Shown: one piece after another, positions 1-34,377 of the stretch
Position numbering within the stretch: position 1 is the first letter of the stretch
Layout of the letters: every line of letters begins with the position of its first letter
Assembly (NCBI GenBank): GCA_048885525.1
Contig: JBHLLP010000036.1
Coordinates: 1 to 34,377 of the forward strand
DNA: 34,377 nt
Source of the DNA: Candidatus Hermodarchaeota archaeon
GTDB lineage: Archaea > Asgardarchaeota > Lokiarchaeia > Sigyniarchaeales > SOKP01
Direction: 5' to 3'
Position numbers and translations under genes: made by a program
Notes under the pieces: model-generated
Database searches by the model: none
What the model was told of the DNA's origin: nothing
Seen by the model: only the letters and a program-made list of their open reading frames with translations

Positions 1-1610
1 CTCTTTTTTCCACGACCACCACGTCTTTGAGCTTGATACTCTTCTAAAGAGATTCTTTTTATATATTGATTTTTAGTGAAAATTACAATAGTAGTTTCTT
101 TTTTGACTAAATCTTTTTTTTCAATTTCTTTTATTTCATGGTGTTCAACCATTTTAATTTCAGTTTTTCGTTTATCTCCATACTTCTTTATTAATTCGGT
201 TAAATCATTTTTAATCAAATCTAAACGAACTGATTTTTCTTTCAAGATTTTATTATATTCCTTAATTTCAGATTGTAATGACCTTTTTTCTTCAACTAAC
301 TTCTCATGCTCTAAACTTGTCAATCGAGATAATGGCATGCTCAATATAGATTGAACTTGAATATCGCTTAATTCATAAGCTTCTATTAATGTAGATTTAG
401 CTTCATTTGTATCTCTTGAATTCTTAATTATATTTATTACAGTATCAATATCATTTAATGCAATTAAAAGCCCTTCAACTCTATGAAGGCGATCTTTTGC
501 CTTTTTGAGAAGATATTCAGTTCTCTTATAAATAATAATTAATCGATGTTCAATATATTCATTAATTAATTCTTTTAGATTGAGAATTTTTGGTTGTCTA
601 CCTTCGTTAACTAAAACTAAATTGGTTATATTAAATGTCGTTAAAAGCCTAGTTCTTTTAAAAAGAATGTTTTTTATTATTACTGGTTGGGCATTTTGAG
701 ATAAATCCAACACAATACGCATTCCTCTTCTGTCAGATTCATCACGTAAATCCCTGACATCTTTAAGAACTCCATCTTTTATTAATTTTGCAATAGATTC
801 AATTAAATCTGTTTTACTAATTAAATATGGAATTTCAGTGACAATTAAACTAGTCTTATTACCTTTTGTTTCAGTTTCAATAACTCCACTAAGATTAATA
901 GTCCCATTTCCAGTTGTATATGCATTATAAATTCCATTAGTATCAGTTATTATGCCCCCTGTTGGAAAATCTGGTCCCTTTATGATTTCCATTAATTCTT
1001 CTATTGATATATCAGGATCATCTATAGTTGCTATAATTCCATTACATACTTCTGTTAAATTATGCGGAGCCATAGAAGTCGCCATTCCAACAGCAATTCC
1101 TTTTGTCCCATTTAATAAGATATTTGGAAGTTTTGCGGGTAAATACAAAGGTTCAGAAGTACTATTATCAAAATTGGGTTGAAAATCTACTGTCTCCTTA
1201 TCGATATCCTCAATTAGCTCATTTGAGATTTGTGACAACCTTGCTTCTGTGTATCTATATGCTGCGGGGGGATCTCCATCTATAGATCCAAAATTCCCTT
1301 GTGGGTGGATTAAAGGATACCTTAATGAAAAATCTTGTCCCATTCTAACTAAAGAATTGTATACTGCCATATCACCATGAGGATGAAAGTTTCCTAAGGT
1401 TTCTCCAACTATTTTAGCACATTTAACATGAGAACTATTATAATACCAACTATTGACAGCCATAGCATAAATGATACGCCTATGAACAGGCTTAAGACCA
1501 TCCCTAACATCTGGAATAGCTCTTCCAATGACTACGCTCATAGCGTAATCAATATAACTGCTTTGCATTTCGTCTTTTAATAAAATCTCTTCAATTTGTT
1601 CTGAAGTCAA
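1..1610 (-). CDS. gyrA: DNA gyrase subunit A (3'-truncated by window edge)
   Basis: Not in the ORF track; translated by hand. TTG start at 1610 gives MTSEQIEEILLKDEMQSSYIDYAMSVVIGRAIPDVRDGLKPVHRR; later FHPHGD, the catalytic Tyr motif PAAYRYTEARL and the GyrA-box QRRGGRG at 9..29, all in one frame. Directly downstream of gyrB. Confidence 0.97.
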   Translation of the reverse strand, partial: MTSEQIEEILLKDEMQSSYIDYAMSVVIGRAIPDVRDGLKPVHRRIIYAMAVNSWYYNSSHVKCAKIVGETLGNFHPHGDMAVYNSLVRMGQDFSLRYPLIHPQGNFGSIDGDPPAAYRYTEARLSQISNELIEDIDKETVDFQPNFDNSTSEPLYLPAKLPNILLNGTKGIAVGMATSMAPHNLTEVCNGIIATIDDPDISIEELMEIIKGPDFPTGGIITDTNGIYNAYTTGNGTINLSGVIETETKGNKTSLIVTEIPYLISKTDLIESIAKLIKDGVLKDVRDLRDESDRRGMRIVLDLSQNAQPVIIKNILFKRTRLLTTFNITNLVLVNEGRQPKILNLKELINEYIEHRLIIIYKRTEYLLKKAKDRLHRVEGLLIALNDIDTVINIIKNSRDTNEAKSTLIEAYELSDIQVQSILSMPLSRLTSLEHEKLVEEKRSLQSEIKEYNKILKEKSVRLDLIKNDLTELIKKYGDKRKTEIKMVEHHEIKEIEKKDLVKKETTIVIFTKNQYIKRISLEEYQAQRRGGRGKK

Positions 1611-1658
1611 TTATGACCACTTTTTTATTTTAAATTTCTTTATTTAAATGAGTCTAAA

Positions 1659-3695
<2,037 letters not shown>

Positions 3696-4081
3696 TTATA
3701 TAATTTAATTTGTAAAAGTAAAATTATTCAAAAATTAATGAAATTTTAACTATTTACTTAGTAACTAGTGGTAACACACACTTTTAAATATTATTGCTCT
3801 TTTTTGGCATTCAATAGAGGGAAATTTTCATGATAATTTACCAAATTAAACCAATAGTCCATTAGATTTGATAGAATCTATTATTATTGATTATAACTTC
3901 AAGATTTTAGGTTTGTGAGCTCCATTTTTGATATTAAATTTTTAATGAAAAATTGTACTATTACTCACTCTTGTAATCATTTACTGCCACTTTTATAATT
4001 TCTTAAAGGAACTCATTCAAATTTTAAGTTCAAACTAATTATGAGTCTGAAAAAATAAGAAAAGAAAGATGATTAATTATT

Positions 4082-4282
4082 TTATTTTTTCTTGAGGAGT
4101 ATTATTGTAGATATAGAGAAAATCCCAATAATAAAATATAAATTATATCCTGGTATTTTCTCAAGAAATCCATCAGAATCTCTAAGAGGAACATAAAAGT
4201 TTAGGATATTAATAAATAAGTCTTTTCCAAATTCAGTCATGGTGTTTGGAGAAGCTATAAATCCCCATAGGAAATAGTAGAA
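4082..4282 (-). pseudogene. C-terminal remnant (or 52-aa small protein from ATG 4240) carrying a Loki-CTERM-type sorting signal
   Basis: Hand translation FYYFLWGFIASPNTMTEFGKDLFINILNFYVPLRDSDGFLEKIPGYNLYFIIGIFSISTIILLKKK*: IPGY motif, hydrophobic helix, KKK. In-frame TAA at 4283..4285 upstream; no signal peptide. Confidence 0.7.
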
Positions 4283-5136
4283 TTATGAATGGCTTTAGAC
4301 ATTTTTACGAACTCAAACAGTTGTTGCGTAACATCATGAGTACGAACTATATGTGCTCCATTATAAATTGCGATTGCTGTAGCTGCAAGTGTTCCATTCA
4401 ACCTTCTCTCGGGTTCTGGTATATTTAACGTTGTTCCAATAAACGATTTTCTTGATATAGCTACTAAGATAGGTTTATTCAATTCTTTAAGCTTAAATAA
4501 ATTTCCAATTATTTTTAAATCATATATATGTGTCTTTTTTTCAATCCAATGACCTATTCCAGGATCTAAGATGATTTTATTTTCATCATAACCTTTCTTT
4601 ATTAGAGTTTTAATTGTTTTATTAAACTCTTTAGAAATCTCCTCAAGTGTACATAGATCTCCTGGGACTTTTTTCGATGCCATAATAATTATTGGCAGAT
4701 CTTTATCAATTATAAAATCTACTAAGGATGGATCTGTTTTTAAGCAACTAACGTCATTAATAATAATTCTTTTGTTTCTTTTATTAGCGATGTGAAATGC
4801 AACCTCAGCAACTTCATTATATTGAGTATCTATTGATATTATTATATTATCGGGAATAATTTTGCATACATTTTCCATAGCATTTCTCATACGATTTATT
4901 TCTTCTTCTATAGTAATTTTTTCAGACCATGGGGCTGTAGAACGTCCCCCTATATCGAGAATCTGAGCTCCATTTTTTACCATCTCTGAAGCTGCTTTTT
5001 TGATTTTTTCTGGTTCTAAATAAACAGATCCTTTATAAAATGATTCAGGGCTTAGATTTATGACTCCCATTATTATAGTAGGAAAATCATCACCAATTTC
5101 TAAGAAATCATATAATTTCGTAAATATTTTCTTCAT
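4255..5136 (-). CDS. folP: Dihydropteroate synthase
   Basis: MGVINLSPESFY, LDIGGRST, ISIDT, IINDVS, LDPGIG, SRKSFI and VRTHDV motifs of the pterin-binding DHPS barrel. Confidence 0.9.
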   Translation of the reverse strand: MKKIFTKLYDFLEIGDDFPTIIMGVINLSPESFYKGSVYLEPEKIKKAASEMVKNGAQILDIGGRSTAPWSEKITIEEEINRMRNAMENVCKIIPDNIIISIDTQYNEVAEVAFHIANKRNKRIIINDVSCLKTDPSLVDFIIDKDLPIIIMASKKVPGDLCTLEEISKEFNKTIKTLIKKGYDENKIILDPGIGHWIEKKTHIYDLKIIGNLFKLKELNKPILVAISRKSFIGTTLNIPEPERRLNGTLAATAIAIYNGAHIVRTHDVTQQLFEFVKMSKAIHNSTISYGDL

Positions 5137-5150
5137 TATTTATCACAAAA

Positions 5151-5975
5151 ATGAAAAAAATATATCAAATAAGTATTATTCTATTATGTGCTATGGAATT
5201 AATTTCAATTAACCTTCCTCTCATTAAGAAAAATGATCGTTTATTAGAGATTATTATTCAGAATATAAAAAATCAAGAAAAATCCTTGATTGAAGGAGAT
5301 ATCATTGTTATAGCTGAAAAAGTGATTGCTACCTCTCAAGGAAGGGTAATAAAATTATCTGAAATTAAAGAGGTCTCAGAACAGGCTAAAAAATTAGCAA
5401 AAGATTACGACATGGATGAAAGATATGTAGAACTGATATTACAAGAAGCCTCCATGATTTTGGGAGGAATGAGACATGTTATACTAGCGAAAGTAAATGA
5501 TTTTCTTATAGCTAATGCTGGAATCGATCAATCTAATGCAGGAATAGGTAATGTAGTCCTCTTACCAAAAGACCTAAAAAAAGTTGTGTGGCATTATTGG
5601 AAAGAGTTAAGAGAAGCTTTTAGAATAAATAATTTCGGAGTTATTATTGCTGATTCAAGAGTTCAACCTCTAAGGAAAGGAACGATTGGAATTGCTATAG
5701 CAACAGCAGGTTTTGAGCCTATTGAAGATTTACGAGGTCACCCAGATCTGTTTAATAGACCTATGGAAATTACAATGAGAGCTGTAGCAGATGATCTTGC
5801 GAGTGCAGCTCAATTTCTATTAAGTGAAGCTGATCAACAAACTCCAGTAGTCATTATCAGGGACAGCAGAGTTGAATTTACAGATAAACCCCAATTAACT
5901 CCTGAAATGGCTCCAGAAGAGTGCCTTTATATGAATATTTTCTCAAAATATCTTCTTAAAAAGGAAAAAGAATAA
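5151..5975 (+). CDS. CofE-family gamma-glutamyl ligase (F420-0:L-glutamate ligase or FolC2-like); true start may be ATG 5193
   Basis: GDIIVIAEKVIATSQG, ANAGIDQSN, DLRGHPDLFNRPMEIT, ADDLASAA, TPVVII. Confidence 0.85.
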   Translation: MKKIYQISIILLCAMELISINLPLIKKNDRLLEIIIQNIKNQEKSLIEGDIIVIAEKVIATSQGRVIKLSEIKEVSEQAKKLAKDYDMDERYVELILQEASMILGGMRHVILAKVNDFLIANAGIDQSNAGIGNVVLLPKDLKKVVWHYWKELREAFRINNFGVIIADSRVQPLRKGTIGIAIATAGFEPIEDLRGHPDLFNRPMEITMRAVADDLASAAQFLLSEADQQTPVVIIRDSRVEFTDKPQLTPEMAPEECLYMNIFSKYLLKKEKE

Positions 5976-6012
5976 TTACTTGAGCGCTATAAACCCTCTA
6001 ATGTGAAGAAAA

Positions 6013-6621
6013 ATGGGTGATCTCTTTCGATTAAAAAGGAGTCAAGTTGATGCTACAGCTAAAGTGCTTGCTAGAGCTTTTGAACACGATCCATTACACA
6101 TGTATTACTTCCCAGATCCTACTACAAGAGTACAGCAAAATTATCATGTGATGAAATACTGTATTCGATTTAGTATGATGTTTGGTGAGGTTTATACAAC
6201 ATCACCTCGATTAGAGGGTATTGCTCTATGGCAGTTAAAGGATCCAGTTGAAGAGCTAAATAAACCAAGAAGTTTATTTACCAATTGGCTTACTTTCAGA
6301 TTAGAAATTGCTTTAGGAGAAGCTGTGGAAAAAATATATTCTATTTATGAAATAATGATGTCAACACAATTTGAACTTATACCCTCACCTCATTGGTATT
6401 TTTTCATCATAGGAATAGATCCTAATTTTAAACGCAAAGGATATGCAAGCAGATTGATAAAACCTATGCTTTCACGAATAAAGAGAGAGCAATTGCCTTG
6501 TTATCTTGACACTAATAATGAAGAAAACGTAGGATTATATCAACATTATGGGTTCAAAGTTCTAAAAGAATACCAATTCCCTGGAACAAATGTAATTAAC
6601 TGGTCTATGTTAAGAGAATAG
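6013..6621 (+). CDS. GNAT-family N-acetyltransferase
   Basis: LARAFEHDP; acetyl-CoA motif GIDPNFKRKGYASRL; YLDT..NVGLYQHYGF. Confidence 0.88.
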   Translation: MGDLFRLKRSQVDATAKVLARAFEHDPLHMYYFPDPTTRVQQNYHVMKYCIRFSMMFGEVYTTSPRLEGIALWQLKDPVEELNKPRSLFTNWLTFRLEIALGEAVEKIYSIYEIMMSTQFELIPSPHWYFFIIGIDPNFKRKGYASRLIKPMLSRIKREQLPCYLDTNNEENVGLYQHYGFKVLKEYQFPGTNVINWSMLRE

Positions 6622-6623
6622 TC

Positions 6624-7406
6624 TCAATTTTTTACCTCACATATGAAAATCTGACGTCTTGAATTAGGTTCAAAAGGTTTAAGTTCAGAATCTCCGTATT
6701 TAGCTTTGATTTCAAATCCATTATATTTAAGTATAGCATCTAACTCTTGTGGAAAGAAAATTCTCAATTTCATTTCATTACTTTTACTAATAATTTTATC
6801 TTCTATCGAGTATGTTAATCTCCATAGGAGCATTTGATTCGCCTTATCATATTTGGTATTTTCTTTAACACTTACTAAACCGCGTCCATCTGGGTCTTGA
6901 TATTCTGCGTTAGGGTAGAATTTTGATGGATCTCTTACTAAAATATCTAAGTTGGGGTTGAATGCATCAAAAATGAATCCTCCATTGGATTTAAGATGCT
7001 TTTTTACACAAATTAGGCAATCTTCTACACTTTTTAAATCTATTAATGCATTAAAAGCACATCCAGGGATTAAAATAAGATTAAATTTTTTATTTAGGTC
7101 AAAATTAGTCATATCTGCTTCAATCCATTTAATTTTTACTCCAACTTCCTTTGATTTTCTTTTTGCTTCTTTTAACATAGTGCTTAAAATATCTAAACCG
7201 GTTATTGATAACTTATTTTGTGCTATTGGAATTGTTACTCTTCCTGTTCCACAAGCTAACTCAAGAATGGGATCTCCATAATCTTTCGCATTCTTTACAT
7301 AAAAAGGAATATCTTCAATTAGTTTCCTACTTTCAACTTTTGCATCATAATGGCGACCATCAAGATATTCCAAAAGATCTGTATTTTTCATATTAAAGTA
7401 CCACAA
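6624..7406 (-). CDS. Class I SAM-dependent methyltransferase
   Basis: Motif I ILELACGTGRV, GLDI, EADMTNF. Confidence 0.9.
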   Translation of the reverse strand: MWYFNMKNTDLLEYLDGRHYDAKVESRKLIEDIPFYVKNAKDYGDPILELACGTGRVTIPIAQNKLSITGLDILSTMLKEAKRKSKEVGVKIKWIEADMTNFDLNKKFNLILIPGCAFNALIDLKSVEDCLICVKKHLKSNGGFIFDAFNPNLDILVRDPSKFYPNAEYQDPDGRGLVSVKENTKYDKANQMLLWRLTYSIEDKIISKSNEMKLRIFFPQELDAILKYNGFEIKAKYGDSELKPFEPNSRRQIFICEVKN

Positions 7407-7531
7407 TTATGAAGTTCTTTTACTTTACTTATTTAAAATTATATCTGATTATTTAATATTTCAGTCAAATTTTTTAGAATTCAATAATTAACTATGACAT
7501 ATTAATTGTAAACTAATCATTTAATTCGAAA

Positions 7532-8833
7532 ATGAAAGAATCGAAATATACAACAATCGAAGAGGCTATCCAGAAGGAATTAACTGGTGTTAATTTAAGA
7601 GGTTGGGTATATAGGGAAAGAAAATCAAACAAATTTGTTTTTATTATTCTCCGAGATGAATCAGATATTATACAATGTGTTATATCTAAGGAGAAGAATC
7701 CAGAAGTTTTTGAGAAAGCAGAAAACTTAACAATTGAATCTTCTGTTAAAGTCTCAGGTGTTTTAAAAAAAGACGATAGAGCTCCCACTGGTTATGAAGT
7801 TTCTGTCTCTGGTTTAGAAATTGTTCAAATTGCAGAGCCATTTCCAATTACTGAACATCAATCCCCTGAACTTTTATATGATAATAGACATCTTTGGATT
7901 AGATCGCGACAATTAAATGCAATATTAAAAATTCGTCATACTGTTGTAGGGGCAATTCATGAGTTTTTTAGAAGTCATGGTTATTACGAATTCGACGCTC
8001 CAATTTTTCAACCCAGTCAGTCCGAAGGTGGAGCCACTCTATTCGAAGTTAAATATTTTGATGATGTAACATATTTATCTCAAACTTGGCAATTATATGC
8101 TGAAGCGGGTGTTTTCTCTTTGGGAAAAATCTATAATATGGGACCAACATTTAGAGCAGAAAAATCAAAAACATCAAGACATTTATCAGAATTTTGGATG
8201 GCAGAAATGGAAGCTGCGTGGATGCAGCTTGAAGAAATTACTCAAGTTGCTAAAGATGAAATTAGATTTATTGTTAAGCAAGTCTTAAAACATAATAGAA
8301 AAGAACTAGAAATTTTAGAAAGAGATATTAGTTTATTAGAGCATTATGCAGAAGCTGAGTATCCTACTATTAAATATTCTGAAGCTCTAGAAATACTTAA
8401 CACAAAATATAAAATGAAGGTTCCTTGGGGTAAAGATTTGAGAACTCATGAAGAAGCTAAAATCGCAGATCATTTTAAGGTTCCTGTGGTGATTACTCAT
8501 TATCCCACAGAAATAATGGGTTTTTATAAGCCACCAAGCGAAGAGAATCCAAACGAAGCTTTATGTTTTGACATGTTGGCTCCTGAAGGATATTGTGAAA
8601 TAATCGGAGGGTCAGAAAGGAGCTTGTTGGTCGATGATATGATTAAAAGATTAGAAGCAGATGGAGAAGATCCAAAAAACTATGAATGGTATTTTGAATT
8701 GAGACGATATGGCAGTGTTCCTCATTCCGGTTATGGTGTAGGAGTTGAAAGAGTTGTTATGTGGCTTTGTGGAATAGATAATATTAAAGATGCCATTCCA
8801 TTCCCTAGAACTATGTTAAGAAAAGCACCATAA
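7532..8833 (+). CDS. asnS: Asparagine--tRNA ligase (archaeal type)
   Basis: N-terminal OB fold; YLSQTWQLYAE; motif 2 FRAEKSKTSRHLSEFWMAEME; EIIGGSER; motif 3 RRYGSVPHSGYGVGVER; PFPR. Confidence 0.9.
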   Translation: MKESKYTTIEEAIQKELTGVNLRGWVYRERKSNKFVFIILRDESDIIQCVISKEKNPEVFEKAENLTIESSVKVSGVLKKDDRAPTGYEVSVSGLEIVQIAEPFPITEHQSPELLYDNRHLWIRSRQLNAILKIRHTVVGAIHEFFRSHGYYEFDAPIFQPSQSEGGATLFEVKYFDDVTYLSQTWQLYAEAGVFSLGKIYNMGPTFRAEKSKTSRHLSEFWMAEMEAAWMQLEEITQVAKDEIRFIVKQVLKHNRKELEILERDISLLEHYAEAEYPTIKYSEALEILNTKYKMKVPWGKDLRTHEEAKIADHFKVPVVITHYPTEIMGFYKPPSEENPNEALCFDMLAPEGYCEIIGGSERSLLVDDMIKRLEADGEDPKNYEWYFELRRYGSVPHSGYGVGVERVVMWLCGIDNIKDAIPFPRTMLRKAP

Positions 8834-9050
8834 TATAGAAATCAAGATGTTGCATTTGGGGATTTTTTGATTATTATATGTTAATCCTTCTATTAATAAG
8901 AACTTTTTTTCAATTAGAAGAAAACTCACCATTAAAGATGATTATATTGACTCAAAAATTAATTAATAAAGCTTAAATATTTCCAGATTATAAATTAAAA
9001 TATTAATATTATTGTAAAACTGTTAGCTAATCCAATTTATTGTAAAAGGA

Positions 9051-9647
9051 GTGTGTAAAATGACTAATAATGAAACCAGAAAATTTGATGATAACGAATT
9101 ACGTACTTTAAATTTATTCTTTGGACTTATACTTGTCGTATTATCTATCTATGTTATCTTGTCATTAACAGTTAACGCAGAATTAATGATGATTTCAGTC
9201 AGTTTATTAATTATTGGAGCCGCATTTACTTGTATCGGTGTTGTTGATAAAGATCAACCTGAGAAGGCACAAAAGATAACAGTATTATTTGGGTTCGTTT
9301 TTACAGTTGTAGGATTAATAGTATTTTTTAATATTTCATTTATTACATCTGATCTGTTAATGCAGATAATGTTAGTTATCACGAATGTGATACTCGGAAT
9401 TGCCGGATTCGTAGCAATATCAGCGGTTTCATCTGAAAATTGGTCTGTTCAAAGAAGTAGACGGATAATGATCCTGATGGGGGGTGCACCTATGTTTGGG
9501 GCTTCTTTAATTAATATTGTGATTCTTATTTTTGGATTTGTTTTAAATACTGACTTTAATTATATAATTAGCATATTGCTATTCATTACTCTATTATTTC
9601 ATGGACTTGCGAGAATTATTATATATTACACTGGAATTTATGAATAA
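9051..9647 (+). CDS. Multi-pass membrane protein (about 6 TM, possibly DUF308/HdeD-like); likely start ATG 9060
   Basis: Six hydrophobic segments; GGAG upstream of ATG 9060. Confidence 0.65.
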   Translation: MCKMTNNETRKFDDNELRTLNLFFGLILVVLSIYVILSLTVNAELMMISVSLLIIGAAFTCIGVVDKDQPEKAQKITVLFGFVFTVVGLIVFFNISFITSDLLMQIMLVITNVILGIAGFVAISAVSSENWSVQRSRRIMILMGGAPMFGASLINIVILIFGFVLNTDFNYIISILLFITLLFHGLARIIIYYTGIYE

Positions 9648-9661
9648 CTTAAAATTAATTC

Positions 9662-9669
9662 TTTTTTTT
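9662..9669 (+). terminator. Possible archaeal oligo-T terminator
   Basis: T8 run 14 nt after the stop of 9051..9647; weak evidence in an AT-rich genome. Confidence 0.3.
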
Positions 9670-9749
9670 CCTATATCTATGTTAGGAATAACACCTTAAT
9701 ATAGAAAAATAGATGTTATAATTAAGTATTAATTAATAACTATTTTTTA

Positions 9750-11261
9750 TTGATCATAAAAGATTTTAATATTTTTAGTTTAGCCCTAATGAAATTCTAT
9801 GAATACATGGCACATGAGTTAATTGAAAAAATAAAGAATCAAGAACTTTCAATTCAAGAATTATTAGAAGTCTGTTTTCAAAGAATAGAAAAAACCGAGC
9901 AAATTTTACATTCGTTTGTTACTTTATCTAAAGACAAGGCATTAAAAAGAGCAGAATTACTCGATAATGATTTAAAAAAAGGTAAGAAAATTGGTAAACT
10001 TTGTGGTTTACCATTAGCAAATAAAGATCTTATTTGTGTTAAAAATTTCCCAACTACTTGTAGTTCGAAGATATTAAAAGATTTTCACCCTCCTTATAAT
10101 GCATATGTAATTGAGCGATTAGTTGAACAAGAAGGAGCAATCCATATAGGTAACACTAATATGGATGAATTTGCGATGGGTAGTTCTACAGAAAACAGTT
10201 GTTACGGTCCTACATACAATCCATGGGACATATCACGAGTTCCTGGGGGTTCAAGTGGAGGTTCTGGAGCAAGTATCGCGTCGGGGCAAACAATATTAGC
10301 TTTGGGAAGCGATACAGGAGGAAGTATTCGATGTCCAGCAGCATTTTGTGGAACAGTAGGTTTGAAACCTACATATGGAAGAGTATCTAGGTATGGTTTG
10401 ATTGCATTCGCTAATTCGTTAGATCAGATTGGTCCTATTACTAAATGTGTTTATGATTCAGCATTAATGCTTGAAATTATCTCTGGTAAAGATCATCTGG
10501 ATTCTACTTCAGTTGATATTAAAGTCGATAATTATACTGAAAATTTAAGAATCCCAATCGATAAGAAAGTTTTGGGGGTACCGAAAGAATTTTTTGGAGA
10601 AGGAGTAAATCATGAAGTAGAGAGCGCTGTAAGGAGATCAATTGATAAATTAAAGGGCTTAGGAACTAAACTAATTGATGTTTCAATACCACATCTTGAA
10701 TATACAGTAGCTACTTACTACTTATTATGCATGAGTGAAGCTAGCTCAAATTTAGCGAGGTATGATGGTTTAAGATATGGTAGTATAAGCGATAATCTTT
10801 CTGGTGATATATATGATGTGTTCAGTAGAACGAGAGGTGAGAGATTTGGACCAGAAGTACGAAGAAGAATTTTTCTAGGAACTTATGCTTTATCTGCGGG
10901 TTATTATGATATGTTCTACATTAAAGCTCTTAAAGTTAGAAATTTAATAAGGAATGATTTTATTGAAGCGTTTAAAAAATGTGATGCTATTGTATGTCCA
11001 ACAATGCCTTCCACAGCCTTTGAAGTTGGAGAATTTATTGATAATCCTTTACAGATGTATTTAGCAGACATTTTAACTTGTCCAGTTAACTTAGCAGGTA
11101 TCCCAGCATTATCTATTCCATGTGGTTTTGATAGTCATAATTTACCCATAGGTTTTCAAATTATTGGAGATTATTTTGATGAAAAAGAAATTCTTAATAT
11201 AGGATATCAATTGGAACAAGAGTTAAACATTTATCGAAAAATAGCTCCAGTTACCAAATGA
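9750..11261 (+). CDS. gatA: Asp-tRNA(Asn)/Glu-tRNA(Gln) amidotransferase subunit A; likely start ATG 9789
   Basis: NMDEFAMGSSTENS, amidase signature PGGSSGGS and LGSDTGGSIRCPA, EASSNLARYDG, GPEVRRRI.LGTYALSAGYYD. Confidence 0.97.
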   Translation: MIIKDFNIFSLALMKFYEYMAHELIEKIKNQELSIQELLEVCFQRIEKTEQILHSFVTLSKDKALKRAELLDNDLKKGKKIGKLCGLPLANKDLICVKNFPTTCSSKILKDFHPPYNAYVIERLVEQEGAIHIGNTNMDEFAMGSSTENSCYGPTYNPWDISRVPGGSSGGSGASIASGQTILALGSDTGGSIRCPAAFCGTVGLKPTYGRVSRYGLIAFANSLDQIGPITKCVYDSALMLEIISGKDHLDSTSVDIKVDNYTENLRIPIDKKVLGVPKEFFGEGVNHEVESAVRRSIDKLKGLGTKLIDVSIPHLEYTVATYYLLCMSEASSNLARYDGLRYGSISDNLSGDIYDVFSRTRGERFGPEVRRRIFLGTYALSAGYYDMFYIKALKVRNLIRNDFIEAFKKCDAIVCPTMPSTAFEVGEFIDNPLQMYLADILTCPVNLAGIPALSIPCGFDSHNLPIGFQIIGDYFDEKEILNIGYQLEQELNIYRKIAPVTK

Positions 11262-11270
11262 GGAAGAAAA

Positions 11271-12740
11271 TTGAATAATCAAAATAATGATGTGATTATT
11301 GGACTAGAAGTCCATATTCAATTGACAAATCTCAAAACAAAACTTTTTTGTAGCTGTAGTAATGATTATCGTGGTAAAGAACCAAATTCACATGTATGTC
11401 CTATTTGTATAGGGTTACCGGGTTCACTTCCAGTAGTGAATAAGAAAGCTATTGAATTTGCAACAAGATTGGCAATAGCATTAAATTCTAAAATAAATAA
11501 ACAGTTTTGGTTCTTCAGAAAACAATATTATTATGTAGATTTAGCTAAAGGTTTTCAAATAAGCCAATACAATAAAGCGGGAGGAAAAGCCTTTGCGGAT
11601 GGGGGAAAAATATCCATTAAATTAAATTCACATAAAAAAGGTATAAAGCTGAATCGAATACATTTAGAAGAGGATCCAGCAAGACTAGTTCATAAGGGAA
11701 GTATCGCATCATCTCCATATACATTAGTAGATTATAATAGATCAGGAGTTTGTTTAATAGAAATTGTTACAGAACCTGTTTTAACCTCACCGGAAGAAGC
11801 TCGTGAATTTTTGAAACATCTTAAATCAATTGTCCAGTATTCCGGAATTTCAAATCTCGATCTTGAGGGATCAGTGAGAGTAGATGCAAACATCTCTATA
11901 AAGGGTCATGAACGTAGTGAAGTTAAAAATATCAATAGTTTCAAAGAAGTAGAACGAGCTTTAAGGCATGAAATTATAAGGCAGAAAAATTTGCTTAAAA
12001 GAGGAAAAACTTTAATGCAAGAAACTAGACATTGGGATGAAAAGAGAAGAATCACAATAACTTTACGAACAAAAGAATTTGAAGCTGATTATCGTTATTT
12101 TCCAGAACAAGATCTGGTTCCAATAGAAATTAATAATAATTTTATTCAAAAAGTAAAAAAAGATCTGCCAGAAATGCCAGTTGAACGGTCAAAAAGACTT
12201 CGCAGGGATTATAATTTATCAGAATTTGATTCAGATAATTTAGTTTTAGATAAAAAAATAGCTGATTTTTACGAGGATGGTGTAAATTCTGAAGCTTCAT
12301 TCGGACCAAGTGAGTATAAACAATTTTGTAATTGGCTTATGAATGACATATCAAGGTGGTTAAATGAAAATAATAAAATTTTAAACGATACAGAGCTCCA
12401 TCCATATCAAATCGTTGATTTAATCAGATATGTAAACGAAGGAAAAATAACAACAAAGATTGCCAAAAATATTATTGATGATATGATGAAGGGTTTCTCT
12501 ATCCCTGAAATACTTGAAAAGAAAGGGAAAAAGAGAATTTCTGATGAAAATCTCCTGGATAAGTTAAGTAAGGAAGTCATTGAGGAAAATCTAAAGATTG
12601 TAAAGGATTGTAAAGAAAATGTAAAAGCGATAGAAGCTCTAATAGGAAAGATTATGGCTAAGACAAGGGGTCAAGCTGACCCTCACATAGCTCGAAAAAT
12701 AATCATTGAAAATTTAAGAGAAAAAGGAATAATAAAATAA
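11271..12740 (+). CDS. gatB: Asp-tRNA(Asn)/Glu-tRNA(Gln) amidotransferase subunit B
   Basis: IGLEVHIQL, CPICIGLPGSLP, RIHLEED, VDYNRSG..LIEIVTEP, RVDANIS, EVKNINS, QETR, DYRYFPE; YqeY-like tail; no AspRS-like insertion, so not GatE. Confidence 0.96.
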   Translation: MNNQNNDVIIGLEVHIQLTNLKTKLFCSCSNDYRGKEPNSHVCPICIGLPGSLPVVNKKAIEFATRLAIALNSKINKQFWFFRKQYYYVDLAKGFQISQYNKAGGKAFADGGKISIKLNSHKKGIKLNRIHLEEDPARLVHKGSIASSPYTLVDYNRSGVCLIEIVTEPVLTSPEEAREFLKHLKSIVQYSGISNLDLEGSVRVDANISIKGHERSEVKNINSFKEVERALRHEIIRQKNLLKRGKTLMQETRHWDEKRRITITLRTKEFEADYRYFPEQDLVPIEINNNFIQKVKKDLPEMPVERSKRLRRDYNLSEFDSDNLVLDKKIADFYEDGVNSEASFGPSEYKQFCNWLMNDISRWLNENNKILNDTELHPYQIVDLIRYVNEGKITTKIAKNIIDDMMKGFSIPEILEKKGKKRISDENLLDKLSKEVIEENLKIVKDCKENVKAIEALIGKIMAKTRGQADPHIARKIIIENLREKGIIK

Positions 12741-12763
12741 CTAAAAATAATATTAAGTTTTAT

Positions 12764-13684
12764 TTAGGGTGTCGCTGTTTCTACTTCTATAAATCCACTA
12801 TACTTTAACCCTTCAATCATCATACCTACAAATAATTCAAACCCCTTCTCAGTCCAAAACTTAGAATTAGGGACTAAAGTCTTGTAATATTTGCTTGTTA
12901 TGTAATCAATTGAAGGATTCTCATTATACCATTTAATTAAGGAATTCTTTACCTTGAAATAAGAATCTTCCATTTCATTCAATATTTGATTGAAATGTTC
13001 ATCTTTCCATATACCAAAATGAGCTAAAGATATTGAATCTATTTCATTCTTCATACTTCTTAACTTATTAAAAGTTTTTAAAAGCTCTTCTTCATTAAAG
13101 TCAGGAGGCACAAGAGGGATAAAAAAAGCATTCTCGTCTAATCTCATAATTATAGAATCGCCTACAAAAAGATTTCTATTTTTTTTATCAAATAAAGCTA
13201 TAGAATCCATCGTATGTCCAAAAAAATTCATAACTTCTAATTCCAATCCATTTAAGTCAATAATATCACCTCCCTTTAAAGGAGTAACTTCTCCTTCAAA
13301 CGGATATACATCACCCATACCTTCATATCCTTTCATCATTCTTTCTGGATGCCGTAAATTGTCTACACCATTTTTTGCTGCTAAAACTTCAACTTCAGTG
13401 TCTTTCATTAGATTAATTAGCTTAGATAAACCTTGAGCGTGATCCCAATGAGAATGAGATAAAATGATTTTATCAATAGGATATAGCCCAAGATCTTTAA
13501 TTTTGTTTATAATTTTACGGGATTTTAATGTTTCTCCCACATCAATCATCAAACGCATTCCATTATGTTCAATAATATAAATTGAAAGAAATTTTTGCGT
13601 TCCCATGGTCATACCATCTATTAAATAATAATTATCATCGATTTTACCTTCAGAATTTATAATTGCTATATTGGTCACCTTCAA
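12764..13684 (-). CDS. MBL-fold metallo-hydrolase
   Basis: HSHWDH, GHT, VGDS and AHFG metal-binding motifs. Confidence 0.9.
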   Translation of the reverse strand: MKVTNIAIINSEGKIDDNYYLIDGMTMGTQKFLSIYIIEHNGMRLMIDVGETLKSRKIINKIKDLGLYPIDKIILSHSHWDHAQGLSKLINLMKDTEVEVLAAKNGVDNLRHPERMMKGYEGMGDVYPFEGEVTPLKGGDIIDLNGLELEVMNFFGHTMDSIALFDKKNRNLFVGDSIIMRLDENAFFIPLVPPDFNEEELLKTFNKLRSMKNEIDSISLAHFGIWKDEHFNQILNEMEDSYFKVKNSLIKWYNENPSIDYITSKYYKTLVPNSKFWTEKGFELFVGMMIEGLKYSGFIEVETATP

Positions 13685-13793
13685 ATTGTATTATAAAATT
13701 ATTATTTTGATTATAATTTAAATCTTAAGTAAGTTATTTAGAGATGAAAAAAAGTCCAATAAAAATTAGCTTGTTTAATAAAAGAATAAAAAA

Positions 13794-14147
13794 TTAAATC
13801 AATGCAGCAAGTGCTGAGCTAGCAGCGTCTAATTTTAAATTTATTATCCCTAATTTTGCTTCTTTTGTTGTAATTATAGTCAAAATATTTCCTTTAATTT
13901 CACTAAAGAGTATTTTTCCTTTTTCAGATTCAATAATAGCACTGAAAAATTGGCCTTGTTCTAGTTCTTTAGTTGCTCTTTGGCTAGCTTTGAGAATCAA
14001 AGTAACCATTGCCGCCACTACCTCTGGGTCTACCCATCCTGGCAAAGCACTTCCTTTTATTAACCCAAATTTTTCAATAAGAGCAGCACCATGCACTCCC
14101 TTTATTGCTTTTAAACTATCTAGAATTTCAGTTATTCTTTCACTCAT
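13794..14147 (-). CDS. Roadblock/LC7 domain protein
   Basis: 117 aa; GVHGAALIEKFGL..SALP, VAAM, ELEQG...IIESEKGKIL, AKLGII pattern. Confidence 0.9.
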   Translation of the reverse strand: MSERITEILDSLKAIKGVHGAALIEKFGLIKGSALPGWVDPEVVAAMVTLILKASQRATKELEQGQFFSAIIESEKGKILFSEIKGNILTIITTKEAKLGIINLKLDAASSALAALI

Positions 14148-14299
14148 CTATCTCAGTTTAAATTTGTGTTAGTGAGAATACTATTTCTTTATTTATTATG
14201 TAAGTTTTAATTATATTTAAGTATAGGAATCTTGTCTAAAAAAGCTATTTTTTCATTATCTTTTGAAATTAAAGTAATAGAAAAAAAACGAAATGTTAG

Positions 14300-15328
14300 T
14301 TAGAGTTTTAGAATTTTTCCATATTTATCTAATACTAAAGCAATAACAGTAACGATAATCATTAGAAGAATCCCTATAAATATATCAATATCATATCCAA
14401 TAATATCAATTATTATAATCGAAAGAACTTCAGCAAGGATATAAATTATAAATGGGTTCTTTCCAAAGCTGTCTAACCCAAATATAGGTTTTTCCACCTT
14501 TTTATCTAAAGCTATGAATAAAAATGAGATTAGAATAGATGTACCTAAGCTAATCATTATATAAGTTAAAGTAACTTGCCTTTTATTCGCATAGCACTCT
14601 GGAATTAAAGCTAATATTAAACCTCCTATAAAACTTACTAATCCGATTATTAAATAAATCTTATATTTTTTCATTTCATCACTTTGCTCATTGATAAATA
14701 AGAATTCTCCAATACAAGTGGAATAAACCATAATGGTAGAGAAGCCAAAAATAGAGCCTAAAATCCCTCCGTGAACACTTGCTATAGCATAATCCCTCCA
14801 TCCACCATAAATAAGCATAATTTGATAGAAAATAAGCATTAAAGATGCTATAACGGCTCTAATTTTTGGTTTTATCCAAAAAAGGGGCAAAGCGATTAAT
14901 CCAACTAAACCTAGTGTTGGTAATACGTCCCATTGAATAACAAGCATTCCATCGATTGTTTTGATCAATGCTCCTTGATCAATAAAGACGACTATGAGTC
15001 CTAAAAGTAAAATTATTCCATATCTTATAATAATGTGTTTAACAGCTTTTTTTACTCCATCCCTTTCTTTCCGATGAAAAAAGGATAATGGCATCAATAA
15101 ACCCATTACAACGATAAATGCTGGTGCTCCAATATCAAACAAATTCATTATATGAGTGGTTGTTTCATTTTCGGGATGAGATAGAAAAAACCGTAGAATT
15201 CCTTCACGTATGGCTGTTGGTAGATATAAAGTTATAACTAACCATATCATTATAAAACCACGGGCGTGATCAATCCAATAAAATCTTTTAGATTTTTCTT
15301 GTTCTAAATTTATTGCAGATTGGTTCAT
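14300..15328 (-). CDS. Membrane-bound acyltransferase, HGSNAT/DUF1624-like
   Basis: RFYWIDHARG, DIGAPAF..VMG, WDVL, NKR..TLTY, FGKNP..IY; about 10 TM. Confidence 0.7.
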   Translation of the reverse strand: MNQSAINLEQEKSKRFYWIDHARGFIMIWLVITLYLPTAIREGILRFFLSHPENETTTHIMNLFDIGAPAFIVVMGLLMPLSFFHRKERDGVKKAVKHIIIRYGIILLLGLIVVFIDQGALIKTIDGMLVIQWDVLPTLGLVGLIALPLFWIKPKIRAVIASLMLIFYQIMLIYGGWRDYAIASVHGGILGSIFGFSTIMVYSTCIGEFLFINEQSDEMKKYKIYLIIGLVSFIGGLILALIPECYANKRQVTLTYIMISLGTSILISFLFIALDKKVEKPIFGLDSFGKNPFIIYILAEVLSIIIIDIIGYDIDIFIGILLMIIVTVIALVLDKYGKILKL

Positions 15329-15468
15329 TTTAACAAGGTCCGTTTATCATTATTTGATTGAGACAAAAACATTAGTTATCTTTTTATATTTGATAATTAT
15401 GTTCTTATCATATTTAAGTATAAAACAATTTAACTTATACATTAACAAGTTATTTTTAGTATAAGCTT

Positions 15469-16614
15469 ATGGAAAGGATAATATATCGAAATTATAGAGA
15501 AGGCGATGAAAATCAGTTAGCTGATTTATTTAACTTAGCTTTCCAACAAAATGGCAGTGGATTTATAAGAACTCCTAATAATTGGTATTGGAGATATGTT
15601 AGATCTCCTGGGTTTGAGCCAGAAATGTGTCAAATCGCTGAAGATCTTGATAGACAGAAAATTGTAGGTGCCATAATTGTGAATTTAATAGAGGAAGTAC
15701 CTATTGGTCATAATACATATTTAATGGGAGATATCAATGATGTTTCTACTCATCCAGATTACACAAGTAGGGGAATCGCAACAAAATTGATGGAGATGGC
15801 AATTAAATATATGAAACAGAAAAAGTGTGATTTTTCTATACTTTCTACAGGATATAAAAGTTTTGCGAGAGAAAAGATTTATCAAAGATTTGGGTTTTTT
15901 GATGTTGATCTCGGAATCCGTTTTATCCAATTTCCAAATGTATTACAACTTATTAAGAATGTATATGCACTTGCCTTTTTTTTTCCGGTCTTTTTTGCTT
16001 TTTCTTATATTCCTAGATTAATAAATAGAGTAAAACTGAAATTTCATCCCATTTTTAAAGAATTTTCATATAATATTGATCACAATAAGAAACATTTCGA
16101 ATACATGAACGCAATAAATAAGATCAATCCAAAATATTATGAAGGATATCCAGTATACACTAAAAAAAAATTTTCATGGGCAAGAATTAAAGTTCCATCA
16201 ACACATCAAAAACCCACCTATATAATTATTAGAAAAGAGGGAGAGATAATTGGAGGCTCTGTAATCACCCAAGAAAATATTCATTCTTTTAAATTTGGAA
16301 TAAAGATAAGAATAGGATTAATACATGAAATATTTCTGGAGAAAAATAGGTTTAATAATTCAAAAAATCTACTTCTTGCATATATTTATCTAATAGACAA
16401 AATTATTAAAGCTGCAACTCGAAGATCTTTATCCGTTTTAATGTATTTATCACCTTCAAAAGATAAAGATTTAAATAATGCTTTTAACAGAATGAATTTC
16501 TTAAAATTCAAAGCCAATGTAACAATGATTAAACAATTGAAAGCAAATATAAAATTCCCTCAAATTAAAACACCTCTTTTTGTGCCAACTTATGTGATTT
16601 GGGGATTTCCTTAA
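15469..16614 (+). CDS. GNAT-family acetyltransferase with a second C-terminal domain
   Basis: DVSTHPDYTSRGIATKLM, IYQRFGF. Confidence 0.82.
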   Translation: MERIIYRNYREGDENQLADLFNLAFQQNGSGFIRTPNNWYWRYVRSPGFEPEMCQIAEDLDRQKIVGAIIVNLIEEVPIGHNTYLMGDINDVSTHPDYTSRGIATKLMEMAIKYMKQKKCDFSILSTGYKSFAREKIYQRFGFFDVDLGIRFIQFPNVLQLIKNVYALAFFFPVFFAFSYIPRLINRVKLKFHPIFKEFSYNIDHNKKHFEYMNAINKINPKYYEGYPVYTKKKFSWARIKVPSTHQKPTYIIIRKEGEIIGGSVITQENIHSFKFGIKIRIGLIHEIFLEKNRFNNSKNLLLAYIYLIDKIIKAATRRSLSVLMYLSPSKDKDLNNAFNRMNFLKFKANVTMIKQLKANIKFPQIKTPLFVPTYVIWGFP

Positions 16615-16688
16615 AAAGACATAAACATAAATATTTTTGTTTTAACATTTATTGTAACTATATTTATCTAAAATATTAACAGTATAGG

Positions 16689-17480
16689 GTGGATTTTATG
16701 GGAAAAGAAACAGATAAAGCTAAAAGAGTACTTAAAGAGGGATTTGAGGCGCTTAGTGATTTCTTCGAAGAAAAACGATCTGATACGGTTATGGAAGAAG
16801 AAGAAAAAGTAAAAAAGGGGAAAGTAGCTTTAGCCAAATTTTCTAAAGGTTTGATCGGCAAAACCGATAAAATTAATTTTAGAATTTTAATTGGACAGAA
16901 AAAGGAAATGGGCGATTTTATTTATGAGGCAGTGTATTTAAGTGATAAAAAAGAACCGAGAATTTTTATTTATGAAGTAACTAGAGGAAAGCCATGTACT
17001 ACAATTTTAACAAGTTTTAAGGAAGAGGATTGGAATGGATATAGAAAAGTTCAAAAATATAAATCTTTAACAAAATTTTTAGAATCTGTTTATAAAGATG
17101 GTATTTATACTAAAGGAAAGAAAGAAAAGAAAGAGGATGCTTTAAATAAATTAATCAAAGGGTTCAAACGATCATTAGAAGCAGTTGAAGATGATGAGAA
17201 GGCAAAAGGAAGAGGTGCTGGTCCAATTGCCAAAAAAATTGCGAAAGTAGTTGCTATAGCCGCTGTTACTACTATTGTATCAGCAGCATTAACGCCAGCT
17301 GTAGGAGTTATTGTTGAAGAAGTTGCAGGGGGTGGTGCAGTTACTGGTGATTTATTAGGTTCGGCTGCTGAAGCTGCTGGAGAAGGTTTAAAAAGTCTAG
17401 CTGATCCGGTAAATTTAACGAAGAAGGTTGTAAAAAAAGCTATCACAAAAGGGAAAGATTTGCCAGGTACTGACAGGTAG
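16689..17480 (+). CDS. Hypothetical protein, Lys/Glu-rich with an Ala/Gly/Val-rich C-terminal hydrophobic region; likely start ATG 16698
   Basis: Long ORF; GGGTGGA upstream of ATG 16698. Confidence 0.7.
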   Translation: MDFMGKETDKAKRVLKEGFEALSDFFEEKRSDTVMEEEEKVKKGKVALAKFSKGLIGKTDKINFRILIGQKKEMGDFIYEAVYLSDKKEPRIFIYEVTRGKPCTTILTSFKEEDWNGYRKVQKYKSLTKFLESVYKDGIYTKGKKEKKEDALNKLIKGFKRSLEAVEDDEKAKGRGAGPIAKKIAKVVAIAAVTTIVSAALTPAVGVIVEEVAGGGAVTGDLLGSAAEAAGEGLKSLADPVNLTKKVVKKAITKGKDLPGTDR

Positions 17481-17567
17481 GAAAATTATATAATAAGTTT
17501 CTTAAAGTATTGCTTTTTTATTATCTAAAATCTTTTTAAAATTCTAAAGTAAAAAACCTTCGTTTAA

Positions 17568-18038
17568 GTGATTCAAATTTCAAACTTATATGAAAAAGCA
17601 AAGGAAAATAATCAATCTTCTGGCATTCTTTTTTTCGTTTTAGTTACTTTTCTCTTGATCGTGATTAATCCTTATTGGCCTGGGGTATATCTTTATAGAG
17701 ATTTAGAATTTGTAGCTGGAGCACTTTTTGGTATGATATTTGCAATGAGAAATCGGAAACCTGATCAACCACCTATAACTCTAGGTATTATTATTGGTCT
17801 CATTGGAGGGATTTTGGCTGCAGTTATCTCTGGTTCTGTTCTAGTTCTTATATTTAGCTTAAGTTTTATCCTTAATCCCATTTGGTTTTTCGTATATATT
17901 GGTGTTTTATGTACCACAGGGATTATTATAGGATTGCTAATGGGTGTAATAATAGGATGGTACTATAAATCGAAGGATATTCGAGAAAAAGAAGATACAA
18001 CAGGGGAAGGATTTCTTCAAGATTTATTAGAGAAGTGA
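17568..18038 (+). CDS. Small membrane protein (about 4 TM, GxxxG-rich)
   Basis: Hydrophobic helices with GIIIGLIGG and GIIIGLLMG. Confidence 0.7.
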   Translation: MIQISNLYEKAKENNQSSGILFFVLVTFLLIVINPYWPGVYLYRDLEFVAGALFGMIFAMRNRKPDQPPITLGIIIGLIGGILAAVISGSVLVLIFSLSFILNPIWFFVYIGVLCTTGIIIGLLMGVIIGWYYKSKDIREKEDTTGEGFLQDLLEK

Positions 18039-18207
18039 TTTTTCATCAATATTATTATAATTATTTCTTTCTAAGATGATTTAGAGTGGATTAAGCATCT
18101 AATTTTAAAAATTAAGATATAAAACTTAATAATTGGACTCTAAAAGAAATTAATTTAATCCAATTCTCACTCTAATTAGGAATAAAATAACAATAAGTGG
18201 GAAAAAA

Positions 18208-18501
18208 ATGAGTAAAGTAATTTTATGGCAATATAATGAGTTTATTCAATCAAGAAAAGAAAAAATAGTTAATATGCTTATTAGTGAGATAATATTTTTA
18301 AAAACTCGTGTTAAGAGTGCGAAGAACAAAGATCAAATCTTATATCTTAAAAATGCACTAGATAAATTAGAATATCTCTTAAATAAGTTAAAGAACAATA
18401 GCTCTGATATGTCTGAAGGAGATTTTGATAAAATAATTGTGCTAATTTATCACATTTTTCAAGACATTGCTAATAATTTAGAGGAAGAAATTAGAGTTTA
18501 A
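18208..18501 (+). CDS. Hypothetical small helical protein
   Basis: 97-aa ORF with ATG start, GTGGGA upstream and amphipathic helices. Confidence 0.55.
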   Translation: MSKVILWQYNEFIQSRKEKIVNMLISEIIFLKTRVKSAKNKDQILYLKNALDKLEYLLNKLKNNSSDMSEGDFDKIIVLIYHIFQDIANNLEEEIRV

Positions 18502-19330
18502 TAACATTATAATCTTTTAATACTCTTATTGCAGATATAGTGGCATTAACTCTATGTTCTTCTCCCTCACCTTCCTCTGGATCCCAACTTCCATCACGTT
18601 TTTGTTTTTTCTCTAATTCTGATAATGATCTTAAAACTAATTTATGATTCGATGATAATCCACTGTCTTTTAAACAACGAATCAGCCAAGCTACATAAGC
18701 TCCTTTCCAATCTGAAGAAAAATTATCTTCTATTACTTTTACTGCTCTATTAAACGATTCCGGATCTGGACCGGGGTAAAATGCTAGCATAGGTAGTGCT
18801 AACCATGTAGCACGTAAATATCCCTTCAACCTCCCGGAAGTATCACAATTGGCAAGTAGGAAATCTGTTGGGCAATAGGTCCCCTCGGCTTCAGCGTAAC
18901 CAAAACGGATTAATACATGGGCACAGTAAGCAGTTAACCACACACGAGTCTCAGTTCGACCAGGCATCATCCATTCTGGAGGATTGTATTTCACAATTTC
19001 AGATACTTCATCCCAACCCCCATCCTTTTGCTGTCGATCTAAGAGATATTGGCAAGCGAGATCAACAATATCTCCCTTATATACTTTTAAATCATCAAAC
19101 CATTCGAGGACATAACAGGTATCAGTAATATTGCTTACATTTTTTACCCAATAAGAAAATCCTCCATCTCGTTTTTGAAATGAAGCTAATTCTTCTAAAA
19201 TTTCTATAGTTGGTTTTTCATCCCAAATTATAGCTGAAAGACGGGCTTTTTCGACAAATGTTCCATGAGTTTTTACGTAGTTAAGAGATTTTTGAATGTT
19301 CAAACTTTTCCCTTTCATTACTTTATTCAA
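18491..19330 (-). CDS. Prenyltransferase/squalene-cyclase (QW) repeat protein
   Basis: QKRDGGF, QQKDGGW and QKRDGSW repeats. Confidence 0.8.
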   Translation of the reverse strand: MNKVMKGKSLNIQKSLNYVKTHGTFVEKARLSAIIWDEKPTIEILEELASFQKRDGGFSYWVKNVSNITDTCYVLEWFDDLKVYKGDIVDLACQYLLDRQQKDGGWDEVSEIVKYNPPEWMMPGRTETRVWLTAYCAHVLIRFGYAEAEGTYCPTDFLLANCDTSGRLKGYLRATWLALPMLAFYPGPDPESFNRAVKVIEDNFSSDWKGAYVAWLIRCLKDSGLSSNHKLVLRSLSELEKKQKRDGSWDPEEGEGEEHRVNATISAIRVLKDYNVIKL

Positions 19331-19543
19331 TCATTTTAGATTTCAGATATTATTCTTGTGTTTAGATTCTCAATTGTTATTTATTGTTTTTTAATTATAA
19401 ATTTAAATGATCTTTACTAAAGGGTTGTAAATATATACTTAAAGATTGTATTTTAAATTTAAATATATAAATTAAAATCTCTTAAAGATCTCGAATCATT
19501 TATTGTAAAAAAAGATAAAAAAAATTAATAAATGATAATAAAA

Positions 19544-20491
19544 TTACATTTTTAAGCCTAGAGAACCAAATAAACCTATAAAAGTCTCTTTACTGGGTTT
19601 ACCTTTCAATAATTCTTTTTTAACGCGTTCAGCTAAAATTTGAGGAGTAAACCGTTCTCCATTATTATCTATCCATTTATAGGTAGTCCATCCAACTAAT
19701 GAAGCAACTTTATCACCAACAACTCTAAAAACTTCTCCTGTAATCTTACTTGCTTCGTTTGATGCTAAAAACGCAACCATCGGTGCTACATTCCTAGGAT
19801 CGAAAATATCATAACCTCTATCATCTAACTTACTCATGGTATCAACCATTGATGGTGTTGCGTCTGTAGTAAGTCTTGTTCTAGCTACAGGTACTATACA
19901 ATTAACTGTAGCATATTTTCTTAATTCCATAGAAACTATGTTTGTAAACGCGGCGATTCCAGCTTTCGCAGCGCCGTAATTAGATTGACCCATATTTCCT
20001 AACAAACCGGCATCAGAAGCAGTATTAATAATCCTACCAAAATTTCCTAAATCTTCATTAGCTTTTACTTGTCCTCTAAAGTATTCAGCTACATGACGAG
20101 TCATATTAAATGCACCCTTCATGTGTACTGCTATAACATCATCAAATTCTGCTTCAGTCATATTAAAAATCATTCTATCTCTCAGAATCCCAGCATTGTT
20201 TACCACTATATCTAACTTTCCAAATTCACTTATCGCCTGGTCAATCATACCTTTAGCTTTATTAAAATCAGTTACTGAATCATAATTTCCTACCACTTTA
20301 ACTCCCAATTTTCTGCATTCATCTGCTATTTGGTCAGCAATCTTAGTTTCAGATCCACTACCATCATGACTAGCACCTAAATCGTTTACAACTAAATTAC
20401 AACCTTCTTTGGCGAATAATAAGGCTTCCTCACGCCCTAATCCACGACCAGCACCAGTAATGATTGCTACTTTTCCATCTAACATTCCCAT
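19544..20491 (-). CDS. Short-chain dehydrogenase/reductase (3-hydroxyacyl-CoA dehydrogenase, MFE-2-like)
   Basis: TGAGRGLG, VVNDLG, NNAGILRD, GNMGQSNYGAAK (YxxxK). Confidence 0.93.
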   Translation of the reverse strand: MGMLDGKVAIITGAGRGLGREEALLFAKEGCNLVVNDLGASHDGSGSETKIADQIADECRKLGVKVVGNYDSVTDFNKAKGMIDQAISEFGKLDIVVNNAGILRDRMIFNMTEAEFDDVIAVHMKGAFNMTRHVAEYFRGQVKANEDLGNFGRIINTASDAGLLGNMGQSNYGAAKAGIAAFTNIVSMELRKYATVNCIVPVARTRLTTDATPSMVDTMSKLDDRGYDIFDPRNVAPMVAFLASNEASKITGEVFRVVGDKVASLVGWTTYKWIDNNGERFTPQILAERVKKELLKGKPSKETFIGLFGSLGLKM

Positions 20492-20611
20492 AATATTTTT
20501 CCCTCTTCTAAATTATTTTTTTAAATTTAGTTCAAAATTTTATGTGCTAATTAATATGTCCTAATAAAAAATTATTTCTAAAATTAAGCATTTTCATAAT
20601 TATAATTTTTA

Positions 20612-21142
20612 TTGAGTATTACTAGTTTTTTAACTGAAAAGATTATGAATTTAATTACTCACGTTTTAAATGGTGTGTTAATTCAACTTTTATGTTTTGC
20701 ATTTTTTATTTTTCCATTTAACTTTATACTTACATCAATCATTGCCTTTTTATCCCATTTTATAGTTGATGCCTTTTCAAAAATAACTTATCATACTCCT
20801 GAACCACATTGGGATGATAAGTTCTGGATTTTTTGGAATATAACCGTACGTGTAACAGGTTATGTAGCAATAATCATTTTTTATCCTTATCTTCTGGCAA
20901 TTATATTTGTCAATTTACCTGATATTTGGGATTGGACAATAGTAAGACGAATTCAAAGGAGGAGAAATATAGATCGGAAAATAGATTACCATCGTAATAA
21001 TTTTTTCCATAGATTTGTAGATATAATTAGAAATAAAACACTTTTTTGGCTTCCAAATTGGATATATAACAAAAAAGGCGTGATGATAGAGATATTATTT
21101 GTAGTTACATTAATAATTGGTATAACTTTTTTAATGATTTGA
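20612..21142 (+). CDS. Membrane protein, possibly YdjM-like metal-dependent hydrolase; likely start ATG 20645
   Basis: TH, SHFIVD, LPD and late FH motifs between TM segments. Confidence 0.55.
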   Translation: MSITSFLTEKIMNLITHVLNGVLIQLLCFAFFIFPFNFILTSIIAFLSHFIVDAFSKITYHTPEPHWDDKFWIFWNITVRVTGYVAIIIFYPYLLAIIFVNLPDIWDWTIVRRIQRRRNIDRKIDYHRNNFFHRFVDIIRNKTLFWLPNWIYNKKGVMIEILFVVTLIIGITFLMI

Positions 21143-21518
21143 AGTCTTTAAAATAAGGCAAATGAGAATTACAATGGCAATCTGAAGATCCAAATTTCAT
21201 AATATAACCATCTGATATGTTTAATAATTCATTAGCTATTAAACACTCTAAATTCTGGAGAGTAGGAATTAAGTATATGGAATGTATTGAAGTAAAATTA
21301 CTATTAAGCAAGTAATCGATGTGCCAATGTACTTTTTTACTTACTGGAGGAGATATGTGTCTGCGGACTCTATTAATGAGCGTTATGGATCCAGAATTTC
21401 CCATAGCTGAACCAATATATAAGTAAAATCCTTTTTTAAATTCAACTTTACCTAAAGCACCAATAATAGGTTTTATATTTCTTTGTACAAATACAACTAA
21501 GATGTAAGATCCCTTCAT
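21105..21518 (-). CDS. GIY-YIG (Uri) superfamily nuclease, DUF123 type
   Basis: GSYIL, YLYIGSA, RVRRH, HWHIDYLL, EC, FGSSDCHCNSHL. Confidence 0.9.
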   Translation of the reverse strand: MKGSYILVVFVQRNIKPIIGALGKVEFKKGFYLYIGSAMGNSGSITLINRVRRHISPPVSKKVHWHIDYLLNSNFTSIHSIYLIPTLQNLECLIANELLNISDGYIMKFGSSDCHCNSHLPYFKDFKSLKKLYQLLM

Positions 21519-21688
21519 TTATCACAGTTCTTCTTATGATCGTGATAACAACCATCACAAATGTATTCGCCGCATTTTTTACAAATATTTCCGCATTCCT
21601 CACATACAGGGTTATAGCAATCAACACATTCATAGATCTCTCCTGAAGTATTTTCACCGCAATTCTCACAAATTACTTCTTCATTCAT
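21515..21688 (-). CDS. 57-aa Cys-rich multi-zinc-binding protein (absent from ORF track)
   Basis: Hand translation MNEEVICENCGENTSGEIYECVDCYNPVCEECGNICKKCGEYICDGCYHDHKKNCDK*; its TGA overlaps the nuclease ATG (ATGA). Confidence 0.88.
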   Translation of the reverse strand: MNEEVICENCGENTSGEIYECVDCYNPVCEECGNICKKCGEYICDGCYHDHKKNCDK

Positions 21689-21876
21689 TTTGACAGTTCA
21701 ACTTATTGTTCTTATTAATAATGCTAAAAAAATGATTATTTATAAAAACCTCTATTATTATATGATAAATAAATTAAGGTAGGTGCTTCCTTTTAGATTT
21801 ATAATTTTGAAGCTAAAAGTTTTTTATAATCCTTTAATTCAATATCTGTAATTTATGCAGAGAAAGCTCGGTATTT

Positions 21877-23625
21877 ATGGTAATATCAAAAGATAAAAAA
21901 AGATCTCAATTTGAATTTAGAAGAGATAGAAAATTTTTTGAAAACGAAGGTAGTTCACGTGCAATTACTTCTGGTTCTCTCTATATGTTTTTTTCATTAA
22001 TTAATTCAGGTTGTATCTGGATTTTTATTATTTTAGGAACGAATTGGAGAGGATTAACATATTTTGGTTTAACAACTGCAATTAATGGGATTTTAAGCTT
22101 AATTGGAATTGGTATTACTCGATATTTTATTGCAGAAATTAAAGCAGCATTTGTTCTAAATGAAGAATTTGGACGAATCAAAGCTACAACGTATTCAAAG
22201 TTATTATTTATTGTTGGATTAGGATTAGGGTTAGCAATGATAACTGCTCCATTTATTTTTGGATCCTTATTAACGAATAAAGTATTAAGAGAATGCATTT
22301 TTGCTTCAGGTTTTTCTTCATTCTTAATCTATGCTACTTTTGTGTTTCAAATAGGATTAGAGATTAAAAACAGATATGATATAATTGCGTTTACATCAAT
22401 TTTTAATGGAATTTTTATTTTACCAATAGGATTTATTTTCATTTTTTATGAATTAAACCCTTTTTGGTTTGCTTTTTATCCATTTTTCAATTTAGTAACA
22501 TTATTTTTATTAATTTACTTTTTTAATAGATTAGCTCCTTATTCAATTATGGATATTATTAAAGCAAGTTTAAGATCACGAAATATGAGAATGAAATCTT
22601 CTCCTGAAGTTAGAGAACTTATTAAAAATTATCAAATTCTGATTTATATAAAAAATTCTATATACTCTATGATAACAAATATTCAAAATTCTAAATTTTT
22701 TGAATATATCTTATTCTTAATTGCTACTATTTATTTGACAATTTTTACAGATATATCATATCAAAATTTAGGTTTGAGTTTACTAACTGTCTTGATGGCA
22801 TATGGAGCCGTTAAATCAGTAATACTATATTATTCTGCTCCTTTAAATATTGAAATTGCTGAAGCAAATGCTAAAAAGAGTCATGATACTATTGAAAAAT
22901 CAATAAATGCTGCTACAAGAATTTCGAGTATTTTGGCTTTAGGTTTTTTAACAGCAATGCTCGCTCTGTCTGAAGAAATATTACTTTTCTTGCATCGGGA
23001 CTTTTTTTATGAAGGGACAGTTTTTAATAGTGATTTATTTATTATGGCTCAAGGCTTATTTATATTGATTATAATTGGACAATTTCTTTATGGATATGCA
23101 ACATTATTTGGGAATGCTTTAATTGGATCAGGTTATGTTAGTTCAGCAGCAAAAGGTTTCTCAATAACATTAATAATAATATTTACAACTTCTCCGATTT
23201 TTATATTCTTTTTTGGGATTTTAGGTATTGGCATTGTAATGTTAATCTCAGCACTATTTCTTTTACCATTTATTTTAATTCAACTTAAACGAAAACTGAA
23301 CATTAAATATAATTTCCGAATCTATAGATTAATCCCTAATTTAATAATCCTCCTTTTAATTATGTTGATATTTCCATATAATAGTGTAATTAGCATTATT
23401 TTTGGAATAGTAATTGGAGCCGCATTATATTTATTTTTAAACCCATTTTTTGGAGTTTCTATTCCCGAGGATCTCCAGATGATCAATGATTTGTTTAATA
23501 CATTGAAATTGAAATTTATAGGGACTTTTATAGTAAATGCCATGAAAAACACATATAATTTCAGCCCTTTAAATAAAGATAAAATAGTTCTTGAAGAAGA
23601 TAAATTAATTTTAGTAAAAAAATAA
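21877..23625 (+). CDS. MOP-superfamily flippase/exporter (Wzx/MATE-like)
   Basis: About 14 TM segments in two halves with a central hydrophilic loop; NALIGSG and 'GILGIGI' C-terminal pattern. Confidence 0.6.
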   Translation: MVISKDKKRSQFEFRRDRKFFENEGSSRAITSGSLYMFFSLINSGCIWIFIILGTNWRGLTYFGLTTAINGILSLIGIGITRYFIAEIKAAFVLNEEFGRIKATTYSKLLFIVGLGLGLAMITAPFIFGSLLTNKVLRECIFASGFSSFLIYATFVFQIGLEIKNRYDIIAFTSIFNGIFILPIGFIFIFYELNPFWFAFYPFFNLVTLFLLIYFFNRLAPYSIMDIIKASLRSRNMRMKSSPEVRELIKNYQILIYIKNSIYSMITNIQNSKFFEYILFLIATIYLTIFTDISYQNLGLSLLTVLMAYGAVKSVILYYSAPLNIEIAEANAKKSHDTIEKSINAATRISSILALGFLTAMLALSEEILLFLHRDFFYEGTVFNSDLFIMAQGLFILIIIGQFLYGYATLFGNALIGSGYVSSAAKGFSITLIIIFTTSPIFIFFFGILGIGIVMLISALFLLPFILIQLKRKLNIKYNFRIYRLIPNLIILLLIMLIFPYNSVISIIFGIVIGAALYLFLNPFFGVSIPEDLQMINDLFNTLKLKFIGTFIVNAMKNTYNFSPLNKDKIVLEEDKLILVKK

Positions 23626-23648
23626 TCAATAGATTTAGTAATTACGTT

Positions 23649-24437
23649 CTAGACTCTAAATTGGTTAAAATCTGCTTTACGTTTTTCTATAAATGCATTT
23701 TTACCTTCCATAGCTTCATCTGTGTTATAATACATTGACAATCCACCAACTCCTAGTTGAGTTATGCCTGTCACGCCATCAGTTTCGGCCAAAAAAGCAT
23801 ATTTTAGCATTTTAAGAGCGATGGGGCTCTTCTCTAACAATTCCTGGCACCAATGATCTACTTCCTCATCTAATTTTTCATATGGAACGACCGCGTTTAA
23901 AAGTCCCATTTCTAAAGCTTGTTTTGCTGTATATCGACGACATAAATACCAAATTTCTTTCGCTCGTTTTATACCAACAGCACGCATTAAATCTCCTGTT
24001 CCATAGCCAGGGTCGAATGATCCTACACGAGGTCCTGCTTGACCAAATTGTGCATGTTCTACTGCTATACTTAGGTCACAATTAGTTTGCCATACGTGTC
24101 CACCTCCAATTGCATACCCATTTACACGAGCAATAACTGGTTTAGGTAGGGTACGGATTAAAAGTGTTACTCGTTGCCAACCAACTTCAAGTGGTAATAA
24201 AAGTTCTCCTTCATAGCCCCCCTTCTCACGTGTTGTCTGATCCCCTCCGGTACAAAAAGCTTTATCACCTATTCCAGTAAAAACAATAACACCAATTTTA
24301 TTATCCCAACATTGGTCAAAGGCATCTATCAATTCATGTACAGCGCGGAGATTACAAGCATTATAACGTTGAGGTCGATTGATAGTAATACGGGCAATTC
24401 TATCCTTCTTTTCAAATATTATTTCTTTATACTCCAT
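23649..24437 (-). CDS. Crotonase-family enzyme, MenB (DHNA-CoA synthase) / BadI-like
   Basis: ITINRPQRYNA, AFCTGGDQ, GYAIGGGH, FGQAGPRVGSFD, KEIWYLCRRY, EGKNAFIEKR. Confidence 0.85.
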   Translation of the reverse strand: MEYKEIIFEKKDRIARITINRPQRYNACNLRAVHELIDAFDQCWDNKIGVIVFTGIGDKAFCTGGDQTTREKGGYEGELLLPLEVGWQRVTLLIRTLPKPVIARVNGYAIGGGHVWQTNCDLSIAVEHAQFGQAGPRVGSFDPGYGTGDLMRAVGIKRAKEIWYLCRRYTAKQALEMGLLNAVVPYEKLDEEVDHWCQELLEKSPIALKMLKYAFLAETDGVTGITQLGVGGLSMYYNTDEAMEGKNAFIEKRKADFNQFRV

Positions 24438-24562
24438 TTTTTAATCCCTCACATTTTTTAAATAATTTAATTTCTGATGATTAATCCTTAATTTGAACAA
24501 AATATATTATTTTTGGTTTTTGTAAGTCTAAAAGTGATAAGTTTACTAGTTCAGTTTTTTGA

Positions 24563-24584
24563 TCGTGAAACAAGAGTTTCACGA
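24563..24584. promoter_or_regulatory. Perfect 9-bp inverted repeat, candidate operator
   Basis: TCGTGAAAC-aaga-GTTTCACGA, intergenic, upstream of the MenB/BadI-like gene. Confidence 0.5.
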
Positions 24585-24618
24585 AATATTTATATTAATT
24601 TTAACTAGAATCAAATGC

Positions 24619-25923
24619 TTAAAAATCAGCGCAGAGAAATATTATAAGCTCCTTTATAAACAGCAACAAATCTTTTAGACGTATATATTCATTAACTCCA
24701 TGATCATTTGATCCTGGATTTCCAACTCCATAGAAAATAATATCATCTTTATTTAAAATTTCCGAGACAAAACCCATATCTGTAGAACCTGCTATGCCAA
24801 TAATTTTAACTTCGTCTTTTGGAGTATTCTGTACTAAACTGATAACCTCTTTCATTCGATTTATGTCTGGAGCATTAGGATTGGCTGTCATTGGAGGATA
24901 ATCATAATCATAAGTAGTTCTAATATCTAGTAGTTTGCTTTTACTTTTTCCTCTGTCAATCGCTTCAGCAATTTCTTTCTTTACATCCTCAATATTTTCA
25001 TCTGGAATTACTCTTCGATTAATTATCAAAGTACAAAGATCTGGAACGATATTAGATTTTGTTCCAGAATGAATTATATCCAAATTAAACATTGGAGTCA
25101 TATTTCTTTTTACTCCTGTTCCAAATTGCGGAAAACCTGGAATTGTTTTACTTTCTCGAGCTTCAACTATTTTTTTCAAATTCATTAATTCATTTAATAT
25201 AGGAATTGTTTCTTCTAAGGCATTAATCCCTAAAAAATTTGTTCCAGAATGGCAACTTCTACCAAAAGATTCAACTTTCACATTTAATACACCTGCAGTT
25301 CCAATAATAATAAGAGGATTAACTATACCTTCCATACAAAAAACAGTCCCTTTAACGTAACCTCTTTCTGTTAAATATCTAACACCTGGCCAAATGCCTA
25401 GCTCTTCATCAGTACAATTTAGAACTGTGATGTTATATTTTGGTTTAAGGTTTAATTTTTCGATAATTTGCAAAGCAAGAATCAAGCCCACCATTGATCC
25501 TTTCATATCAGCTGTACCACGTCCATATATCTTACCACTCTTAATCATAGTTGCCGCGAATGGAGGAAAACGCCATTTTGTTTTTCCCTCTTCAGGTGCA
25601 GGTACAACATCCATATGACCATAGAATGTTATATTTTTATCTACATCATAATTTTTGCTAGCAACAAGATTAATCCGTGGACCTTCTAAGGGATATGGTA
25701 TTTCTTTTACTAGATCTGCAGGCACAATAACTTCTTCTAAACTAAAGCTTAAATTTTCAAAATATGGGGAAATAATCTCAATATACTCACGATAAGTATT
25801 TCCAGGAGGGACTGTAGTATCTACACCAATTAATTTTTTCATAATTTCCATTATATATTCGCTTTCTAAATTATCTACTTCCTCGTAAATTTTATCAAAA
25901 TTCATCAGTTTATCACTAATCAA
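24619..25923 (-). CDS. M20 family metallopeptidase/deacylase (ArgE/DapE-like); likely start ATG 25905
   Basis: GHMDVVP, YGRGTADMKG, DEE, HSG, NIVPD, GSTDM, HGVNE. Confidence 0.92.
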   Translation of the reverse strand: MISDKLMNFDKIYEEVDNLESEYIMEIMKKLIGVDTTVPPGNTYREYIEIISPYFENLSFSLEEVIVPADLVKEIPYPLEGPRINLVASKNYDVDKNITFYGHMDVVPAPEEGKTKWRFPPFAATMIKSGKIYGRGTADMKGSMVGLILALQIIEKLNLKPKYNITVLNCTDEELGIWPGVRYLTERGYVKGTVFCMEGIVNPLIIIGTAGVLNVKVESFGRSCHSGTNFLGINALEETIPILNELMNLKKIVEARESKTIPGFPQFGTGVKRNMTPMFNLDIIHSGTKSNIVPDLCTLIINRRVIPDENIEDVKKEIAEAIDRGKSKSKLLDIRTTYDYDYPPMTANPNAPDINRMKEVISLVQNTPKDEVKIIGIAGSTDMGFVSEILNKDDIIFYGVGNPGSNDHGVNEYIRLKDLLLFIKELIIFLCADF

Positions 25924-26010
25924 AATTATTATTAAGTTTGAAAAATCTAGAATATATTATATTTCTTTATTTATCAATCAATTCTTTAATTGAATATTTA
26001 ATAGAACTAG

Positions 26011-26538
26011 TTAAAAAACCATCTTCTGTTTAATTTCTTGGACCATTTTCTGTCCTTCATTATTTATTTCGGTTATGATCTCTCGTAATATATCATTAAT
26101 AGCAATACCACGCAATTCACATGAAATATATAATAACGAGAGTATTTGTTTAGCTAAAACACGAATATTTTTAATATCACTTACAGGGATTCTGATACCA
26201 AGCGCTTTCAAATCCATATGGGTCTCCTTTTCTTGTTGTCTTATTGTAATTAAAATATCATTTTTTCTTCCCTTCCATTCTTCTGTAATTGCCCTTAGAG
26301 ATAATAGATATCTTTTAGTAGGACTTCCAATTCCCATAACATCCTTGGCAAAATTGAGAGGTTCAGAGTTTCTTACTGTTTTCAATCCAAATGTTCGATT
26401 TATTTTATAATTTTTATCTAATTTTGTTTTCATCCTTGAAATTTCATCAGTGAGCTGTTCAATTCTTAAAGATAATTTCTCAAATTTCTTTAGAAAGATT
26501 TCTTCAGTGCTGTGTTCAAAATTACTCATATTAAACAC
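26011..26538 (-). CDS. Hypothetical protein: N-terminal coiled coil plus possible PC4-like domain; likely start ATG 26529
   Basis: Heptads at about aa 16-42; EEWKGRK..ILITIRQ....GIRIPVSDI. Confidence 0.65.
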   Translation of the reverse strand: MFNMSNFEHSTEEIFLKKFEKLSLRIEQLTDEISRMKTKLDKNYKINRTFGLKTVRNSEPLNFAKDVMGIGSPTKRYLLSLRAITEEWKGRKNDILITIRQQEKETHMDLKALGIRIPVSDIKNIRVLAKQILSLLYISCELRGIAINDILREIITEINNEGQKMVQEIKQKMVF

Positions 26539-26666
26539 AAATTAGAATTTAAGTATGACACTTTTTGAATTAGTCTTTAATAAAACTAATTATTAAACTA
26601 TTAATCTATGCGGAATTTTTAATTTATCATTAATAAAAAAAGACTAATAATTAGGTAAGTAAACTT

Positions 26667-28034
26667 TTAGTTATTTTTATTACTTTCTTCAGTTTCTTGA
26701 ATAATACTATCATCAATAACTTTTTCAGATTTATCTTCTAAGAATTTTAAAAATCTTTTCTCTATCTTTAGTCTTTTAGATTCATAGGTATGTTCAATCT
26801 CATCAATTTTTTTAACAACATCTGGACTAACGTATTCCTCTATTTTATTAAACTCCTCTTTTGTATATAAAATATCGCGGATTTCTTTGCTTTCCAATAG
26901 ATCTGGATTTTTAACAGTAAGTTCTTGAGTCACTAAATCTATAATTTCTTTCTTCTTATGGTCTTCTCGAGCGTATTTTATCAGTTCATATATGCTAATT
27001 ACTATGAGAAGTAATATGAAAAATGCTAATACTGCTATATTTTTGGCGAGATTGATATCATCATTATCAAGAGAAGATAGAGCAGAAATCCATGGAATCT
27101 TTACTAGTCCAAAGATTTCATATGGAAAATAATGGATAAATTCATATGCTACTTTTGAAAGAATTAACCAAATTATCACTGCATCAAGCCCAAATCTTTT
27201 AAATCTTTTGCTTAGAAATTCTGCTTGTGAACCCATAAGAGTACTTAAAGAGTAAAAAATAATCAGCATATCTGGAATGATCATTACAATATAAGCCCAA
27301 ATGGGACCGACTTTATTCTCTTCAGTATCAACAATACCAAGATAGATCTTTAGTACTAAAAATAGTGTATAGATCGAAACCAATATAGCAAATGTACCAA
27401 ACCATCCAGGAAAACTTTTTTTAAACATATATACAACGCATATAATTGCAAGTCCAACAAGGATTCCTCCAACAAGTATATAAATACCATTTAGATACCA
27501 TGGAAACGCTATGAGATCAAATTCTATAGTTGTTATAACTGATAAATCTAATAATGTGGGTATAATAATAAATAAATATAGTAATATAAGTGAACCAGCT
27601 AAACCCCCGAAAAAGATAACAGTTCTTAAAAAAGGTCTTGTTTTTGGAATTTTATGTAGTTTTTTATCAACACTCTTTCCTACTAAATAACATGCATAGA
27701 TGATAAACCATGATGTGAAGAAAAAATATGTAATTATTGAAATCGCAAATAATATTATAAGGACTATTGAAATCAAGAGTATAATCGGTAAAGAAACTAG
27801 TAAAAACAAAACAATCTTCCAGGTTGGATATTTAAAGATGTCTCTCTTAGAAACTAGAGAGAGCAAAAATAAGAACATTAGGAAGACTATGAATGGTAAA
27901 TATACGATAATACCTATTATTGAAACATACCGATTAGGGTATGGAACTAAAGCTACACCTACTAACATCCAAATTACTAGAGTCAATAATCTCCAATCTT
28001 TACCTAATTTTTTTAAATTTTCGATAAAAATCAT
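26667..28034 (-). CDS. Polytopic membrane protein (about 10 TM) with a charged soluble C-terminal tail
   Basis: Hydrophobicity pattern; about 100-aa K/E-rich tail. Confidence 0.7.
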   Translation of the reverse strand: MIFIENLKKLGKDWRLLTLVIWMLVGVALVPYPNRYVSIIGIIVYLPFIVFLMFLFLLSLVSKRDIFKYPTWKIVLFLLVSLPIILLISIVLIILFAISIITYFFFTSWFIIYACYLVGKSVDKKLHKIPKTRPFLRTVIFFGGLAGSLILLYLFIIIPTLLDLSVITTIEFDLIAFPWYLNGIYILVGGILVGLAIICVVYMFKKSFPGWFGTFAILVSIYTLFLVLKIYLGIVDTEENKVGPIWAYIVMIIPDMLIIFYSLSTLMGSQAEFLSKRFKRFGLDAVIIWLILSKVAYEFIHYFPYEIFGLVKIPWISALSSLDNDDINLAKNIAVLAFFILLLIVISIYELIKYAREDHKKKEIIDLVTQELTVKNPDLLESKEIRDILYTKEEFNKIEEYVSPDVVKKIDEIEHTYESKRLKIEKRFLKFLEDKSEKVIDDSIIQETEESNKNN

Positions 28035-28118
28035 AAAAAAATAGATAGATTAGATATATTTAAAATTTTCTTATTGCAGACGAATAATACAACATTTTCA
28101 TTTTATTAATAAAGGAAT

Positions 28119-28919
28119 TTAAAAAAATTCACTTAATCTTTTTTGATTGGAAAATTTACGATAAGGTAAACCAAATTTCTTTTTTAACTCATTAACAGAT
28201 TCGGGAGCAAAACCTTGAAAGTGATTATTTACTATAATGAAGATTTCATATACATTAGGTATTTTATTTATATCTTGAATACCCATATAGAAACTATTTA
28301 AAGCTTTCTTTTGATGTCTTTGAATTCTGTTAAAAACAGTTAGTTTTCTATCTCCAATTAATCTGATATAATAAAATTTTTGATTTTGCATATAGTATGG
28401 AGTTAGTCCCGGCATATAGGTCGTTCCAAGTATTTTCTGATTACCATCAGTAAATTCGATGAGAATTTTAGGATTGAACCATGAATTATCTCGCAATTCA
28501 ATAATATATTTATATTCTAGGGGAATTTTATTTAGTAATAGCTTTAATTTTTGAACATTATTTTCTGAGTATCGAAACCAAGGAGGGAATTGTAATAAAA
28601 AAGCCTCAATCTTTGGTTTCAAATGTTTTAATTTTGAAAAAAAATTGATAATATTTGATTCTAAATGAGGATCCTCCAGATGATGAGTTATTTGTTGCCA
28701 TACTTTCACAATAAAGCGAAAATTTTCTGGCACATGATGTTTCCAATTAATTACTATATCCTCAGCAGGTAAATTATAGAATGTTGAATTTATCTCAACG
28801 AAATTGAAGAATTTTGAGAAGTATTCCAATTGCTGGGATTTATATAACTTTTTAGGATAAAAAGGACCAATCCAATCTTTATAATCCCAGCCAGCAGTTC
28901 CAACAGTTATTTTAACCAT
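28119..28919 (-). CDS. DUF72 (YecE/UPF0759) family protein
   Basis: GTAGWDYKDW.GPFYP, VEINSTFY, ITH, LLQFPPWF, ELRDNSW, YIRLIG, NNHFQGFA. Confidence 0.92.
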   Translation of the reverse strand: MVKITVGTAGWDYKDWIGPFYPKKLYKSQQLEYFSKFFNFVEINSTFYNLPAEDIVINWKHHVPENFRFIVKVWQQITHHLEDPHLESNIINFFSKLKHLKPKIEAFLLQFPPWFRYSENNVQKLKLLLNKIPLEYKYIIELRDNSWFNPKILIEFTDGNQKILGTTYMPGLTPYYMQNQKFYYIRLIGDRKLTVFNRIQRHQKKALNSFYMGIQDINKIPNVYEIFIIVNNHFQGFAPESVNELKKKFGLPYRKFSNQKRLSEFF

Positions 28920-29048
28920 TTGAACGGTTTAGGAAATATTATGATATTTTAATGATTCAATATTTTCTTAAACTGAAATAATTAATTTTTATACATAATT
29001 ATTTTCAATTTAAATTATAAGAATAAAACGATTACATGGTGAAACATT

Positions 29049-29759
29049 ATTAGTATTGATTGGGTTAAAGTGGAAGAAAAACCGGAAAAGAAACTATCCG
29101 TTGAAGGAAAAATATTATTGGAATTCCAAGCTAAAATAAAAAACTTAGAACAGAAATTAGAGAATACTCATAAACGATTAGAAAAAATAACAAATGAGTT
29201 AATTATAACAAAGACCAAGTTAGCTGGTTGTGAAAAAAGCCTTACAGAACTTACAGAAAGAAGATCTTCTGCCAGAAAATCTTTGGATGAAGTGAAACAA
29301 GAAAAATTACAGATTGATATTGAACTTACTAAAGTAACATCCGAAAAAACAAATTTAGAAGAGAAGTTTGATGAGGCAATGAAAAAAATTACACAACTAG
29401 AACAACAATTAAATCTTAAAGTTGAAAAATCATCAGATTTTGAGCAGAAACTATTAGATAAAGATAACGTACTTCAAGAAAAAGAAGAAGAGTTATTAAT
29501 TAAAGTAAAAGAACTTTTAAAAAAAAATGAAGAAATCCAGAATCTTAAGAGTGAAATTGAGGAAATAAAGAAAAAATTAAATGATGAGATAAAATTGAAT
29601 GATCAACAAGTTAAAAAATTTAAAGCATTTGAAGCTCAAATGTCTGAAGTTATAAATGCTACAAAAATAGTTGAAAAAATTAAAAAGATAATGGAAACAA
29701 AAGGCTTCTTATCTGACAAGGAACTTGAGCTTTTATTAAAGGAAAAAGAAGATTTATGA
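29049..29759 (+). CDS. Coiled-coil protein, paralog 1 (inferred ATT start 29049; first canonical start GTG 29070)
   Basis: Near-continuous heptads; N-terminal SIDWVK..KPEKKLSVEGK and C-terminal KGFLSDKE shared with the downstream paralog. Confidence 0.8.
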   Translation: MSIDWVKVEEKPEKKLSVEGKILLEFQAKIKNLEQKLENTHKRLEKITNELIITKTKLAGCEKSLTELTERRSSARKSLDEVKQEKLQIDIELTKVTSEKTNLEEKFDEAMKKITQLEQQLNLKVEKSSDFEQKLLDKDNVLQEKEEELLIKVKELLKKNEEIQNLKSEIEEIKKKLNDEIKLNDQQVKKFKAFEAQMSEVINATKIVEKIKKIMETKGFLSDKELELLLKEKEDL

Positions 29760-29890
29760 TTGTTAATCACTCAAGTGATCAATTCAAAATCAAATTTTTT
29801 AATGCAAAATTTATAAATAATCAATTTTAAAGACTTAAATATAAGCAAAATAAAAAAAAATTTTTAAAAATATAATAAGGTGGAAGTGAA

Positions 29891-30622
29891 ATTTCAATCG
29901 ATTGGGCTAAAGCCGAAATGAAACCAGATAAGAAGCTATCTGTTGAAGGAAAAGTATTATTGGATCTTAGATCTAAAATAAATAATTTAGAAAATCAAGT
30001 AAGTCAAAAAACCAAAGATTTAGAAAAAACTTTAGATGAGTTAAAAGCAACTAAAGAAAATCTCACCGAAACTGAGAAAAAGTTAACAACATTAAATAAG
30101 AGTTTTTCTACATCAAGTAAGGATTTTGAGAGAATAAAGGAAGAGAAGCTGTATGCAGATGCAGAGCTCAATAAATTGAGAACAGAAAAATCAAATTTGG
30201 AAACTAAATTAGCTGAATCCAGTTCTAAGGTTACAGAATTAGAAAATAAATTGAAAGAGTCCTCTATAAAAGTTGAGAGCTTAGAATCGGAAAAAAATGA
30301 TATTAAAAATCAGTTGGAAAAAGAAAAGGAAGAATTAAAAGAAAAAGTACAACAAAGAGTAAATGAAATCGAGGATCTTAAAAAAAATTTACAAAAAGAG
30401 ACTTCAGATAAATATGTAGAAATGGAGACTCTTAAAGATACTTTAAGCGCAAAAAAAGTTGAGATGAATGCTTTAAAGCAAAAAATTACTGCACTTGAAG
30501 ATACAATTTCCGAAGCTAAAGGGGCACCAAAACTCATTGAAAGCATAAAAGATATTATGATTACAAAGGGATTTTTATCAGATAGAGAGTTTGATGCCCT
30601 ATTAGAAAATAAAGAAATTTAG
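29891..30622 (+). CDS. Coiled-coil protein, paralog 2 (inferred ATT start 29891; first canonical start ATG 29918)
   Basis: Near-continuous heptads; SIDWAK..KPDKKLSVEGK and KGFLSDRE. Confidence 0.8.
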   Translation: MSIDWAKAEMKPDKKLSVEGKVLLDLRSKINNLENQVSQKTKDLEKTLDELKATKENLTETEKKLTTLNKSFSTSSKDFERIKEEKLYADAELNKLRTEKSNLETKLAESSSKVTELENKLKESSIKVESLESEKNDIKNQLEKEKEELKEKVQQRVNEIEDLKKNLQKETSDKYVEMETLKDTLSAKKVEMNALKQKITALEDTISEAKGAPKLIESIKDIMITKGFLSDREFDALLENKEI

Positions 30623-30646
30623 TAAACATTTTTATCTATTATTAGA

Positions 30647-31738
30647 ATGGTAAAATTAATTTGGGAAAAAAAAGATAGTGTTTCTAAACCAGAAGATATA
30701 GAAAAATATACTCCTAATTTTTTTAAAGCTTTCGAACATCATTCATCTAGTGATATTGAAAAACTAATTGAGTTTAAAAATTGTCAAAACTGGGTTAACA
30801 AATTATTTTGGGGAAATAATTTAGATGTTTTATATTTTTTATTAAAAAATTTTGAAGATAAAATTAATTTAATATATATTGACCCTCCATTCTTTTCTGG
30901 AACAAATTACCAAATTAAAATTAAGGAAGATGACAAATTCTATGACTCTATAGCATATTATGATCATTGGAATAATGATTTAAGCTCTTATTTACAAATG
31001 CTATATGAAAGAATATCATTAATCAAACAAATTCTCTCAAAAAATGGGTTATTTTTTATCCATTCAGATTGGCATGCTAATCACTACATACGATTAATTC
31101 TAGATGAAATTTTTGGAGAGAATAGATTTGTTAATGAAATTGTATGGTATTATTATAATAAGTATTCGGCTGGAAAGAAAAATCTTCCAAGAGCTCATGA
31201 TACGATTTTAGTATATTCTAATTCTAGTAATTACACTTTTAATGAATTAAGAATCCCTCGTAAAAAGCCAAGAAAGCAACTGATGAGAATAAATGTAGAG
31301 GGGGTACTGAAGAATTTAAAAGATAAAAATGGACATGTTAAATATCGAATAGTAAGAGATAAAAAATTAGATGATGTCTGGAAAATACCTTGTTTGCAAC
31401 CTGCCTCAAAAGAATGGACCGGGTTTCCTACGCAGAAACATCATAAATTGTTAGAAAGAATTATTAAATTAGGCTCAAATGAAGGAGACTTGATTGCAGA
31501 TTTTTTTTGTGGATCTGGAACGTCATTATTGACAGCTGAAAAATTAAAGCGAAGATGGATTGGATCTGATATTTCAGAATATTCAATATATTTGACAAAA
31601 AATAGGATTTTAAACCACCAAAATGCCGTAAAACAATTTTATCCATTTGAAATTCTCACAAATCTTGATACAGAGAAAAAAAATATTATTGATTCGGGAT
31701 TTTTTCAAAAAGAAATTTCAATTAACAGGAAAAAATAA
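30647..31738 (+). CDS. Site-specific DNA amino-methyltransferase (beta class, N6_N4_Mtase, Mod-like)
   Basis: Motif IV IYIDPPF precedes FPTQK and motif I DFFCGSGT. Confidence 0.92.
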   Translation: MVKLIWEKKDSVSKPEDIEKYTPNFFKAFEHHSSSDIEKLIEFKNCQNWVNKLFWGNNLDVLYFLLKNFEDKINLIYIDPPFFSGTNYQIKIKEDDKFYDSIAYYDHWNNDLSSYLQMLYERISLIKQILSKNGLFFIHSDWHANHYIRLILDEIFGENRFVNEIVWYYYNKYSAGKKNLPRAHDTILVYSNSSNYTFNELRIPRKKPRKQLMRINVEGVLKNLKDKNGHVKYRIVRDKKLDDVWKIPCLQPASKEWTGFPTQKHHKLLERIIKLGSNEGDLIADFFCGSGTSLLTAEKLKRRWIGSDISEYSIYLTKNRILNHQNAVKQFYPFEILTNLDTEKKNIIDSGFFQKEISINRKK

Positions 31739-31919
31739 GTTTTTTGATTTGTGTTTATTCTTAATTCACAAGAACATGAAAAATATTTCTCTTTTTTATG
31801 CTTTGTATTAAAATTAACTTCATATAAAGGAAAAAAAGTAAAAAAAAATTCAAAACGAAAAGTTTAGAATAATAATCGATCAAAATGGGATTAAAAGAGT
31901 ATTAGCGCCTGATCTTATT

Positions 31920-33347
31920 TTATAATTGAGTATGCACATTCCATCCTAAATAATTGGAAAGTGCTTCATTTACAATATCTCCAACTTCACTCAAAGATGC
32001 TGCTACATGATGTGCAAATCCCTCTTTACATACTATCTTTAAAATGTCTTGTAAATTTGAGATTTCTATAACACCATAACCTCCAAATGTATCTAACATG
32101 TCATCTGTATAATTACCCTCTACAATCAAAGCTTTAATTTCTCCAAAAAGATCATCAGTTTCCACTCGTAAAAGTGTACATGGTTTAGTTTTAATGCGTC
32201 CTTGGATTGCTCCAAAACTCACGTCTCCACCCTTTAGATCAGAAATGATAGGATGAATAGTCATTTTAGTGTCTTGAAAGAACGACTTTGGAAGGTTACT
32301 ACAGTGAAATAATACCATTTTATTCGGATCATCACCATAATTATTGTTCCAGTCTAGTATAGCCGAAGGACTCTCAGAAGCGATTTGTAATATTAACATT
32401 CCTATTAAACCAGAGATATCAACCTCACAAGCAGCTGGAACAAGTCCTTCACTAAATATACTCATTACTGCACAGGGTACAATACCAAAGTTATCTTGTA
32501 TAGAAGGCCAACATTGGAATGCAAATCCATCTAAATCATTCTCAGTTATCCAATTTTCAATTACAACTGCTAATTTTGCAAGTTTAATTAAACTATCTTC
32601 TGGAATTACATTTGTTGAAGTATAATTCAAGATGTATTCAATCTTTTCTTTTACTTTTGGATTATCATTAGTTAATTGATTTATATATCCAAAAATCTCT
32701 GATAAATCTATTGGCTCAATACTTATCCCATTAAATTCTAATATTTTTTCACTATATCGAACAGTCTCAAAAGCATTGGGTCTTGTTCCTATTTGACCCA
32801 ATCTCGCTCCTCTAAGTTTTTTTACGATTTTACATATTTTTTCAAACCTTTTTAAATCACCTTTAAAAATATCCGATTTTATGGGACATGTATGAAATTG
32901 GGTTAATGTAAATGGAATACCATATTGATATAATACATTTGTAACAGAAATCTTTCCACAAAATGCATCTCTTCGATGTATTCGATCCATCTTATCAAGT
33001 TCATCTGAAGAAGCGTGAATTAAAACAGGAACATTGAGATTTGCTAACTTTATAGTGTTAGCTACGGCTTTCTCATCACCAAAATTGCAAAGACACAAGA
33101 TAATTCCTAAAATTCTATCAGAATTCTTTTTGAAAAGTTCTGCACATTTTTTTGCATCAGAGTAAGTTTCAACGGCCCCTAATGGAGTATCTTCTTCATC
33201 TAATATAGTGTATTCATAACCCAATTCATTCATTACGTCTATAATATCTTTTCTACCTTCTTTTATTAAACGATCTGGAAATACATCTCTATTTCCTAAA
33301 ATTATCCCAAAAGATGATTTCAATTCTTTATGCTGAATAAATGACAT
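31920..33347 (-). CDS. L-fucose/L-arabinose isomerase family protein
   Basis: NFGDE, RDAFCGK.S, QCWP, ACEVD, LDWNN, FHCSN, FGGYG, GFAHH. Confidence 0.85.
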   Translation of the reverse strand: MSFIQHKELKSSFGIILGNRDVFPDRLIKEGRKDIIDVMNELGYEYTILDEEDTPLGAVETYSDAKKCAELFKKNSDRILGIILCLCNFGDEKAVANTIKLANLNVPVLIHASSDELDKMDRIHRRDAFCGKISVTNVLYQYGIPFTLTQFHTCPIKSDIFKGDLKRFEKICKIVKKLRGARLGQIGTRPNAFETVRYSEKILEFNGISIEPIDLSEIFGYINQLTNDNPKVKEKIEYILNYTSTNVIPEDSLIKLAKLAVVIENWITENDLDGFAFQCWPSIQDNFGIVPCAVMSIFSEGLVPAACEVDISGLIGMLILQIASESPSAILDWNNNYGDDPNKMVLFHCSNLPKSFFQDTKMTIHPIISDLKGGDVSFGAIQGRIKTKPCTLLRVETDDLFGEIKALIVEGNYTDDMLDTFGGYGVIEISNLQDILKIVCKEGFAHHVAASLSEVGDIVNEALSNYLGWNVHTQL

Positions 33348-33729
33348 TATTTAAAACCTTTAAATTTAATATTTAACTAAATAAGTAAATTCTCTTCTTG
33401 TTTTAACTTTTTTCTTAGAAAATAAAGAGAATAAATTTAATTATAAAAATTATAGGAAATCTTTCTTAATGATCTAATTGCGATAATTATAAATTGCATA
33501 TGTCTAAATCAGTGATTTTCACATCTATTCAATTAAATATGATTAAATGTTTATATACTTTTATTTATTGCATCGTACGATTTTGCCTTTATAAATTTCT
33601 TAAAGATCTATTCTTTAATTCTTTTTTTACTAATTATCCTTAAACTTTTTAATCACATTTAGGCTAAAAATACTTTATACTACTATAAACTATTTTCGTC
33701 AAGTTCTCACTTTCTGCTGGTATATCTAG

Positions 33730-33822
33730 TTGCAGTATTCGTGTTCAAAGTATATCTCAATTTCCAAATTAACTTTTCTTGTTGGAGCTGGATACTCGGT
33801 AGATACTCCTTTAAGTTTATGA
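33730..33822 (+). pseudogene. Remnant of a SIR2-like (SIR2_2) domain N-terminus
   Basis: Hand translation ...SKLTFLVGAGYSVDTPLSL*; matches the GAGxS NAD-binding strand-loop, then stops. Confidence 0.45.
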
Positions 33823-33884
33823 AATCTAAATTTTTTTTTCAAAAAAAGCTAAATCTTTTAAAAAATAAGTCTTTTTTTTCAAAA

Positions 33885-34244
33885 ATGAGCTATCTGCAAT
33901 TGTATATTTATCGTATAAAAAAGGAAAATCGCACCAAGTTCTTAGATAATATTCAGAAAGCGAAATTAGTTTATCAAAAATATGGTGCTGAAGGAGAAGA
34001 ACTGTTTTTATTGCACGAGAAGACTCCTAAGTATGGAGTAACAGGAATGTGGGACATAATACCTTTAGAAAGTAAAGAAGAATTATGGATTGGGATTTGT
34101 CGGTTCAAAGATAAAGAACATTGTGAAAATGTGATGAAAAAAGTTGATGAAGATCCCGAAACTGAAATTTTATACGAACAATTCGTCAATTCTGTCTGTG
34201 AAGCATCTCGAGTGATCCGAGGAGAATTCGAAAGAATAAACTAA
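33885..34244 (+). CDS. Small ferredoxin-fold (dimeric alpha/beta barrel) protein, DUF1428-like; the track start at 33741 is probably too long
   Basis: MSYLQLYIYRI...YQKYGA...FKDKEH...MKKVDEDP...VIRGEF. Confidence 0.7.
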   Translation: MSYLQLYIYRIKKENRTKFLDNIQKAKLVYQKYGAEGEELFLLHEKTPKYGVTGMWDIIPLESKEELWIGICRFKDKEHCENVMKKVDEDPETEILYEQFVNSVCEASRVIRGEFERIN

Positions 34245-34363
34245 TTTCACTCAAAATCGGGTTTTTACAAAAATGTTAAATATCGAGCAATAATAGTACG
34301 TCATGTATTTATACATTTTTGGCGAAATTATAATGAAAAAAACAATACTAAGTGGAGAAAATC

Positions 34364-34377
34364 ATGTCACTTATACC
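34364..34377 (+). CDS. Possible 5' end of the next gene (truncated by window edge)
   Basis: GGAG followed by ATG TCA CTT ATA. Confidence 0.35.

Follow-up and report, generated by a model that had tools for sequence, protein, structure and literature searches.

Introduction

In Escherichia coli, the genes infC (which encodes IF3) and pcnB start at AUU, and ATT, ATC and ATA are listed as start codons in NCBI translation table 11. Mitochondria and the bacteria Mycoplasma and Spiroplasma also use ATT, ATA and ATC starts (NCBI tables 2, 4 and 5). Asgard archaea carry a eukaryote-type core of initiation factors comprising aIF1, aIF1A and aIF2, of which strict AUG selection is a hallmark. When initiation from all 64 codons was measured in E. 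coli, non-canonical codons gave 0.01-2% of the AUG value, as reported in bioRxiv 10.1101/063800. Among archaea, ribosome profiling of Haloferax volcanii assigned approximately 30% of putative alternative initiation sites to near-cognate codons (PMC7261190). Moreover, the Methods of a recent report propose a 'rare ATT start codon' for AtubA in a metagenome-assembled genome (MAG) of the Kariarchaeaceae, a family of Heimdall-group Asgard archaea (Sci Adv 2026, PMC13394414). Our literature search found no systematic account of ATT, ATA or ATC starts (collectively ATH) in archaea, only this single-gene remark on an Asgard tubulin.

Here we describe a tandem pair of coiled-coil genes in a window of 34,377 nucleotides, the whole stretch of DNA that was analysed, from Candidatus Hermodarchaeota archaeon (contig JBHLLP010000036.1, positions 1 to 34,377). 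We favor the interpretation that both genes are translated from AUU by Shine-Dalgarno (SD)-guided initiation, and that AUU, AUA and AUC, when placed behind a well-spaced SD, serve as functional start codons in at least about 40 genes of the genus. We assign this reading a probability of roughly 0.86. It is built on direct observations, namely the closed reading frames, the complementarity and spacing of the SD sequences, the equivalence of homologues, the start-type codon usage, the genome-wide enrichment and the canonical initiator tRNA gene, and there is no protein-level or ribosome-profiling evidence for it.

Results

Start sites of the tandem genes

Gene 1 reads TGA (29040) AAC ATT (29046) ATT (29049) AGT ATT GAT TGG. 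The TGA stop at 29040-29042 closes the upstream frame two codons 5' of the start site and is overlapped by the SD sequence GGTGA (29038..29042, forward strand), which is complementary to the 3' end of 16S rRNA and lies 6 nt from the ATT at 29049..29051. No canonical start follows the stop, and orthologues carry ATG, GTG, ATC or ATT at this exact codon. Two ATT codons are adjacent in this gene, at 29046 and 29049. On the basis of orthology and SD spacing, we pick the latter as the putative start. The corrected coding sequence of 236 amino acids plus stop spans 29049..29759 (forward strand) and is supported by its head, helix and tail organization, by its invariant columns and by an AlphaFold2 model. 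An ORF finder restricted to canonical starts begins instead at the GTG at 29070..29072, an internal Val codon whose column is not conserved as a start: 70 of the 99 homologues have Ala there and just 18 have Val.

An A/T-rich, TATA-like box (TTAAATTATAA, 29010..29020, forward strand) located approximately 30 nt 5' of the SD is a candidate archaeal element of gene 1 that is only inferred, there being no transcript data. A comparison of upstream strings reveals a TTAAAT/TTATAT block at the same distance from the SD in clade-A orthologues. Such a box would put the transcript start near the SD, such that the leader may be very short, and a role for GGTGA as the SD in both mRNAs remains unproven.

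Gene 2 reads TAA (29876..29878) GGT GGA AGT GAA ATT (29891..29893) TCA ATC GAT TGG, all on the forward strand, with the in-frame stop four codons 5' of the ATT. The SD-like sequence AGGTGGA (29878..29884) ends 6 nt before this ATT, or 7 nt in the GGTGA register. In clade-B orthologues AAAGGTGAAAGTGAA precedes ATT, and the codon itself is ATT, TTG or ATG. The corrected coding sequence (29891..30622, forward strand; 243 amino acids plus stop) is derived from the sequence and from alignment with paralogue 1. Public gene calls start at the ATG at 29918..29920, an internal Met codon whose column is not conserved as a start and holds Glu in 64 of 99 homologues, and the ESM Atlas entry for this protein begins only at residue 10, read as M.

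The two paralogues share 40% identity in a BLASTP alignment that starts at I-S-I-D-W. A preliminary description of this locus had reported that both frames are closed by nearby stops with no in-frame ATG, GTG or TTG before S-I-D-W, that SD-like motifs end 6 nt before each ATT, that mechanically assigned starts (the GTG and ATG noted above) fall at non-equivalent positions, and that the paralogues differ synonymously in their Ser (AGT/TCA) and Ile (ATT/ATC) codons. Upon re-reading the sequence, we find each of these observations and the positions given for them to be accurate. Its principal inference, that both proteins start at AUU as (M)-S-I-D-W, is likewise upheld, given that homologues carry ATG, TTG or GTG at that codon behind the same SD. 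A third paralogue from the same genome (contig C24) reads TGA ATA ATA ATT AGT ATC GAC TGG, and encodes a head and rod like those of the pair followed by a terminal zinc ribbon. With this recurrence and that in about 100 homologues elsewhere, the pattern, as read from the sequences, is far beyond chance.

Gene 1 also contains an out-of-frame ATG at 29036 (ATG GTG AAA CAT TAT TAG), from which ribosomes could conceivably enter the main frame by frameshifting or by termination and reinitiation. The sequence ATGGTGA does precede several clade-A orthologues, and the TAG stop of this short frame overlaps the ATT at 29049. However, the ATG lies within or adjoins the SD and therefore lacks a separate SD, the short frames vary in length and sequence among orthologues, and no such ATG is present in paralogue 2, the third paralogue or most family members. 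Since this route would also leave uS10, uL16 and other ATH cases presented below unexplained, we consider it scarcely tenable.

A family-wide census of the start codon

Of 36 genomes sampled from the genus, 35 contain the tandem pair, and less similar relatives are found in further families of the order and class. Genomes with relatives are MAGs of the Promethearchaeota / Promethearchaeia (Loki-type Asgard). From about 60 related genomes we collected 102 distinct N-termini and tabulated the codon before S-I-D-W. It is ATT in 53, TTG in 21, ATG in 17, GTG in four, ATC in two, ATA in two and ACG in one; the remaining two have an ATG displaced by one or five codons. The same distribution is observed in an independent sample of the family. 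An SD is located 4-8 nt upstream of the site in 96 of the 102 N-termini. Spacing is 6-7 nt for 52 of the 53 ATT starts, whereas canonical starts tolerate 4-10 nt. Among homologues with ATH or ACG at the site, 55 of 58 lack any in-frame canonical start after the upstream stop, and in 38 of the ATH/ACG cases the frame is closed two codons 5' by the TGA within GGTGA.

Codon usage at the site differs sharply from that at internal positions encoding the same amino acids. Specifically, Leu at the start site is written TTG in 21 of 21 cases, compared with 16 of 99 at an internal Leu position (genome share 11%; P 9e-14), and Val is written GTG in four of four cases, compared with 9 of 73 internally (P 5e-4). 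Similarly, Ile at the site is ATT in 52 of 56 cases (93%), versus 38 of 93 (41%) for the Ile two codons on (P 4e-11). Thus, the site has the usage expected of a start and not of an internal position at which Ile, Leu, Met and Val interchange. We consider it very probable that ATT is the start codon of both coiled-coil genes, although this assignment relies on sequence comparison and lacks protein-level evidence.

The conservation pattern is also relevant to whether the called starts at GTG 29070 and ATG 29918 might be real, with the conserved stretch upstream of them serving as a non-coding regulatory element. These are the first canonical codons in their frames, and public collections have paralogue 2 beginning at that ATG. 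Yet the upstream stretch is conserved at the amino-acid level: Ser2 is written with both AGT/AGC and TCA/TCT/TCG codons across homologues, W5, E9, P12, K14 and G20 are invariant in the family, and, of 16 invariant columns across the full-length protein, 7 fall in the first 24 residues. Judged from this pattern, the N-terminal head is certainly translated. Moreover, the called positions have no SD, Val and Met are in the minority or rare in their columns, and homologues with ATG, TTG or GTG starts begin exactly at the ATT position. We therefore regard authentic initiation at the called codons as very improbable.

Only the unusual codon itself would suggest an assembly or sequencing error, or genes decaying into pseudogenes. 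More than 50 independent assemblies, drawn from different studies, have the same ATT, and the open reading frames are intact, syntenic and under purifying selection, so we discount both possibilities almost completely.

Interchange of start codons during evolution

A tree was built with FastTree from the first 94 residues; with so few columns its topology is only partly resolved. On this tree the start site requires at least 17 switches between ATH and canonical codons and 29 changes in total, compared with 14-38 changes for neighboring synonymous sites. The start codons of the family therefore appear, from these sequence counts, to interchange with AUG, UUG and GUG at a roughly neutral rate, and the switches show that the coiled-coil family does not preserve its weak codon against a change to AUG. 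A single G inserted after ATT suffices to convert it to TTG, as the sequence upstream is not translated.

Tandem partners within one genome often differ (ATT/TTG or ATG/ATT). Within the genus, most sequences of each paralogue clade nonetheless have ATT, whereas homologues belonging to other families of this order and class have canonical starts and, in one instance, ACG. The earlier proposal that ATT has been retained since the duplication is plausible in light of these clade majorities and the canonical outgroups, but strict retention is ruled out by the repeated switching. AT pressure was considered as the sole cause and rejected, since outgroup families whose GC content is 24-35% retain canonical starts.

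These data also bear on the suggestion that AUU is kept as a gene-specific, selected attenuator, as in infC, for low or aIF1-responsive synthesis of both proteins. Several features are compatible with such control, including the 52:4 preference for ATT over ATC and ATA at the site, the tight 6-7 nt SD spacing that ATT needs, the prevalence of ATT in all paralogue clades of the genus, and the ATT and ATA starts of the two aIF1 genes, which are conserved in the family and make an aIF1-sensitive gene set conceivable. Against it, start-site changes are as frequent as those at synonymous sites, the partners of a tandem pair are often discordant, and unrelated housekeeping genes have ATH starts, such that nothing singles out the coiled-coil pair. 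Selected attenuation is thus not needed to explain the two genes but is not excluded; we judge it unlikely. Regardless, the predominance of ATT over ATA and ATC here, the persistence of ATA in uS10 and that of ATT in aIF1 indicate, at the level of sequence, that some selection on the particular weak codon exists that a purely relaxed model does not explain.

Probable ATH starts across the genome

The 5' zones of 3016 long open frames were scanned genome-wide. ATT, ATA or ATC occurs 5-6 nt behind GGTGA in 44 cases, compared with 43 cases for 23 control codons that are together five times more abundant than ATH (enrichment OR 5.3, P 1e-13). No comparable ATH excess is seen in these zones behind any of seven decoy motifs. 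A conservative estimate of the excess is approximately 40 ATH starts, versus approximately 140 canonical starts with a strong SD, and ATH codons make up close to 40% in those two registers of the spacer that are free of coding background.

A Pfam scan of 20 SD-led ATH genes provides a separate view of these sites. In at least 12, the domain starts 1-12 residues from the ATH codon at profile position 1-4, and the first canonical start falls inside the domain. The genes with such sites include those for ribosomal proteins uS10 (ATA, with the first canonical start 12 codons downstream) and uL16 (ATA, 39 codons), a Ras-like GTPase (ATT, 24 codons), a GPN-loop GTPase (ATT, 20 codons), aldehyde:ferredoxin oxidoreductase (AOR; ATA, 30 codons), A/V-ATPase subunit D (ATA, 62 codons), CorA (ATT, 144 codons), rubrerythrin (ATT, 95 codons) and DJ-1/PfpI (ATC, 5 codons).

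For uS10, ATA stands behind GGTGAG in 18 of 18 sampled genomes of the genus and two sister genera. Other genera have TTG, ATG or GTG at this gene, and other families have ATG (once TTG). Unlike the coiled-coil genes, uS10 and aIF1 keep their weak start codon against AUG. The ATH starts probably represent a lineage-wide habit rather than gene-specific control. Of the two explanations entertained in the preliminary description, relaxed start-codon use in the lineage accordingly fits better than selected control.

Initiation machinery and a possible mechanism

The 3' end of 16S rRNA in this genome is ...GGATCACCTCCT, which is complementary to GGTGA. A 32-nt intron aside, the initiator tRNA gene is canonical, with an A1:U72 pair, an anticodon stem closed by three G:C pairs and the anticodon CAU; as a consequence of the intron, a pattern search for an uninterrupted initiator anticodon arm had no match. 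With a canonical CAU initiator, ATH codons are most simply decoded by tolerating a third-position mismatch. A mismatch of this kind is normally rejected by aIF1, and the Sulfolobus solfataricus factor destabilizes complexes with non-AUG mRNAs, as cited in PMC6237735.

An alternative is that a dedicated non-Met initiator reads AUH and places Ile at the N-terminus. A search with aragorn recovered 13 tRNAs when introns were disallowed and 32 when they were allowed, and the set is incomplete; such an initiator is consequently not excluded in this intron-rich genome. Nevertheless, a single initiator-type tRNA was found, with the canonical CAU anticodon, and the free interchange of ATT, ATG, TTG and GTG at one site favors a single decoding system. 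A dedicated initiator is hardly credible on this evidence.

Both aIF1 genes are themselves without a canonical start before the zinc knuckle, and read ATT-AAA-GAT-GAT and ATA-AAA-GAT-GAG. In every family member read, aIF1 retains this ATT, or ATC in the case of one genus; three other families likewise have ATH-type starts at aIF1, and two have TTG. These start codons would fit feedback on a fidelity factor of the kind described for IF3 and eIF1, an analogy that is untested.

For initiation from ordinary Met-tRNA at ATH codons, we envision that GGTGA would pair with UCACC of the 16S rRNA 3' end and that this pairing would put the codon 6-7 nt downstream into the P site. The ordinary Met initiator tRNA (CAU) would be accepted there despite the third-position mismatch, and the proteins would begin Met-Ser-Ile-Asp-Trp, where the Met as first residue is inferred. 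We further infer that a lowered proofreading stringency of aIF1 might permit ATH starts. The efficiency of these starts is likewise only inferred. As a tentative extension that we do not expect to hold, AUU, AUA and AUC with an optimal SD could constitute a distinct class of starts whose output is set globally by aIF1, itself started at AUU/AUA. If true, this arrangement would be a rheostat of start-codon stringency, analogous to bacterial IF3/infC and eukaryotic eIF1, that controls dozens of genes including those for ribosomal proteins and the coiled-coil family.

The encoded proteins and their gene neighborhood

The AlphaFold2 model of the gene 1 product (48 homologues, pLDDT 88) comprises a short N-terminal helix at residues 5-10, a single 200-residue helix at residues 18-218 and a C-terminal helix that carries the invariant K-G-F-x-x-D (KGFLSD in gene 1). 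The conserved head corresponds to residues 1-24. Pfam returned only sub-threshold coiled-coil matches, including Rod_CreS (PF19220) at 25.9 and 19.2 bits against a cut-off of 100 and Filament (PF00038) at 23.2 bits against a cut-off of 40, and feature and structure look-alikes in the ESM Atlas were uninformative (TM < 0.4). A public protein search retrieved nine relatives that are unnamed or labeled 'chromosome segregation ATPase'. Genomes of the genus share the gene order membrane protein, DUF72, the pair and an N6/N4 DNA methylase, which suggests no function. We read the pair as lineage-specific, head-rod-tail coiled-coil proteins of about 240 amino acids with an unknown role.

Discussion

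Gene callers of the Prodigal and GeneMark types permit only ATG, GTG and TTG as starts, which leaves N-termini truncated or misplaced in a few per cent of genes in these genomes. For the coiled-coil family, the callers drop the most conserved 7-9 residues; for other genes, they drop P-loops, zinc sites or whole domain starts. Mis-called N-termini harm structure predictions, expression constructs and phylogenies of Asgard proteins, which are much used in reasoning on the origin of eukaryotes.

What is new here is the family-wide start-codon census, which is, for evidence drawn from sequences, the cleanest comparative support for ATH starts. About 100 homologous start sites that toggle among six start codons offer comparative proof of unusual clarity and a test set that is ready to use. 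In addition, a lineage with routine acceptance of SD-led AUH codons is a natural setting in which to study the control of stringency and its evolution.

The proteins resemble crescentin and intermediate-filament proteins in their head-rod-tail layout, in a rod of about 200 residues and in having coiled-coil families as their best Pfam matches. However, the scores are far below the cut-offs, the resemblance is compositional and there is no evidence of filament formation.

With regard to initiation, the closest parallel within the Asgard archaea is AtubA, where the deposited N-terminus is also too short and an ATT at a plausible distance from the ribosome-binding site restores the conserved N-terminus. 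This is a single-gene remark made from structure prediction, without comparative or genome-wide analysis, and it concerns another Asgard class. The near-cognate sites of H. volcanii differ in that they were set aside as possible false positives and are alternative or internal sites, not the sole starts of conserved genes (PMC7261190).

The E. coli genes infC and pcnB are similar to the present cases in that a near-cognate AUU behind an SD is used with a normal initiator tRNA, and the likeness to infC extends to a fidelity factor (IF3 there, aIF1 here) whose own gene has such a start. In E. coli, however, these starts are rare, very weak and tied to autoregulation, whereas here they involve dozens of genes, including those for ribosomal proteins. 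The machinery in this lineage is also of the archaeal and eukaryotic type (aIF1/aIF1A/aIF2), and autoregulation in it would rest on analogy alone. Finally, mitochondria, Mycoplasma and Spiroplasma likewise have AT-rich genomes whose regular start codons include those of Ile type. Those genomes are reduced and rely on bacterial-type initiation, whereas the ATH starts described here occur in a free-living archaeon with a 3.6-Mb genome and an otherwise standard genetic code.

Likely and possible non-canonical initiation codons beyond the two coiled-coil genes

A third likely ATH start (ATT, ATA or ATC) lies in the window at 13667-13679 (minus strand), behind a Shine-Dalgarno (SD) motif. The frame reads TAA TAC AAT TTG AAG GTG ACC AAT ATA GCA, and GAAGGTGA contains both the GTG and the called TTG (13684) of the 306-aa ORF at 12764-13684 (minus strand). 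Downstream, 5 nt separate GGTGA from the ATA at 13669-13667, which is probably the start of this ORF.

Both aIF1/SUI1 genes of this genome, L113 (contig C32, 32281-32595, minus strand) and L114 (contig C2, 79571-79882, plus strand), encode a zinc knuckle that lacks any canonical start (ATG, GTG or TTG) upstream of it, and their beginnings are ATT and ATA. The aIF1 ATT and the AAAGGTTGTGA block upstream of it are kept throughout the taxonomic family, and ATH-type aIF1 starts are seen in three more families of the class.

For two other genes, the start may lie further 5'. Read from their SD-led ATH codons, the zf-AN1 gene L051 (contig C4, 29349-30413, minus strand) and the class I/II aminotransferase gene L046 (contig C18, 25613-26842, plus strand) have Pfam matches that start within residues 1-3 and only at profile positions 11 and 4, respectively. 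Upstream of these ATH codons are 12 and 34 more open codons without a canonical start, and the real starts may be other non-canonical codons.

Start positions are occupied by still other codons elsewhere. One coiled-coil subclade from Promethearchaeota MAGs (L217, L219 and L225) carries GTT at about position 401 (reading K-R-W-A-E-V-S-I-D-W), with AAGGTGG 6 nt upstream and no nearby canonical start, such that GUU initiation is possible. The coiled-coil homologue L103 (G041:C20, family f4) has ACG preceded by GAGGTGA plus 6 nt, and the uS10 gene L160 (G063:C7, genus g19) has TCG preceded by GGTGAG. The ACG and TCG could be additional near-cognate starts, or errors.

Initiator tRNA and features of the coiled-coil family

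An intron of 32 nt interrupts the initiator tRNA-Met gene (contig C32, 9579-9689, plus strand) after position 37/38. Because aragorn, with introns allowed, detects only 32 tRNAs in this genome, many of its tRNA genes are probably interrupted in unusual ways.

A fourth coiled-coil clade (head ...EEEPEKIFKVEG) is present in other genomes of the genus; a search for it in this genome found none. The third coiled-coil paralogue, L003 (contig C24, 27972-28820 region, minus strand; 282 aa counted from ATT), ends in a C-terminal CPxC...CxxC zinc ribbon in place of the KGFLSD tail. At gene 1, the first paralogue, an out-of-frame mini-ORF (ATG GTG AAA CAT TAT TAG; 29036-29053, plus strand) overlaps the SD, and its TAG shares bases with the ATT at 29049 (ATTAG). 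The closest orthologue (L004) has the same arrangement, and in other orthologues the frame is variable or absent.

Follow-up and report, generated by a model that had tools for sequence, protein, structure and literature searches.

No known organisms are more closely related to eukaryotes than the Asgard archaea, whose actin system is being actively studied. To our knowledge, little has been described of what organises this system within the cell.

Among the closest described proteins are actin regulators of Asgard archaea. The gelsolin Loki 2DGel was described as ending in a Zn domain, which was also found by itself and on multi-domain proteins otherwise unrelated to 2DGel; the domain was proposed to bind a cellular feature, and in vitro the one from Loki 2DGel failed to sediment together with F-actin (Akil et al. 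2022, Commun Biol, PMC9433394). A second regulator, Thor 1DGelX, joins a gelsolin domain to a predicted coiled-coil domain X (Akil et al. 2020, PNAS, PMC7444086). In the present work we describe two tandem genes whose products belong to a coiled-coil family, other members of which end in a Zn domain or a gelsolin-like domain.

The window, by which we mean the whole stretch of 34,377 nucleotides analysed, carries the two frames A and B on the + strand, with 131 nt between them. The open frame begins at 29043 for A and at 29879 for B. The features of the locus are as follows.

28119..28919, - strand: divergent DUF72 gene (Pfam PF01904, E 1.5e-47), syntenic with the A-B pair in two genera (tblastn).
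29038..29042, + strand: Shine-Dalgarno-like GGTGA, 6 nt 5' of the gene A ATT (sequence; orthologs at equal spacing).
29049..29759, + strand: gene A, 236-aa head-rod-tail coiled-coil protein, ATT start (stop 29757-29759).
29049..29123, + strand: head of A, ISIDWVKVEEKPEKKLSVEGKILLE (head profile A3, E 2.8e-22 in its own genome).
29277..29336, + strand: mid-rod motif of A, K.S.D.VK.EKL..D.EL.K, common to B (alignment A5).
29646..29756, + strand: tail of A, ..IVEKIKKIMETKGFLSDKELELLLKEKEDL (tail profile A4, E 1.8e-21).
29797..29848, + strand: conserved A-B spacer block, nearly invariant (spacer alignment, four genus members).
29810-29819, + strand: TATA-like tttataaata inside the A-B spacer block (spacer alignment).
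29879..29883, + strand: Shine-Dalgarno-like GGTGG, 7 nt 5' of the gene B ATT (sequence, orthologs).
29891..30622, + strand: gene B, 243-aa head-rod-tail coiled-coil protein, ATT start (stop 30620-30622).
29891..29965, + strand: head of B, ISIDWAKAEMKPDKKLSVEGKVLLD (head profile, E 4.5e-24).
30119..30178, + strand: mid-rod motif of B, KDFERIKEEKLYADAELNKL (35-member alignment).
30503..30619, + strand: tail of B, ..GAPKLIESIKDIMITKGFLSDREFDALLENKEI (tail profile, E 5.3e-24; AlphaFold2 secondary structure).
30647..31738, + strand: N4/N6 DNA methyltransferase (Pfam PF01555, E 1.2e-46; PADLOC MTase_II, E 4.9e-62).

A sequence-only reading of this DNA had described A and B as adjacent paralogs of 236 and 243 aa with ATT starts, a shared conserved head and tail, and a rod that is colinear over its first half. 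All of this held up. The frames are open as described, the two proteins are 40% identical (BLASTP, E 9e-41) and they align free of gaps to about residue 125. Across 35 family members, the head and the tail are the best-conserved regions. The head consensus, SIDWxKxExKPxKK..EGK..LLD.R.K over residues 1-45, is present in both proteins; S2, W5, G20, L23 and L24 are invariant in the head, as are K226, G227, F228, D231 and E233 in the tail. The 35-member alignment also shows a conserved mid-rod motif, K.F/LER.KEEKL.AD.E..KL, and the tail pattern I..IK.IM..KGFLSD.EF. Within the mid-rod motif, K77, E85, K86, L87 and E92 are nearly invariant (alignment A5).

The conserved head is encoded 5' of the only canonical starts, GTG 29070 in A and ATG 29918 in B, and the same peptide, ISIDW.K.E, is encoded upstream of these starts in both genes. 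In orthologs from 40 related genomes, SIDW is preceded by ATT in most genus members, by ATC in one case and otherwise by ATG or TTG, and AGGTGA always lies 6-7 nt 5' of that codon. The orthologs use different synonymous codons at Ser2 (agt, agc, tca, tcg) and Ile3 (att, atc, ata), showing that the head is conserved as protein and not as RNA. The in-frame ATG 29918 of B is not conserved: orthologs have Glu or Ala at this place, and the contig of one relative has ATA. Contigs from two further runs of the same study have the identical ATT codons in A and B; these are DNA contigs, and a look through RNA runs found none that contains this stretch. We also considered a frameshift from the short upstream ATG/GTG frames and rejected it, because the required offsets differ (+1 for A, +2 for B).

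The GGTGA motif also precedes other genes of this genome that start at ATT or ATA. Taking open frames of 130 codons or more, we looked for GGTG[AG] at their 5' ends and counted the codons that follow it at 6 nt; the count was confined to 5' ends because in-frame GGTGA inside genes swamps unrestricted counts. ATT was found 11 times, ATA 11 times and ATG 8 times, and the other AT-only codons 0-2 times each. The Pfam domains of a Ras-like GTPase, a rubrerythrin, a HIT protein and CorA can be encoded only from such an ATT. Judged from these frames, ATT initiation is not peculiar to A and B and occurs genome-wide. Because the genes start at ATT, standard gene finders lose the conserved head, and public annotations take internal Leu or Met codons as the start, as in P0008 and P0009. 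The family is thus easily missed, given annotations that lack its conserved head.

The region between head and tail has the properties of a long coiled coil. Its apolar residues show a strong 3.5-residue periodicity (power 12-24, where about 1 is expected). From about residue 16 to 210 the heptad register runs on almost unbroken. Pro is absent from residues 21-210 and Gly occurs there once at most (Gly60 in A); charged residues make up about 42% of the sequence. AlphaFold2, run with the 35-sequence alignment, modelled B as a single helix from residue 12 to 226 (mean pLDDT 88). The chain then turns at GFLS, and residues 231-239 form a short helix; the tail part has a pLDDT of 74-79. The absence of an ATPase motif and of a transmembrane helix, as read earlier from the sequence, was confirmed: neither protein has a Walker A motif (GxxxxGK[ST]), and a transmembrane helix is excluded because no stretch longer than 4-6 residues is free of charged and amide side chains. 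There is one cysteine in A and none in B. The two proteins differ in charge and in length constancy: A is near-neutral (family pI about 7) and has 242 aa in 9 of 11 orthologs, and B is acidic (family pI about 5.2) with orthologs of 221-246 aa.

All-helical proteins of about 240 aa, with a short C-terminal helix as a possible binding motif, recall the membrane-remodelling polymers of the ESCRT-III, PspA and Vipp1 kind. However, no Snf7 or PspA Pfam match was found among the 35 members, the AlphaFold2 model is a single straight helix with no alpha1-alpha2 hairpin, and an amphipathic N-terminal helix is absent. We give this reading the least credence of all, only the slightest chance of being right.

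We wondered how widely the head occurs. Exactly three head-bearing proteins were found in the own genome: A, B and a third that we call Z, on another contig (C24; head profile A3, E 4.0e-25). Z has the head, an ATT start and a rod, and it ends in a CPxC...CxxC ribbon instead of the tail, which a tail profile search found only in A and B in this genome. The length of Z ranges from 275 to 394 aa; its rod is variable in length and its C-terminal ribbon is conserved. A possible tail relic in Z, GGFASDERI before the first CPxC (compared with KGFLSDREF), is not supported by the tail profile, which gave no match on Z at E<=1. Z always adjoins two genes that are paralogs of each other and encode membrane proteins bearing a hexapeptide-repeat domain. 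These genes lie on the same strand as Z in the second family of the order (f2) and are divergent from it in the window's taxonomic family (f1).

The sequence-only reading had pointed to a survey of head and tail across Asgard genomes. In our survey the head was found in one Asgard class only, the Lokiarchaeia-type class: its profile matched in 77 of 77 other genomes of four families (f1, f2, f5 and f6) and in 0 of 223 genomes from the rest of the phylum. The pair stands in tandem in two genera. Of the window's taxonomic family 68 other genomes were sampled, and all have the head, usually in three copies; all seven genomes of the second family of the same order have one copy, in the Z form. Two further families of the class were represented by two genomes, both of which matched the head profile. 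Searched against 1.84 billion representative proteins, the head profile matched 184 clusters. Among the 150 matches listed, true members, which are proteins of up to 469 aa, carry the head at or a few residues from the N-terminus, and the matches in much longer proteins cover only the coiled-coil profile positions 25-44.

Z is found throughout the order, and genomes of the second family have Z only. A maximum-likelihood tree separated Z from the tail-bearing genes (support 100/99), grouped A with the upstream gene of another genus, g14 (93/88), and revealed a separate triplication in genus g13. The best-supported account is that Z represents the class-wide older form and that A and B form a duplicated, tail-bearing branch derived from the Zn-domain form. 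By the tree and the shared gene order, the tandem A-B pair is old and has been retained since before the two genera split.

Is this a known family? Pfam, NCBIfam and PADLOC searches with A, B and Z returned only sub-threshold coiled-coil noise. The head alone gave nothing in a family scan, the tail alone nothing credible and the ribbon alone generic zinc ribbons only; a PDB profile search with the tail had no match. Literature searches on Asgard coiled-coil or intermediate-filament-like proteins and on Loki ATT starts did not find a description of the head-rod family, and we found no published name for it; the Zn domain and the gelsolins are already published. None of the known family models in these searches matches above threshold. 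The suggestion that the tail is of the SHOCT type fared differently. By eye the tail of A and B looks similar to SHOCT, with the pattern hydrophobic-x2-hydrophobic-x3-G-h-h-S/T-x2-E-F. Yet the SHOCT model (PF09851) had no hmmscan match at E<=10 for either tail, and a genome-wide search gave six weak places, none of them in A or B. We therefore consider SHOCT membership unsupported, because the Pfam model fails to detect the tail.

We then turned to the neighbouring genes. The gene order, with the DUF72 gene on the opposite strand followed by A, B and the methyltransferase, is kept in the own genus (20 loci). In genus g14 this order is kept, but a 432-aa membrane gene is inserted after B. Genera g13 and g16 have arrays of up to three tail-bearing genes in other genomic contexts. 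The A-B spacer block with its TATA-like element is probably B's own promoter; a hairpin just 3' of the A stop did not stand out from shuffled sequences (z -0.49). Only 24 nt separate gene B from the start of the methyltransferase, which is of the ordinary beta-class N4/N6 type and has no adjacent nuclease.

The closeness of the methyltransferase, syntenic in the genus, invites the reading that A and B are DNA or chromosome coiled-coil proteins, SMC-arm-like accessories that act with it, and the proteins do have weak matches to the coiled-coil arms of SMC, Rad50, JetC and LmuB. However, all these matches are confined to arm regions and reach 25-40 bits against cut-offs above 500, and the ATPase motif is absent. 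A functional link between the A-B pair and the methyltransferase is unlikely because of the g14 membrane gene that stands between B and the methyltransferase; the g13 and g16 arrays lie elsewhere, and Z has different neighbours altogether. We regard this reading as very improbable.

The C-terminal ends of the family proved more informative. The ribbon of Z is homologous to ribbons at the C-termini of four further proteins of the own genome (hhalign probability 97.6%, E 3.4e-12). Among these four is a gelsolin with two repeats (Pfam gelsolin, E 4.4e-28) that is closely orthologous to Loki 2DGel (PDB 7whg_G, E 4.7e-171). The predicted Z ribbon shows the long hairpin of the Zn domain at residues 28-53, where Y40 and Y47 are invariant, at a pLDDT of about 90. 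A Foldseek search with this model returned generic zinc ribbons only (TFIIS, RPB9, Rpp21; best E 0.29). Z shares with the Loki Zn domain proteins (PDB 7WHG) the CxxC...CxxC pattern, the strictly C-terminal position and the long Tyr-bearing beta hairpin. A and B differ from them in having a Cys-free helical tail instead: the C-terminal (CxxC)2 Zn ribbon with its Tyr hairpin is absent from both, and within the head family of the own genome only Z has it. The head-rod part of these proteins is not described in the 2022 study (PMC9433394). That study did not consistently find the Zn domain beyond Loki, whereas we find related stand-alone ribbons of 48-75 aa, in single copy, in many other Asgard families. 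The own genome encodes 7-9 Zn-domain proteins, including 2DGel.

Other lineages carry a gelsolin-like domain in the same position. A 363-aa frame from a genome of the same class (L098) and two metagenomic clusters (P0131 and P0171) consist of the head, a rod and a C-terminal gelsolin-like domain; in P0131 an extra ribbon lies between the rod and the gelsolin domain. With the last 100 residues of L098 and P0131, the significant PDB matches were all gelsolin, villin, CapG or adseverin chains (phmmer, best E 1.7e-6 and 2e-5), and it is by these matches that we call the two domains gelsolin-like. The Pfam gelsolin model stayed below threshold on P0171 and P0131 (14.5 and 13.6 bits versus 21); for P0171 a gelsolin-like domain is indicated by this sub-threshold match together with its likeness to L098. 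A gelsolin repeat is absent from A, B and Z. Compared by description only, Thor 1DGelX resembles L098, P0131 and P0171 in having one gelsolin-type domain and a coiled coil. The domain order is reversed, however, as head and rod come first and gelsolin last in the head-rod members, and A and B differ further in having no gelsolin domain. The joining of head and rod to a Zn domain and to gelsolin-like ends ties the family to the set of actin regulators. For A and B any link to actin would be by family membership only, because both are without a Zn or a gelsolin domain.

Could the head itself be the ligand of the Loki Zn domain? If so, Z would self-associate head to ribbon, and A and B would cap the chains or bridge to further Zn-domain proteins, 2DGel among them. 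Both modules lie strictly at chain termini, and head-bearing genomes are rich in Zn-domain proteins, compared with one stand-alone copy and no head in other Asgard families. Yet this is a correlation only, and stand-alone Zn domains are widespread in genomes that have no head. We consider such a pairing improbable.

The sequence-only reading had proposed that A and B build a two-subunit polymer or tether. In its strongest form, A and B would occur only as a heterodimer, and head-tail contacts would join such dimers end to end into a cytoskeletal filament, in the manner of tropomyosin, intermediate filaments or crescentin. Several observations agree with such a heteropolymer. Head and tail are conserved and the rod is more variable, the near-neutral A is paired with the acidic B, and the length of A is fixed in most orthologs. 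The tandem pair is older than the split of two genera, and three-gene arrays arose independently in others. With crescentin and intermediate filaments, A and B share the tripartite head-rod-tail layout, the long heptad rod and the lack of a nucleotide-binding domain. With tropomyosin the common features are an unbroken two-stranded coiled coil (predicted), conserved ends and a possible head-to-tail overlap. Some of the 35 members match the filament models below threshold: 13 match Filament (PF00038) or Rod_CreS and five match tropomyosin (PF00261, best E 1.4e-4).

We examined the rods for the properties of a filament subunit. To score dimer pairing, we counted net attractive g-e' pairs over residues 15-125 of a parallel in-register dimer in 10 genomes, a crude measure that uses sequence only. 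The mean net scores were 3.2 for AA, 7.4 for BB and 4.2 for AB; by this charge score there is no preference for an A-B heterodimer, since A-B does not exceed B-B. The acidic and basic residues have no periodicity peak at 9.3 (28/3) or 28 residues, unlike the rods of myosin or intermediate filaments, and no strong period up to 40 residues, a range that takes in the actin-binding repeats of tropomyosin (about 39 residues). The length of the rod, about 190 residues, is fixed only in A and spreads over 25 residues in B and 119 residues in Z. Unlike crescentin and intermediate filaments, A and B have neither a segmented rod with linkers nor the filament-type charge period; in contrast to tropomyosin, the length of B is not fixed and the ends of A and B are non-helical or helix-turn-helix modules. 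No Filament or Rod_CreS match is above threshold in any of the 35 members, and the crescentin rod model (Rod_CreS, PF19220) gave 25.9 and 19.2 bits against a cut-off of 100. Finally, exchangeable C-terminal Zn or gelsolin domains suit an adaptor better than a lattice subunit.

Thus, of the earlier proposal the head-rod-tail coiled coil and the retained pair stand; a heterodimer preference, a charge periodicity and a fixed rod length were not found. Beyond the conserved ends, nothing we computed supports polymerisation, and we consider the obligate heteropolymer unlikely, though the least unlikely of the alternatives. Conserved ends are also what one would expect of an end-to-end polymer.

Taken together, these results lead us to favour, tentatively and with somewhat less than even confidence, the reading that A and B are a tail-bearing offshoot of a modular family of coiled-coil scaffolds or tethers with ties to actin regulators. 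The Zn domain of Z and the gelsolin domain of its relatives make this likelier than a two-subunit polymer that is sufficient in itself. In this scaffold reading, A and B are cytoplasmic rods of alpha-helical coiled coil, about 30 nm in length, and most likely form parallel dimers, either homodimers or mixed. The invariant head, SIDW..KP.KK..EGK, which is always at the very N-terminus, may dock on one conserved partner or structure. The C-terminal end differs from member to member and is exchangeable: Z has the Loki Zn domain, some lineages have a gelsolin-like domain, and A and B have the helix-turn-helix KGFLSDxE tail. This module may hold or recruit a second partner, within a network that would include actin regulators; the gelsolin 2DGel carries the same Zn domain as Z, which would place actin regulators in the proposed network. 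A and B, kept in tandem in the window's taxonomic family, each have their own ribosome-binding site and probably their own promoter.

A more far-reaching version is a Lokiarchaeia-specific coiled-coil cytoskeletal network. Here the head would bind the Zn domain or lokiactin, Z would chain head to ribbon and A and B would cap or bridge these chains, thereby positioning gelsolin-type regulators. We regard this as a long shot. If true, it would mean a lineage-specific organiser of the Asgard actin cytoskeleton without a eukaryotic homolog.

The scaffold reading describes a class-wide family that combines a fixed N-terminal head with a rod of tunable length and swappable C-terminal modules. With it the orphan Zn domain gains a set of candidate partners, and the family offers concrete candidates for the proteins that may place or connect actin regulators in these archaea.

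The head-rod family, defined by its N-terminal head and coiled-coil rod, carries exchangeable C-terminal ends, and these are not limited to the tail of genes A and B or the zinc ribbon of Z, their class-wide paralog. A gelsolin-like domain stands at the C-terminus of a head-rod protein of another genome of the class (L098:927-2015, G316) and in the protein clusters P0131 and P0171; in P0131, a zinc ribbon sits between rod and gelsolin domain. L092 and L093, also from this class, are proteins in which gelsolin repeats come after a zinc ribbon at the N-terminus. Two further head-rod clusters, P0138 and P0126 (403-423 aa), have an extra conserved C-terminal domain of ~100 residues (..RFDGK.F......N..DINL.LN...QRWQLSW.....LIDRKTAERQARSIAK.GY..), which had no Pfam match.

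In genus g1, the Z proteins carry GGFASDERI immediately upstream of the first CPMC (e.g., L003:1360-1539, - strand). This motif resembles the A/B tails (KGFLSDREF) and may be a relic of the tail's origin; the tail profile gave no match to it at E<=1.

The genes around these paralogs were also compared. Two tandem paralogous membrane-protein genes, whose products have a C-terminal hexapeptide-repeat (left-handed beta-helix) domain, adjoin Z in every case, with loci from two taxonomic families and with either orientation relative to Z:

L089:7293-8909, own genome (C24)
L086:7646-9336
L088:7961-9525
L090:7441-9058
L091:4442-6015

In the window's own family, a 533-aa metallophosphoesterase gene comes next. 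The A-B pair is followed by one gene whose synteny is kept in two genera, and no restriction gene was found adjoining it:

30647-31738, + strand, beta-class N4/N6 DNA methyltransferase

Among SD-led genes of this genome, ATT and ATA are used as start codons about as frequently as ATG. A genome-wide count of codons 6 nt behind GGTG[AG], taken where open frames begin, gave ATT (11), ATA (11), ATG (8), TTG (5), and ATC (3). Without ATT/ATA starts, Pfam domains are lost from a Ras-like GTPase (its P-loop lies upstream of the first canonical start), rubrerythrin, a HIT protein, and CorA. Example loci are:

L075, C12:31531
L076, C47:24321
L077, C24:11874-12392, - strand
L078, C22:45611-46690, - strand

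The genome also encodes a gelsolin with the Loki Zn domain:

C25:7365-7505 region (L052:655-1650), 332 aa, two gelsolin repeats, linker, C-terminal Zn domain

This protein and Loki 2DGel (PDB 7WHG) are close orthologs (E 4.7e-171), and because of this orthology we place the genome near the lineage of Lokiarchaeum GC14_75. The Zn domain is C-terminal in seven more of its proteins (L045-L051; contigs C74, C25, C14, C11, C15, C59, and C21):

238 aa, coiled coil
299 aa and 162 aa, each coiled coil plus long proline-rich linker
275 aa, 166 aa, and 130 aa
66 aa, stand-alone form

The proline-rich linkers resemble the PEPVQV linker of MKD1-2DGel.

It has been published that the Loki Zn domain is not consistently found beyond Loki (PMC9433394). 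Phylum-wide, many non-Loki Asgard families have single-copy stand-alone ribbons of 48-75 aa related to it (E 1e-15 to 1e-18), for example:

L057:5639-5782
L058:5740-5895, - strand
L059:5971-6126, - strand

The gene next to the L058 ribbon encodes a coiled-coil, proline-rich protein. The range of Zn-domain-related ribbons in the Asgard phylum is broader than that published statement.
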